DNA of 64,000 bases from Chloropicon primus (taxonomy: Eukaryota). Below, piece after piece: positions 1 through 64,000 of this stretch. The DNA is taken from assembly GCA_023205875.1 (NCBI GenBank), contig CP060756.1:806001-870000 (forward strand), read 5' to 3'. Position 1 is the first letter of the stretch. Each line of letters opens with the position of its first letter. The notes beneath the pieces are model-generated. The model ran no database searches. It saw only the letters and a program-made list of their open reading frames with translations, and was not told the DNA's origin. The position numbers were made by a program, and so were the translations under genes.

Positions 1-236
1 CGCCACCGAGTACGACATTGGAGCCGTCAAGTCCAACTTCAGGCCGCAGTGGGAGTAAGTGCACAACAACAACAACAAGCGTGGCTCCCTTTCGATCCCT
101 TCCCCCCCTTTCTCCCTCGATCTCGCCCCTCCGCAGGGGGACACAGAGGACTGACGGATGGCTCTCTCTCCTTCGCGTGTGTGTGTGCGTTCGCAGGAGG
201 CAAAAGTTCTACCACGAGACTCCTTGGTCTGGATAG
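1..236 (+). CDS. 3' end of an unidentified gene entering from the left edge; probable intron 55-196
   Basis: Frame from nt 2 reads ATEYDIGAVKSNFRPQW. GTAAGT donor at 55, CTGAC at 151 and CAG acceptor at 196 splice to ERQKFYHETPWSG* (TAG 234-236). If unspliced it stops at TAA 56-58. Confidence 0.5.
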   Translation, partial: PPSTTLEPSSPTSGRSGSKCTTTTTSVAPFRSLPPLSPSISPLRRGTQRTDGWLSLLRVCVCVRRRQKFYHETPWSG

Positions 237-393
237 ACAACAACAGCAACAGACGACAACACACAACAGACGACACGAGAGAGAAACAAACCTTTGGAGA
301 AGATCTCGTCTTTCTTGCTTCCGCGGGGGACAGGAGATCCCCCCGTTTGTTTAATAATAGAATCATCATCCTTTCCCTTTCTTTCCCCTCACT

Positions 394-430
394 CCCTCAT
401 CTTCCTCATCTTCCTCATCTTCCTCATCTT
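394..430 (+). repeat. (CCTCATCTT)x4 tandem repeat upstream of the RluA-family gene
   Basis: Read directly from the sequence. Confidence 0.8.
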
Positions 431-483
431 CCCCCTCACGTCCCTCAGCATCCCAGACTCAAAAGGTGCTGCTGGTGCTGGTC

Positions 484-1824
484 ATGGCGCGTGGACTCCT
501 CGTGTCGAGGCGGATGTGCTTGTCCTCCTTGGCGAGGGGGAGGACCGCCGCCGCGCCCCAAGCCCTTCGATGCCGGGCCTGGTGCTCTTCCCCCTCCGAC
601 CGCGACGACGGCGCGTCGACCTCGGGGAGGACGGCCACCACGAGGGAGGACGAGGACCATCACCACCACCGCAAGGGAGGAGTGGTGGATGGAGGGGGCC
701 GGACTTCCCTGTTCGTGGTGCCCGGGGGGGTCGGGGGTCGAGGGAGCAAGGGGGCAGTGCGGCTGGACGCTTTTCTTTCCGATCAGCTCGTGGAGAGGAA
801 CCTGAGTAGAGCGAGGATCCAGGAGAGCGTGCGGGCGGGGACGGCGACGGTGAACGGGCGCGTGCAGGTGAAGCCGGCGTACAAGCTCCGCCCGGGGGAC
901 GAGGTGGTGTGCGAGATCCTGGATCGCCCCCCCCTCGACGTGGAGCCGGAGGACATTCCCCTCGACGTGGTTTACGAGGACGACTGCCTCCTGGTCGTCG
1001 ACAAGCCTGCGGGTCTGGTGGTCCACCCGGCCCCGGGCAACCACGGAGGGACCCTGGTGAACGCGGTTCTGCACCACTGCAACCTCCCTGGGCTGCGGGT
1101 GGGGGGGCTGGACGAGGGGGAGGACGGCGAGGGCGAGGGGAACGGCGAGGGCGCGTCGTCCCCCCACCCTTACCGCAAGGCGGAGCTGATGTATGGGAGC
1201 GTCCCGGTGCCGAGGCCCGGAATCGTCCACCGGCTGGACAAGGGGACCAGCGGACTGATGGTGGTGGCGAAGGACGACCTGGCGCGCGAGAGCTTGCAGC
1301 TCCAGTTCCGGGAGAGGACTGTGGAGCGCAAGTACCTCTCCATCTTGTGCGGCCAGATACAGGCGGCCGCTCGGGGGGGGGAGGACGGTGTTGGCGCGGA
1401 GGGGAGGGTCGTCACGGCCATCGGCAGGGACAGGAGGGAGCGAACCCGCATGGCAGCCTTCCCGATCCAGGGCGTGGAGCACAAGCCGCACTTGAAGAGG
1501 GCGTCCAGCAGGTACTCGATCCAAGAGGTCCTCGCGGGGGGGGCGGCCTCCCTCGTCTCCTGGAGACTGGAAACCGGTAGAACCCACCAGATCCGAGTCC
1601 ACGCCAAGTTCTTGAACGCCCCCCTCCTGGGGGACGTGACCTACGGGGGCAGGACCGAGCTCGCTGGCCTTGGAACGATGCAGCGGCCCGCTCTGCACGC
1701 CGCGACCCTCGGGTTCGACCACCCCAAGACGGGGAAGAGGCTCAAGTTCGAGAGGGACGCGCCCGAAGACTTCCTCGCCGCGCTGAGAGACTTGCGCCGC
1801 CACCGGCAACCCACCAGCACGTAG
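484..1824 (+). CDS. RluA/RluD-family RNA pseudouridine synthase with S4 domain, organelle-targeted
   Basis: RLDAFL S4 start; VVDKPAGLVVHP; catalytic HRLDKGTSG; LETGRTHQIRVH; ALHAATLGFDHP; first in-frame ATG at 484. Confidence 0.93.
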   Translation: MARGLLVSRRMCLSSLARGRTAAAPQALRCRAWCSSPSDRDDGASTSGRTATTREDEDHHHHRKGGVVDGGGRTSLFVVPGGVGGRGSKGAVRLDAFLSDQLVERNLSRARIQESVRAGTATVNGRVQVKPAYKLRPGDEVVCEILDRPPLDVEPEDIPLDVVYEDDCLLVVDKPAGLVVHPAPGNHGGTLVNAVLHHCNLPGLRVGGLDEGEDGEGEGNGEGASSPHPYRKAELMYGSVPVPRPGIVHRLDKGTSGLMVVAKDDLARESLQLQFRERTVERKYLSILCGQIQAAARGGEDGVGAEGRVVTAIGRDRRERTRMAAFPIQGVEHKPHLKRASSRYSIQEVLAGGAASLVSWRLETGRTHQIRVHAKFLNAPLLGDVTYGGRTELAGLGTMQRPALHAATLGFDHPKTGKRLKFERDAPEDFLAALRDLRRHRQPTST

Positions 1825-1950
1825 TGGTGGTGGGTTGCACACGCATTGCATTGTCTGTAATTCACTCCATTATTGGCTTCTCCTCTCCCGGATTTTGCAA
1901 AATCTTATCCTCTTTGGCCTTGGGGTCGGGGACCGTTACCAACACACACT

Positions 1951-2932
1951 ATGAAGCTCTCGATCTTCAAGCCGAAGCGCGCGCAGGTGGACGAGGTCCT
2001 GGCCGGCGCGGAGTAAGTCGACCAGCCCTTTCCGAAACTCTCTCTGCCTTGTTCTTCGGCGGCCCGTCGCTGCGAAAAGCAACAACAAGAAAAGCCTGAC
2101 TTTCGCAAAACCGCCCACCTTTGCCTCTCTCTCTCTCTCTCGTCTCCCTTCGCCTTCGCCGACGCAAACGAAGCAGGGGGCTGAACTACGATGCGAAGTG
2201 CGGCACGAAGGACCTCGAGGACGCGTCGCGCGTGAAGGATCTCAAGTCGCGGGGGTACCGCATCTGCAGCAGAAAGGTTCAGGTCGGGCATGGCTGGGAC
2301 GACTACCGTAAGGCCAAGTCGAAACTGAAGGCGTGGGAGCACGTGAAGCTCGGCTGGACGGCCGTCGTTCCCGACGCTCCGCCGAAGAGGGGCTCGGACT
2401 TTTGCATCTGCGCCAGGGTCCTCGGGATTTGGATCACGAACCCCCTCAACACCGTGTAAGTGGATCACAGCAGGGTCCTCGCGGGGGAGCTCCTCGCGCG
2501 TCGCTCGTGTGTTTAGGGGGGAGAGAGCAACAACAACAGCTCGACTCAACTGAAGTGAAGTGAACTGAAACTTATTTGTCTTTCTGCCTTACTTATTTAC
2601 ACTTTACACACCTGCAACACAGGTATGTGGAGAACAAGAGGACCAAGGTCCCGCTGCTGAACTTGCTTCCCGTGCTGCCGCTGGGCTACAACTCGGCGAG
2701 GTACTCGTTCGCCGGGGGGACGAAGAAGGGCCACCTTCTCGCGGGGGAGGAGAGGTTCTCCCTCTCCATCGACAGGAAGACCAAGTCCGTCGACTACCAG
2801 ATCTCTTCGCTCTCCAAGCCGGACCACATTCTGTCCACGGTGGGGTACCCCCTGGTCTGCCTGCTGCAGAGCTGCTTCATACGCCAGTCAACTCGCTCGT
2901 TTGCTCGCAAGATGAAGAAGCCCGACGAGTAG
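1951..2932 (+). CDS. DUF1990/UPF0548-family protein; 3 exons (introns 2013-2176 and 2456-2622)
   Basis: Spliced product MKLSIFKPKRAQVDEVLAGAE/GLNYD...VGHGWDDYRKAK...W...NPLNTV/YVE...GTKKGHLLAGEERF; both GT-AG junctions keep the frame. Confidence 0.85.
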
Positions 2933-4451
2933 TGGAAGGCTCCGACTCCTTGAAGAAGTCGTACCCCTCGTCCACGTCCTCGATTTGGGGGAACAGCATC
3001 ACGGTGTCCACGGCCTCCTTTGCGTCCAGTTGTCCGTCCACGACCTGGGCCACCGCTGTGAGCACGGGCAGGATGAGGTTGTACTTCTTCGCCAGGGCAA
3101 TCACGACCTCCGCGGTCTTGACGCCTTCCGCGACCTGAGGACGACCAAGAAGAACACGTTGCGCAGAGACACGGGAGAGAGAGAGAGAGAGAACGAACGA
3201 AAGAAATTCACGGGGAATTGTAAGAGAAAGTTTTCGCTTCCGAGTCGTCACGCGCCGCGCCTCCCTCTCCAAAAAAAAACTACTCACCTGCGTCATCGAC
3301 GACAGGATCTCCTGCAGACTCTCCCCTCGCCCGAGCCTGACCCCCACGGTGCGATTCCTGGAGAGGTTCACGAAAGAGGTGAGCATGATGTCCCCAACCC
3401 CTGCCACCCCGGTGACGGTGGAAGCCTCCCCGCCCATTCTAACGGCCAGCCACCTGATCTCCGCGGTCCCCTGAGCCACGAGGGCGGACAGGGCGTTGTT
3501 CCCCAGACCGAGGCCGTCCACAATCCCGGCCGCGATGGCCACGACGTTCTTCAAGGCCCCGACGATCTCGACGCCAACCACGTCCCTCGTCGTGTTCACC
3601 CGGAGGGTCGGCGAGGCGAAGACCGCCTGGACGGATCTGGCGTAGTTCTCGTCCTCCGAGGCCGCCACGAGGTTCGTCGGAAGCCCCTCCATCACCTCCT
3701 TGGCGAAGCTCGGGCCGGACAGAGCAACCAGAGGCTGGTCCTCGCCCAGCGCCCTCTGCAGCACCTGGTGCATCGTCAAGCCGGTGCCGACCTCCAGGCC
3801 CTTGCTCACCGAGATCACCGGGACGCTCTTCGGGACGAGGCCCTTGACCTTCTCGAGGAAACCCGTGCTCGCCTGCACGGGGATCGCGTGGACGACGTAC
3901 TGGCAGCCCTCCAGGGCCTCCCTCGGGTCCAGGGTGGCGACGACGTTGCCGGGAAGGACGTAGTCCGTGAGGTAGCGGGGGTTCCTGTGTTTGGCGTTCA
4001 TCGACTCGCACTGCTCCTCGTTCCTCACGACGACGTAGACCTTGGCCTGGCCGTATTTCTTCGCGAGCACGGTCGCTATCGCGGTCCCGAAGGACCCCGC
4101 GCCGAAGACGCACACCTTGGTTATCTCCTCCTCGAGCCGGTCGTTCACGCGCTCCGTCTCCCCCTGCTTGACCCGGGACCAAAGGATGAGCCGCCTCCAG
4201 GACTTGTTGACCGCGCGCCTGTACGCGCCATTCTCGTCCTCCCCCACCTCCAACCTCTTCCCCTCGCCTGCTCTCCCGCCCTCCGGCAGGGAGTACCCCC
4301 CCCGGCAGAGCACAGTGGAGAGGCTCCCCTCCACCTCAAGTCGTCGCCCAATTCCCAAGCCGTCGCAGCGTCGCCTCTGAGGGGCGACGGCGCGACGCGG
4401 CACCACGCGCGGGAGGACCGCCCTCGACGACGCCCTCTCCACTCTCTCCAT
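2877..4451 (-). CDS. NAD(P)H-dependent glycerol-3-phosphate dehydrogenase (GpsA-type, probably plastid); intron 3135-3287
   Basis: GAGSFGTA Rossmann motif, SKGLE, SGPSFA, GALKNV, GDIMLT, SRN. Removing the 153-nt intron restores MTQ/VAEGV. Confidence 0.93.
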   Translation of the reverse strand: MERVERASSRAVLPRVVPRRAVAPQRRRCDGLGIGRRLEVEGSLSTVLCRGGYSLPEGGRAGEGKRLEVGEDENGAYRRAVNKSWRRLILWSRVKQGETERVNDRLEEEITKVCVFGAGSFGTAIATVLAKKYGQAKVYVVVRNEEQCESMNAKHRNPRYLTDYVLPGNVVATLDPREALEGCQYVVHAIPVQASTGFLEKVKGLVPKSVPVISVSKGLEVGTGLTMHQVLQRALGEDQPLVALSGPSFAKEVMEGLPTNLVAASEDENYARSVQAVFASPTLRVNTTRDVVGVEIVGALKNVVAIAAGIVDGLGLGNNALSALVAQGTAEIRWLAVRMGGEASTVTGVAGVGDIMLTSFVNLSRNRTVGVRLGRGESLQEILSSMTQVSSFFLEREARRVTTRKRKLSLTIPREFLSFVLSLSLSRVSAQRVLLGRPQVAEGVKTAEVVIALAKKYNLILPVLTAVAQVVDGQLDAKEAVDTVMLFPQIEDVDEGYDFFKESEPSTTRRASSSCEQTSELTGV

Positions 4452-4710
4452 GATTGATACGACACGACGCGATACTCTCTCTCTCTCTCTCTCTGTTGGG
4501 TTGGTGGATAAGGGAGTTGAGGGAGCCTGTCCCATCTGTCCCATCATCGTCCTCAGTTGAGGACGCGAGAGATGAGCGGGCTGGTGGAGCAGCCAGCAGG
4601 CAGGAGAGAGGAGTTGTGGTTGGGACGAATCGCGTCGGCCCTCCCCCGGTCGTTCCAACTGGTGGCGGTCTCGTGTGTGTAAGTTACATCTCTTGTGGTG
4701 GGATGGTTTA

Positions 4711-5817
4711 TTATGCAGGGGCTGCGCTCTCGATGGCGCAGATGCACTCGTAGACGCTGGCTCCCTGGCTCATCTTTTCCATGAGCCTGTCGTAGGCCAC
4801 GGAGTGCTCGTTCAGGAGGGTGGCGGCACGGGCCACGGCCCACCGGGTGAGGTTCTGCTGCTCGCTGTCGCTCAGCTCCTTCTCCGACTTGTTGATCAGG
4901 CTCTGGAGGTCGAAGAGGTCCTCCGACTGGCCGACGATTTTTTCGTACTTGAGTGCCTCGGCGGCGACCCCGCCCATCGCGATGACCGCCAGGGAGTCCA
5001 GCTCCCTGTCCTCGAGGCGGCCCCTGTAGAGCTCGCGCTGCAGGACCGCCTTCGCCAGAGCCACTCGGGCGCCCTTGAGGGCCAACGAGTAATCAGCGAT
5101 GGGGCAGCCGTGCAGGTACGCGACCAGGAAGTGGCCCGCCTCGTGCCTCAGGGTCCTCTCCCGGTAGTCCGGGAACACGAGGCTGAACTTGTCCGTGAGG
5201 ACCGTGAGGAGACCCGGAGCGGTGCTCCCGATCGCCAGGACGACCAGGTTGATCCCGCCGATCAGGTAGGCCGAGAAGAAGCCCCAATCCCCCGGCAAGA
5301 CCGCCCCGGCCACCGTGGCCAGGACCGACGTGGAGAGGACCACCGTGGCGAGAAACGCGGCGTCGTTCCGCACGGAGGGTGTCGCGATGGCGGACGGCTC
5401 GCAGGCCAACTTATTCGGCCCCCTGGTGAGCTCGCCCGGGAACACGTTCCTCCGCACCGACGTCGCCCCCGCGGCGTTCCACAGCTTGAGCTTCCCCTCC
5501 CCCCGCAGCACCTTCATCGCCTCCAGGATCTCGCTCGTCCCCAGGGCCTGGTCCCTCTCCGAGGGCGGCCGGGCCATGAAGCTCTCCAGGGGAGCCCGCA
5601 GGGGCTCCAGCCTGCTGCTGCTTGTGGCGTGGCTGGGGGGCGCCCTGGCCGGGGAACGACCGAGACGACCATGACAACGATGATGATGATAAAGCTTCCG
5701 ATTGAAGGAAGACGACAAAGACGACGACGCTCTCGTGGCACCGGCAACGACGACGCCCCCGTGGCGGCGACGACCTGGAGACGGAGAAGCCTTTGCCTTT
5801 TCAAGGAGCACAAACAT
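4711..5817 (-). CDS. Plastid membrane protein with peptidase M41-like HEAGH zinc motif and no AAA domain (VIR3/stress-regulated protein-like)
   Basis: Transit-like N-terminus, two hydrophobic helices, RHEAGHFLVAYLHG, MGGVAAE. Confidence 0.8.
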   Translation of the reverse strand: MFVLLEKAKASPSPGRRRHGGVVVAGATRASSSLSSSFNRKLYHHHRCHGRLGRSPARAPPSHATSSSRLEPLRAPLESFMARPPSERDQALGTSEILEAMKVLRGEGKLKLWNAAGATSVRRNVFPGELTRGPNKLACEPSAIATPSVRNDAAFLATVVLSTSVLATVAGAVLPGDWGFFSAYLIGGINLVVLAIGSTAPGLLTVLTDKFSLVFPDYRERTLRHEAGHFLVAYLHGCPIADYSLALKGARVALAKAVLQRELYRGRLEDRELDSLAVIAMGGVAAEALKYEKIVGQSEDLFDLQSLINKSEKELSDSEQQNLTRWAVARAATLLNEHSVAYDRLMEKMSQGASVYECICAIESAAPA

Positions 5818-6033
5818 CTTCTTCTCTCTCTCGCTCGCTCGCTCGCTCTCGCTCTCTCTCGCTCTCGCTCTCGATCTCTGATTTTGAGGCTGAGAAAGCT
5901 GGGGCGGGGATCACATGGACATGTCTTGTCGGTGTCTCCAAGAATCAGGAGGGGTCGGAGGTTGAGTAGGACGACGACGAGAGTGTTGGGCCGGCGGGGT
6001 TCCCAAGTCAAGTTCCGACGAAGGACGACGACG

Positions 6034-7497
6034 ATGAGGATGAGGATGATGCCGCCACGCTCTCGTCATTGCTTCCTCCTCGTTCTCGTGCTCCTCGCTT
6101 GCCTTGGCCGAGGCCTCCTTGGAGTGGAGGAGGCCAGGGTGGCATCCAGGTCCTGGACTGACCCTGGCCACCGCTTGGAGGAGGCGCTGCTGTTCGTGGA
6201 GCGCAATGGCACGAGGCTTCAGACGAGCGACGGGAAGCCGTACCGCTACGTGGGGATGAACTACTGGTACGGCGCGAACCTGGGCTCTGTTGGGCCGGGG
6301 GGGGACCGGGAGAGGCTCGTCAGGGAGCTGGACGAGCTCTCGGCCCGGGGGATCAAGAACCTGAGGGTGATGGCGGGGAGCGAGGGTCCGAACACGGAGC
6401 CGTACAGGATCGTTCCTGCGATGCAGGTCGGGCCGGGCGTGTATGACCGGGACGTGGTCGAGGGGCTCGACTTCCTCCTCAAGGAGATGGGTCGGAGAAA
6501 AATGAGGGCCGTGATGTGCCTGACGAACGAGTGGATCTGGAGCGGGGGGCTCGCCCAGTACCTTGTGTGGGGGGGCTACGCGAAGAAGATTCCGGTCCAT
6601 CCGCCCGGCCCGAGCTCCTGGGAGACATTCATGCACTTCACGTCCCACGCATTTGGTCACGAGAGGACCGTGGAGCTTTACCACGACCACGTCAGGTTCA
6701 TCGTCGGCAGGAACAACTCCCTCACGGGCGTGCCGTACGCCGAGGACCCGACTATCATGTCCTGGGAGCTGGCCAACGAGCCCAGGGGGATGAGGTTCTT
6801 CGACGACTTCTTCGCTTGGGTCAAGTCGACCTCCGCCTTGATCAAGAGCCTCGACCCGAACCACCTCGTGACGATCGGTCTGGAGGGGGACACCATCGAC
6901 CCCAAGTACAACGGGATCGATTTTGAGAAGCTGAACTCCCCGAAGACGATCGACTACACCACGATCCACATCTGGGTGGAGAACTGGAAGTGGTACGACC
7001 CTTACCGCCCGGAGGCGACCTACCCGTTCGCCAAGGAGAAGTCCCTTGAGTACCTGCAGTCGCACGCGTCCAGATCCCGGAAGATCGGCAAGCCTATGGT
7101 CCTGGAGGAGTTCGGCATGGCCAGGGACAGCGACACGGGGAGGGACAGGTACCTCCCCTCGACCCCCGTGACGTGGAGGGACCACTTCTTCGACAACATG
7201 CTGTCCTGGGTGTGTCTCTTGGGCCGCGACCCGAACTCGGCGGTCGTGGGCGCCAACCTCTGGGCGTACGGGGGCGACGCCTACAAGGTCGTGAACAGCT
7301 TGTGGACCCCGGGCGGGTTGTGGAAGCCCGGGAACGCGTTCACGGGCGATCCTCCCCACGAGGCCCAGGGCTGGTACTCGATTTACTCCGAGGACAAATC
7401 CACCCTCGAGCTCATTCAGAAGTACGAGGAATGCATATCGCCGAACCCTTCGCCGCCTAGCCTGCAGGTCAGGGCGACCGTCATGGACCTGCCTTGA
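6034..7497 (+). CDS. Secreted GH5 beta-mannanase/mannosidase (GH5_7-like)
   Basis: Signal peptide FLLVLVLLACLG; GMNYWYG; WELANEP acid/base; LEEFG nucleophile; GDPPHEAQGWYSIY. The upstream part of the 940-aa ORF is antisense to the neighbouring gene. Confidence 0.9.
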   Translation: MRMRMMPPRSRHCFLLVLVLLACLGRGLLGVEEARVASRSWTDPGHRLEEALLFVERNGTRLQTSDGKPYRYVGMNYWYGANLGSVGPGGDRERLVRELDELSARGIKNLRVMAGSEGPNTEPYRIVPAMQVGPGVYDRDVVEGLDFLLKEMGRRKMRAVMCLTNEWIWSGGLAQYLVWGGYAKKIPVHPPGPSSWETFMHFTSHAFGHERTVELYHDHVRFIVGRNNSLTGVPYAEDPTIMSWELANEPRGMRFFDDFFAWVKSTSALIKSLDPNHLVTIGLEGDTIDPKYNGIDFEKLNSPKTIDYTTIHIWVENWKWYDPYRPEATYPFAKEKSLEYLQSHASRSRKIGKPMVLEEFGMARDSDTGRDRYLPSTPVTWRDHFFDNMLSWVCLLGRDPNSAVVGANLWAYGGDAYKVVNSLWTPGGLWKPGNAFTGDPPHEAQGWYSIYSEDKSTLELIQKYEECISPNPSPPSLQVRATVMDLP

Positions 7498-7601
7498 GTG
7501 CTCCCCGGACCCAGGACCGGACCAAAACCACATGTTTCAATACAATACAACACAATCGTTCCAGTCCATTCCTCCCTCGTGCTATGTAGGTGTGGTGCGA
7601 A

Positions 7602-8465
7602 TCATTTGTGTTTCTCCACCCATTCGGTAACGGCGGCGTTGGTTTCCTCGGGGTTGTCCAGCATGCACCAGTGGGATCCCTTCGCCAGGCGACGGTACTC
7701 GAAGTCCGCGCAGTGCTCGCCCGACTGCTGCATGTGCTCCTCGAGGAGGTAGGTGTCGCCGGCGCTCCAGACACCCATCGTGGGGACGGCCACCTTGGTG
7801 TAGTAGGACGTCAGCGCACCAGGGGTACGTGCCGCGAGGTACAGCGACGCGAGCGGGTTGCCGCGATCCCAGTTGCGCATGCCATTCATGGCCACCGGGT
7901 CTTTGAGACGGGCGCAGACCTCGTCCGCCTCCGGATGGGTCGGGATGATGAACTCCCGGTAAAACGCGCAGTCGTCCTTGGTGTAGAGGTCAACGATGTC
8001 GTCCTGCGTGTTGAGGTACATGTACCAGTTGTCGCGGAGGCTCTGGAGGTTGAGGCTCGTGGAGAAGACGAGCGGGTGGCTCATGGAGATGGCCACGTGG
8101 CTCTTGAACTGGTCCGGGGCGTTGATGACGAGCTCCCACGCGACGTAGCCGCCCCAGTCATGCCCGACGACGTGGCACTTGGGCAGGCCGAGCTTCGAGA
8201 TCAGCTCGAGCATATCCGGAACGATCTTCTCCCCCGCGTAGCGCTTCGGATCCGCCGGCTTGGAGGTCTTGCCGTAGCCAAGCATGTCGGGCACGACCAC
8301 GCGGTGGCCCTTCGCCACGAGCGCCGCCGCGAGACTGTCCCACATGGCGCCGGTGTCGGGCATCCCATGCACGAGCAGGATCGTCTCGCCGAGGTTGTCG
8401 CCACCATACGTCGCGACGTAGTATTCGGCACCGTTGATTGCTAGCGTTCTTTCTTCTTTCGCCAT
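7602..8465 (-). CDS. Alpha/beta hydrolase, epoxide hydrolase-like
   Basis: HGMP oxyanion motif, PDMLGYG, GHDWGG nucleophile, WYMY lid tyrosines, GSHW catalytic His. Confidence 0.9.
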   Translation of the reverse strand: MAKEERTLAINGAEYYVATYGGDNLGETILLVHGMPDTGAMWDSLAAALVAKGHRVVVPDMLGYGKTSKPADPKRYAGEKIVPDMLELISKLGLPKCHVVGHDWGGYVAWELVINAPDQFKSHVAISMSHPLVFSTSLNLQSLRDNWYMYLNTQDDIVDLYTKDDCAFYREFIIPTHPEADEVCARLKDPVAMNGMRNWDRGNPLASLYLAARTPGALTSYYTKVAVPTMGVWSAGDTYLLEEHMQQSGEHCADFEYRRLAKGSHWCMLDNPEETNAAVTEWVEKHK

Positions 8466-8619
8466 TCACACACTCTCTCTCTCTTAACGCCGCTAACGCT
8501 CCTGTCTCGTTGTGGAAGATTTCCTTTTCGATCACTTTCTCTTCCACCTTTCGCTTGCGGCGGCGAGAGCAAAGGAAGAAGCGAGCGCAAGCAGCGGCCC
8601 GGCCCAGGGGAGGGGCGTC

Positions 8620-9453
8620 ATGACTGGAGGTGCATTGAATCTTTCGGGTGGGCGGCGGCTGGTCAGCGAGCTGGACGCTCACCTCGCGGACGTCGACGAC
8701 CTGGTAGAGGTAGACGAAGGACAAGGAGGCACTCCCATGGAGGTCGAGTGCACGGATCAAAAGTGGAGGAAGCTCGTGCTGTTGGAGTACCCGCTGAGGC
8801 CTCCCGAGCGTCCTTACCGGACTGAGAGGGCGTCGGAGGTCAGGGTGAAGCCCCGCGTGCAGAGGATTGAGGTGGACGTCCCGATCGACGCGATAAACGA
8901 GAACTACAGGGACGACGGGGACCAGCGCCTGCAGGATCTGACGCTGAGGTCGAGCAACGTCGACCTGAACACGAACCACTTGGTGGGCGTCGTGAAGGAC
9001 GGGAAGCTGATTTTGGTGCCACTGGCCAAGGCCGTGCAGATGAGACCGAAGATGGACTTCGTGGGTCAGGCCGCGGCGACTGCCGTAAAGGTGGAGAGCG
9101 CCAGGACCGCGCACACCCCGAGCCACAGGGCCGGGACGGTCGGCGCGCAGCACAGCAAAGGGAGCATGGAAGTCGTGACGGTGCAAGTCGAGAGGCACGA
9201 GACCAAGAGGCAGATCGAGGCGAGGTACAGGTCGCACGCTTACCTCAGGGAGCAGGAGGAGAGTGAACCTTGGTCCAAGCTGAAAGTGACTTCGCCCTTG
9301 GAGGAGGAGGCAATCGCCGTGAGAGAAAGGTGGTCCAACCCTCCGGAGGACTACGACGCGGACGAGAGCGTTGGGAGTTCCGAGGCGAGGGAAGAGAGGC
9401 AGCGTGCGTACGTTCGGGAACTGTGCGCGAAGCCCGCCGATTCGGACGCGTAA
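8620..9453 (+). CDS. RNA polymerase III subunit RPC5/RPC37 (Sin-like N-terminal domain)
   Basis: LLEYPLRP, VKPRVQRIEVDVP, VGVVKDGKLILVPL, QMRP, EQEESEPW. Confidence 0.75.
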   Translation: MTGGALNLSGGRRLVSELDAHLADVDDLVEVDEGQGGTPMEVECTDQKWRKLVLLEYPLRPPERPYRTERASEVRVKPRVQRIEVDVPIDAINENYRDDGDQRLQDLTLRSSNVDLNTNHLVGVVKDGKLILVPLAKAVQMRPKMDFVGQAAATAVKVESARTAHTPSHRAGTVGAQHSKGSMEVVTVQVERHETKRQIEARYRSHAYLREQEESEPWSKLKVTSPLEEEAIAVRERWSNPPEDYDADESVGSSEAREERQRAYVRELCAKPADSDA

Positions 9454-9522
9454 GGAAGGTGGTGCTCTTTGTAAATTGATTGTGTGCAATAAATTAATTT
9501 AGACCTTAAAACACGCTTCTTC

Positions 9523-11412
9523 TTACGCCTGGCTGTCCACCAACTTTTTCAACAGATCGTTCGTCCTGTGCAATACTACGAACCAGGTCTCCTCGAAACC
9601 TTTCGAAGAGCCGCTCGCACCCTCGTCGAGCAGGCAGCCGTCGCATTTGACCCTGGGACCGGCGATCGACGAGGCGCGCTCCCCCAAGTCCCCGAGCGAA
9701 CGCATGTGAGTCGAAGAGGTTTCGCTCTCCTTCAATTTCGATGCGAGAGAGGCGCCGAGCTCCGTGATAAAGACGGCGTCGCAGGCATACCTGAATTGCC
9801 TCGAGGCGGACGGCTTCGCCTGCAGATACAGTTTTGCCACGCCCCCGCACAGGATTTCAAGGAGTCCCTCGACTATGGCGTCCATCAAATCTGCGGGAAG
9901 CTCCACGAAGGACGCCCTTGCGCATATGGCGTTGCAGAAGCAAGCAAAGCCCACTAGCACGGACTGAAGCTCTTCTTCCGGGCTCTTGTCCGACTCCCAC
10001 ATCTCTGGCCCCGTGCCCTCGAGAGGTCTGACGAAAAACTTTTGAGCATAGGAGTTTATGCACTCGCAAAGCCTTCTGGAAGTCTGGATCACCAGCTCGC
10101 TTGCGCCCTGGCTCAAGGTCAAGGACTTGAAGGACATGTCGAAGCTGGTGGGCTGCCCCAGAGACTCTTCCGTGTCCCCCCTCATGCCATGAACGACGGT
10201 CCTGAGCATGGCCAACGAGTTGAGCAAGACGACGAAGGAATCAAAGTCCATGTCGTGGCCCCCAACTTTGGTCTTCACGGCGTCCTCCAAGCGAATCAGG
10301 ATGTCTGACACGACGCAAAAGGAGGTTGCGACCAGCATGTGGTCTGCGCAACTCTCCTTGCTGCACCCCCGGCCCTCCCACAGGCAAAGAAGGAAGTCCA
10401 AGAGGCTGTGGAAAGGCTTGTGGACCATCCCATGCAAGCCAGACTGCCTGGCAATGTCCCTTACACTGCACAGGTCGTCGCGCTTGTCGTCGGCTCCGCT
10501 TGCCAGGCAACCCGGCTGAAAGAACTGTTGCCCCGAGAGAACGTGACGATCCACCAACTCTTTCAATTTCTCGCCGACTTGAAACCTTACGCTCTGCAAA
10601 ACTTTCTGCCACGCCGGGTGAAGTTCCCGGCTGATGTTGCTCTTCAGTCTGATCCTCGTCTCCCGCAGCGCGCTCTGGTGGGACTGGCCCAGTTCACCTT
10701 CCAGGGTCCGAGAGAAAGAATCGAGGTAGCTGCCATAGGCGCCTGCTGAGGCCACCAGGAATTCCGAGCACTCGGCCAGAGAGAACTGCCCGCTCCGGTC
10801 GTGTTCGCTCACGCAGTGCTTCAGAACAGTGTCGACAAAGCTCTTGGCAAAGTAATTTTCCAGCAAACCTTCGGAGACGACGGTGAGGTCCGCACGCGCA
10901 GCAGTGAGCCACTGCTGCGCGTGTGCATCGCCCACAAGAGCACTCGCAGCCTTTGGGTCCGTCTCAGGCGTCCCATCTTCCCGCTCAATGCAGTGCAGCA
11001 GGTGCTTGTCAAAGGCCGAGAACACTCTGGCGAAACTGTCCTCGCCGCGGGACGAGTCGCTGGCGTCCCCCTGGCACTGCAAGCCGTACGCCAGGTGAAG
11101 GACATCGGACGCCGACAGAGAGTTCGGAATGCCCGCCCCGTCGTTGCGAAGACCATCCAGCAAGACCTTGAGAAGGAAATCCACCACCTCCTTTTTCGCT
11201 TTGAGTGCTCTTCTGTGCCCGGCTGGCGACCCCTGAGCGGAGGGCAGGGGAACCTCGGACGGGGAGAAGGGATCGGAAACACCTTCCCCTTGCTCGACCC
11301 CCTCCCGCCGAAGCCCGTCGAAGCGAGACACCCTCACCCAGGGCCTCAAGCTCGAGTCCTCCACCAGCACCTCTTCCAGCTTTTTCCACTTGTTGTTCGC
11401 CTCTCCTTCCAT
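9523..11412 (-). CDS. Hypothetical largely helical protein (~630 aa); start uncertain
   Basis: Long ORF with no competing gene; the ORF extension beyond ~11590 is antisense to the CDF transporter. Confidence 0.65.
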   Translation of the reverse strand: MEGEANNKWKKLEEVLVEDSSLRPWVRVSRFDGLRREGVEQGEGVSDPFSPSEVPLPSAQGSPAGHRRALKAKKEVVDFLLKVLLDGLRNDGAGIPNSLSASDVLHLAYGLQCQGDASDSSRGEDSFARVFSAFDKHLLHCIEREDGTPETDPKAASALVGDAHAQQWLTAARADLTVVSEGLLENYFAKSFVDTVLKHCVSEHDRSGQFSLAECSEFLVASAGAYGSYLDSFSRTLEGELGQSHQSALRETRIRLKSNISRELHPAWQKVLQSVRFQVGEKLKELVDRHVLSGQQFFQPGCLASGADDKRDDLCSVRDIARQSGLHGMVHKPFHSLLDFLLCLWEGRGCSKESCADHMLVATSFCVVSDILIRLEDAVKTKVGGHDMDFDSFVVLLNSLAMLRTVVHGMRGDTEESLGQPTSFDMSFKSLTLSQGASELVIQTSRRLCECINSYAQKFFVRPLEGTGPEMWESDKSPEEELQSVLVGFACFCNAICARASFVELPADLMDAIVEGLLEILCGGVAKLYLQAKPSASRQFRYACDAVFITELGASLASKLKESETSSTHMRSLGDLGERASSIAGPRVKCDGCLLDEGASGSSKGFEETWFVVLHRTNDLLKKLVDSQA

Positions 11413-11587
11413 GACGCGCCACGCCTTCCCGCCTGTCGAAACCAACGAAAGCGAAGGGAGGGAGGGATCCACCCGTCGTACTCCTCCCCCTCGTTCAGCG
11501 CACCCTGCGTAGGCCCCTCGAGGCCACAGCTGTCGCCCAGAGAGAGAGAGAAAGGGGCGCGCCACAAAAATCCACAATCGATGGATC

Positions 11588-13022
11588 ATGGCGCCCTCGG
11601 CCTCGGCCTCGGCTTGTTTGGGGGATGACTTGGAGGGGCAGGCGGAGGAGAAGCTCCTTCTGAGCGACGGAGGGAGCGAGCGGTCTTCAGATGGGGAGAC
11701 TACTTCTTCGTCGAGTTCCTGCTTTTCCTGCTTCGGAGGTCTGGGGGGGGAGGGGGAAAGGGCCAAGCTGAAGCGAAAGCTTCTCCTGGCAATCGTCTTG
11801 ACGTTTACGTTCATGATCGTAGAGCTGGTGGGGGGCTGGTTGTGCAACTCTCTGGCCATCATGACAGACGCTGCCCATATGCTCTCGTAAGTGGAGTCGA
11901 CGGTTTCGCTTTCTCGGGCCCACCTGTGCGGATGGGATGACTGGCTGACACCTCTTTCTCTCTCTTCGTCTCGACTGGTGTGCTTCAGGGACTCGACCTC
12001 TTTCTTCATCTCGTTCATGGCCGTCATGATTGCGAGCAAAAAGCCAACGAGGAAGTACACGTTCGGCTTCCAGCGCGTTGAAATCTTGGGCGCTCTGCTG
12101 TCGGTGATCATCATCTGGCTCCTAACGTTTTACCTGGTGGTGGAAGCCATCGGTAGAACGCGAGGCATTCTCTACGGGAACGAGACGGATCAAGTCGATG
12201 GCAAGACTATGGTGAGTCCCACGCACACTTCCCTTCCGCATCAGCAATTCTGACAGCCTCCCTCTCCCTTTGTAGACCATCATAGCGTGCATCGCCCTCG
12301 TGGTGAATTCTGCGCTTTTGCTCGTTCTCGGCCATGATCACGGTCACGGGCATGGGCACTGTCACGGTCACGGTCACGGTCATGGGCATGGGCATGGGCA
12401 CGACAACGGGCACGATCACGACCACGGGCACGATCACGACCACGGGCACGACCACGACCACGGGCACGATCACGACCACGGGCACGACCACAACCACGGG
12501 CACGACCACGACCACGGGCACGATCACGACCACGGGCATGGGGAAAACCTGAACCTGAGAGCTGCATACATTCATGCTTTGGGGGATTTGATCCAGTCTT
12601 TGGGGGTTTGCATTGCAGGGGTTGTTATCTGGATAAAGCCGAGCTGGCAGCTCGCGGATCCGCTTTGCACCTTCACCTTCTCGATCATGGTGCTCTACAC
12701 GACAATTCAGATACTGAGTCAAACGCTGGAGGTTCTGCTGGAGACTGTTCCGCCGAACGTGGACATCGTGAAGTTGAAGGGGGACATCGAGAGTCTCCCT
12801 CACGTTCGCGAGTGCCACGATCTTCACGTCTGGTCCCTGACGACGGGAACGGTGGTCTGCACAGCCCACATCGTTGTTGATGTGGAGACCATCTACGAGG
12901 CGAGCGAGATTCTGCACCAAGCAAAGGAGGTCTGCAAGAGGGAGAACGTAAGCCACGTCACGCTCCAATCGGAGGCCTACGGTAAAGCCTGCCCAACACA
13001 CCGTTGTTGGGACCAAAGCTAG
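11588..13022 (+). CDS. Cation diffusion facilitator, Zn transporter (MTP1/ZnT2-like); introns 11887-11988 and 12212-12275
   Basis: SLAIMTDAAHMLS/D, YTFGFQRVEILGA, His-rich loop, NLRAAYIHALGD, ADPLCT, HDLHVWSLT, HVTLQ; splice sites keep the frame. Confidence 0.93.
12333..12540 (+). repeat. His-rich coding repeat, (HG)n then (HGHDHD)n 18-bp units
   Basis: Units like CACGGGCACGA(C/T)CACGAC repeated about 7 times in the transporter loop. Confidence 0.9.
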
Positions 13023-13078
13023 GCCAGGCCTGTCTGGCGGGAAGTACACTACTGTAAAGTTTTTTCGTTCAATTTTAT

Positions 13079-13669
13079 TTACACAGGTTTTTGAGTCTCT
13101 TTGGCCTTTTCCTCCTCCAGATACTCGTCCACCCCAAGCATCTTGTGTATCTGCGCCTCCTGGGACTGGATGGCCTTGAGGAACTCGCTATATTGTATTT
13201 TGCCATCCGAGTCCACGTCAAAGTGTTTCAGAAAAGTCGCAACTTCTTGCTCGGTGAGCGGGTCCCCCAGTTCCGACATGGCAGCCATAAACTCGTCGGT
13301 CGTGATGCAACCGCTGCTATCCTTGTCAAAGTACTCGAAGGCCAGGCGGATCATGGTCTCCTCGTGCTTCTTCTCCGTGAGAAACCGCGCCCACAGGTGC
13401 GAGATCTCGCCAAAGGTCAGGTGCTTCTCGAGGGGAAGCATCATCCCCCTGTAGATGCTCCTTATCTTCGTTGGCATCGGGTTCAGACCTATCGTCTGCA
13501 GAATGGTCACGACGTCGTCGAAGTCATAATGCCCGTCCTCCACCTTGTACCCCAAACTCGTGATCGCTCTCGCAAGCATTTTGAGCTCCACCCTCCCAAG
13601 GCCACTGGTCTCGGCATAGTACGTCACATTCTTTATGGCAGACACCCGGTGGTGGAACAGAAAATTCAT
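13079..13669 (-). CDS. Calmodulin-like EF-hand protein
   Basis: Two canonical C-lobe EF-hands (DKDSSGCITTDE, DVDSDGKIQYSE); N-lobe degenerate. Confidence 0.85.
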   Translation of the reverse strand: MNFLFHHRVSAIKNVTYYAETSGLGRVELKMLARAITSLGYKVEDGHYDFDDVVTILQTIGLNPMPTKIRSIYRGMMLPLEKHLTFGEISHLWARFLTEKKHEETMIRLAFEYFDKDSSGCITTDEFMAAMSELGDPLTEQEVATFLKHFDVDSDGKIQYSEFLKAIQSQEAQIHKMLGVDEYLEEEKAKETQKPV

Positions 13670-13954
13670 GGTGGCGGACTCCTACCTCGCCTGGGACCAG
13701 CCGCAACGCCAAAGATGCTCCACTACTCCCCGCACCAACACACACACAAGTCTTGGCAACAACAAACTCGGTTCTCCGCGTCCTCGCGTTACGTTGTCCA
13801 ACCCAAACCTACTGAACTTTCCTCTACCCTCTCTACCCTCGCAATCCACCTTCGCATCCACCTCCTCTCTCCTTGAGCACCGTACCGTCCCAGTCCTCTT
13901 CCAACACAACCGCAACGAAGGGGACCACCGACAATGGAATAGACCCAAGCCTCA

Positions 13955-14001
13955 AGCAAAGCAAAGCAAGGCAAAGCAAAGCAAGGCAAAGCAAGGCAAG
14001 C
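13955..14001 (+). repeat. Pentanucleotide microsatellite (AAAGC/AAGGC)n
   Basis: About 9 units read directly. Confidence 0.8.
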
Positions 14002-14282
14002 ACCCCGCTCTTCCTCAAAAGTCAAGTCAAACTGGAACGGGAACGTCTCTCCTCGACCCAAGCCGGAAAGCAGAACGAGATTGAGCTTGAGGCCAGGAGC
14101 GCTTGGGCAGGAGAGTGTGCACCTGACTTGACTTGACTCCCCGGGAAGTGGAGTGCGAAGCCAAGGGGTCTGTGGGTTTGAATCTTGGGTGGCTGAGAGA
14201 GGCTCGGACGGCGAAAACCGGGCTGGTCTGGGCTTCTCGAGTGAGGCATATCTCACGTCACCTTGTGGAGGACAACTAGTGG

Positions 14283-15041
14283 ATGAGGATGAGGATGAGG
14301 ATGATGGCGAGGGGGAACGCATGCTCAGGGAATCCGGGGGGGACTGCGTCGTGCGATCGACGGTGGTTGGGGGGAGGGGGTCTTACAGCGGGGATCGTGT
14401 CGCCTCGGGGGCTGCGGCAGCGTCGGGACCCCCGTTCGGGCTGCAGACCGGAAGGCAGGGAGCCGGAGCCGGAGCCAGAAGCGGCCTCGACCGAGGCGGG
14501 AGGTTCCCCACTGGGGAGCTTGCTGCCCTCGCAGGCGCAGATCAGCGAAGGCTTCGAGAAGGTCGGGTTCGTGGGTGGCCAGGGCACTCGGGTCAAGTGG
14601 GGCGTGCTCCGGGAGAAGATCCCGGAGGGCGAGGCCCTGCCGAACCCAGAGGACCGGGAGAAGAGGAGGAGGGAGGCGGCCGAGAATCTTGTCAACATAG
14701 ATCAGGAGGAGAGGAGCCGGAGGCTGCTCGCCGGAAGCCTTGGAATGGTCGTCACCACGGCCCTGGCCTTCCTCTGCACCGGCCAGCCCTTCCTGGTCCG
14801 TTACCTTGGAGTTGGCGTCCCCCTCGGTCTGTCGCTTGGATTCCTCGTGAGCGGTCAGCAGGGCCTGTGAAACATAGGTCAAGCCGGCCTCTGGGATGTG
14901 GACGGCACAGGCATGCAGAAGATAGAGGACGAGGCGATATCGGAGCAGATCCTTTCCAAGGTGAACACCATGAACGGCAGGATGTTCCTCATCACGACAG
15001 CGCTTTCGATCGCCTACTCCGCTTTCCCCTTTCAGAACTAG
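14283..15041 (+). CDS. Membrane selenoprotein candidate (UGA-Sec at 14868-14870, ~252 aa), possibly algal MSP family
   Basis: The ORF continues in frame past TGA as GQQGL-U-NIGQAGLWDVDGTG...MFLITTALSIAYSAFPFQN to TAG at 15039-15041; three hydrophobic helices; SECIS-like hairpin 35 nt downstream. Confidence 0.85.
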
Positions 15042-15062
15042 GGAGAGAGAGCCGCTCTGCGG

Positions 15063-15138
15063 GACGCGCGTTAGCAATGATGCTGGGTGCGTAAAGTCAC
15101 GGACAGCACCCAGCGGAATAAACAGTCGTGAAGACGTC
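15063..15138 (+). promoter_or_regulatory. SECIS element (type II-like)
   Basis: ATGA core 15077-15080; perfect 9-bp stem GCTGGGTGC (15082-15090) with GCACCCAGC (15106-15114); AAA at 15093-15095; GTC/GAC mini-stem; GA at 15116-15117. Confidence 0.88.
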
Positions 15139-15461
15139 TAATGCAGCAACAACCTCTTTGCTTTCGAAAGAGAGAAGGTTTCCGTGCACATCAATCGTTT
15201 CCGTTGCATTTGGGCCCAGAGATCCATCGCCGCCTGCCCATCACAAATGTGGTGAACCTGGTCATCAGCCCACCTCTTGATTATGGCACGACCCGTCCCC
15301 CCCCCCTTACACAACACCTGCCACTCACCACCACCTTTCCATCATTCACCCTCCTCCTCCCCCTCCCCCCCCTTGATGCCACGCTCCCGCTCCCCAGGGG
15401 AGAGAGAGAGCTCGCGCGGCGGCATAGCAGGAGGTCACATTGGGTTGCAAAAGCGGGAACG

Positions 15462-17801
15462 ATGGAGGGCAACGGGTACTGCACTTGGAATCCTACCGCC
15501 GACAAGGCGACGGAGGAGAAGCTGGTGGTGAACAACACGCTCATTCGCTCGGGTCACGTTCCCTTCGCGCCCAAGGAGGGGAACAAGGTGAAGTGGTACA
15601 CATGCGGCCCTACTGTGTATGATGTGGCGCACATGGGTCACGCGAGGGCGTATCTGACCTTCGACATCCTCCGACGCATCCTGGAAGACTATTTCAACTA
15701 CGACGTGGTGTACCAGATGAACATAACGGACATAGACGACAAGATTATCGTTAGGGCAAGGAGGACGGAGCTCCTGAGGAAGTTCAGGGAGAAGGCGGTG
15801 TCGTCCGTGATATCGACGACGGACGTCGGGCAGCGAGTGCTGGACGCGGCCGAGAAGACGAAGGAGAGGGAGGAGGGCAAGCTCGAGGCGCTCAAGGCGG
15901 AGCTTGCCAAGGCCGTCGAAGTCTCGAAGAGCTCGAAAGAGAGCGCGATTCTCGACACCCAGGTGAAGGAGCAGGAGCTGAAGGTGTCCCAGGCCCAGGA
16001 GGCGCTTCGCAATGCCCAGACCGCTGTGGCGGAGCTGAACAAGTCCCCAAAGTCCGGGGACCTGCTGGAGGCGGTCCTGGAGGCGGCCAAGGATTCTCTC
16101 GCCGAGTCTCTCGACGCCGAGGAGGGCCACACCATGGGCGGCTCCAAGGACGAGGACCACAAAATCTTCAGGGAGCATGCCACCAAGTTCGAGGCCCTCT
16201 TCCACGAGGACATGACGAACTTGGGCGTCAGACCTCCCACGATTTTGACCAGGGTGAGCGAGTACGTTCCTGAGGTCGTGGCTTACATTGAGGGGATAGT
16301 GAAGAAGGGCTTTGCGTACGAGAGCAACGGCAGCGTCTACTTCGATACCTACGCGTTCATCCTGGCGGGCAACCAGTACAGGAAGCTCGAGCCGATGCCG
16401 CAGGTCCAGTGGGAGAGCATCAAGGCCGGGAAGGGGGCCTTGGAGGGCGAGGTGTCCGAGAAGAAGTCTCCCATGGACTTTGCGCTGTGGAAGAAGTCAA
16501 AGGCGGGAGAGCCGGCGTGGGAGTCCTCTTGGGGGCTCGGAAGGCCGGGGTGGCACATAGAGTGCTCGGCAATGGCGGGGGATGTGCTGGGAGACAACCT
16601 GGACATCCACGCGGGCGGGGAGGACCTCTGCTTTCCCCACCACGACAACGAGCTTGCCCAGTCCGAGGCCTACTGCGGCTGCAAGCAGTGGGTGAACTAC
16701 TTTTTCCACGCCGGGCACCTTCACATCAGGGGACTGAAGATGAGCAAGAGTCTTAAGAACTTCGTGACGATCCGACAGGCGCTCGAGGCGCACACTGCGA
16801 ACCAGATCCGCTTGCTGTTCCTCATGCAGAATTGGGACAAACCGATGCTGTACTCGGATCAGATGGTGGATGACGCGAAATCGAAGGAGGCCATGCTGAG
16901 GAACTTCTTTGGGGCAGTCAAGGGCCTGCTGAGGGAGACGCCACCGACGAAGTATGCCGCAGTCCCCCAGAACTGGCTCGAAGAGGAGTTCAGCCTGAAC
17001 GAGGAGCTCAACAAATGCAAGGCAGCGGTGCACTCGAGCTTGTGCAACAACTTTGACACCCCAAGCGCCATGGAAGCGATTTTCGCCCTTGTCTCGAGCA
17101 CAAACAAGTACATCAACCAGCCCGACAAGAAGGGCTTCCGTGTCATGCTCCTGAAGAGCATTGCCCTCTACATCACGAGAATTCTTCAGGTGTTTGGGCT
17201 GCTGGTGGACAGCGACAGCATAGGTTTCGGAGGAGGCGGAGGCGGCCAGGAGGACGCCGTTGAGAAGTACCTGGACGCTTTCGTTCACTTTAGGGATCAG
17301 ATCAGGTCGCTTGCCCGGGACAAGGGCATCAAGGACTTGCTGGAGCTCTGCGACAGCGTGAGAGACGACGTGTTCACGGAGCTCGGCGTCAGGGTCGAGG
17401 ACAGCACTCGCGAGGGCCAAGGGTCCCTTTGGAAGCTCGACGACCCGGCTGTCTTGAAGAAGGAGATCGAGGAAAAGAAGGCCAAGCAGAGGGAGATGGC
17501 CGAGAAGAAGAGGAAGAACAAGCTCCAGAAGTTCCAGAAGGAGCTCGCGAAGTGGGAAGGCATCGCCGCTGTCGCCCCAGAGAAGCTTTTCCTCGCGGAC
17601 GAGAAGTACTCCAAGTTCGACGACGGCGGACTTCCCGTGGCTCTCGCCAACGGGGATCCTCTGTCCAAGAAGCAGACCAAGAACTGCGTTAAGGAGATGG
17701 ACAAGCACAGGGCCAACTACCAGCAGCTACAGGACAAGCCGGGCGGGGCGGAGGCGTACTTGGACCAGCTCAGGAGAGACATCGAGGGCTTGCAGATATA
17801 A
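15462..17801 (+). CDS. CARS: Cytosolic cysteinyl-tRNA synthetase
   Basis: WYTCGPTVYDVAHMGH, NITDIDDKII, DFALWK, GRPGWHIECSAM, FPHHDNE, KMSKS. Confidence 0.97.
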   Translation: MEGNGYCTWNPTADKATEEKLVVNNTLIRSGHVPFAPKEGNKVKWYTCGPTVYDVAHMGHARAYLTFDILRRILEDYFNYDVVYQMNITDIDDKIIVRARRTELLRKFREKAVSSVISTTDVGQRVLDAAEKTKEREEGKLEALKAELAKAVEVSKSSKESAILDTQVKEQELKVSQAQEALRNAQTAVAELNKSPKSGDLLEAVLEAAKDSLAESLDAEEGHTMGGSKDEDHKIFREHATKFEALFHEDMTNLGVRPPTILTRVSEYVPEVVAYIEGIVKKGFAYESNGSVYFDTYAFILAGNQYRKLEPMPQVQWESIKAGKGALEGEVSEKKSPMDFALWKKSKAGEPAWESSWGLGRPGWHIECSAMAGDVLGDNLDIHAGGEDLCFPHHDNELAQSEAYCGCKQWVNYFFHAGHLHIRGLKMSKSLKNFVTIRQALEAHTANQIRLLFLMQNWDKPMLYSDQMVDDAKSKEAMLRNFFGAVKGLLRETPPTKYAAVPQNWLEEEFSLNEELNKCKAAVHSSLCNNFDTPSAMEAIFALVSSTNKYINQPDKKGFRVMLLKSIALYITRILQVFGLLVDSDSIGFGGGGGGQEDAVEKYLDAFVHFRDQIRSLARDKGIKDLLELCDSVRDDVFTELGVRVEDSTREGQGSLWKLDDPAVLKKEIEEKKAKQREMAEKKRKNKLQKFQKELAKWEGIAAVAPEKLFLADEKYSKFDDGGLPVALANGDPLSKKQTKNCVKEMDKHRANYQQLQDKPGGAEAYLDQLRRDIEGLQI

Positions 17802-18028
17802 TAGTGTCCAAGGCAACACAAATAATGCTGCCAGACTTCCAGAGAGAGGGAGAGGGAGCATTTAAAAAAATATTATAAATCATAGAAGAATGACATGATA
17901 GCATTCCATCAATCCCAGAGCCCGAATCCATCCTCCATCCTCTCTCCTCTCCTCTCCCCCAGACCAGGGAAGAGAAAGCAAGAGATTTCATTCGCAGCCC
18001 CCGATTGCGGCGCACCACGACCCGCGAG

Positions 18029-19447
18029 ATGGACCGCGAGCGCGAGAGAGAGCGCGGTTACAGGAGGAGGTCCAGGTCTCGCTCTCCGAGCGAGCGGCGA
18101 GACCGCGACCGGGACAGAGGCCGAGACCGCGACCGAGACAGGGGAAGAGACCGATCTTATTCCCCCCGGTCGAGGTCGAGGTCGAGGTCGAGGTCTCCTG
18201 GGTACAGCGACCGGCGCAGAGAGAGGCGGAGGCAGAGGGTTTCCGGGTTCGACCAAGGGCCGCCCAATGGAGGGAGGCCGGGCTACGGCCCCCCGGGAGG
18301 TTTCCCCCCTCGAGGCGCGCCCGGGTACGGGCCCTCCTCGGCGACTGGGAACCCGAACCCCTACCAGGCTCAGCAGCAGCCCCCTCGTATGCAAACGCAG
18401 GCGACAAGGCACGCGCGAAGGGTCTACGTCGGTGCGCTCCCGAACGGCCTGAACGACCAGATGATCGGCCAGTTCTTCGGCCAGGCCCTTCAGGCTGTCG
18501 GCGGCACGAAGCAGCCCGGGAGTCCCGTGGTCAACGTGTACTTCAACATGGAAAAGAAGTTCTCTTTCGTGGAGTTCCGCACGGTGGAGGAGTGCAGCAA
18601 CGCCATGGCCCTGGACGGCATTTACTTTGAGGGCAACAACATTCGGGTGAGGAGGCCGAACGACTACAACCCGGCCATGGCGGCGAGCCTGGGACCCTCT
18701 GCGCCGTCGCCAAACCTGAATCTCGACGTGGTGGGCTTGAAGGCGGGCGGCTACGTGAGCCCCAGCGATTCCCCGGACAGGATATTCATCGGGGGCCTGC
18801 CGTACTACCTGGAGGAGCAGCAGATACGAGAGCTGCTTGGGCAGTTCGGGTCCATCATGGCCTTCGACTTGGTGAAGGATAAGGAGACAGGAAACTCGAA
18901 GGGCTACGGCTTCGTCGTGTACGACGATCCCAGCGTTACGGACGCGGCGTGCTCCGGCCTCAACGGCTTGAGGATGGGCGACAAGACCTTGAGCGTGAGG
19001 CGCGCTGCGGAGGGGCTGAAGCAGCGCCAGCAGCAGGCCCAGCAGCAGGCCGAAATGGCCATCGCCATGGCGATGGGAAGGCCCCCTGCCCAGCAGCACC
19101 AGCACCAGCAGCACCAGCACCAGAAGCCCGAGGGGAACCCCACGGCGGTCGTCAGACTGTCGAACTGTGTCACCATTGCGGAGCTGGAGGACCCCGAGGA
19201 GTACGAGGAGATCGTTCTGGACATGAAGGAGGAGGCGGGGAAGTACGGCGACGTCGCCAGCCTCGTCATCCCCAAGCCTTCCCCCACCGAGACGGTGGAC
19301 GGCCTGGGGAAGGTCTTCGTCAAGTACAGGGAGGTCAGCCACGCCGTGGCGGCCTGCCAGGCCATGAATGGCCGCAAGTTCGGCGGCAACGTCGTGGTGG
19401 CAGACTACATGGACGAAATAAAGTTTGATCAAAGAGCCTTTTCCTGA
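18029..19447 (+). CDS. U2AF65: Splicing factor U2AF large subunit
   Basis: N-terminal RS domain, QATRHARRVYVG, RRPNDYNP, two RRMs plus a UHM domain. Confidence 0.96.
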   Translation: MDRERERERGYRRRSRSRSPSERRDRDRDRGRDRDRDRGRDRSYSPRSRSRSRSRSPGYSDRRRERRRQRVSGFDQGPPNGGRPGYGPPGGFPPRGAPGYGPSSATGNPNPYQAQQQPPRMQTQATRHARRVYVGALPNGLNDQMIGQFFGQALQAVGGTKQPGSPVVNVYFNMEKKFSFVEFRTVEECSNAMALDGIYFEGNNIRVRRPNDYNPAMAASLGPSAPSPNLNLDVVGLKAGGYVSPSDSPDRIFIGGLPYYLEEQQIRELLGQFGSIMAFDLVKDKETGNSKGYGFVVYDDPSVTDAACSGLNGLRMGDKTLSVRRAAEGLKQRQQQAQQQAEMAIAMAMGRPPAQQHQHQQHQHQKPEGNPTAVVRLSNCVTIAELEDPEEYEEIVLDMKEEAGKYGDVASLVIPKPSPTETVDGLGKVFVKYREVSHAVAACQAMNGRKFGGNVVVADYMDEIKFDQRAFS

Positions 19448-19623
19448 TTCTCTCGGCAGCGAGTAGTTTAAAGAAACAATCCGTTTCGAAGCGAAGCATT
19501 TCTTAGACAAGCAACACTAGGTTTTTGTTTTTAGGTTTTTGTTAGTGCGCGCTTCTCTTCTCCCCTCGTTCCGGCCACCGGCCAGCAGATCAGGATCAGG
19601 ATGCTTGCCAAGAGGATAAGAGG

Positions 19624-22134
19624 ATGATGGAGGAGGTTCGGGCAAGGGCGACTCGGCCTTTTGGGGCGCACAAGGTTGTGCGCCGGGGGAGGCACTGGCC
19701 GAGAGGGAGGCGGAAGGGGCCACGCGCCCTGTGTCGTCCCCGCCATGCGGTCGTTTTCGCGGCAGACGCTTCTCGGAGCGGGGCTGACTCCATCGAAGGG
19801 GTGGGGAGAAAGGCCCCAGAGAGCAAAACCGTGGTGGGGACGGAGCCCCTGGTGCCCGCGCCGCGAGGCGCGAGGGGGATCGGCAACTTCTGGGGGTTCC
19901 TGACCTTCGCGGGAGCGGTCGTCGTCGCGAGCGTCGGTGGGGTGGTCCTGGGGGCGAGGTACATGACGCTCGTTCCGCAATACTCGGAGAGCGCGAGGGC
20001 GAGGGCGAAGCGGTTGAACGAGGCGGAGCGGAACTCGAACAGGAACTGGGACTGGCCCATGTCCCAGACGCAGTTCGCCAAAGGGAGCGAAACCGTTGAG
20101 TGGCTCAACGCTGCCCTGAGAAAGGTGTGGCGGGTTTACATGAAGCAGATTGAAAGGTGGATCGAGAGGAGGCTGCAGAGGGCGATAGACGGGGCTGTCC
20201 TTCGCAGGAAGATCAGGGAGAGGAAGAGGAAGGAGGAGGGCGACTTCGTGCCGCTCTTCAACCTAAACAGCGTGAAGCTGGTGGAGCTCAAGCTCGATTT
20301 CCAGCCCCCGGTCTTGAGGGCTATCGAAAGCAGGAGCGAGAGCAGGAGGGACTCGGACATTGGGGCAATTGCGAACGTGAGGTATACCGGAGGCATGCGG
20401 GCGCTCTTCATGGTCGAGGTTTCCATCAGTTTGCAGGACAACGAGACGCCGGAGGAGATGAACGAGTGGCAAAGGAAGCTGAGCGGGGGTTACATGGCGA
20501 TAGAGGACGAGGATCGGGGTGTGACCAACGCTCTCGCCCCCCTGTCCCTCAGCAGACCTTGGCAGATTCGGATACCGGTCCAGGTGTACGACCTGGACAT
20601 CGAGTCCGACTTGTGGATCAGAGCGAGGCTGGCGCCCTTGGCTCCGTACGTTGGCCAGCTGTCACTGGCTTTTGTGGACTCGCCGGCCGTGGGTGTCCAA
20701 CTCGCGCCTTACAAGAGGGCCCAATTGATGAGGATTCCGATCATCCAGTCCTTCCTCACCAAGCTGATCACTGAGGACTTGCCGAACCTCATGATCTTGC
20801 CGAGGAAACTGAATTTCGAGATACCTCCAAGTTTGGCAGCAGTTGCAGGGGCAGCAATCGGGGACGACATCGTGAGGAAGGCGATTCTGAACGCGGTTGT
20901 CAATTCAGAGGAGCAGGAGGACATGCCCGAGGAGCAGCTGGAGGAGACCATGAAGAACTTGATGGACCAGAGCAAAGCCCAGGAAGCGCAAGAGAAGTCC
21001 CAGGGCATTATCAAGAAGATGGTCAGGCCGGTGCAGAGCGAGAGCGTCAAAGAGAGGATTGACGTGGAGAGCGATGACGAGGCCGCCGAGCAGATCAAGG
21101 AGCTGGTGAAGCCTTGGACGCAAGGGGGGATAACCTTGCCCGAGGCATTCGAGGGGGAGTTGCTGGTGACCCTGAACTCTGCCCGGGGACTCGCGACGTG
21201 GGAAGCTTTACCTGGCATCGTGACGATGTCTGCCCCTTACTGCAAGCTGGAGCTCGGCTCCCAGGTGGCGACAACGAGGAAGTACGTCCAAAAGAAGTCG
21301 AACAGCAAGAATCCGTTCCTGAAGCTGGGCGGCGCGCTTTACGAGCCTCTGCAGTCGTCAGAGCCGGTGTGGAACCAGGAATTCCAGTTCCTGGTCGAGG
21401 ACGCCTCCAAAGATGAATTGATCATCCAGGTCAAAGACACGAGAACTTTGCAGACAGAGTTCACGGGAAGGACGAACATAGGGTACACTAAACTTCGGGT
21501 GGCCGACCTGGAAGCTGGCGTTCAGACTCCAGTGTGGCTGACACTGCTGCCCCCTCGGAACATGCCGGGCGTCGTTGCGAGGACCATGACCACGGGAGAG
21601 ATCTTCATCGAAGCGACTTACAGGGCCTTCCAGGACGAAGAGAGTGACAGCCAAGTCTCGCCGGACGCCCCACAGGAGGCATCCGTTTCCTCTCCTTTTG
21701 ACGAGGACGACAAGCAGATCACGGACATCCGAAGCGCCGCGGAAGCGAGCACCAAGGCCGGGATAACGTCCTCGATGACCGCCCGAGCTCTTGCGATAAC
21801 CAAGGCCGCTTCCGTGAGGGCTTCTGTTGCCCTGAAGCAATTCCAGAAGGACAAGACGGTGTCCGCAGAGATTGTGACGGACGCGGAGGGCACGCCTCCC
21901 GCTGGCGGCGGCAGCGAGTTGGGGGAGGTCTCGGAGTCAAGAGTGCAGAAGATGATGGAAGTGCTTCAAGAGCGCTTTGAGAGGGACGAGGTGACGAGCG
22001 AGAAGCGTGCGGCGAGGTGGATCGCGAGGAGCGACCGCCCCTGGTTTCAACTCGTATCTTTCTTGCTTGGCACTGTGATCGTGCTCCTGGTGCTCGTGGC
22101 GTACCGCCTTGATCTGGTGATCAACTTTTCTTGA
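19624..22134 (+). CDS. SMP + C2 domain membrane protein (synaptotagmin-like/NTMC2), probably plastid
   Basis: N-terminal TM, ETVEWLNAALRKVW SMP start, LPNLMILP, PYCKLELG...PVWNQEFQFLV C2 domain, C-terminal TM. Confidence 0.82.
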   Translation: MMEEVRARATRPFGAHKVVRRGRHWPRGRRKGPRALCRPRHAVVFAADASRSGADSIEGVGRKAPESKTVVGTEPLVPAPRGARGIGNFWGFLTFAGAVVVASVGGVVLGARYMTLVPQYSESARARAKRLNEAERNSNRNWDWPMSQTQFAKGSETVEWLNAALRKVWRVYMKQIERWIERRLQRAIDGAVLRRKIRERKRKEEGDFVPLFNLNSVKLVELKLDFQPPVLRAIESRSESRRDSDIGAIANVRYTGGMRALFMVEVSISLQDNETPEEMNEWQRKLSGGYMAIEDEDRGVTNALAPLSLSRPWQIRIPVQVYDLDIESDLWIRARLAPLAPYVGQLSLAFVDSPAVGVQLAPYKRAQLMRIPIIQSFLTKLITEDLPNLMILPRKLNFEIPPSLAAVAGAAIGDDIVRKAILNAVVNSEEQEDMPEEQLEETMKNLMDQSKAQEAQEKSQGIIKKMVRPVQSESVKERIDVESDDEAAEQIKELVKPWTQGGITLPEAFEGELLVTLNSARGLATWEALPGIVTMSAPYCKLELGSQVATTRKYVQKKSNSKNPFLKLGGALYEPLQSSEPVWNQEFQFLVEDASKDELIIQVKDTRTLQTEFTGRTNIGYTKLRVADLEAGVQTPVWLTLLPPRNMPGVVARTMTTGEIFIEATYRAFQDEESDSQVSPDAPQEASVSSPFDEDDKQITDIRSAAEASTKAGITSSMTARALAITKAASVRASVALKQFQKDKTVSAEIVTDAEGTPPAGGGSELGEVSESRVQKMMEVLQERFERDEVTSEKRAARWIARSDRPWFQLVSFLLGTVIVLLVLVAYRLDLVINFS

Positions 22135-22192
22135 TAGATCACAAGAGAGTAACGTGTATAGACGTGCGTTGTGTAACATAAGAGTGGTACTT

Positions 22193-23125
22193 TTACTGAC
22201 AGAGCAAGGTGTACTCCCCCGAGCCGCAGTCGACCTCGTCGGGGCTCTCGACGCTGACGACGTCCACCCTCCCGAATCCCTCCAGGCTCTCCGAAGAGAG
22301 GAAGGACTCCAGTGCGGCGAGGAAGGGGGCCTGGAAGATTTCGGGGGCGTCGCCCTGCTCCTCCTCGTCGAAGGCGCTGACAACGAGGTCCTCCCCCTCC
22401 ACGGCCTTGTAGTACTCCTTGAGATCGGGGAGAACCTTCACGGTCAGCAGGATGCGGCCGCCGTCCAGGCTCGAGTCCGTGACGGGCACCCTCATCGGGT
22501 TCACGCCAAGCTGCCCGGAGAGCGCCGCCCTGAAGTCCGTCTCGTTGTACTCCGCGAACGGCACGTCGTCCAGGCGCATCGTCAGCGACACGGCGGGAAC
22601 GCAGCGGCACTCGAGCTCGGAGACGTCGAAGCCGTCGAACTCCCTCAAGTCCCTGCTCTCCATGACGCTGCTGTCCACCGTAGGGAAGGTGGTCGGCGGG
22701 CAGACGCTCCCAAAGTCTTCCTCGCACATCTTCTGCTTCTCCAGCAGCACAGCCAGCACCCCGCTCGCCTTCTTCAGCAGCAGCTCGTTGAACCTCCTGT
22801 CCTCCACCTCCTTCCTGATCTTGTTGGTGAACGACTCGGGGTGGTCGTAGTGCCCCCTCGGCCCCCTCGGCGTCCTCGGCTCGTTGAAGTACCGCCGGAC
22901 GCTGCCCACGGCGCCCACGGCGCCCGTGTTGAAGAGCGTGGAGGTCAACGTGCCGGAGATTCCGCTCAGGCCGAACAAGTTCGTGCCGTCCCCATCGATG
23001 TCCGCCAAGTTCCCCGGCATCGCAAAGTTCAGCACCGCCGGCAGCACAGAGCTCAGGGCGGCGTCGCTCGGCGTGGCCACCAGCAATCCCAAGAACAACG
23101 ACGCGACGAGCGCTCTTGACCCCAT
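22193..23125 (-). CDS. Secreted protein with a SEA-like module
   Basis: Signal peptide MGSRALVASLFLGLLVATPSDA; C-terminal domain resembles one in the adjacent gene. Confidence 0.7.
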   Translation of the reverse strand: MGSRALVASLFLGLLVATPSDAALSSVLPAVLNFAMPGNLADIDGDGTNLFGLSGISGTLTSTLFNTGAVGAVGSVRRYFNEPRTPRGPRGHYDHPESFTNKIRKEVEDRRFNELLLKKASGVLAVLLEKQKMCEEDFGSVCPPTTFPTVDSSVMESRDLREFDGFDVSELECRCVPAVSLTMRLDDVPFAEYNETDFRAALSGQLGVNPMRVPVTDSSLDGGRILLTVKVLPDLKEYYKAVEGEDLVVSAFDEEEQGDAPEIFQAPFLAALESFLSSESLEGFGRVDVVSVESPDEVDCGSGEYTLLCQ

Positions 23126-23588
23126 CCTTTCGTCACACAACAAGCAACCCCCTTCGTTTCCTTCCGTCCGTCGTCGTCGTCGTCGTCGTCGTCCGTTTTG
23201 TCGTTGCGCGCGCGCTCTTCCCAAACACACTGAGCTCCTTCCCAGCTGTCAAGAATTTTTCTGAATTTATTTGAGATCTCGTCTCTGCCAGCGTAACGGC
23301 TCGAATCAAGGAGCGGGAGAGATCGAGGGGAGGCGGGGGAGGAGGTTTGGGGAGCCGTGGGCTGCTGTGATGGGGAGGAGGGAGAGCGTTGGAAGGAGAG
23401 TTCGTTCGTCTCTCCCCACCTCCTTTCGCTTGTGGTATCATCGCGGAGAAATCTGAAACGAAAGAACTAACAATGATGAACTAACAATGATGATGTAATG
23501 ATGGTTGGGGTAACAAGCAGCTTGGATCTTCTTCTTTTTTTTTCTCTTGTGTCTGTGTCTTGACAGCAATCGGAAGGGTTCTTCCTTC

Positions 23589-25928
23589 TCAGGCCTTCTC
23601 CATCACCCTCCAGCGGAGGAAGGGCAGGATGGTCCTCTGGTCCCCGTTGCAACCGCAGGTGGACTCTCCCTCGCTGGTGCTCAGCGAGCAGTTTGGAGTG
23701 GAGAAGTTCCCGACGTCCGCGACGACCTCGACGAGCATCCCGTCGATGCTGAGCTCGGCCTGCCTGCCCTCCGTGATGGCTTCCTCCACGGACCTCTGGT
23801 GGGACCTGATCTCCAGGGGGAGCATGCCCCTGAGGGCCCTGGTGACGCCGAGTCCCTCGTAGAGCTGCGTCATGGCCCGCCTCAGGCCCCCGTCGAAGCC
23901 CCTCAGCGGGATGACCTTGGGGTCGACGTCCCTGTTCGCCAGCTCCTTGCCCCAAACGAAACCGCAGTTGTTGTCGAGGGTGGCGTTCCTGCAGCGGTCC
24001 AGCATCCTGCCCTTCATGTCCTCCGGGCCGAGGGCGAACTGGTCGCAGTACTTGTCCCCCGTCCTCGACACGTAGTCGAACGAGCCGACGCCCCTGAGGT
24101 AGTGGGAGGAAAGGAGCGTCTCCAGCAGCCTCAGGGTCTCCCTCCTGTAGTCCCTGTCGGTCGGATCGAAGGTCTTGGACCTGAACGTGAGGCTGTCCGG
24201 GTCGTCGTTGATCTCCTCCGTGGCGTCGAACAGGCCGAACCCGGCCGAGGTCGACGGGATCGTGGCGTTGGCCTGCGTCTCGTTCAGGAGGGTGGCGTTG
24301 GGGGGAATCTCGAAGATCCAGGTCGGGAGAATCACCGCGTTGACGATCACGCTGCCCTCCCTGATGTTCTGGATGAAGACCCGCTCCGGGGAGACCCTGA
24401 GGGCGGCGCTCATGCTCTGCTGGAAGCCCACCAGGTCAAAGTTGTCGATGCTCAAGTCCGGGAACCTCAGCGTCATTTGGATGCCCTCGATGCACCGGCC
24501 GCAAGTCGGATCGGCGCCATAGGCGGGGTGAAGCTTCGCCCTCACCTCGTAGGGTGATCCGCAAGCCTTGCAAGCTGGCGCGCTTTGCCTCGTCTCCTGG
24601 GCTTGCGCCCCGCCCCCTCCCCCTCCCCCGCTGCTCTGGGGTCTGGGTCTGGAGCCCCCGGTGGAGACGCGCTGAGACCTCAGTGGGTTCGACCGGCCCA
24701 CCAGTGACCTCGAGAGCGAGAATCCCCCGCCGCCCCCTCCGGCGACCGTCCTGGGGCTGAACCTGTTCGGCTGATAGCCCTCGTACTCGTAGTAGCCGCC
24801 GCCGTAGGAGCCTCCGCCCAATCCCAGGAGTCGGTCGCACTCCTCCGCGCTGTTCGCGTTGATGCACTCCTCCGGGCCATCGTAGTAGTAGTACAGAATC
24901 GTGCGGACGCAGCCCGGCAAGTCCCCGTTCGCCGCCTCGCAGTCGGCGCTGGTGACCACGTCGGCGACCACGTTCTCGTCGTACTCGCACGTCCCGTCCT
25001 CGTTGGTGGCCTCCGAATTGTAGTTGATCGCCGTGAGGTCCGTGCACCCGTTATACTGGCAGCTCCCGTCGTCCTGGTTCGCGTTCGCGTCGAAATTCAG
25101 GGCCGCCGCGTTCGTGCAACCCCGGTACTGGCAGCTCCCGTCGTCCGTGGTCGCACCCTCGAGGTAATTCTCGGCGTTCGAATCCGTGCAGCCGGGGTAC
25201 TCGCAGCCCTCAGCCGTGGTCGCTGTCGCGTCATAGTTGGCAGCGGACGCGTCGTTGCACCCGGAGAACACGCAGCTTCCGTCGTCCGTGGTCGCTTCGA
25301 GGTCGTAGTTGTCCGCCCCCTCCGCCGTGCACCCGGCGATGATGCAGTTCCCGCTGTCCTCGTTGGCCGCTTCTTCGTAGTTATCCGCGCGTTCGTTGGT
25401 GCACCCGATGACGGCGTCGACGTCCTCCTCCTCGCCGTCCACGATGTCGGGATCCGTGATGTCGATCTCGTCCTCGTCGTCCTCGTCGTCGACGGGCACG
25501 TCTCCGCCCCCGCCTCCGTCCGCGGGTGGGTCCTCGCCGTCCTCCGGTGGGTCCTCGTCGTCCGCCGGTGGCTCGTCCGCCGGTGGCTCGTCCGCCGGTG
25601 GCTCGGGCTCGGGCTCGGGCTCCTCCGCTGGTGGCGGGTCCACCGGTGGCTCGGGCTCGGGCTCGGGCTCCTCCGCTGGTGGCGGGTCCACCGGTGGCTC
25701 GGGCTCGGGCTCGGGCTCCTCCGCTGGTGGCGGGTCCACCGGTGGCTCGGGCTCCGGCTCCGGCTCCTCTGGTGGTGGCGATGGCGGCTCCACCGGTGGC
25801 TCGGGCTCCGGCTCGGGCTCCTCTGGCGGTGGTGGTGGCGGTGGTGGTGGTGGCGCCGGTGGCTCCGGTTCCGGTTCCGGTGGCGGAGGTGGCGGTGGGG
25901 GTACCGGTGGCTCGGTCTCGGGCTCCTC

Positions 25929-25961
<33 letters not shown>

Positions 25962-26033
25962 TGGTGGCGGTGGTGGCGGTGGTGGTGGTGGTGGTGGTGG
26001 TGGTGGTACCGGTGGCTCGGTCTCGGGCTCCTC

Positions 26034-26066
<33 letters not shown>

Positions 26067-26088
26067 TGGTGGCGGTGGTGGCGGTGGT

Positions 26089-26120
<32 letters not shown>

Positions 26121-26351
26121 TGGTGGCGGTGGTGGTGGCGGTGGCGGTGGCGGCGGTGGTGGTGGTGGTGGCGCCGGTGGCTCCGGTTCCGGTGGTGGCG
26201 GTGGTGGCTCCGGTGCGGGAGTCACGGTCTGCGCTCTCGCCGTCGGAGGTGCCAGCGACAGCGCGAGGATCCCGACCAGCACGCAGGCGACCACGAACAC
26301 CAAGGACCTCCTGCTTCGACCCCCTGGCGACGACGACGACGATCCCTTCAT
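23589..26351 (-). CDS. Secreted proline-rich (extensin/HRGP-like) surface protein with six Cys repeats and a SEA-like domain
   Basis: Signal peptide ending ARA-Q; poly-Pro and (EP)n tracts; GCT-x3-A-x-NY-x3-A-x2-DDGSC x6; NIREGSVIV. Confidence 0.85.
24987..25406 (-). repeat. Six ~24-aa GCTD...NY...DDGSC repeats
   Basis: Read in the translation. Confidence 0.9.
25560..26210 (-). repeat. Poly-proline (CCA/CCG)n tracts and 48-bp EPEPEPEPPVDPPPAE repeats
   Basis: GGT/GGC triplet runs on the + strand. Confidence 0.95.
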
Positions 26352-26671
26352 CCTCGCGTCGGTTTCAGGTCCAACTTTCCTGTTGCAAAACCCCTCCCTC
26401 GTATTCGTGCGTCCCCTCTCAGCAAAGCAAACGACGCGTCGAAACGCGCTCGTAACCCCTTGTCGTCCCCGTCGCTCCGACAACGAACTCCGTAACGCTC
26501 CTAACGCTCCGTCGTCGCAACCGATCGGGAGCGTTGTCGTCGTCTGTGCTTGTGGTTGAGCGACTCACCACAGCAGGCGTTACAGAACCCTCGAAACCTA
26601 ATTTTGCCTCCCATTCTCCCTGCTATTCTACGAGAGAAGCAAGGTATTGTGGACAAACGTTCCAAGAGAAA

Positions 26672-26696
26672 TTAGGGGTTTAGGGTTTAGGGTTTT
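26672..26696 (+). repeat. Short interstitial telomere-type repeat / telo-box (TTAGGGG TTTAGGG TTTAGGG)
   Basis: Plant/green algal telomere unit in the spacer between divergent genes. Confidence 0.7.
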
Positions 26697-26839
26697 TTCG
26701 CCATAGCGTCTCTCATAGAATGGTAGAAAAATAAAGCGCTTTTCGCGGGCGTCAGAGGACGACGACGGAGGAGGTTGGCCCTCCATCGCGCGCGGGCAAG
26801 AGACAGAGAGACAGAGAGACAGAACCACAACAACACGCA

Positions 26840-27793
26840 ATGGTGGTGGCTCGCGTCGTCGGCGGCGTCGTCGGCGGCGTCGTTCGCTCCTCCTCCGCCG
26901 CCTCCGCCTCCACCTCCGCGGTGTGTGCAAGGAAGAAGAATCATCATCATCGCGTCGTCGGCGGTCTTCCTCTTCCTCCTCGTCGTCGCGGACCACCGCG
27001 GTGGTCGGTGTCCTGCCCGTCGACGTCCTCGGAGAAGGACTCGTGGTCGCCGAGGGTGCCGCCCCGGGGTCCCGCGTCGTCGTCCCAGCAGCAGCAGCAG
27101 GAGTCCTCCTCCTCCTCCTCCCGGAGGTCCCCCGTCCCCCCGAGCGTTCGGGGGAGGCGGATGATTCTGGCGACCTGCGGCGTGCTCGGGGGGTCCCTGG
27201 CGCTGCGGAGGCTCCTCCCCCCGAGCGAGGAGCCCCCGAGGGTGTACGCGGACGAGGCCGGGCAGAGGTACCTCGTGACGGAGGGGGGCGCGGAGCTCGC
27301 CCTGTTCGAGGACGACAAGGGGAGGCCGTACTTCCTGGACCCCAAGGGCAACATGTGGTACGACAGCGGGGATCCGAGCGTCGGGATCCACAGGGTCGCG
27401 CCGGACGGCGACGTGTTCGCCCTGTGGGAGGACCCGAAGACGGGGGAGGTCCTGGAGAGGAGGCTGGGGAACCTCGACAAGGACCTCATCGACGTGGAGA
27501 CCAAGGAGTACGGGAGCCTCACGCTCTTCAGGGACGACAAGGAGGCGCAGGACGTCCCGCCCCTGTGCCGGGACGACTTGGACAACCTCGTCAAGTGCCT
27601 CGACCCCAGCGGGAACATCCGGGCGGACAGGGACCTGGAGTACCCCGACGTCCTCCTGGAGGGGCAGGTCAAGAACCTGGAGCGGAGGAAGAGGCTCTTC
27701 GGGGGGTCCCGGCCCGTGGCCCCCGGGGACAAGGACATCGAGACGTTCCGCCAGGGCGACATCGGCCCCCTCGACTTGGGCCTCTTCGACTGA
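26840..27793 (+). CDS. Hypothetical protein, probably plastid-targeted, with one hydrophobic segment
   Basis: Ser/Arg-rich N-terminus, RRMILATCGVLGGSLAL, then an acidic beta-rich region with strong GC3 bias. Confidence 0.7.
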   Translation: MVVARVVGGVVGGVVRSSSAASASTSAVCARKKNHHHRVVGGLPLPPRRRGPPRWSVSCPSTSSEKDSWSPRVPPRGPASSSQQQQQESSSSSSRRSPVPPSVRGRRMILATCGVLGGSLALRRLLPPSEEPPRVYADEAGQRYLVTEGGAELALFEDDKGRPYFLDPKGNMWYDSGDPSVGIHRVAPDGDVFALWEDPKTGEVLERRLGNLDKDLIDVETKEYGSLTLFRDDKEAQDVPPLCRDDLDNLVKCLDPSGNIRADRDLEYPDVLLEGQVKNLERRKRLFGGSRPVAPGDKDIETFRQGDIGPLDLGLFD

Positions 27794-28644
27794 CCAAGAG
27801 AGAAGAGAAGAAGAGAAAAGAAGAGAGATCATTCATTAATTGGTGTACAGAATGGTTTGCATCCATTTTGGATTTCCGCCGCCAAATTTTTCCCTCAGCA
27901 GCCTCCCCCTCCCCTGTACGTATCCCGTGTTAGCCCTCCCCCTTGGTGAATTCCCTAAATCCCAAGAAGGGATTAGTACGCTCGCCCCTCCCTTTCCCTT
28001 CGGACGCCCCCCTGGCGGCTTGGATCGAGAGGGAGAGAGAGAGAGCGCCGAGCACAGACGAGGTTGCGCAGGAGACGACAAGGTACGACAACGACGAGAC
28101 CAAGGGGACGACGAGAGCGACGGGGAAGGGGACCTCGCCTAGCCTAGGGGAAAGAACGCCCTCGTGCCTGGCTTCCTTCCCTCGCTCTCTCGCTTTCTCG
28201 CTCTCTTTCCGACACCAGGGCCAGCACCACCAGCACCCCCGTGCCGTGGGCTTTCGAGGGGAGACGGGCTTCCGTGTGGAAGGAGGGGGGTGGTGTGGGG
28301 GGGGGAGTCCTCCCTCCCTCCACCTCTCTCTCTCTCTCACTCACTCACTTTCTTTGTGTGTGTGTGTGTGTTTGTGTGTGACCGAGTAAGGCCTCATCGT
28401 CCTCCTCATTCGTCCTCATTCGTCCTCATTCGTCGCATACAAACACACAATCACACACACACAACACGAGTTTCCTCGTGTGCCACAAGGAGAGAGGGGG
28501 GCCCACCGTGCACGACACCTCGGCCGGACACCTGGAACGGAAGGAGACCGACCAACACACGACCTCGAATCGAAGGAGACCTCCTCGAATGGAGTAGGAG
28601 CGCGGAACTGACACTCCTTCCCTTTTTGTTTGCTCCTCCCCCAG

Positions 28645-28974
28645 ATGGTCAAGTCAGGAGAGGCTGTGACGCGTGAATACACGATCAACTTGCACAAGAG
28701 GCTTCATGGAATCACTTTCAAGAAGCGTGCTAGACGTGCGATCAAGGAGATCCGCACCTTCGCCCAGAAGGAGATGAAGACCTCCGACGTTCGCTTGGAC
28801 GTCAAGCTCAACAGGGCTGTTTGGTCCAACGGCGTCAAGAACGTCCCTAGACGTCTTAGAATCCAGATCCAGCGCAGAAGGAACGACGACGAAGACGCTA
28901 CGGAACAGATGTACTCCTACGTCACCGCTGTCGACGGAGTCGCGGTTGGCCAGCCAACCGTGGTTGTCGAGTAA
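28645..28974 (+). CDS. RPL31: 60S ribosomal protein L31 (eL31)
   Basis: [46 protein letters not shown] directly follows a CAG acceptor. Confidence 0.97.
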
Positions 28975-29341
28975 CTAGACGCAAGGATAACGTTCACTAT
29001 TAAAAATGCTGCCTTGTAAATATTAGACTAGAAACTTGAAACTTTGAGACAGGAACTGGCCAAGCAACCACGCCACCACCACCACCACCGAGAAAGAGAG
29101 AGAGAGAGAGCCCGCGGACACGGAGGAGCAGCGAGGCGACGACAGGACAGGACTCGCGGGGGAGGGAGGTTTTGCCCTCCCTTCCCCAAACGTCCCCACA
29201 CCCACCCACCTCACACACACACACACACGCTCTCTCTCCCTCTCCTCTCCACTCCCACACTCTCTCCCATCTCCCCTTCTTATTTTTGTGGCTGACCACA
29301 ACTTAACGCCCAGCGGCACTCACTCTTACTCTCTCCACATC

Positions 29342-31399
29342 ATGGGCGCGCGGGACGCGGTGAGCGGCCAGAAGGCGTGGAGGAAGGGGTGCGTGACGAG
29401 GGGCTCATTGGGCCGCCCCTCCCGGAGATCCGGGTGCAGGTGCGCCTTGGTCGATCATCCCACGAAGGTCGCCATCCCCTGTTCGTCGTCGTCGAACCAG
29501 GCCCACTCGACGACGAGGAGGAGGAGGAGGATCCACCGCCGCCTGTCCTCGCCTCGCACAGCTTCGACGGAGGTGGCGTCCTCCACGACCTCCGTGGTCT
29601 CGAGGTTCCTCGGCAACCAGGACAAGGACCTGGTCAAGGGCTATAGGATAGCTTCGAACTACTGGGAGGGGATGAAAAAGGGGCAGCCGGCGGGGTACAA
29701 GCCCGTCGTGTCCCAGGTCCCGAACGAGCGGGCTCCGGCGGAGGCCTCGAACGGGGCTGGGCCGGACTACGACGTCGTGGTCTGCGGCGGGAACCTCGGG
29801 ATAGCCATAGCGCTGGCGCTGCAGAACAGGGGGCACAGGGTGCTTATCGTGGAGAGGCGCCTGCTGAGGGGGAGGACCCAAGAGTGGAACGCCAGCAGGA
29901 AGGAGTGCATGAACCTCGTGAGGGCCGGGCTGCTGACGCTCGAGGAGCTCGAGGACGTCATCATATCGGAGTTCAACCCGAACAGGGTGACTTTCAAGGG
30001 GGGGGAGGATGTTTGGGTGAGCGACATACTTAATGTCGGGGTCGCGCCGGACGACCTCGTCGAGACGTTGAAGCAGAGGTTTTTGCGGAACGGGGGCAAG
30101 ATCCGCGAGCTGTGCGAGTTTCGGTCCGCCACCATCTACGACGACATGGCGGTGATCAAGGTGAAGGACAAGGGGGCGGGGAGGGGAAGCGGAGCAGAGG
30201 AGGTGCTTCTGGACATGTACGACGTGAACAAGCCTAACGCGGTGCCGACGACGACGACGGCGACGGATGCCTCCCTCGAGGGGGCGACCGCCTCGGACAC
30301 GATCACGTGCTCGCTCGTGGTGGACTGCATGGGCCACTTCAGCCCCATCGTGAAGCAGCTGAGGAAGGGAGCCAAGCCCGAGAGCATCGTGCTCGTGGTG
30401 GGAGGGTGCGTGACGCAGGGAGTGCCAAAGTTCACGACCAGCGACATTCTCGCCTCCTTCACGGACGCGGAGCGGGACATGCAGTTCTTCTGGGAGACCT
30501 TCCCGGCGAAAGAGGGAACCACGATGTACATGTTCACCTACTGCGACGCCGACGAGAGCAGGGTGTCCTTCGAGAAGTTCCTGGAATCGTTCCTGAATTA
30601 CCTTCCGTCCTACTGCAGGGAGAGGCTGGAGGCGGGGCAAGAGATCGGGATCGAGATGAGCGAGGAGGACGTGAGGGCCATTCAGGCGGACGGGGACGAG
30701 TTTTTGGACAACCTGAAGTTCAACAGGCTCTTGTTCGGGGCGTTCCCGAGCTACAAGCAGTGCCCCCTCAACAGCCCATTCGACCGACTTGTTCTGGTGG
30801 GGGATTCCAGCGCGGTGCAGAGCCCGCTGTCCTTCGGCGGCTTTGGGGCGATGCTCAGGCACGTGGGGCGCCTGGACGAGGCCATCCACGAGGCCATCGA
30901 AGGCAGCCACCTCAAGGCCTCCGACCTCAAGTTGGTCCAGCCCTACATGCCTGGTCTGGGGACGGCCTGGTTGTTCCAAAAGGCCATGGGTTTCGAGCCG
31001 TCCCAGATGGGATACGACGCGGGGTACTGCATCCCACAGAGAAAGGAGTGGACGAGGGCGCACGTCAATCGTGTTCTCAAGGCAAACTTTGCCGCCATGA
31101 AGACCATGGAAAAGACCGTGCTCCTGTCCTTTTTGCAGGACACCATACTTTTCTGGCCTCTGACGCGCACGATGTTTGCCATGACTTTCGTCGACCCGAT
31201 CGCTATTTTGAGAGTGGTTTACTTGCTGGGCCCCAGGACCCTCGCTCAGTGGTTTGTACACTACATCATGCTTGGACTCTACACATTGTGCGACTTTGTC
31301 TTCGGAAGGTTTCGGAGCCAGACGAGCAACTTCCACGTCCGCAGGTACATGGACGCTTGGCGCTACGGTTCAGGAGCTGATTTTTTTGAAGAGCACTAA
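29342..31399 (+). CDS. CruP-like FAD-dependent lycopene cyclase family protein, plastid
   Basis: DVVVCGGNLG, RGRTQEWNASRKE, DCMGHFSPIVKQ, FWETFP, QSPLSFGGFGAMLRH, QPYMP, WRYGSGAD. Confidence 0.85.
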   Translation: MGARDAVSGQKAWRKGCVTRGSLGRPSRRSGCRCALVDHPTKVAIPCSSSSNQAHSTTRRRRRIHRRLSSPRTASTEVASSTTSVVSRFLGNQDKDLVKGYRIASNYWEGMKKGQPAGYKPVVSQVPNERAPAEASNGAGPDYDVVVCGGNLGIAIALALQNRGHRVLIVERRLLRGRTQEWNASRKECMNLVRAGLLTLEELEDVIISEFNPNRVTFKGGEDVWVSDILNVGVAPDDLVETLKQRFLRNGGKIRELCEFRSATIYDDMAVIKVKDKGAGRGSGAEEVLLDMYDVNKPNAVPTTTTATDASLEGATASDTITCSLVVDCMGHFSPIVKQLRKGAKPESIVLVVGGCVTQGVPKFTTSDILASFTDAERDMQFFWETFPAKEGTTMYMFTYCDADESRVSFEKFLESFLNYLPSYCRERLEAGQEIGIEMSEEDVRAIQADGDEFLDNLKFNRLLFGAFPSYKQCPLNSPFDRLVLVGDSSAVQSPLSFGGFGAMLRHVGRLDEAIHEAIEGSHLKASDLKLVQPYMPGLGTAWLFQKAMGFEPSQMGYDAGYCIPQRKEWTRAHVNRVLKANFAAMKTMEKTVLLSFLQDTILFWPLTRTMFAMTFVDPIAILRVVYLLGPRTLAQWFVHYIMLGLYTLCDFVFGRFRSQTSNFHVRRYMDAWRYGSGADFFEEH

Positions 31400-31479
31400 T
31401 TATTCCTTTTTTTGGTTGCTTTTGTTTGTTGTTTTACACACGAGACTATTGAATTCTTATTTTTTTCGTCGTGGGTTGT

Positions 31480-32787
31480 TTACATGAGCACGCACTGGTT
31501 CTTGTTTGTTTTGCCCTTGCCCTTCTTGTTGTCCCCGTCGCTCTCGGCCTGCTGGGCGGCGGTGGGGAAGGTGAACCCTTGGATGAATTGAGTCGATATG
31601 GGCAGAGGGGTGAGGGCAGGAAGTGGCGTGTTGAAGAGAACGGGGGAAGCTCCATTCCAGGCCTTCGCGAAGATGTCCTCGAGGTTCACCGTTTCTGGAG
31701 TCTTTTCTTTCCTCGCCAGGCTCTGACCGAGGTTTCGGACGCTTGCGGCTGCTTTCTCCACCGTTACCTCCACCTTGCCCGCCGTCGCCAGGCTTTGCAG
31801 GGCTTGTGCCACGGTGATCTCCGGGGTGGTCGTCTCCGGGGTGGTCGTCTCCGGGGTGGTCGTCTCCGGGGCGGTCGTCTCCGGGGTCGCCTCGACCTCT
31901 GGGGCGCAGAACTTCACTTGCTTCGTTTCGCTCTTCCCACCGCCCTGTGAGTCGTCGTTCTCCAAATTTGCCATCACGGACTCCAAGCTCTCGATGGCCA
32001 GGCTTATCTTCTCCTTGACCCCGCTTCTCCTGCCCGTGCCCATCGCAGTGATGCTCTCCTCGATCAAGCTTTGGGCGCACGCCAGCTGGAAAGAGTGCTT
32101 CAACTCGCTTTCCACGACCGCCGTGGAGCAAGATGCTGGGGTGAGGACGCTCTTTGTGCTGAGGTTGGAACAAGTGCTCAAGCTCGATCCGCCTCCGAAG
32201 TTCAATACAATGTTTGCCTGCCCGGGGACAAAACCCTGGTCAAGGCTCGGAGTACGAATGTCGTCAACGTCGCTCTTGGACTTGCTGCTCGAAGGCACGG
32301 CAGCTGGCCTGGCTCCAGACTCCACGCTGCCCACCGGGGTCTGCACGCAAAAAACTCGAATGTCGTTGATCTCTTCCTTGACATTCTTCAAAAGGCTGTC
32401 GTACTTTGTGTTCTTGCTCTTCAGCTGCGAGAGGCACTCCATGCACTCGGAAACCCCGGCGTCGATGGTCTGCGACAGCCTGGTGAGCGCGGAAGAGTAC
32501 TGGCTCTGCTGGGGGGCAACACTTGGCGTGACGTCCTTCCCCTGCGGCGTCTCCATGACCGTGCTGACGCCTCTCCCGCTGCTCTCCTTCATTCTCTTCT
32601 TGGGTCGCGTCGACCAGCTCTTCTGATGGTCGTCCCGTGACGCTCTCGTGTTGGTTGCATCCTGCAAGACTCTCTTTGGCGTCGTCCCCATGCGAAAATC
32701 CATGAGACTCTTCCTCACCTCGCTCCCAAAGCTAGGCCGGTCGCCTGTTTTGCCAGCCTCAGCTGTCGCAAAGTCCTCGTACATCAT
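31480..32787 (-). CDS. Hypothetical low-complexity protein with polybasic tail and CaaX box (CVLM)
   Basis: Ends KKGKGKTNKNQCVLM*; PETT(T/A) x4 repeat; short coiled coil. Confidence 0.7.
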   Translation of the reverse strand: MMYEDFATAEAGKTGDRPSFGSEVRKSLMDFRMGTTPKRVLQDATNTRASRDDHQKSWSTRPKKRMKESSGRGVSTVMETPQGKDVTPSVAPQQSQYSSALTRLSQTIDAGVSECMECLSQLKSKNTKYDSLLKNVKEEINDIRVFCVQTPVGSVESGARPAAVPSSSKSKSDVDDIRTPSLDQGFVPGQANIVLNFGGGSSLSTCSNLSTKSVLTPASCSTAVVESELKHSFQLACAQSLIEESITAMGTGRRSGVKEKISLAIESLESVMANLENDDSQGGGKSETKQVKFCAPEVEATPETTAPETTTPETTTPETTTPEITVAQALQSLATAGKVEVTVEKAAASVRNLGQSLARKEKTPETVNLEDIFAKAWNGASPVLFNTPLPALTPLPISTQFIQGFTFPTAAQQAESDGDNKKGKGKTNKNQCVLM

Positions 32788-33162
32788 TCTCCCCGAGAGA
32801 ATCCCGTTCTCCGAAACCAACACACAACGAAAGCAACGATACTAACGGCAAGTTGCAACGGCCAGGTGTCACCTTTTACCCTCCTCGCTGGGCTCTCTCC
32901 TCACCCGACCCGCGCCTTGGCCAAAGTGTGGGTCGCGTCGCGTCGGTCGTTCCCCTCCAAGATCTTTGTCTGTCGCCCTCTTTGAATCCTCATCCTCATC
33001 AACGGGAAAATGTCCTGGGGATGAGGAGTGGGGGGGGGAGGAAGAGAGAGAGAGAGAAGGGGACGGCCTCGTGTCTTCGTGGCATCGAAGCGAGCAAGAT
33101 GGTTGGGGTGGTGGCATCGAAAATAATAATAATTTGATTCTGAATTGATCTTGATTTAGATT

Positions 33163-34290
33163 CTAAAACTTCTCCACGGCGAGGAAGTTGTACGCGCGCT
33201 TCCGCTTCTGGTGCCGCTGGTGCTGCTTGACAGCGATGACAGCGACGACGGACGACAGGACCAGGGTGAGGATAACGCCGAATGCTATCCACCCGCCTTG
33301 CTTCGCTGACAAGACCTCGCTGGGAAAGCTTGTGTACCCGATGCCGTACTCGGCGGGGAAAATGGCAACACCGCCCGGGCCCATGGCGTGGCAAGCGGTC
33401 TCCTGCTTCGGCTCCTGGGGCGTCCCGTCGTGGCACATGTAGTTGAAATCCACAACCTCGTGCCCCCCTCCCTGCATGCCCACCTTGACCTTCAGGGCGT
33501 ACACGTACGTCCCAGTCGGGGCGTGGCACACGAATTTGGAAGCCATGCTGTGGCACGTGATGATCCGCGCCGGCACGTTGAGCTGCCTCTCGTCGAGGAT
33601 GACCATGTCCGAGAAGTTGCCGTTCTCCAAAACGTTTCTGGACGGCGTTGGAACCTGGATGAGCTTGTGGTCCTTCAAGTCCCTCGCGGCAGGCCACATC
33701 TCGGGCTTGGCGATTGTTTCCGCGTTGCGGTCGACGACCCTCTCCTCGTACATTCCCACGAGCTCCTTGCGAGCTCCCTTGAGGATCGTGGTGGCGATCC
33801 CGCCCTCGCCGACGTCGCCCTTGTCAATGCATTTGATCTCATCGGTCCAGCCTGGGTTCTCCCTGGCCCACTTGGGGCCGTAGGGCTTCACCCCGTACTT
33901 TTCCAGCACCTTCATCACCTCGCGGTCGCGCTCGTCCTGGACCTTGTCCCAGGTGCCGTCGCACTCCATCTCGACCCTCTCGGGGAGCGTCTTCATGTGA
34001 AGCGGGTCGAGGGACTTGCCCTCCTCAAGCTTGAACCGTTTCCCGATCTTCGGGTTTTGGTGATACTTGGCCTCCTCGCCCTTGTGCGTCTCCAGAAAGA
34101 GCTGGTAGCACGCTCCGGAATACAGGGTAGAGTGGCACAGCTCCTTGTGGAGGCTCTTGAGCTCGGCGATCTTCGCGCTCTCCTCGTCATACCCGATCCT
34201 CGACCCCAGCACCCCCTGCGAAAGCAGGACGGCGGCCACCACAAAACCCGTCGTTACAGCCGTTACAGTCCTCCTTGCTCCCCTCGCCAT
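33163..34290 (-). CDS. Type I membrane protein with BURP-like domain
   Basis: Signal peptide; LFLE...IGKRFKL; C-x6-GE-x4-TT; four CH dipeptides; C-terminal TM plus basic tail. Confidence 0.7.
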   Translation of the reverse strand: MARGARRTVTAVTTGFVVAAVLLSQGVLGSRIGYDEESAKIAELKSLHKELCHSTLYSGACYQLFLETHKGEEAKYHQNPKIGKRFKLEEGKSLDPLHMKTLPERVEMECDGTWDKVQDERDREVMKVLEKYGVKPYGPKWARENPGWTDEIKCIDKGDVGEGGIATTILKGARKELVGMYEERVVDRNAETIAKPEMWPAARDLKDHKLIQVPTPSRNVLENGNFSDMVILDERQLNVPARIITCHSMASKFVCHAPTGTYVYALKVKVGMQGGGHEVVDFNYMCHDGTPQEPKQETACHAMGPGGVAIFPAEYGIGYTSFPSEVLSAKQGGWIAFGVILTLVLSSVVAVIAVKQHQRHQKRKRAYNFLAVEKF

Positions 34291-34554
34291 CCTCCCTCGT
34301 GCTGCGCTCGTTCGCGGTATCCTTCGTGGTATCGTTCGCAGTATCGTATGATGTTGTCCTACCTCGCCGCCGTGTGCGCCGTGGTCGTCCTGTTTTCTGT
34401 CGCCGCTGCCAAGCCCACACCCACCATGCATGGCGCCCATCGAAAAACCAAGTCACGGATCATGAGCCTCTCAGCAAGATCACGCCTCCAGCATGAGGAT
34501 GTACCCCTCATGCGGGCGCGCGACGCGCACACAACATCGAGGAAGACGACGACG

Positions 34555-36384
34555 ATGGTGATGACGACGATGACGAAGACGATGACGATGAGAATGATTC
34601 TGGCGGCCCTCGTGGTGGTGGGTGCCGTCTTGGTGCAGGGCGTGTCCGCCATCGATGCGAGCTCGAATGATGTGGTGGTGACGTTCACTACGATACCCTC
34701 GCGTTTGGATCAGGTGGAGAGCATGCTCACCTCGCTGACCCAGCAGGAGGGACTCGGGGGGGCTTCCCTCCACGTGTACATGGCCCTTCCGGAGACTTAC
34801 GGCGGCGTTCCCGTCGAGGCGGACGTTGGTGCCATCTCCGCGAAGCTTTCCTCGCTGCTCGAGGACTCCTCCGTGGTCAGTGACTTGGAGATCGAGGTCG
34901 TAGAGGACTTAGGTCCATCGACGAAAGTGATGCACGCCGGACTCAAGTACGGCGACGACCACCTCGTGCTCAGCGTGGACGACGACATCGCGTACAACCC
35001 CCTCATGGTCGCGACGATGCTTGGAGTGGCCAGCAGGGGGAACGGGAGGGCGGTCGTCGCCGGCTCCGTCGGGGTCATGAAGAACAAGTCCCCCATATTC
35101 TTCCACGGCAACCACACCGAGGAGGGCATGCCCGTGTTCGAAGGGTTTGCGGGTGTCCTTTACCCCAAGGGGTTTTTCACGGAGCCGCTCCTGTCCTGGA
35201 TCAGGTCGTTCAAGGACCACAAGACCTTGCGGGCTTGCATGAAGGCCGATGACTTCACTCTGTCCTTGTGGGCAGAGAGGCACGCCTTCCCCGTCATGGA
35301 GGTCCCGAACGCGGAGATCAGGAAGCTCGAGGGGGCGATGGGCGACGAGGCGTGCCTCATCGGGAGGATGGACGCCTGCAGCGCGTGGTTGAAAGTTCTC
35401 GACATCGGGGACACGGGCGCGACGCCTTCCCTCCACTTGGACACGTCCAAGGGGGACAGCGTCGAGTTCGCGTGCCCCGGGGAGGAGGACCCTCGGGGGA
35501 TCTGGCAGTGCTCGTCCAACACCATCAGGTACGCCCAGTGCGACAAGCTCTTGGAGGAGTCGCCCCTTCCTCAGGCCGAGAGCGCTCATACAGCTGTGAA
35601 GGCCGACACGATAGTGGTCGTCCTCGGCCAGGAGATCAAGGAGGACGGGAGCGTCCCGGATACCCTCGAGCGCAGAATCATGGCGACCGAGAAGCTCGTG
35701 CAGGACTTTGGGGAGGAGGCAAACACCGCCGTCCTGGCCACCGGGGCGGACGTGGGAAACTCCGGCGTGACCGAGGCTGAGTACATCGCGGAGAAGCTCG
35801 ACGGCGACCTCGAGGAGACGAACGTACCGATTATCAAGGAGCAGCAAGCGACGAACACCATCGAGAACGCCTTGTACGCCCTCCCCCTCGTTCAAGAAGC
35901 GGGGGCGAAGGAGTGCGTCGTGGTCACCAACGACTTTCACATCGCGAGGACCAAGAGGATTTTCGACATCGTCTTTGCCGACACCGGGATCGCCGTGAAG
36001 ACGTTTGCCGCGGAGGACATCGTCGTCCGCGGGTCGTCTGCCACCGCGAAGGGAAACTTCCCAACCTTGCTGGAGCGTCTCGGAAGCTACGGGGTCGACG
36101 TGGCCCGGGAAACGCTCAAGGAGCTGGACAACGCCGAGGACGCGCCCAATCCCCTGAGGCTGGAGAGCACGATCCCGGCGTACGGGAACGTCTCGCACAA
36201 CTCCCTGACATTCGAGTCCCTCGACACGAACAATTTGCTCAAGAGCCTGGTGGCCCTCCAGGTCTTCCTCATCGCGTGCGTTTGGTACCTCTCCTTTGGG
36301 AAGCTTTCGAGAGGCTACTTCAAGAAGGACAAGAGGACCAGGAACTTGATCACCGCCTCCCTCCGCCACATGCAAAGGGTCTAA
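34555..36384 (+). CDS. Secretory-pathway fusion: glycosyltransferase-like (DxD) domain + DUF218 (YdcF/ElyC-like) domain + C-terminal TM; start uncertain (in-frame ATGs from 34348)
   Basis: VVVTFTTIPSR, DLGPSTK, SVDDDIAY, EGFAGVLY, ADDF; then IVVVLG, EAEYI, EQQATNTIENA, VVTNDFHIAR. Confidence 0.8.
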   Translation: MVMTTMTKTMTMRMILAALVVVGAVLVQGVSAIDASSNDVVVTFTTIPSRLDQVESMLTSLTQQEGLGGASLHVYMALPETYGGVPVEADVGAISAKLSSLLEDSSVVSDLEIEVVEDLGPSTKVMHAGLKYGDDHLVLSVDDDIAYNPLMVATMLGVASRGNGRAVVAGSVGVMKNKSPIFFHGNHTEEGMPVFEGFAGVLYPKGFFTEPLLSWIRSFKDHKTLRACMKADDFTLSLWAERHAFPVMEVPNAEIRKLEGAMGDEACLIGRMDACSAWLKVLDIGDTGATPSLHLDTSKGDSVEFACPGEEDPRGIWQCSSNTIRYAQCDKLLEESPLPQAESAHTAVKADTIVVVLGQEIKEDGSVPDTLERRIMATEKLVQDFGEEANTAVLATGADVGNSGVTEAEYIAEKLDGDLEETNVPIIKEQQATNTIENALYALPLVQEAGAKECVVVTNDFHIARTKRIFDIVFADTGIAVKTFAAEDIVVRGSSATAKGNFPTLLERLGSYGVDVARETLKELDNAEDAPNPLRLESTIPAYGNVSHNSLTFESLDTNNLLKSLVALQVFLIACVWYLSFGKLSRGYFKKDKRTRNLITASLRHMQRV

Positions 36385-36686
36385 GAAAAACGTTTCGAAT
36401 TCTAAATTCTTCATAATTCTTTTTCAATATACCAAGGACGATTCATGATTCAGTCAGTCAGCGTCAAGATCCTTGTTCCAAGCTCCTCCGTCCTCCAAAA
36501 CGTTTTGGGCCAAGCTCTCCCGCCATCCTTTCCTTGGGATGAAAGGCCACCCGTGCGTGATGCGTGATCCGTGATCTGATTTCGCTCGATCACTCATGGT
36601 GGTTTGAGCCGCGGCACCGGAGAGAGCCGTAACAGTCGATCGAGCGTTACGGCGACACCAGAGACAAGACAAGAGAGAGAGAGACG

Positions 36687-37943
36687 ATGTGCAAGGGTCC
36701 AAACTATGGCAGCAGCGCGAGAAACGCGGCTGGCTTGAGCAGCCGGTCGATGCGAGGGTACAGCGCCAGCGCGAGGTCGTTCGAGGACAAGGCGATGAAG
36801 GTCCCCACGAAACGCGGCCTGCGGCGCGGGGCTCAAGAGGCTGGCCGCGGCAATTTCGGCAGAATCTTCTTCTGGATGTTCGTTTGGTACGCTGTGAGCC
36901 TTTTCAACCTCATCGCGAACAAGAAGCTGTTGTCCGAGTACAAAGTCAACGTGAACGTGCTTGGGATGTCGCAGTTGCTGACTTCGGCCCTCCTCGGCTT
37001 GGCGCACGCCCACGGGGACCAGCTGTGGAAGGTCGTCCGCTCGCCCTCGCGGATCGTCGAGAGGCTGGACGCTTACTTCGGAGTGCCCTTGGCGCCGACC
37101 AAAGGGTCGACGAGAGACTTGGAGATGGCAGCGCTCGTCGGCTCGGCCCCCGCGTCGTCGAAGAAGCCCGCCGCCGGCTTCAAGCTTCTCAGGACGAGGA
37201 TCAACTGGAGGAACATCAATCGCGAGCTCTGGAGGGATATGATGATCCTCGGCATGCTTCGAGGAACGACGCTCGTGCTGAGTCTGGTGGCCATCTCGTA
37301 CGTCGCCGTCTCCTTCGTGGAAACGATCAAGGCCACGGCGCCGGTGACGACGGTTGTGTTCTCCTGGTTCATCCTGAGAGAGCGGACGCCCGCTCCAGTG
37401 GTCCTCGCCCTGTTTCCGGTGATGGCCGGCTTGATCGTGTGCACGGCGAGCGAGTTGAGCTTCAACATGATTGGGTTTCTCTGCGCGGTTACTGGAAACT
37501 GCCTGGACTGCGTGCAGAATGTGCTGAGCAAGAAGATCATGGCTGGCGGGCACTTCACCCCGGTCCAGCTCCAGTTCTACGTCTCGGTCGGTGCGGCGTC
37601 TTACCAGATTCCGTTCATGGCCTGGAAGCTCTACCGCTTGGCGGGCGGCGCAGCGGCGACGGGCAGCGGCCACGAAGGGGACTGGTACGGCATGGTCCTT
37701 CCCGTCCTCCTCTGCTCCGTCACCTTCTATGTCCAGTCCATCAGCGCTTACTACACGGTGTCCCTGATCAGCTCCGTGTCCCAGAGCGTGGCCAACACCA
37801 CGAAGAGGACTCTGCTGATCTTCTTGAGCATCTTATATTTCGGGAACCCCGTGAGCGGCGCCACGGTGTTGGGAATCATGATGGTCAGCGGGGGCGTGCT
37901 GCTGTACAACATCATGCGGACAAAGTACCAAAAGACAAAATAG
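36687..37943 (+). CDS. Triose-phosphate/nucleotide-sugar transporter family (SLC35E-like)
   Basis: WYAVS...NKKLL, VAVSFVETIKATAP, QNVLSKK, SVANTTKR; multiple TM helices. Confidence 0.9.
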   Translation: MCKGPNYGSSARNAAGLSSRSMRGYSASARSFEDKAMKVPTKRGLRRGAQEAGRGNFGRIFFWMFVWYAVSLFNLIANKKLLSEYKVNVNVLGMSQLLTSALLGLAHAHGDQLWKVVRSPSRIVERLDAYFGVPLAPTKGSTRDLEMAALVGSAPASSKKPAAGFKLLRTRINWRNINRELWRDMMILGMLRGTTLVLSLVAISYVAVSFVETIKATAPVTTVVFSWFILRERTPAPVVLALFPVMAGLIVCTASELSFNMIGFLCAVTGNCLDCVQNVLSKKIMAGGHFTPVQLQFYVSVGAASYQIPFMAWKLYRLAGGAAATGSGHEGDWYGMVLPVLLCSVTFYVQSISAYYTVSLISSVSQSVANTTKRTLLIFLSILYFGNPVSGATVLGIMMVSGGVLLYNIMRTKYQKTK

Positions 37944-38346
37944 GCGGACAGGCACTTGCGGGTGTGTACTTGCTGGTTTAGGTCTTGTAATCGTATTGTA
38001 TTCTATTTATTTTCCAGAATGATGCATTCACTTCTGAAGACTCGGCCGCCCAGTTGCCCGTCACCCATCGATGCAGAGGGAGTGCGTGCGTCCGAGAGAC
38101 GAGAGGGAGGGAACCCCCCATCTTGCCTCTTCCCAGCGTTTCATCCGTCATCCATCCCCCCAAGATCCAGGAGAGGAAGGAGGACAATCTTGCTCCCCCT
38201 CCCCCTCCCCTTCCTTCCTCGATGCATTTCATTTTTTCAAATTTGAAGTAGCGGATTTTTTTTTGTGAAGGCTGGAAGCGCCGATGAGAGAAAGAGAAGG
38301 AGAGCACGATCACTCGTGCGCGTCGTGTCGAGCTGAGGAGAGCAAG

Positions 38347-41300
38347 ATGAGCGTCGACTTCGGGAGGATGGAGCAGCTGCTGGACTTCGAGAAGCCACTC
38401 GACGTGGGCCTCCTCGACACCACCGTCAACGCCTTTTACATGTCGACGAACCAGACCGAGGTAAGGAACGCGAGCGGAGGGTGGTGGTTTTCGATTTCGT
38501 GTTTGGGAGGAGGGGACTCTCTTTTTTGCCCGACCGAGGAGGAGGCGAAGGAGACCCGATGAGAGGCCTTGCCCAAAGAATTTCGCGCATCGGGAAGGGT
38601 GCTGACCCTCCGTCTTCTTCTTCCCCTCGCCGCCTTGCCCCTTTCCTTTTCTTTCCGCGTTTCGTCCGTTCGGGTTTCGTTTTTCCAGAGGACCGAGATC
38701 GGAAAGTTCATGAAGCGCATGCAGGAGCACCCGCAGATGTGGACGCGGGTCGACGCCATACTGGAGACGAGTCAGAACCAGCAGACCCGTTTCTTCGCTT
38801 TGCAGGTAAGTGGGCCAAGCCCCTCCCCTCCGCCTCGGCGCAGCAGACTGACGGGAAACCACGCTCGCTTGTTGCTGGTGCGTCCGAATGGAACCTTAGA
38901 TCATGGAGGATTTGATACGCCTGCGGTGGGGTGCGCTGCCAACGGAGCAGAGGGAAGCCATTAGGAACTACATTAGCAACGTGATCATCAAGATGTGCAG
39001 CGATGAGGCCGCCGCGCGGCGCGAGAAGGTGTTCCTGAACAAGCTGAACGTGATCCTAGTGCACATTCTGAAGCACGACTGGCCGAGCAAGTGGCCAAGC
39101 TTCATTTCGGACATCGTCCAGGCCTCCAAGTCGGGGGAGACCCTCTGCGAGAACAGCATGCACGTCGTGAGGCTGCTGAGCGAGGAGGTCTTCGACTTTT
39201 CGCGGGGCCAACTGACGCAGGCCAAGGTGAAGGAGCTGAAGGGCTCCCTGAACGGCGAGTTCGCTCTGATCCACGAGCTTTGCGTGTACGCCCTGGCGAA
39301 CAGCAGGAAGCCGGAGCTCATAAAGGCGACGCTGAGGGCACTTGCCGCGTACCTGACGTGGATCCCCCTGGGTTTCATCTTCGAGGGAAACATCATAGGA
39401 ACCCTGCTTCACCTCTTTCCCCAGCCAGTGTTTAGGAACAACGTCCTGCAGTGCATGACGGAGATCGCGGGGCTGCAGGTGGACGCCTGTTACGACATGC
39501 ACTTCTTGACGCTGTTCAACGGGGTTATGCAGCATATCAACAACATCGTCCCTCCGGGCACGGACCTGCCGGCAGTGTACGGGCAGAGCTCAGACGAAGA
39601 GCAACAGCTGCTGCAGAACTTGGCACTCTTTTTCACAACCTTCTTGAAGTCGCACTTGACCTTGCTCGAGAAGCAGATCCCGCAGGACGCTCATATGCAA
39701 CCCAAGATCAACGGGACTTTGAATTTGGTCGTCCAGATCTCCTACGTGAACGACAACGAACTCTTCAAGTCGTGCTTGGACTACTGGAGTCTTTTTGTGT
39801 GCGATATATTCTCTTCAGAGTGCTCCATGGACTCTCTGCCCCAGCAATTTGCGTTCGGAGGCAGCAACGGGCAGAAGCAACCATCTAGGAAAGTACTCCA
39901 CGCGGAAATTCTTTCAAAGCTTCGGCTGCTGATGATATGCAAAATGGCGAAGCCGGAAGAGATCATTATAGTTGAAGACGAAAACGGGAACATAGTGAGA
40001 GAGGCAATGAAGGACAATGCGACCTTAGTACAGTATAGAATTATGAGGGAAACTCTGGTGTACCTGAGTCACCTGGACCACGACGACACAGAATCTCAGA
40101 TGCTTGAAAAGCTGGCTCTCCAACTCAACGGCAAGGAGTGGTCCTGGAACCGCTTGAATACCTTGTGCTGGGCAATTGGGTCGGTGAGCTTGACAATGGC
40201 GGAAGAGCAAGAGAATAGGTTCCTTGTTACCGTCATCAGGGATCTCTTGAACCTCTGTGAAATTACCCGGGGGAAGGACAACAAGGCTGTTATCGCATCC
40301 AACATCATGTACGTCGTGGGCCAGTACCCTCGCTTCTTGCGCCAGCACTGGAAGTTCCTGAAGACGGTAGTCAACAAGCTCTTTGAGTTCATGCACGAGA
40401 AGTTTGAGGGCGTCCAAGACATGGCTTGCGACACTTTCCTCAAAATTTGCGTGAAATGCAGAAGAAGGTTCGTTATGCTTCAGATAGGGGAATCAGAGCC
40501 TTTCGTCTGCGATTTGCTCAGGAACATCCAAACGCACACGAATGATCTGGAGCCGCTCCAAGTCAACACATTTTATGAAGCGGTGGGCCTGATGGTGAGT
40601 GCGGAGCCTGACACAGGGCGTGCGGCGGAGTACTTGCAGCAGCTGATGAGTATTCCAAACATGAAGTGGCAAGAAATCATGGCTCTGGCCCGCCAGAACA
40701 TGACTGCCCTCAGGGAAGCCGATCCTGCAAGAAAGTTGGCCAACATCTTGGCCACGAATACTGCTGTGTGTACCAGTATGAGAGGTCCGTTCCAGAAACA
40801 GCTCGGCCTGATCTTCAATGACGTCCTCGCAGTGTATAAGACTTACAGCGAACTTTGCAGTTCAGTCATTGCGACTGACGGTCCACTCGCGGCAAAGCGT
40901 AGCGATGTCAAGCTCATGCGCAGCGTGAAGCGCCAGGCTTTGCGGCTCTTAGAGACTTTCCTGGACAAGGCAGAAGCAAATGACTTGCAGCAAGTGGGAA
41001 TCGGCTTTGTCCACACGATGCTCGACCCCGTGCTGGGGGACTACTCGCGCAGTGTTCCTGATGCGAGAGATGCCGAGGTACTGAGCCTTTTTGCGGTGGT
41101 CGTGTCAAGATTCGGAAGCACTGTGGAGTCTGAGATTGCTGCAATCTTCGACGCGTGTTTCCAGAGCACTCTCAGCATGATCACCAAAAACTATGAGGAG
41201 TACCCTGACCACAGAATAAAGTTTTATTCCCTGCTCCGTGCGGTGGTGCACGACTGCTTCAGAGCGATCTGTGCCCTCAGCCCAGAACAAATTAGCTTGT

Positions 41301-41896
41301 TGATCGACTCGATTGTTTGGGCCTTCAGACACACGGAAAGAAATGTAGCTGACCTGGGCCTGAACCTTCTTCTCGAGTTGTTGAACAGGATTCAAAAAAG
41401 CGAATTTGTGAATGTCTTCCACCAGAAACACTGTGTGCAACTGATACAGGAGATTGTCGCGGCAATGACGGACACATTCCACAAGCCTGGATTCAAATTG
41501 CACGTCCTCATTCTGCAACACCTCTTTTCGGTGGTGGCTGACCCAACGGTGCTGACAGTCCCAATCTGGGACCCGTCTCAAAAACAGTATCCTAGCAACG
41601 AGCATTACGTCCGTGAGCACTTGACGGGATTGCTGGCCACCTCCTTCCCAAACATGTCACAGATACAGGTGCAGGCTATAGTTGCGGGAATGTTTGATCT
41701 GAGGAAGGACTACGCGGCTTTCAAGAACCACCTTCGCGATTTCCTTGTGCAAACAAAGGAGTTTGCGACAGCAGACAACGCAGAGCTCTACGCGGAAGAA
41801 ACGGCTCAGCAGAGAGAGAGCGAGAAGCAGAGGTTGTCGACAATCTCCGGCATGGTGAAACCAGACCAAATCCAGCTCGATGACATGAACATGTAA
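38347..41896 (+). CDS. XPO1: Exportin-1; introns 38461-38688 and 38806-38899
   Basis: LLDFEKPLDVGLLD, EHPQMWTRVDAILE, LLSEEVFDFS, MAKPEE, DNKAVIASNIMYVVGQYPRFL, HLRDFLVQTKEF; splice sites in frame. Confidence 0.97.
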
Positions 41897-41924
41897 AAAA
41901 ATTCAATAGATGTTGCAAGTAAAT

Positions 41925-44831
41925 TTACTTCACTCCTGCCCCCTTCAACGTTTGCACCGTGCAGTTTCCACTCGAAGTCTGCAGCGCCACGCCACTGTAC
42001 GTAACGACACATGCATCGCTCGTGCTGAAGTTTGGCTGAACTTGGTCAAACACCTTTTTCTTGGGGTTGAGCTGCTCATCCGCCTCGCCATCAAATCCAT
42101 TTGCGAACACCTTGTCTCCTGCCTTGGATCCCTCCGGTGGCATCACCAGCTCCACTTTCGAGGCATCGTTCTTATCGAACGCTGCAAGTACCATTGCTTG
42201 TGACGACTCCCCCCTCATTTTGGATGGCTTCATGTTTGCCACCACAACCACATGGCTGCCCACCTTCTCCTCCAAAGGTATTTTGCCTACAAGCCCAGAC
42301 ACGACCTGGCGCACCCCTCCCTTGGCTTCTCCAAGGTCAATCTCCTCGACGTACAAGCTGTCGGCGTTAGGATGACGCCAAACCTTGGCAAGCCTTCCTA
42401 CAACAAGGTCTAATCTCGAAACATCAATGTTGGTGTTCGTAGGTGGCTTGGGTTTCCCTGCAGCTTTCTTCTCTGCCGCCTTTTTCTTCTTGTCTGCCTT
42501 CTTCTTTGCTGCAGCGTCTCCATCCTTGCTCTCCGCTCCTGCGAATTTTTCTTTCATTTCTTTCATCTTGTCCTCCGAAATCGCTTCGAAGAGGACTTCA
42601 GGCTTGTCGATGTGTGTGTTGAGTGGCACAAGTCTACTTGGGTACCTCGCTCCGAGCAAAAGCTGCGCGTCGATTGCGTACGAAGTCTGGGGAAGCTTCA
42701 TCTGCTTCAAAATCCTAGCCGTCGTTGTCGGCATGAAAGGCTGCATCAAACATGCAACAATACGGACAAGCCCAACACAAGATGCGATGACCCTTGCACA
42801 CAGGCAACGAGTGCTCTCGTCCTTCATCAAGACCCATGGCTCCTTCTCCTGGAAGAACTGGTTTCCTGCCTTGGAGCACGCCAAGATCAGTCTGATGGCC
42901 TCGCGCATTTGCATTTTTTCCATCGCCTCGATGTACTTCTTCACGAGAGGCTGGACGGCTTCTCCCAATTCATCGTCGTACTTGTTCTCTGCTGGGTCGC
43001 TGTCCTTCTTCTGCTCCGCTGCGTCAGGTCCCCACATGTCTTCCAGGGACGGGAAATGGCCATTGAAGCGGGCGTGAGCGAAGCTCAGTGTCCTGTTCAC
43101 AAAGTTGCCAAGATTTGCAAGAAGCTCTCCGTTGCACCTGTTCGCCAGGTCCTGCCACTTGAAATCGGCGTCGCTTGCCTCAGGCCTTGAGGACAGCAGG
43201 CTGTACCTCCAGACATCAGCTGGAATGCCAGTAGCCTCGGCGTCACTTCCGAAGACTCCTCTAGATCTCGACTTGCTGAACTTGTCCCCTTCATAAGTTA
43301 AATATTCTGTGACACTGATCGACTTCATCAGCGTCCACGGGTTCTCCTCGGGAGTCTTTGAGGTTCCAATCAGCGTGGATGGGAACATAATCGTGTGGAA
43401 AGGGATGTTGTCCTTGCCCATGAACTGGATGAGCTCCACCTTTGGCTTCTTTGATCCGTTGGTCGCCTGCTCACTGTCTCCGGCTTGCCACCACTGCCTC
43501 CACGCCGCATTCTCCCCGTAGCACGACTCCTCGTCGTCGTTCTCGCCCTCTCCGATTGTAGTCGGGGCCCCGTGCTTCTGGTTCTGCATTCTCTTCGCGA
43601 AGAGCGACGCCGTGATGGAGATGTAGCCGATCGGGGCATCAAACCAAACGTAGAAAACCTTGTTCGTGAATCCCTCCAAGGGCACTGGCGTGCCCCACTT
43701 CAGGTCGCGGGTAATGCAACGCGGCCTCAGGCCCTCTTTCATCCACGTGTCGGTGACCCTCTGGCAGTTGGCACTCCACATGCCCGACTTCTTCTTCTGG
43801 CTCTCCGATTCTTCGCCCTTGCCTTTTCCCCTCCAATCGATCCAGTCCTGGAGCCTCTGCTCCACCTCAGTCAAGTTCAGGAACAAGTGGTTCGTGGTCT
43901 CCATCTTCGGCTCGGTTCCGGTGAGCTTGCACCTCGGCTTGATCAGCTCCGTGGTGGAGAGCAAGCTGCCGCAGTTGTCGCACTGATCGCCCCGGGCGTC
44001 CTCGTATCCGCACTTGGGGCAAGTTCCCTCCACCAGCCTGTCGGCCAGGAACCTCCCCAGGGCTTCCGAGTAGAGCTGCTCCATGCTCTCCTCGTGGATC
44101 TTCCCGTTCGAGTGAACCTGGTTGAAGATCTCCTGGGCCACCCGGGTCTGCCTGTTCGTGGACGTCCTGCCAAACTCGTCGAACAGGATGCCGAACCACT
44201 TGTAGATTTTGCTGTGCAAGGCGTGATACTTGTCGCAAATCTCCTGGCACGTCATCTTCTCCTGGAAGGCTTTGGTCTCCGTGGCGGTCCCGTACTCGTC
44301 GGTCCCGCACACGAACAGGGTGTTGTAGCCCCTGGCGCGGCAGAACCGGGCGTAGACATCCGCGCTCAGCACGCAGCCGATGATGTTACCGAGGTGGGGC
44401 TCGTTGTTGACGTAAGGGAGTGCGGACGTGATCAGCACGTTCCTCGTGGTCTCGGAGGGAAGCGGCGGCCAGGCCTCCCCCTCGTCCGTCCCAGGCTCCA
44501 CAATCCGGGCGAAGTCTCCCGCACCCGCGACCCTCCTTGGAGCCGGCGGCAAGGGCTCCCTCGGCAGGATGGTCACCCCCTCGAACTCCCCGTCGAACTT
44601 CCCGCCGAGCAGGCTCTCCACGCTCCTGTACCAGCCGAAGAAGTTGTCGGCCTCGTCCTTTCCCTTCAACAAGTCCCTCGCCTCGGCCAGACACACGTGC
44701 GAGTACACCACCACGTCGTCCCTGCTGGGCTCTCTCGTCCCGTTCAGGTACGTTCCATCCTTCAGAGCCCTCGCTATCTTCAGAAGCCCCTCCTCGCTCC
44801 TCGCGTCCCCTATCGTCAACCTCGTCGCCAT
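41925..44831 (-). CDS. MARS: Cytosolic methionyl-tRNA synthetase with N-terminal GST-like and C-terminal EMAPII-like tRNA-binding domains
   Basis: SALPYVNNEPHLGN, CPKC/CDNC knuckle, YVWFDA, GKDN, KFSKS, HPNADSLY...RQVVSGL. Confidence 0.97.
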   Translation of the reverse strand: MATRLTIGDARSEEGLLKIARALKDGTYLNGTREPSRDDVVVYSHVCLAEARDLLKGKDEADNFFGWYRSVESLLGGKFDGEFEGVTILPREPLPPAPRRVAGAGDFARIVEPGTDEGEAWPPLPSETTRNVLITSALPYVNNEPHLGNIIGCVLSADVYARFCRARGYNTLFVCGTDEYGTATETKAFQEKMTCQEICDKYHALHSKIYKWFGILFDEFGRTSTNRQTRVAQEIFNQVHSNGKIHEESMEQLYSEALGRFLADRLVEGTCPKCGYEDARGDQCDNCGSLLSTTELIKPRCKLTGTEPKMETTNHLFLNLTEVEQRLQDWIDWRGKGKGEESESQKKKSGMWSANCQRVTDTWMKEGLRPRCITRDLKWGTPVPLEGFTNKVFYVWFDAPIGYISITASLFAKRMQNQKHGAPTTIGEGENDDEESCYGENAAWRQWWQAGDSEQATNGSKKPKVELIQFMGKDNIPFHTIMFPSTLIGTSKTPEENPWTLMKSISVTEYLTYEGDKFSKSRSRGVFGSDAEATGIPADVWRYSLLSSRPEASDADFKWQDLANRCNGELLANLGNFVNRTLSFAHARFNGHFPSLEDMWGPDAAEQKKDSDPAENKYDDELGEAVQPLVKKYIEAMEKMQMREAIRLILACSKAGNQFFQEKEPWVLMKDESTRCLCARVIASCVGLVRIVACLMQPFMPTTTARILKQMKLPQTSYAIDAQLLLGARYPSRLVPLNTHIDKPEVLFEAISEDKMKEMKEKFAGAESKDGDAAAKKKADKKKKAAEKKAAGKPKPPTNTNIDVSRLDLVVGRLAKVWRHPNADSLYVEEIDLGEAKGGVRQVVSGLVGKIPLEEKVGSHVVVVANMKPSKMRGESSQAMVLAAFDKNDASKVELVMPPEGSKAGDKVFANGFDGEADEQLNPKKKVFDQVQPNFSTSDACVVTYSGVALQTSSGNCTVQTLKGAGVK

Positions 44832-45029
44832 CGTCAAGCACGCTACCCAAAACCTCTCTTTCTTCTCTCTCTCTCTCTCTCTCTCGATCGATCGGAGCCG
44901 TCTGGTATGGATGAGTGTAATATATGTACACCCGAAAAGTGTCTTGTTTGACTCGGGGGGTCATCCCAAGGAAAGGATGGAAGGGGCAGGAGCTTGGCAT
45001 TGGCATTGGCTTGGCTTTGAGGAGAGGGG

Positions 45030-48000
45030 ATGAGCAGACAGAGTAGTGGGAGGGGGACGGGAGGGGAGGCGAGCACGACATTGAGGTCGTCGACTCTCCT
45101 TCCAAAGCTGACCCACGCGGCTATGCGGCACAGGGCGTCGGGGGGTATGGGGGAGACCTTGGATGCGACAGGGCCCTCGAATCTTGTGCTCTTGTCCCCC
45201 ATGGGAGGAGGAATGGGGGCGACTATGCCGAACTTGGGGGCGCACGCTTTGGAGAGGGAGTCCAGGAGGATATCGAGGCAACTCTCCTCGGCGACGCCGA
45301 AGAAGCTGAAGCGGCTTACCGAGAGCAACCAGCTCTCGCTGGTGCAAGACATGCTGAAGCAGAGCAAAAAGGACATCGACCAGCTCCTGATACAGAATTG
45401 GCTGGACAACGAGCTGGACAGCGAGCTGGAGGGGGAGGGGAGGGGGCCCGGTCCCCTGTCGTTCTCCGCTCCGGGGTCGGGCGGAGAGAAAATTGAAAGC
45501 GGGGCGGACAAGGAGAAGGCCAAGGTGAAGCGTTTGGTGTACTCTCAGATAGACTTGGTGAGGGCGGGCTTGTCCCACGAGACGGCTCAGAGGGCGCAGA
45601 GGGCGCTCTACGTGTACGCGGTGGGGTTCTGCGACGTTCTCAAGGAGCTGACGTCGCACTGCCAGCACAGGGACTCCCTGGTCTCGAACCTTTGGTCCGC
45701 GTTCATCGTGATAGCAGAGAAGATGATGCAGACCCACTTTCACAGCGAGTTTCTGTCCTCCCTCAAGGCTCAGCACAAGGCTCTCGCCAAGTGCAACTCC
45801 CTGAAGCAACACATGCAGGTCCTGAAGACGGAGACGGGCCACCGGGAGGAGGAGATGTCGAGGTTCGAAGCTGACCTCCAGGCCAGCGAGGAGCACAACA
45901 AGCTGTTGGGCGGCCAGGTCATCTCCCTCAAGAAAGCCTTGGAGACCGAGAGGGACCAGACGAACAACATTCTGAGGAGATACACCAGGGAGGCCGAGAG
46001 GGTTCAGGAGTTGCAGCAGATCGTGTACAGGCTCGAGAAAGAGAACCGAAACCTGCTGAACCGGGAGAGGAACATCATGAGAACAGCGAGGCAGTCGGAG
46101 TACAAGTATCTCGAGAAGGAGGAGCAGGCCACAAACGCTTATCAGAAAGCGGAGCGGATGCAGACGGAGAACGAGGGACTCTACAGCGAGATTGCGAGCC
46201 TCAAGCTCCTATCGGAGAGTTTGGAGGCCTCCAACAAGGAGTTGAAGGACGCCAACGTGGCGCAGCACCTGCTTTTCGAGGAGGAGGCGAAGGCGAGAAT
46301 CAAGCTCCAAAACGACCTGGTGCACTACCGGGACTTGTATTCGAACGAAGAAGCGAAGAACGTGTCCCTGAGCAACGAGCTCGATCAGGTGACGATGCTG
46401 AACCACCAGTCCACTTGCGCCCTGCAAGACCTTGAGCAGGCCAAGGGCAGGCTCGAGGAGAGAATGAAGAACACTTCGGACAGCCTGAGCCAGGCGACGA
46501 TCGAGACGGAACAGCTCACCCAAGAGCTGAAGAACTCGAGAGAGAAGACTGCCATCTTGGAAGTGGAACTTGGGGAAGCCACCACGAAGTTGACGAGGGT
46601 TACGACGAACTCAAAGCTGAAGGACGAGAGTATACTGAAGCTTGAGACCGAGCACGCCCACACTTTGCAAGAACTAGACAAAGCAAAGTCGCAAGTCGTA
46701 GAGGATCAGACTCTAATCAATTCCTCCGGGGTCGCCATGGCTGTCTTCTTCAAGCACGTAAGCAATCAGAGGACGATATCCCACTCGCTTTATGAATCCA
46801 AGAAAAGCCTCGAGAAGCAATATTTCTCGCTGAATAGGGACGACGAGAGAAAGAGCAGGAAGCTGATGCAGCTCAACCACGAGCTTTTGCACAAGAACTC
46901 AGAGCTGGACGACTTGCAGAAGCAGAGGGTGGAGCTCACGAGCAAGGTCGACGACTTGTGCAAAAAGGAGGAGGAAATTGTGCTTGCCACGACAAAGCTG
47001 AGTAATGAGCTTACGGAGAGAAACTCTGAGCTACAGAGGGTCACACAAGAACTGAACGAGCAGTTGACGAAAACCAACAATCTGGAGAAGAAGGCGACAG
47101 TGTTGCAGTCGAGCAATCGCGAGATGAATGAGGAGTTGTCGTCGGTAAAGAAACACGTTCAGACCCTTTCATCTGATCTTGGAAAGGCGGAAGCGTCAAG
47201 GTCGCAGCTGCAGAACAATCTCTCCAAGACCCAGCACAAGCTGGTCACAGCCGAAACCCAGCTTGAGTCCGACGAACAGGAGCTGTCCAAAATGACGGAG
47301 ACGTGCAAGGAGCTCGAGGAAAAGATGGCCGAGTTGACGGACAAGCACTTGACGTTGGAGCAGGAGAGGGACAACTTGAATCAATCTGGGTTGGAGTACA
47401 GCTCCAAGCTAGCAGAGCTAGAGAAGAAGAGCTCGCAGATTCAAAGGGCTTTGGACGAGAGCGAGGCGGGCCGACGAAAGGCTGAAGAGTCTACCGAGAA
47501 CCTTAAGAAGGGGGCTGAGGAGCTGCAAGGAGAGCTCGAGTCCGCGCGATCAGATCACTCCAAGGTGGTGGAGGAGAGCCAAGAAAATTGCTTGGAACTG
47601 GAAAACAAACTCGGGGCATTGAGCAAGAAGTACGAGGAGATGACATCCGAGCGTGACGGCTTGAATGAAAACCTGACGAGAGAGGTGGAAGCCAATGCTA
47701 AGCTTGTTGACGACAAGGAGACGGCCGAGAAGATGTTGAGGCAAGCTCAAGCCGTCAGGACTTTCCTCCAGGACGAGATAACTGCTTTGAAGAACAAGAC
47801 TGCGGACTTGAAGAAGCAGGTTATCAGCGAAAGCGAAAGGGCTCGCCATTACCAGCAGCTCATCAAGAAGCTCCAGAACGGCGAGACTCTGGATGGCGAA
47901 GAGGCAAGCTTGGTGACCCAGCTCGAGGAATTGAAGAAACAGCTGGCGGCAAAGGACGACGAATTCATCAAGGAGTCCCGGCTCTACGAGGAGAAACTCA

Positions 48001-49505
48001 AGTACGAGAGAGGCAAGATCAAGGAGTTGAAGATTGAGGTTGATAGCGCTCAAGGCATGGTCCGCATCCTGGAACAGCAGATAGAGGAGCTGACGTCCTC
48101 TGACAAGGAAGGAAGCCCGAAGAAGGACGATCCCTTGTCTCCCAAAATGAATCCGGACAACTTCGTTCCCTCCTACCAAGCTCCTGGCCAGGAGATCGGG
48201 AATTTGTACAACTTGCTGCTGAGTCCAGAGCCCATGAGTTGGACATCGATATCGCAGCTGCTTCTGAAGACGCGGGGGAAAAACCATGCCGTGTCGTGGC
48301 TGAGTCAGAAAGAAGCAGTGACGTTCAACAAAGACATGGTCCGTCGCCTGATTTTGCACTTGTACGTCTCTTGGACTACGACCGCGGGAAGGGCGTGGGT
48401 GGACCAAAACCGAGCGAACAAAGAGGCCTCCCAGTGGTTGGATTACCAGTACCTGCCGAATATCACAAGCCACACGTACGACTACATGCTTTCGAGGTTT
48501 GGAATCATCGCTCTTGCGGAGAGTTGCCTGAGGGCCATGTCCTCGAGCGTGGTCAAGCAGGCGGCCAAGGGGGACAAGAGGTGTTACGTTTTCGCCCGCA
48601 TGTGCTGCCTTGAGCCCTCCGCGTTCACTGAAAAGGACGAGGACAAGAAGATATGCATGGACGCTGTAGTCGAAGGAAACAGGGCTCAAAGCAGCTTGTG
48701 CAAGTGGCTTGCGATCATCATGTGCCAGCTGTGGTGGAACGCCGACAGCATCACGGTGGAAGAAGAATCAGGAAAGATTCTCGTTCCATACGCAAGGGCA
48801 AAATCGATTGTGAGCGAGCAGATCAAGTCGTGCGAGGAAGGCATTCAGGAAACCACTATGGAATCCTTCGGCGCCGACGTGGAAGTGATCAAGCTTCCAG
48901 ATGTGGAAGAGGAGTTTGCCAATATTGATGACGTTCTGTACTGTGCCGTGATGGCATGGGACGAGCAGGTTCAGTTCCAAGCTCAAAAGGTTATCGACTT
49001 GTACATCTCAAGGGGCTTGACGCAACACCTCCTTTCGCAGAACGAGTTCCTCGTGATCCTGAAACATTCTTTCCGCGCGCTCTTTGACCAGCCAATGGGC
49101 AAGCTCTCGCTTCCAGCGGACGTGAGCATCTCGCAGCTGTACAGAGATTCCATCAAAGCCAGCAAGTTCAGTGACCACGTGACCGCGGAAGCGTTTGCTT
49201 CTTTGCTCTGCCAGTTCGGGTGGATCCGCGTGAACATCCCAGAGGAAGTGAAGGAGAAGGTGTGTAACATATCCATCGAAAACACTAAAGCAACCTATAC
49301 CTTCGAGGAGCTGAAGCTTCTTCAGGATGTCTGGGAGACCATCCAGACCCCCCTTTCAGATGCCAGCAAAATGGGCTACATTACCCCCGAGGAGGTTGAA
49401 AGTTTCGCGAGACTGCTTCTGCAGAAGGCCACTTCCTCACCCATCTGGCAGCTGTTTAGGAGAATCATCAACAAGTGGTGGATCAGTTCCTTGAAAGACC
49501 ATTGA
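45030..49505 (+). CDS. Large coiled-coil protein (1491 aa) with globular N- and C-terminal regions; function unknown
   Basis: Uninterrupted ORF with an E/K/L/Q heptad-rich centre. Confidence 0.85.
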   Translation: MSRQSSGRGTGGEASTTLRSSTLLPKLTHAAMRHRASGGMGETLDATGPSNLVLLSPMGGGMGATMPNLGAHALERESRRISRQLSSATPKKLKRLTESNQLSLVQDMLKQSKKDIDQLLIQNWLDNELDSELEGEGRGPGPLSFSAPGSGGEKIESGADKEKAKVKRLVYSQIDLVRAGLSHETAQRAQRALYVYAVGFCDVLKELTSHCQHRDSLVSNLWSAFIVIAEKMMQTHFHSEFLSSLKAQHKALAKCNSLKQHMQVLKTETGHREEEMSRFEADLQASEEHNKLLGGQVISLKKALETERDQTNNILRRYTREAERVQELQQIVYRLEKENRNLLNRERNIMRTARQSEYKYLEKEEQATNAYQKAERMQTENEGLYSEIASLKLLSESLEASNKELKDANVAQHLLFEEEAKARIKLQNDLVHYRDLYSNEEAKNVSLSNELDQVTMLNHQSTCALQDLEQAKGRLEERMKNTSDSLSQATIETEQLTQELKNSREKTAILEVELGEATTKLTRVTTNSKLKDESILKLETEHAHTLQELDKAKSQVVEDQTLINSSGVAMAVFFKHVSNQRTISHSLYESKKSLEKQYFSLNRDDERKSRKLMQLNHELLHKNSELDDLQKQRVELTSKVDDLCKKEEEIVLATTKLSNELTERNSELQRVTQELNEQLTKTNNLEKKATVLQSSNREMNEELSSVKKHVQTLSSDLGKAEASRSQLQNNLSKTQHKLVTAETQLESDEQELSKMTETCKELEEKMAELTDKHLTLEQERDNLNQSGLEYSSKLAELEKKSSQIQRALDESEAGRRKAEESTENLKKGAEELQGELESARSDHSKVVEESQENCLELENKLGALSKKYEEMTSERDGLNENLTREVEANAKLVDDKETAEKMLRQAQAVRTFLQDEITALKNKTADLKKQVISESERARHYQQLIKKLQNGETLDGEEASLVTQLEELKKQLAAKDDEFIKESRLYEEKLKYERGKIKELKIEVDSAQGMVRILEQQIEELTSSDKEGSPKKDDPLSPKMNPDNFVPSYQAPGQEIGNLYNLLLSPEPMSWTSISQLLLKTRGKNHAVSWLSQKEAVTFNKDMVRRLILHLYVSWTTTAGRAWVDQNRANKEASQWLDYQYLPNITSHTYDYMLSRFGIIALAESCLRAMSSSVVKQAAKGDKRCYVFARMCCLEPSAFTEKDEDKKICMDAVVEGNRAQSSLCKWLAIIMCQLWWNADSITVEEESGKILVPYARAKSIVSEQIKSCEEGIQETTMESFGADVEVIKLPDVEEEFANIDDVLYCAVMAWDEQVQFQAQKVIDLYISRGLTQHLLSQNEFLVILKHSFRALFDQPMGKLSLPADVSISQLYRDSIKASKFSDHVTAEAFASLLCQFGWIRVNIPEEVKEKVCNISIENTKATYTFEELKLLQDVWETIQTPLSDASKMGYITPEEVESFARLLLQKATSSPIWQLFRRIINKWWISSLKDH

Positions 49506-49552
49506 GTGGAGCATAGTAAAGGCAATTTTTATACAATTTACCTTTCTTTTCG

Positions 49553-51640
49553 TTACTCAATGTCATCTGGATCAATGGGCAGCTCCGGCTTCCCCCACGT
49601 CCACGGAAGCTCGTCCGTTCGCCAACCCGCCGCCTGTATCTTCACCATCTCCTGAAGCGCTGCGTAAGACTCCACCCTATCGTCAAACCAGCTCTTGACT
49701 GCCTGGTAGTCATCATTCGCAAGTATCTGGTAGTCTTCGTGCCCCTTTCCTGCGATGACTACGGCGTCCCCCTCTTCCGCCATGCCAATTGCCAGCCTTA
49801 TTGCGTAATACCTCTCCTGCACGACGTACCTCCTCACGGCATTCTGGAGGTACTGCGCCCTTGATCTGTTTCCAATGTACTTGAACTTTTCCCACCTCCT
49901 GGTCGTCGTCTCTGGAATGTACACGGGGTCCAAGTTGTGAATATCCTGGAGCCAGTGCAAACCGAGCTCCTTGTCGACCTGGAACTTTTCGTACAACTCG
50001 GCAGAGAACCCTGACACAATGTCGTCAATGACCACGTCAGGGTTCTCTGTTCTCGGGTTATCGCTCGTGACAAAGACGACGTCGCTCTTGTCGTGCGCAA
50101 TTTTCCCCATCAAAGGCCTTTTGCCTGTATCCCTGCACCCCCCACACCCAAACACGGTGATGACGCGCTTCGCACCCATTGCCTTCACGTCATCCAAAAC
50201 ATTTGCCAGAGCGTCTGGCGTGTGAGCGTAATCCACAAGAACAGCAAAGTCTTGCCCCTCGTTTATCAGCTCGTACCTGCCGGGTACAAACTCTGTGGAC
50301 TGAATTCCCCCGGCTATGACGTCGTTGGGGTATCCCATGGCTACCCCTGCTGCCACAGCACCCAGGATGTTGGAAACGTTCGCGTGTCCCAGCAGAGAAG
50401 ACGTGATCTCGACTTCGCTCCCCGTGGCCCTCACCCCAACAACCATATCGGTTTGAAAGAGGGACAGCTCCGCACTCAGGCACGTGATGTCCGCACCAGA
50501 CGACGCGTTTGCGCTAAACGTGAGCACCTTCAACCCCCTTCTCCTGGCCACCTCGATAAAGGAGGCGGAGACGGGGTCGTCCAGATTAACAACACCAGTC
50601 CCGTTTGTGGAGATGAGCTCGAAGAGTCTGAGCTTGGCCTGCTCGTACGAGTCCATGTCACCGTGGAAGTCCATGTGCTCCCGCGACAGGTTGGTGAATA
50701 TTCCCACGTTCACGTCAACGTTGTCGCACCGGCCCATGGCCAGGGCATGGCTGCTGGCTTCCATCACCACGGCTTCGCCCCCCTGATTTACCATCGAAGC
50801 CATGATTTTTTGTACCTGCAGGGCGTCTGGGGTCGTGTTCTGCACCTCGTACTTGCCAAAGTACGGAACGATGTGGGCGGGCAAGGTCTGCTGCATCTGG
50901 AGGGTCGGGTCCTCCTCCCCGCTCTCCCAGATTTTTCCCTCCGAGTCCAACCTGTGCTCAGCCAGGGCGTACTCCACGGTGCCGACCATCCCGGTGATGA
51001 ACCCGGCTTCCTCTAGGATCCCGCGCACAAGCCACGTCGTCGTCGTCTTCCCGTTCGTCCCCGTCACCGCAACCGTCTTCAGCTTGGACGAGGGGTCCCC
51101 GTAGAAAGCCTTAGAGGCCGCCGCGAGTCTCGACTGGGTGTCCTCCACGAACAGCACCGGAACGTCCAGCCCTTCGAGGTCGACCTGCTTGCTCGCGACA
51201 ACCGCTATCGCTCCATTCTCCGCCGCCTGCGCCGCGAAGTCGTGGCCATCGTTCTGCGTCCCCTCTATGCAGAAGAAGACGCAATTGGAACCGATCACGC
51301 GCGAGTCGTTCGACAAGTTCTCCACCTGGAGCTGAGCTGCCGGCCCGTCGGCCTCAGGCAGAATGTCGCTCAGCGCCACGGAGACGCGCGGCACCACCGC
51401 CCCGGCAGGCTGCTCGCTGCTGCTCTTCTCGCTCGCTGCACTCACCCTCGCCGTGGGCCTCTCCGCTCTCTGCCGTGTCCCCTCCAGCACTCGACGCACG
51501 GGGAAACCACCTCTCAACCTGCTTCCGCTCGTCGTCCTGCCCCGCCGCGGCGAGGAGGACGCAGGGACCCTGCCCTTCCCGTCCAGGACCAGCCTCCTCC
51601 GGCCCCTCGGACCGCCAAGCCCTTGCCGACACGTTGCCAT
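49553..51640 (-). CDS. murE: Plastid-targeted MurE (UDP-MurNAc-tripeptide synthetase) homolog
   Basis: DSR, DGHDF, VTGTNGKTTT, TTPD, MEASSH, FTNLSREHMDFH, VDYAHTPDA, FGCGG, SDNPR, AGKGHE. Confidence 0.95.
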   Translation of the reverse strand: MATCRQGLGGPRGRRRLVLDGKGRVPASSSPRRGRTTSGSRLRGGFPVRRVLEGTRQRAERPTARVSAASEKSSSEQPAGAVVPRVSVALSDILPEADGPAAQLQVENLSNDSRVIGSNCVFFCIEGTQNDGHDFAAQAAENGAIAVVASKQVDLEGLDVPVLFVEDTQSRLAAASKAFYGDPSSKLKTVAVTGTNGKTTTTWLVRGILEEAGFITGMVGTVEYALAEHRLDSEGKIWESGEEDPTLQMQQTLPAHIVPYFGKYEVQNTTPDALQVQKIMASMVNQGGEAVVMEASSHALAMGRCDNVDVNVGIFTNLSREHMDFHGDMDSYEQAKLRLFELISTNGTGVVNLDDPVSASFIEVARRRGLKVLTFSANASSGADITCLSAELSLFQTDMVVGVRATGSEVEITSSLLGHANVSNILGAVAAGVAMGYPNDVIAGGIQSTEFVPGRYELINEGQDFAVLVDYAHTPDALANVLDDVKAMGAKRVITVFGCGGCRDTGKRPLMGKIAHDKSDVVFVTSDNPRTENPDVVIDDIVSGFSAELYEKFQVDKELGLHWLQDIHNLDPVYIPETTTRRWEKFKYIGNRSRAQYLQNAVRRYVVQERYYAIRLAIGMAEEGDAVVIAGKGHEDYQILANDDYQAVKSWFDDRVESYAALQEMVKIQAAGWRTDELPWTWGKPELPIDPDDIE

Positions 51641-51771
51641 CGTCCTCCTTGTCAGAAGCAAAAGTGAGCGGAAGCAGCTCTCTCTGAGGATGAAGTACTT
51701 GGGAAATCGGGAGGCATCGGCGTTTTGCTAAAACGGTTGAAGGTTAAAAGGCATTAAAAAGTAGCAGTGCC

Positions 51772-53604
51772 TCAGTCGGCAAAGTCGGAGAACTTCTCCA
51801 AGTGGGCCTTGGGGATCACGGCCGTGACCTTGGTCCCCTCCTCGAGGTAATCCACGCCCTCCATGACGCCCTGGCTGTGTATGAGGTCGAGCAAATCGCC
51901 CCGGTCGTAAGGAATGATGGCGGTGACCGGACTCATGTCTCCAAGGGAGATGACGTTGGATTCGATCGCTTCGAGGAGGTCATCGATGCCCTCCCCGCTC
52001 TGGGCCGAGATACACACCGTGTTGGACCTGTTGGTGGCCGCGGCCATCACCTGGGGCTCCACCCCGCCGTCGATGCAATCGATCTTGTTCCAGGCGTGGA
52101 TGACGGGGACCTCCGAGGCCCCGGGGATCTCCCTCAGGGTGCTCTCCACGGCGTCCACGTGGGCGTAGGCGTAGGGGGAGGAGACGTCCACGACGTGGAT
52201 GAGCAAATCCGCGGACCCTATCTCCTCCAGGGTGGCCCTGAAGGCGGCGATGAGGGTGGACGGCAGCTGCTGCACGAATCCAACGGTATCCGTCACCAGG
52301 AGCTTCTTCCCGCTCGGCAGTCTGACCTTCCTGGTCGTGGGGTCCAGGGTGGCGAAGAGCTGGTCCCTCGCCTTGACGAGCTTCCTGTTGTTCTGGCCCG
52401 GGGTCTCGAAAGTCAGCGAAAGCTGGTTCAGGAGGCTGCTCTTCCCGGCGTTGGTGTACCCGACCAGGGCCACGACGGGGATGTTCGCCCTCGCCCTCTT
52501 GCGCCTGAACTGCTCTCTCTGGCTTCTGACGTTCTCGAGCTCCCGCTTTATCAGGGAGATCCGCTTCCTCAGCAAGCGCTTGTCCACCTCGATTTGAGTC
52601 TCTCCCATGCCCCTGTTCTGCGCGCTGGCGCCGCCCCCGCCCCCGCTCTGCCTCTCCAGATGGGTCCACATTCGGGTGAGCCGTGGCAACTGGTACTGGG
52701 CTTGCGCCATCTCCACCTGAAGCTTGCCTTCCCTGGTGGCAGCCCGCTGGCTGAAGATGTCGAGAATCAACGCGGTCCTGTCCGCGACGGTGACTTTCTC
52801 GAGCTCGATGCAGTCCTCCTCCTCCTCCTCCTCGGCGCCCAGGTCCTCGTCGAGGTAACTGTCGTAATACCCCGACGACGACGACGCGCTCCCGAACAAG
52901 TCCTCCCCACCGTCCATCTCCTCGGCAGCTTCGATCAGCGCGGACCTAGACGTGAAGTAGTTCGTGGATTTCTTGTTCATGATCTTCTCCAAGTTTTTGG
53001 CCTGGGACGGAGAGAGATCGCAGTCGAAGAACACGGTCGTCGCTCCGAGTCTCCGCGCCTCGTCCCTCACCTGAAAGGCCTTGCCCTTTCCTATCAAGGT
53101 GGCCGGCCTCGGCTTGTCCAGCTTCTGACTCGTCGCGCCCACCACCCTCAAGCCCGCCGCGTTCGCCAGCCGCTCCAGCTCATTCAGGGACTCCCCCGAA
53201 GCGATCAGATCCTGCACTGACTGATCCAGTTTGGACAGAAAATTTGGTGCCGAGCCAAACTCAACGCCGACCAGGTACACCGCCTCCGAATCCTCGTCGA
53301 GGACCATGGGCTCATCCCAATCGTTCTCCCCGTCATAGCAAGTGAAGTCCGCCGCGGAATCTTCCACCTCAACCTCTTCCGACGACGATCCTATCCAATC
53401 CACGCGGGCAGCGTCTTCCTGCTTCGTCTCCTTCGGCTCGGACTCTAGGCTGCTCAGGCACAGCCCCCTCCGCGACAAAACCACCCTCTCCGCCAATGCA
53501 ACACCCCTTCCTCTTCTCCTCGCCGGCCAGGGCACCCTTCCGGTGCAGCTGCACGCTGCTGCTGCCCCCTTCTCTCTCCCTCTCCACGCCTCTCGCTGCA
53601 GCAT
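51772..53604 (-). CDS. hflX: HflX GTPase, plastid-targeted
   Basis: LILDIFSQRAATREGKLQVE, GETQIEVDKR, GYTNAGKS, LFATLDPT, DTVGF, NKID. Confidence 0.95.
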   Translation of the reverse strand: MLQREAWRGREKGAAAACSCTGRVPWPARRRGRGVALAERVVLSRRGLCLSSLESEPKETKQEDAARVDWIGSSSEEVEVEDSAADFTCYDGENDWDEPMVLDEDSEAVYLVGVEFGSAPNFLSKLDQSVQDLIASGESLNELERLANAAGLRVVGATSQKLDKPRPATLIGKGKAFQVRDEARRLGATTVFFDCDLSPSQAKNLEKIMNKKSTNYFTSRSALIEAAEEMDGGEDLFGSASSSSGYYDSYLDEDLGAEEEEEEDCIELEKVTVADRTALILDIFSQRAATREGKLQVEMAQAQYQLPRLTRMWTHLERQSGGGGGASAQNRGMGETQIEVDKRLLRKRISLIKRELENVRSQREQFRRKRARANIPVVALVGYTNAGKSSLLNQLSLTFETPGQNNRKLVKARDQLFATLDPTTRKVRLPSGKKLLVTDTVGFVQQLPSTLIAAFRATLEEIGSADLLIHVVDVSSPYAYAHVDAVESTLREIPGASEVPVIHAWNKIDCIDGGVEPQVMAAATNRSNTVCISAQSGEGIDDLLEAIESNVISLGDMSPVTAIIPYDRGDLLDLIHSQGVMEGVDYLEEGTKVTAVIPKAHLEKFSDFAD

Positions 53605-53875
53605 CCTGCCTCTCTCGGCCTAGAACTTTTTGCCAAGGGCGTCAAAGTGATCAAGCGAGGTGCCGTTCGAAAGCTTGTCTGAAACCCTTTCCCTCCACCC
53701 TCGTCGCCTCGCCCCTCCCCTCCGCCTCCAACGCGCTAGGAACCTCAAGCCAAGCCTTCTCGACCGCGCGCCACGTACGAGTACGAGATCTCTGCTCTGA
53801 CAGAGAGGGCCGAGCCGAGAGAGAAAGGGTAGTGTGTGTGTGGTGGTGTTGCTGAGCGAAGTGCTTTATGGTGGC

Positions 53876-54085
53876 ATGAACCGTGGGGTGTATTCCGGTC
53901 ACGCCAACGGGGACGAAAGTTTCTTTCAGGCCCAGGCGGAGAACTTGTCGGCGTTGCTCGAGTGCGAGAGGGAGACGAAGAAGCAGACCAAGCAGGAGCT
54001 GCTGACCAAGTTGAGGACAGAGAACCTGAAGATCATACAGGAAGAGTCGTGGAAGTACGAGAAGAAGAAGGAGGAGGGCGATTAG
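53876..54085 (+). CDS. Small helical protein (69 aa), weakly APC16-like
   Basis: Host-like codon usage; ends ELLTKLRTENLKIIQEESWKYE; stop is 22 nt before the next ATG. Confidence 0.55.
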   Translation: MNRGVYSGHANGDESFFQAQAENLSALLECERETKKQTKQELLTKLRTENLKIIQEESWKYEKKKEEGD

Positions 54086-54107
54086 GACGCACGGAGAGCG
54101 CGGCACG

Positions 54108-55265
54108 ATGGCAAGCGAGGCGGAGCTCCTGTCGGAGCAGCCCGAGTGGGCTGACCTGGCCCCGATACCACAGAGGGAGGGCGTCGAGCCTGTGGTCCAG
54201 ATCATGTACGACAAGGATTATTCGGACGCCATGGGGCTTTTGAGGGCGCTCATGCTCAAGGGTGAGCTCAGCGAACGGGCGCTGCACCTGACGAGCGTGG
54301 TCATATTCATGAACTCCGCCCACGTCACAGTGTGGGAGTTCCGAAGGTGCGTCTTGTCCTCCCTCAACAGCAAGATGAGGTGGCTGGCTGAGCTGGAGTT
54401 CATGCACGAGGTGAACGAGATGAACACGAAAAACTACCAGCTGTGGAACCACCGAAGGGCGGTCCTCCAAGTGATTCTCCCCACAACTCCTGTGGAGAGG
54501 GAGAGGAACAGCAGCCTTCGGGCGGACACCATGGTGAGCGACCACACGCTCGAGAAGGAGCTAGCTCACCTCAGCGCGGTCTTTGAGGCGGACTCAAAAC
54601 ACTACCACGCCTGGGCTCACAGGCAGTGGGTGGTGGGGAGGCACAAGTGCTGGGCGACGGAAATGGAGTTAACCAAGGCCATGATCGCGAGGGATGTGTA
54701 CAATAACTCTGCCTGGAACCACAGGTTTTTCGTGCTAGAGAACAGGACGGATCGAAGAGAGGGAGGAGACAAGGGAGGAGGAGGCGGGCGTGAAGAGAGC
54801 GAGTTCACGCTCGAGGTTCTGCATGCGGTTCAGTGCTTGGAGAGGGCCCCGGAGAACGAGAGCGCCTGGACGTTTTTGACTGGTTTCCTCTTCAAGAGCC
54901 CGCACTTCCTCTCCGTCTCCGCCAAGGAGTACTCGCTGGTCGTCGAGCTGTTGACGAAGTTCTGCAAGGTTCAGGCCATGGCCGGGGGCAGAAAGGGCGG
55001 GAGCTCTTCCGCCGCCGGAGGGGTAAAGTGCGTGTCATTCGAGGCGAACATTCTCTACCTTCTTGCCCTGAGGTTGTCCGGGCTCGAGGACGAGGGTCTG
55101 CCCCTCTGGGGCGACCTCGCTCCGGACTTGGATCCGAGGGCGCAGGCCCAGGCCGCGATCGCCAAGTGGGAGGCGCTCAAGGGGATGGACGCCGTGAGGC
55201 GCGCCGCCTACGGCATGAAGATTAGAATAGCAGAGGAAAGAATACTTGGAAGCAAAAGCCTGTAA
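54108..55265 (+). CDS. Protein farnesyltransferase/GGTase-I alpha subunit
   Basis: WADLAPIPQ, GELSERAL, PPTA repeats: KNYQLWNHRR, KHYHAWAHRQW, YNNSAWNHR, PENESAW. Confidence 0.93.
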   Translation: MASEAELLSEQPEWADLAPIPQREGVEPVVQIMYDKDYSDAMGLLRALMLKGELSERALHLTSVVIFMNSAHVTVWEFRRCVLSSLNSKMRWLAELEFMHEVNEMNTKNYQLWNHRRAVLQVILPTTPVERERNSSLRADTMVSDHTLEKELAHLSAVFEADSKHYHAWAHRQWVVGRHKCWATEMELTKAMIARDVYNNSAWNHRFFVLENRTDRREGGDKGGGGGREESEFTLEVLHAVQCLERAPENESAWTFLTGFLFKSPHFLSVSAKEYSLVVELLTKFCKVQAMAGGRKGGSSSAAGGVKCVSFEANILYLLALRLSGLEDEGLPLWGDLAPDLDPRAQAQAAIAKWEALKGMDAVRRAAYGMKIRIAEERILGSKSL

Positions 55266-55334
55266 TCGTTTCTTGTGCAAATGGATATTATATGAGTTCT
55301 CGACACAACACATGGATGGTGACTCTCTCAATCC

Positions 55335-56087
55335 TCAGAAGGGGAGCGTCTCGCACTCGCCCATCTCTTGCGCAAACTCGTCGCAGTCCACGGGGCCGAC
55401 CGTGCCGCTTCCCTGCCCAGGCATGACACCCCCAGCGAACCCCGAGGCCTTGAGGCCCTGTATCGTCAAGCCACCGTCCTTTGCGCCCTCCTCCGCGAAC
55501 ACGGAGTTCACTATGAACCCGAACTGAACTTGGCTCTCTCCAGGGGGGATTTTGTCGATGTAAGACAAGCGAATGTTTTCTGTGTCGTCCCGCGTGGTGT
55601 TACCGTACTTGTCGTAGACGCGGCCAAAGACGTCCGCGTTGAAAAGCTCCTTCTTCGACGGATTCTTCGCCCTCGCTGTGACGGTGAAGCAGCCGTTAGT
55701 GAACTCCATGTTGCTCTCCTGGTCCTTTGCCTTGGCATCCCTGAAGTCGTTCCCCCCGACCTGACGCCCCGCCGTCTGCCCCGCATCACACGTCGTCCTC
55801 TCGATCACCACGTCCGTGAAGAACACCTTGACTGGCCCGATGGCCTGCGCGGACTCGACCGCGACCGGTAGGACCGAGAGGGATGCCGCCAACGCCAAAC
55901 CAAACGCTCCTTTCGCAACTCGCTCGTGCGCCCTCACGAACGTCGCGGTGCTCCAGAAGCAGTCTCTTCTCGTCCCCTTTGCGTTGACGCGGCACACCGT
56001 CGTCCTCCGCAACCCGCCTGAGCCGTGCTCCCTCGCGCTCCCCCTCCTCCCCCTCCTCCTCGTCGTCGTCGTCGTCGTCGTCGCCAT
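55335..56087 (-). CDS. Probable thylakoid-lumen protein resembling a cyanobacterial conserved hypothetical family
   Basis: Bipartite transit peptide ending AQA; GCFTVTARAKN...NADVFGRVYD. Confidence 0.7.
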   Translation of the reverse strand: MATTTTTTTRRRGRRGSAREHGSGGLRRTTVCRVNAKGTRRDCFWSTATFVRAHERVAKGAFGLALAASLSVLPVAVESAQAIGPVKVFFTDVVIERTTCDAGQTAGRQVGGNDFRDAKAKDQESNMEFTNGCFTVTARAKNPSKKELFNADVFGRVYDKYGNTTRDDTENIRLSYIDKIPPGESQVQFGFIVNSVFAEEGAKDGGLTIQGLKASGFAGGVMPGQGSGTVGPVDCDEFAQEMGECETLPF

Positions 56088-56128
56088 GAGAGATCTTTTG
56101 GGTGAGGAGGATCTCGCAGATCGACATC

Positions 56129-57084
56129 ATGGCGAGGGCGGTCAAGTGCAGCGCGGCCCGTGGCCTCGAACGGGTGACGCTTGGGGGGAAGCGAGGGAGA
56201 AGAAAGCTGGACCTCGCGATTCCGAGTGGGGACCGGCTGTCCGCGAACTTCATTTACCGCGAGGTCTTCGAGAAGGAGAGTTACCACGAAGTGAACCTGA
56301 GCGTGGGCTTTCGGGTCTTGGATGTCGGGGCGAACGTGGGGATCTTCGCCTTGTGGGCGGCCGAGCGAGTCGGGGAGTCCGGGAGCGTGGTCTGCTTCGA
56401 GCCTTCTCCCGCCGCGTTCGACGCTTTGGAGTCCAACTGCGAAGACGTTGAGCAGGTTGAGGTGCGAAGAATCGCCATAGGATCTAAAACCGGGACAGCC
56501 TCCATGACGAGCTACACGAAAGGGTCCGGGTGGAGCTCGCTCATGCCTTCCGAGGAGTCGGTCGTGAACGATGTCGGTTGGCACGCCGCAGCCCGTGGGA
56601 TTTCCCTCCCCCTTGGAGCTGAACGTGTGCTGAACCTGTTGCTTCCCAAGGTGAGTAGCTTGGAGAGGAACTCGGAGAGGAGCTCGGAGAAGCTCTTCTT
56701 GGCGCTTACTGACTCTTCTCGTGGCAGCCCTTGAAGCGCTTCATAGGGAGGTCGGTCGCACGATTTTTGCTGAGGGGGACCACGACTTCCGTCGTCCAAG
56801 TGGACACGCTGTCCAACCAACTCCAGCCGGGCTGGGACAAGATAGACCTCCTGAAGATCGACGTCGAAAGGTCTGAGTGGGACGTAATCCAAGGCATCGG
56901 GGACGGGGACTGGAGGAGGATCGATCAGGTCTTGGCCGAAGTTCACGACGGCCTTGGAGCCGAGGCAGATGGTCTCGTCGCTAAGTTTGTCGGCGTTCTC
57001 GAGCAAAAAGGCTTCGAGGTCGACGTCTCGCAAACCCAAGAGCTGGTGGGGTCAAACTTGTACCAAGTGCTCGGCAAGAGGTGA
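56129..57084 (+). CDS. FkbM-family SAM methyltransferase; intron 56651-56727
   Basis: IYREVF, VLDVGANVGIF, CFEP, IDLLKIDVERSE, EVH; splice keeps the frame. Confidence 0.9.
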
Positions 57085-57240
57085 AGGACCACTTGTATTG
57101 TATATTGCGTTATGACATGACGCAAAAGGAAGGTCGTCATTGCCTGGGGGATCGATGGACGGATCATCCTAATACTATATTACTCTACACCACAAATATA
57201 ACTTCCTAACTTCAGTTAGAGGGCAATGAGGGCTTAGGGC

Positions 57241-60030
57241 TTAGACGTAGCCCATGGCCTTCTTGTAAAACCATTCTTCCTTCCACGTCAGCATGTCCGT
57301 GTTCCAGTTGCCGCTGGAGCCCCTGCGCTTGAAGCAAGGCTTAGGCTTGTCCGTCTTGAAGACGTCGTCCAAGCTGCAGGTGGTCTGCTTGGCGTTGAAG
57401 ATCTCATCGGGATCCGAGCCCATCTGGGCCTGGAGCTGCTTGCCGAGGTTTTTGCTCTTTGCCCACTGAGGCACGGGCTTGGCGGGCCTGAACTCGTCGT
57501 CAGACTCCTCCGAGTCGCTCCTGTACGGGGTCATCTGGTAGGACTGGATCCCTTGCTCCTTAGGCTTCTGCGTGTTCAGAACGGGCGTCTGCTGGGTCCT
57601 GCTTTGGAGCATCTTAAGCTCTGGAGTCTTTTGGACGACCGCGCTGGGCACCTTGGCACTAAATGAGAATGGCTTTTGTACAGAAGTCTTGGCGGGGGCG
57701 TCGAGATCGCTGGCGTTTGTCCTGTTGGCAAACGGTGCTGGCTTGTTGGCTCCAGCGTTCGGGACGTTCGCGCGCGGCTTGAGACCCGTTTTCGCGGGTC
57801 CGCTCGCATGATTGGCCATCCTATTGGATGCGGAGAGAGGACCTCTCGAGGACTGGGGGACGACGCCCTTCGGCTTGGCCGCGTTCATGGCTGGGGCGGG
57901 CCTCTGAACCTTGTGCTCGTTGCCATAGCTCTTCTGACCCTTTGGATCGCTTGCGCCGAGGCCAAGGCCAGTGGTGTGGGCGGTCTGAGACCTTGCATCG
58001 GCGGCCAATTTCCTCTTCTCGAGCTCGAGCTCGAGCTTCCTCCGCTTCTCCTCCTTCTCCCTCTTGGCCTCCTCGTCCCGCTCCCTCTTCTTCCTCGCGA
58101 TCTCCTCCCCTCTCTTCTTCATCTGGTCCTGCTTCCTTTGCTGATCCAACAGCATCTGGCGGCGCTTCTGCTCCTCGAGCTTCTGCTTGGCCTCCTTCAC
58201 TGCTACTGCTCGGTCCCTCATGACCTCCTTCCTCCTCATCTTCTCCTCCAGCTTGAGTGCCTCCTGCTTTCTGGCAGCCTCCGCGGCCTTGAGGGCTTTC
58301 ACCTCCACAGGCTTTCTCGCCTTCTGCGCGAGGGCGGCATCCTTCTTCACCGCTGGCAAAAAGGACGTTACAGAAGTGATCACGTTGGAAGCCTTTTCCA
58401 GGAGCCCGGGCGGGTTCTTGGATCCGCTCTGCTGGCTTGCCCCCTGAGTGACGTGCTCAAAGCGGGACATGGTTCTCTCTCCCTGGCCATCCTCGTTCTC
58501 TGGGGAGAGCAAGCTCATCATATTTTTCAGTCCGCCGACCTTGGCGTCCTGGACTGCCTTCTTCGTCGCGGCTGCCTCGACCTGGAGAACTTCGGAGATT
58601 CTCACGCCCTTGTTCTCCTTGATCTTCCCCTCCAACTGCGAGGCGATCGCCTTCACCTTGCTCTTACTCGAGCTACCCTCCTCGGCGGCGTCCGGGATCT
58701 CGGCCTCCTCCGGTTCCTTCAACTCGCGCTCTTCCTCGCAGCTCTGTGAGTCTTCTTTCTCCTGCGGCGTGGAAACGGCGGGGCTGAGCAGAGGGCCGAC
58801 GGCCTCGCTCTCGATGACCTCTTCCTCGACGGCCTGCACCGGAGACGCGGCGGCGACCGCCAGGGCCTCGTCCTCCTCGACGACGGGGGCGGCGGCCTCC
58901 ACGACTGCTTCAGGCTCCTCCTCCACCGCAGGTTTGGTGGTCTCCTCGATCATTCTGGAGGACCTCGTCCTCCTCCTCAGCTTGCGCGGCTCCTTCTGGA
59001 CCTCCTCGGCAGAAGAATCGGCACCCGCGCCCTTGGCGACCCTCGCCCTTCCTCTCTTCTTCCCCGCCTTCTCCGTCGCGGCTTCCTCCTTCTCGGCGGC
59101 CTCGGTGGTCGTCTTGTCCGGGTCTGCCTCCGCGACGACCGCGGCTTCTTCTGCCCCGATCCCCGTCTCGAGGGCCTCATCCTCCTCCTTGGGGATCTTC
59201 TCAGCCTCCGACGCCTTGGGCTCGACGGCCGCGGGCGCCTCCTCGAGAGACGTCCTCTTCCTGGTGCTCCTCCTTCGGGCGGTCTCCTCGACCGGGACGG
59301 GAGCCTCCTCCTGCTGCTGCGCGACGGCGTCCTCGAGCTTCTTCGCCTTCTTCTTTCCGGCCCCCTGCTTCTTCGCCTTCTGGGAGGCGGGCTTCTTGGA
59401 GGTCTTCTTCTTCTTCTCCTCCACCAAGTCCTTGGGGGCCTCGGGGGCCTCCTCCTTCGCCACCACCAGCTCCTCCACCAGCTTCTCGCCCGCCTCCGGG
59501 CTCGGCTCCGGGCTCGTGTCCTCGTTCTCGGTGGTCTCCAAGATCGTCTCCAGGACCTGGGTCTGCTGCCTCGCCCTCGACCTGGTCACGCGCCCTGTTC
59601 CGGCCGCTGGGGGCGCTGCGGCGCCGCTCGCCGTCGTCGTCGTCGTCGCCGTGGCCTTCTTCGACCTCAGGCGCCTGGAGGACCGCGTGGGCTGCTGGGC
59701 CTCCTCGTTCGCGACCACATTCCCCGCCTCGGCGAGGGTCCGGGACCTCGTGGATCTCGTGGACCTCCTCGTCTTTCTGGCGTTCTCCTTGTCCGAGTCC
59801 TCTGAGACCTCCTCCGAGGTCGCATTCGCCTTCTTCTTCGTCGTCCTCGAGGCGGCCCTCCCCTTGGCGGTCGTCCTCGTCCTCGTCCTCGTCCTCTCCC
59901 TCTCCACCTTGGCCTCGATCGTCGCCTGAATCTCGGTCAGGTACGCCTTGCTACGCTCCTCCAACTGACCCAGCTTCGTGGTCGCGATGCCCCTCAAGCT
60001 CTCCAAAACTTGCTCGAAAGGTTGCGCCAT
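57241..60030 (-). CDS. INCENP: INCENP-like chromosomal passenger protein
   Basis: Long disordered region, charged single-alpha-helix segment, C-terminal IN-box KPVPQWA...DPDEIF...RRGSSGNW. Confidence 0.85.
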   Translation of the reverse strand: MAQPFEQVLESLRGIATTKLGQLEERSKAYLTEIQATIEAKVERERTRTRTRTTAKGRAASRTTKKKANATSEEVSEDSDKENARKTRRSTRSTRSRTLAEAGNVVANEEAQQPTRSSRRLRSKKATATTTTTASGAAAPPAAGTGRVTRSRARQQTQVLETILETTENEDTSPEPSPEAGEKLVEELVVAKEEAPEAPKDLVEEKKKKTSKKPASQKAKKQGAGKKKAKKLEDAVAQQQEEAPVPVEETARRRSTRKRTSLEEAPAAVEPKASEAEKIPKEEDEALETGIGAEEAAVVAEADPDKTTTEAAEKEEAATEKAGKKRGRARVAKGAGADSSAEEVQKEPRKLRRRTRSSRMIEETTKPAVEEEPEAVVEAAAPVVEEDEALAVAAASPVQAVEEEVIESEAVGPLLSPAVSTPQEKEDSQSCEEERELKEPEEAEIPDAAEEGSSSKSKVKAIASQLEGKIKENKGVRISEVLQVEAAATKKAVQDAKVGGLKNMMSLLSPENEDGQGERTMSRFEHVTQGASQQSGSKNPPGLLEKASNVITSVTSFLPAVKKDAALAQKARKPVEVKALKAAEAARKQEALKLEEKMRRKEVMRDRAVAVKEAKQKLEEQKRRQMLLDQQRKQDQMKKRGEEIARKKRERDEEAKREKEEKRRKLELELEKRKLAADARSQTAHTTGLGLGASDPKGQKSYGNEHKVQRPAPAMNAAKPKGVVPQSSRGPLSASNRMANHASGPAKTGLKPRANVPNAGANKPAPFANRTNASDLDAPAKTSVQKPFSFSAKVPSAVVQKTPELKMLQSRTQQTPVLNTQKPKEQGIQSYQMTPYRSDSEESDDEFRPAKPVPQWAKSKNLGKQLQAQMGSDPDEIFNAKQTTCSLDDVFKTDKPKPCFKRRGSSGNWNTDMLTWKEEWFYKKAMGYV

Positions 60031-60563
60031 CGTGACGACGACGGTGACTTTCGTTCGTTGGTGTTGCCCACACGAAAGCGACCGACCGAAATCACTACAA
60101 GAAGAAGAAGAAGAAGAAGAAAAACCCCTCGAACCCCTCGGAAACCCAACTCCAACTCCCACGCGCTCAGCAACAACAACAAGCAAGCAACCACGATCGA
60201 TCGATCGCCATCAAAGGGTACGCCTCGCCTACACCTTGCCCTCTCTCTCTCGTCTGTCGCTCCCAACGATCAAATCCGTAGCGTAGGTTCCCCGAACGTC
60301 CCTATCACAAACGTTGCCCATAGAGTGCAATAATAGACTTTCTCAAATGTCTTGTACAGAAATTCTAGTGAGGGGGAACCAACGGCTTTGTTTTTCTTCC
60401 TCTTCCTTTTTTTCACGAGGAGCCAAACTTTTCCAGGGGAGAGGGAGAGAGGGAAAAGGTGGCTCTCTTTCTGTCTTTCTGGTGGGGGCACTTTGTTGGG
60501 TTAGTTAGGGTGTTGGTGCGCGCGCGAACCGAGAGGAGAGGGAGAGTGTAGAGAGTAATTGAG

Positions 60564-61659
60564 ATGGAGGGGACAGCGAGGGCGCGGGCGGTGAGGCCGC
60601 TGGTGGCGAGGAGGACGCCGAGGTCGAGGTCGAGGTTGGTGAGCAGGTGCAGCCTTGGATCGAAGGAGAGGCAGATGAAGGACGCGAACTTTCCGCTGGA
60701 CATGGAGGGGAGGACCTTCCACCTGGGAAGTAGGAAGGGGGAAGTGAGCAACAGGATCTTGTCCGTGGGCGACGCCGCGAGGGCTCAGCTCCTGTCGCAG
60801 TTCCTCAAGCCCTTCCCGAACGGCGACCCGGTCTTCAACATGGTGTCGTCCAGGGGGTTCAGCGTGACCACGGGGGTCGTGGGGGACTCGGACACCACGG
60901 TCTCGATAGTCACGACGCTGATGGGGCTGCCCAACATGGACTTTGTGGTCAGAGAGGCCAGAGCCGTGGTCGATGGTAAGTTTTGGCTTTCTTCTTCTTC
61001 GCAGCAGCAGCAGCAGCAGCAGTACAGGCGCAATAAATCTCGTTCTCGAGCCCTGACTCCTTGACTCTTTGTGCTGCTTCTCTTCAGGGCCAATGGCGGT
61101 GGTGCGCCTGGGCACCTGCGGAGCCCTCCAGCCGGGGACTCTTGGGAAGATCCTCGTGCCGGCGGAGGGCTGCGTCCTGGTCCACAGGAACCCGGACGCC
61201 TTCATCGACAGCGAGGGGGAGGGGCTCAGCCCTTACCTGATCTCGAGGCCGGTCCTCCCCCACCCGACCCTTTGCGACAACCTGGTGAGCGAGCTGCAGA
61301 ACACGCTCCCGGCGGGACTGGACGGCCTGAGGTGCGGCATCAACTGCACCACGGACTCGTTCTACTCCTCCCAGGGGAGGACCTCGAACGCTTTCGACGA
61401 CAGGAACGAGAACCTGGTGCAGCAGGTGATGGAGGAGATTCCAAACGCCGTGAGCTTCGAGATGGAGACGTTTCAGCTGCTGCACTTGGCCTCCTGCAGC
61501 AAGGGGACCATCGCCGCCGCGGCCTGCGCCATCGGCCTGGCGGAGAGGGCAAACAACGAGTTCATGAGCCCCAAGCAGCTCGTCGAGATGGAGGAGGCGG
61601 CTGGGAAGGCCGCGATAGACGCTCTCGTCGGGTTCGACCTCTCGAAAACCGAATTATAA
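60564..61659 (+). CDS. Uridine/purine nucleoside phosphorylase family (PNP_UDP_1); intron 60976-61087
   Basis: GRTFHL, RILSVGD, MGLPNMDFVVRE, RLGTCG, DSFYSSQGR, EMETF. Confidence 0.9.
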
Positions 61660-61830
61660 GCGGCCGCACGGTGTGGAGGCCAGAACAACCACAGCAACGC
61701 CACCGCACGGGCAGACGGAGAGACAGAGAGAGAGAGAGACCTCCACGATTCCTTCGACGACGATATTTATATATATACAAAAAAAACAATAATTTATATT
61801 AAAATCACCCAACAACACACATCGATTCCT

Positions 61831-62832
61831 TCACCTCGCGATGCCTTGAACCTTTCTGCCGCACGTCTTGCAGCTCAAGTCCCCAACAGTGGCCAGGTGG
61901 GTGGCCAAGCAGTAGTAGCAGTGCGGACAACCGCAGGGGTGAGCGTACGAGAGGGAAGCGACGGATTCCCTCCCGCAGATCCCGCAGGAGACGGCCCTCC
62001 CCTCAACGTGATCCCGCGAGCCGCCCTCCGCGGCCTCCCCCCCCGCTTCAGCCCCCCAACCCAAGGCCGCCAGCCGCTTGGAGCCGAACCTCCTCGCCTT
62101 GCCCGCCAGGGAGGTCCCAAAGTGCTTCAGCCTGCGGAGTCCCGTGGTCGCGAGGGGCGTCATGTCCGTGACAAAGTCGTACAGGTTGATCCAGAACAGG
62201 TGGTCGTCCATGAACCCCAGGGCGGCCGACCTGATGATCCTCGGATCCTCGTAAGTCTTCGTGACCCCGAGAGCCCGCTCCGTGAGGGAGACGTACCTCC
62301 CCTCCCTGAAGAACAGGCACAGGTTCACGGTCTTCAGCACGGAGGCGGACAGGGACGCGAGCCAGTACGCCCGCCAAGCCAGGGCCTCCCAGCCCCCCTC
62401 GGCCCCCGCCATGTCCCGGGAGCTCGCGAGGGTCTCGAAGCGCTCCGTCAGCCACCTGCTCCCGGGTCCCACCGTGCACAGCAGCACCCGCTGCAGTGGA
62501 CTCAGCTCCTTCTGGTACTTGAGACTCAGCATCTCCATCCCGGGCGTGGGCCTGCCGAGGCCCACGGTGAGCGCGAGCACCGCGAGCTCCAGCACGAGCT
62601 GCGTCTCCGCACGCACCTTGAGGACCGCCCTCGGTGGCAGCAGGGCGGCCGCACGGGAGAACTCGGTCCTCAGCTGCTGCACCAGGCCATCGTCAATGAC
62701 CTGGGCGTCCAAAGCGAGGGACCGCAGAGGAAACAAGCTCGCGGTGAAGGAGAAGACGTCCCTCGCCCCCTCGCTCCCGCTCGTGCTCGGCCCACCGCCG
62801 CTCGTGCGCTCGAACTCGTCCTCCCAAACCAT
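61831..62832 (-). CDS. PEX2: Peroxin PEX2-like RING protein
   Basis: LDAQVID, TPGMEMLSLKY, GRYVSLTERAL, C-terminal RING CGIC...HPCGCPHCYYC...CKTC. Confidence 0.8.
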   Translation of the reverse strand: MVWEDEFERTSGGGPSTSGSEGARDVFSFTASLFPLRSLALDAQVIDDGLVQQLRTEFSRAAALLPPRAVLKVRAETQLVLELAVLALTVGLGRPTPGMEMLSLKYQKELSPLQRVLLCTVGPGSRWLTERFETLASSRDMAGAEGGWEALAWRAYWLASLSASVLKTVNLCLFFREGRYVSLTERALGVTKTYEDPRIIRSAALGFMDDHLFWINLYDFVTDMTPLATTGLRRLKHFGTSLAGKARRFGSKRLAALGWGAEAGGEAAEGGSRDHVEGRAVSCGICGRESVASLSYAHPCGCPHCYYCLATHLATVGDLSCKTCGRKVQGIAR

Positions 62833-63045
62833 CCTCTCGCAGAGTTCGCAGAGTTCGTCCTGATGGTTTTGAGAGGAGAAAATCAAGAGAAGAGGGAGGC
62901 CAGCCCCTTGAGAGGTGGTGATGGTCCGTGGTCCCCTCGATTCAATGGAGAGGGAAAGGGCACACGGCCGTGTGCGCCCACATTATACTTATATTACAAA
63001 CAAACAAACAAACAATCCCCACCAAAAGCACCCGCGCAAAGCTGC

Positions 63046-63709
63046 CTACTTCCCTTTCCCTTTCAGTATTCTGTCCACGAGCTCCTGGAGGGGAGCGATC
63101 TCCTGCGGGACTATCAGGTTGAAGTGGTTCGAGAAGAATATGAAGTGCTTGAAGAGCGAGTTCAAGTGCGCCTCCTCCCCCAGGTCGCAGATCTGGTTGA
63201 AGTGGGAGTGATAAATATGCGCGTAGACTCGGAAGAGCCTCCTGAAGATTTTCTTCACCGTGTCCACAAAGTCTGGCGGGAACGGCTCGTTTGGGGTCAC
63301 CGGGAACACCCTCTCGTTGTCCAGGAGCTCTTCTATCCATTCCATCAGCAGTGCGGTGTACGCCGGAGCGGAAACCTCGATGGGCTTCTTGAACTTCACC
63401 CCATCGGCCCACCGGTACTCGTACTACGATGATAGAGGAAGGAGGTTCAACGGAGTTTGCGTAACGGTCAGGACAAGTCCACTGTTCACGCAGCCAGTCT
63501 CACTCACCTTTGGGCCTGCGGACATGACCGGGCAGGTCTCGTTGGTGCAAAACTCCACGAGCGTCGAGTACAGCAGCATGGTTGAGTTGTAAAAATCTGT
63601 GGTGTTCACCGCGAGCCACTCGTTGAGCTCGATGCCCTCGGGAACAGGTATGGCCTCGTACACGTCCCCGTTGCCGAGAGTTGCATCGATCCTCTGCTTT
63701 ATCTGCGCG
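63046..63709 (-). CDS. MOB1: MOB1 kinase activator, 5'-partial (intron 63424-63507; first exon not found in the window)
   Basis: IDATLGNG, EWLAVNT, CPVMSAGPK/YEYRWAD, FRVYAHIYHSHF, HLNSLFKHF. Confidence 0.93.
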
Positions 63710-64000
63710 CTGTTGGGGCCTTTGCGACGAGCACGAGGGTCAACAGGTAGGTCCAGGCACAGACACAGACACAGACACAGAGGGAGAGTCGTCGTCAGTC
63801 AGTCAGTCGTGGGGTTTCGTTCCTACGTTTGGTCGACGAGGGACGACGCGACGCGAGGCGCGTCTCGCGGTCTCCCGTGACACCAAAGGAGACCCCATCG
63901 ACCTCTCCCTTGAAAACGAAACACCGCGTCGGGGTGAGAATGAGAAAAAGAACACCGTGAAGGGAGAAGATGCGAGGCTCCCTCCAGACACACCCAACCC

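What the first reader, a model, noticed from the sequence alone, without database searches (positions are those of the whole stretch)
14283..15138. Hidden membrane selenoprotein: in-frame UGA plus SECIS element
Seen: the ORF track stops at TGA 14868-14870, but the frame stays open and protein-like for 56 more codons (NIGQAGLWDVDGTGMQKIEDE..., with a third hydrophobic helix) to TAG 15041. A hairpin with eukaryotic SECIS hallmarks follows 35 nt later: AUGA core, perfect 9-bp stem, AAA 12 nt after the core, apical mini-stem, and GA on the 3' side. Established: green algae encode selenoproteins, including a poorly characterised membrane selenoprotein (MSP), and gene callers truncate them. Inference: Sec sits just after the second TM helix with no CxxU motif, and the Arg/Ser/Gly-rich N-terminus may target the protein to an organelle, so it could be an organellar membrane redox protein. 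Whether it is MSP or a new family cannot be decided here.
Basis: partly seen in the sequence, partly recalled or inferred. Interest (0 to 1): 0.88.

Follow-up and report, generated by a model that had tools for sequence, protein, structure and literature searches.

The report
Algal membrane selenoprotein with bacterial counterparts
This green-alga gene carries an in-frame UGA and a selenocysteine-insertion hairpin that the public gene model hides; it belongs to an uncharacterised algal selenoprotein family listed in 2007, likely works as a redox protein in the chloroplast membrane, and has bacterial relatives that likely also use selenocysteine but are missing from the current catalogue.

Summary
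The window is Chloropicon primus. The NCBI model (HOP50_03g24010) drops 37 codons around the TGA, but contigs from five runs, two shown to be spliced RNA, keep it. TGA sits at the same codon in 5 of 5 related loci. Of 155 homologues, 99 end exactly there and 32 have Cys. The 20 codons after the TGA are 16-20/20 identical to relatives. The SECIS is the only strict-pattern hit in the window. The protein is not MSP: it is the orthologue of Ostreococcus 'hypothetical protein 3' (Lobanov 2007), so the family is known but uncharacterised. New here: (1) a confident three-helix membrane model with no solved match; (2) plastid-type targeting leaders across the family; (3) prokaryotic homologues, usually with a second Cys, including 11 Chloroflexota genes with TGA at the same site. 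All 11 genomes have SelA and a downstream hairpin, against SelA in 5 of 35 other carriers. I found no matching entry in a 2026 catalogue of 119 prokaryotic families or in NCBIfam 20.0. Most likely function (inferred): a single-selenol redox catalyst at the stromal membrane surface.

The parts
14283..15041 (+). Coding sequence, 252 aa read through the TGA (start could be this ATG or one of the next in-frame ATGs; NCBI uses 14289)
14283..14423 (+). Arg-rich, acid-poor N-terminal leader (about aa 1-47), predicted plastid transit peptide
   Evidence: sequence; family-wide leader counts; no targeting predictor run
14577..14702 (+). Soluble beta-hairpin and helix ending in the conserved NI(D)xxExxRR motif (aa 99-140)
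14703..14774 (+). Predicted TM helix 1 (aa 141-164)
14790..14861 (+). Predicted TM helix 2 (aa 170-193)
14868..14870 (+). In-frame TGA, predicted Sec196 (GLUNI)
14871..14912 (+). Highly conserved post-Sec segment (NIxQxxxWDVDGxG)
14976..15032 (+). Predicted TM helix 3 (about aa 232-250), encoded after the TGA
15068..15129 (+). Eukaryotic SECIS element, type II-like, AUGA core at 15077
14800..14910 (+). 111-nt GT..AG stretch whose removal reproduces the NCBI protein; most likely a false intron called to avoid the TGA
   Evidence: retained in transcript contigs

Best explanation
This Chloropicon primus gene has a conserved in-frame UGA and a 3' SECIS and is the orthologue of Ostreococcus 'hypothetical protein 3'; it is predicted to make a three-helix membrane selenoprotein that is likely imported into the chloroplast and likely acts as a one-selenol redox catalyst at the membrane surface. 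Shown: the TGA is kept in transcripts and conserved in relatives, it alternates with Cys, and the sequence after it is under purifying selection. Predicted: three TM helices, with Sec at the end of helix 2 followed by a short helix and hairpin. Inferred: the leader is a transit peptide; by the positive-inside rule Sec faces the stroma. There it would reduce or exchange with a substrate at the lipid interface (lipid hydroperoxide, quinone or protein disulfide) and be recycled by an outside thiol such as glutathione or thioredoxin. Prokaryotic homologues nearly all carry a second Cys just before helix 1, which would serve as the resolving residue. The algal forms have lost it, a pattern known from Sec forms of GPx and MsrA (recalled).
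For: TGA at the same codon in 5 of 5 metagenome loci, 4 independent. Among 155 homologues: 99 end exactly at the site, 32 Cys, 10 Trp, 1 Ser, 4 gap, 9 not covering it. In the one cluster checked, Trp forms and truncated forms are the same gene, so Trp is a gene-caller reading of TGA. The 20 codons after the TGA are 19, 19, 16 and 20 of 20 identical in L001, L003, L004 and L005; L005 has 12 third-position and 0 first- or second-position changes. Contigs from 5 runs bridge the TGA with no joint across it; X2 and X4 splice two GT..AG introns in a nearby gene, so they are RNA. P0133 matches the published O. lucimarinus hypothetical protein 3 up to its U (3 differences in 150 aa by eye) and aligns to ours at 38%, E 7e-8. 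AlphaFold pLDDT 96.9. Of 97 homologues with a long leader: 28 are transit-peptide-like, 23 have a signal plus [AGS]F, 20 have a signal without F, 26 are other. Second Cys before NI: 34 of 35 prokaryotic Cys forms and 10 of 11 TGA forms, versus 0 of 97 truncated algal-type proteins. The target C/U is the only invariant Cys of the prokaryotic alignment and is in register with U196 (HHalign 99.0%, E 2.5e-18).
Against: No enzyme activity, substrate or location has been measured. There is no solved relative and no conserved gene neighbourhood in 12 bacterial loci. The distance between the two Cys could not be measured, because only secondary structure was returned. The leader counts use crude rules with no control set, and green-algal plastid and mitochondrial leaders were not told apart. 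No listed contig covers the SECIS, so its presence in the mRNA is not shown. The SECIS is below Rfam's gathering score. The strict pattern found no SECIS in the 4 related loci with 3' sequence; a looser one found it in L002 and L003, and L001 and L005 (the latter lacking AA) were judged by eye. C. primus Sec machinery was not checked because no genome was held.
Confidence: 0.55

Rival explanations
1. It is a selenoprotein as above, but the Sec/Cys serves as a sulfur or selenium carrier or gate at the membrane (persulfide-type), in the manner of the YgaP transmembrane domain of an E. coli sulfurtransferase.
For: Same layout as the YgaP TM domain: N-x-R motif, two TM helices, Cys at the end of helix 2 (YgaP TMH2 L142-G160 with C159; PMC4730233 passages). 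Weak Pfam PF11127 hits: E 0.021 and 0.085. A PF11127 genome search picked up one family member at 22.2 bits, below the 25.3 cut-off. One bacterial copy lies next to a true YgaP-like gene.
Against: All hits are below the cut-off. HHalign against true YgaP-like sequences gives only 0.4-9.9% probability. No rhodanese fusion or neighbour was seen in 12 loci. There is a third helix and a WDVDG segment that YgaP lacks.
Confidence: 0.2
2. It is a selenoprotein whose Sec/Cys (with the second Cys in prokaryotes) binds or senses a soft metal such as Cu, Zn or Hg at the membrane rather than cycling redox.
For: Two conserved Cys on the same predicted membrane face in prokaryotes. A CopC gene lies beside the gene in L046, with a similar-looking neighbour in L006 (not scanned). 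A putative mercuric transport selenoprotein exists in bacteria (PMC13188914 Table 1).
Against: No MerT, YeeE or other transporter Pfam hit. Algal forms keep only one thiol or selenol. CopC was found beside 1 of 12 scanned loci.
Confidence: 0.15
3. The TGA is a real stop or lies in an intron, as in the NCBI model, so no Sec is inserted.
For: The NCBI protein lacks the 37 residues, and a GT..AG 111-nt stretch reproduces it. The SECIS is below the gathering score.
Against: The skipped stretch holds TM helix 2 and the most conserved motif of the family. Transcript contigs retain it. Codons after the TGA are under purifying selection.
Confidence: 0.02
4. It is the algal membrane selenoprotein MSP.
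For: It is an algal, hydrophobic selenoprotein.
Against: MSP has two Sec and a G-x-U-C-W-P motif (supplement passages). Ours has one Sec in GLUNI and matches the separately listed hypothetical protein 3.
Confidence: 0.01

Closest known systems
Ostreococcus 'hypothetical protein 3' selenoprotein (Lobanov et al. 2007, PMC2375036; probably the 'Hypo' family of Jiang et al. 2020, PMC7539508, an inference because their supplement could not be read)
   Same: Same motifs in the same order (NID..EERxRR, two TM helices, GLUNI, WDV(D/E)GxG, third helix), one Sec, similar length after the Sec.
   Different: Nothing of substance. The C. primus gene has a longer leader, and close relatives carry an N-terminal SnoaL-like domain. 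The passages I read give no structure, location or prokaryotic homologue.
MSP (membrane selenoprotein of Dictyostelium, Chlamydomonas, Volvox, Ostreococcus)
   Same: Algal, hydrophobic, Sec-containing, function unknown.
   Different: Two Sec and a UCW motif; listed as a separate family in the same paper.
YgaP-like transmembrane domain (Pfam PF11127, formerly DUF2892, name recalled)
   Same: N..R motif, helical hairpin and a Cys at the end of helix 2; weak sub-threshold HMM hits.
   Different: Below the cut-off; profile comparison not significant; extra third helix; no rhodanese partner seen.
SELENOK / SELENOS type membrane selenoproteins (recalled)
   Same: A single Sec without a thioredoxin fold, anchored in a membrane, which works like the mechanism proposed here.
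   Different: They are single-pass ER proteins with a C-terminal Sec (recalled); no sequence similarity was detected (no Pfam hit).

Membership tests
Eukaryotic selenoprotein gene | In-frame TGA conserved in relatives or aligned with Cys | tested here: met
Eukaryotic selenoprotein gene | Coding conservation continues past the TGA | tested here: met
Eukaryotic selenoprotein gene | SECIS element downstream of the ORF | tested here: met
   (full-length match, below gathering score)
Eukaryotic selenoprotein gene | TGA retained in mature RNA | tested here: met
Eukaryotic selenoprotein gene | SECIS lies within the transcript | tested here: inconclusive
   longest listed contig ends at 15027
Eukaryotic selenoprotein gene | Selenium incorporated in the protein | not testable with these tools
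   needs 75Se labelling or MS
Ostreococcus hypothetical protein 3 | Sequence homology with Sec at the same motif (GLUNI) | tested here: met
MSP | Two Sec residues | tested here: not met
   one TGA in the frame versus two in MSP
MSP | UCW motif | tested here: not met
MSP | Score against an MSP profile | not testable with these tools
   no MSP profile on hand
YgaP-like TM domain (PF11127) | HMM score over the curated cut-off | tested here: not met
   best 22.2 bits against 25.3
YgaP-like TM domain (PF11127) | Same fold | tested here: inconclusive
   not listed among fold matches
Bacterial selenoprotein (the TGA homologues) | TGA aligned with Cys and frame open beyond it | tested here: met
   11 loci
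Bacterial selenoprotein (the TGA homologues) | Sec machinery in the same genome | tested here: met
   SelA over cut-off in 11 of 11; tRNA-Sec in 5 of the 5 tested; SelB and SelD not tested
Bacterial selenoprotein (the TGA homologues) | Hairpin with G in the apical loop just downstream of UGA | tested here: met
   11 of 11 versus 6 of 34 Cys loci, rule set after seeing TGA loci; no Rfam bacterial SECIS hit in 8 loci

The most novel reading that the evidence does not exclude
This is one branch of an unrecognised cross-domain family of small three-helix thiol/selenol membrane proteins of no solved fold. It uses selenocysteine both in algal plastids and in Chloroflexota bacteria, the latter an uncatalogued bacterial selenoprotein family, with Sec probably gained separately in the two lineages and reverted to Cys in bacteria that lack SelA.
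Probability: 0.65. Interest if true: 0.68.

Novelty: new member of a known kind. Interest (0 to 1): 0.52.

Why it matters
The gene corrects a public model and shows how often this family is lost to gene callers (99 of 155 homologues truncated at the TGA). It gives a 2007 orphan selenoprotein a predicted fold, a likely plastid location and prokaryotic relatives. The two-Cys bacterial and archaeal forms can be expressed without Sec machinery, which makes the function directly testable. The 11 bacterial TGA genes would add a family to the short list of selenoproteins shared by bacteria and eukaryotes.

Tried and rejected
Pfam and NCBIfam give no hit for the window protein or significant hits for the prokaryotic forms. 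PDB sequence search: best E 0.12. Foldseek against PDB: no match at E<=0.001 for either model. The wide VIA search gave a best Z of 6.1 (Mrp subunit G, rmsd 5.0, 95 aligned), within the range of generic helical bundles. ESM Atlas with the natural Cys homologue P0039: top scores 0.83-0.84, unnamed prokaryotic clusters, leads only. A pattern scan of genome contigs with the algal alignment found no relative. Neighbourhoods of 12 bacterial loci (101 ORFs scanned) show no conserved partner; scattered redox genes (DsbA, DoxX, F420 quinone reductase, ferritin-like, glyoxalase) have no control and are not counted as evidence. YgaP homology was not established. No SnoaL domain upstream in the window (tblastn). 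No earlier scan findings. No whole genome was held, so C. primus Sec machinery is unchecked; PMC7678280 had no 'Chloropicon' passage in its main text. Lack of contig cover over the SECIS is not taken as evidence. The GC3 value for CysRS was read out of frame and is discarded. The tree is the quick version only; P0018, P0039 and all truncated proteins are not in it, and no clade test was run. Literature searches. The supplement of PMC7539508 could not be read and may already hold the algal distribution of this family.

Full report
Observation. The reading frame, the TGA at 14868-14870, the 56 further codons and the hairpin are as described. Rfam SECIS_1 aligns over its whole length at 15068-15129 (25.7 bits, E 0.062, gathering score 35). 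Folding energy alone is a weak signal (z -1.94). A strict pattern written after seeing this element finds one site in the 64 kb window on both strands, this one, against 0.55 per shuffled window (40 shuffles).

Origin and public model. The best protein hit is Chloropicon primus HOP50_03g24010, identical except that it lacks 37 residues around the TGA. Removing the GT..AG stretch 14800-14910 gives that product. Transcript contigs argue against such an intron. X1 (14716-14933), X2 (14740-15027) and X4 (14789-14969) run through it without differences or joints. X5 and X6, RNA on record, give 14822-14978 and 14802-14954 with no differences. X2 and X4 splice two GT..AG introns in a nearby gene, so they are RNA. 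These five runs come from four studies. None of the listed contigs reaches the SECIS.

The TGA is a coding position. Five of five metagenome loci (L002 and L003 are near-copies) have TGA at the same codon. Over the next 20 codons they are 16-20 of 20 identical in protein, with changes almost only at third positions. The 50%-cluster library holds 204 relatives at E<=0.001. Of the 155 homologues in hand, 99 end exactly one residue before the site, 32 have Cys, 10 Trp, 1 Ser, 4 a gap, and 9 do not cover it. The stop codon itself was seen only in the five loci. In the one cluster checked, Trp forms and truncated forms are the same gene. SECIS-like hairpins follow the stop in L002/L003 (loose pattern) and by eye in L001 and L005, the latter without AA; the strict pattern missed all four.

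Family. Supplementary file 2 of Lobanov et al. 2007 (PMC2375036; I read main-text passages, search hits and part 8 of file 2, and file 4) lists O. tauri and O. lucimarinus 'hypothetical protein 3' with the same motifs and U in GLUNI. Library protein P0133 equals the O. lucimarinus sequence up to the U but for three residues (by eye) and aligns with ours at 38%, E 7e-8. MSP is a different family with two Sec and a UCW motif. Jiang et al. 2020 (PMC7539508; abstract, sections 5, 11, 22 and passages; supplement unreadable) list a 'Hypo' family that is about 80% Sec-containing; that it is this family is my inference. A search for the family name found only the 2007 paper. The one named Cys homologue is from Monoraphidium neglectum. 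Most hits have no taxonomy, so calling them eukaryotic is an inference.

Anatomy. AlphaFold2 on 65 sequences gives pLDDT 96.9: a hairpin and helix, two long helices (141-164, 170-193), Sec196, a short helix and hairpin, then a long helix (217-247). No solved relative was found by sequence or fold. Arg clusters before helices 1 and 3 suggest that the N-terminus and the Sec lie on the same, inner side (inference). Of 155 proteins examined for leaders, 28 were excluded and 30 were short. Of the 97 with long leaders, 28 look like transit peptides, 23 like signal peptides followed by [AGS]F (the bipartite plastid signal of secondary-plastid algae, recalled), 20 like signal peptides without F, and 26 other (crude rules, no control). 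Close relatives fuse a SnoaL-like domain in front; C. primus does not at this locus.

Prokaryotic relatives. The algal profile reached P0160 (E 1.5e-6). From it came a Chloroflexia MAG locus and a haloarchaeal plasmid gene. The profile matched 32 of 301 genomes of that phylum. HHalign of the two alignments gives 99.0%, E 2.5e-18, with U196 in register with the invariant prokaryotic Cys. Five of the 30 loci returned have TGA at that codon with the frame open 53-56 codons further. A search of 201 genomes of one order found 19 carriers, 10 with TGA, 6 of them new. SelA passes its cut-off in 11 of 11 TGA genomes, against 5 of 26 other carriers from the phylum search (25 with Cys seen, G011 not inspected, G218 left out) and 0 of 9 Cys carriers of the order. 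Fisher p is 3e-7 overall and 2e-4 within the order, without correction for kinship or incompleteness. tRNA-Sec was found in the 5 genomes tested. A hairpin with a G-containing loop about 17-19 nt after the codon occurs in 11 of 11 TGA loci and 6 of 34 Cys loci, three of those six in the TGA clade (rule set after seeing the TGA loci). Rfam reported no SECIS in 8 of these loci. I read the whole Table 1 of a 2026 review listing 119 prokaryotic selenoprotein families (PMC13188914) and recognised none as this family. NCBIfam 20.0 and Pfam give no significant hit for six prokaryotic members, and the motifs NISP and NIGP are absent from the four deep-Sep supplements (PMC12013277; exact text search only). 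Entries defined by CDD or PANTHER ids could not be tested.

Tree. A quick tree (83 rows, 123 columns) separates the presumed eukaryotic from the prokaryotic rows (SH-aLRT 97) and groups the 11 TGA genes with 4 Cys genes (85). Two of those Cys genes are in genomes where SelA was not found, which suggests reversion. A second Cys just before the NI motif is present in 44 of 46 prokaryotic rows, 5 of 27 full-length Cys 'eukaryotic' rows, 0 of 9 Trp rows and 0 of 97 truncated ones.

Mechanism. One invariant residue alternating between Cys and Sec in two domains of life marks a reactive site (established selenoprotein logic). A second Cys in prokaryotes, lost in the algal forms, fits a resolving residue. 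I therefore favour a membrane-surface redox catalyst in the plastid recycled by outside thiols (0.55). The rivals are a YgaP-like sulfur or selenium carrier (0.2; weak sub-threshold hits, not upheld by profile comparison) and a metal-binding role (0.15). Gene neighbourhoods do not decide.

Verdict. Real, and a new member of a known but uncharacterised family. The added value lies in the predicted fold and location, the tractable Cys homologues, and the apparently uncatalogued bacterial Sec form.

Noticed in passing
L009, L022, L024, L031, L033, L086, L089, L090, L095, L096, L097 (G068, G150, G259, G020, G044, G344, G328, G338, G448, G430, G314): Bacterial homologues with TGA at the conserved Cys, SelA in each genome and a downstream hairpin: a likely uncatalogued bacterial selenoprotein family.
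   Followed up: yes
L084 (G462), L093 (G307): Cys genes nested in the TGA clade in genomes where SelA was not found; L084 keeps the hairpin. Possible Sec-to-Cys reversions.
   Followed up: partly
L001:179-955, L002:1048-1683, L004:1000-1827; P0003, P0004, P0014: Relatives fuse a SnoaL-like (PF12680) domain to the N-terminus; C. primus lacks it at this locus. Not mentioned in the fusion section of PMC7539508.
   Followed up: partly
L002 about 1087: A stop within the SnoaL domain where the near-identical P0007 has Trp; sequencing error or allele.
   Followed up: no
L001:1052-1183: An in-frame 44-codon insertion after the TGA, probably an intron; the terminal stop of L001 is also TGA.
   Followed up: no
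L005:1087-1146: SECIS-like hairpin with AUGA/GA core and a 9-bp stem but no apical AA; possibly a non-canonical SECIS.
   Followed up: partly
window 15462-17801 (+): Cysteinyl-tRNA synthetase gene. The likely start is ATG 15462, not 15141 as listed by the ORF tool; a transcript contig begins at 15411.
   Followed up: partly
window 13079-13669 (-): EF-hand protein gene, divergent from the selenoprotein gene, with a CAAAG-type repeat at about 13954-13999 in between.
   Followed up: no
window 11613-12446: A spliced transcript with two GT..AG introns (joints 11886/11989 and 12210/12275), not obvious from the ORF list.
   Followed up: no
L048:8458-8730; L046:6979-7641: A true YgaP-like TM gene beside one bacterial copy and a CopC gene beside another.
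   Followed up: partly
P0068, P0069, P0079, P0104, P0110, P0127, P0135: A divergent set of unknown origin, mostly without a clear targeting leader, four of them with the prokaryote-like second Cys, branching between the algal and prokaryotic forms.
   Followed up: partly
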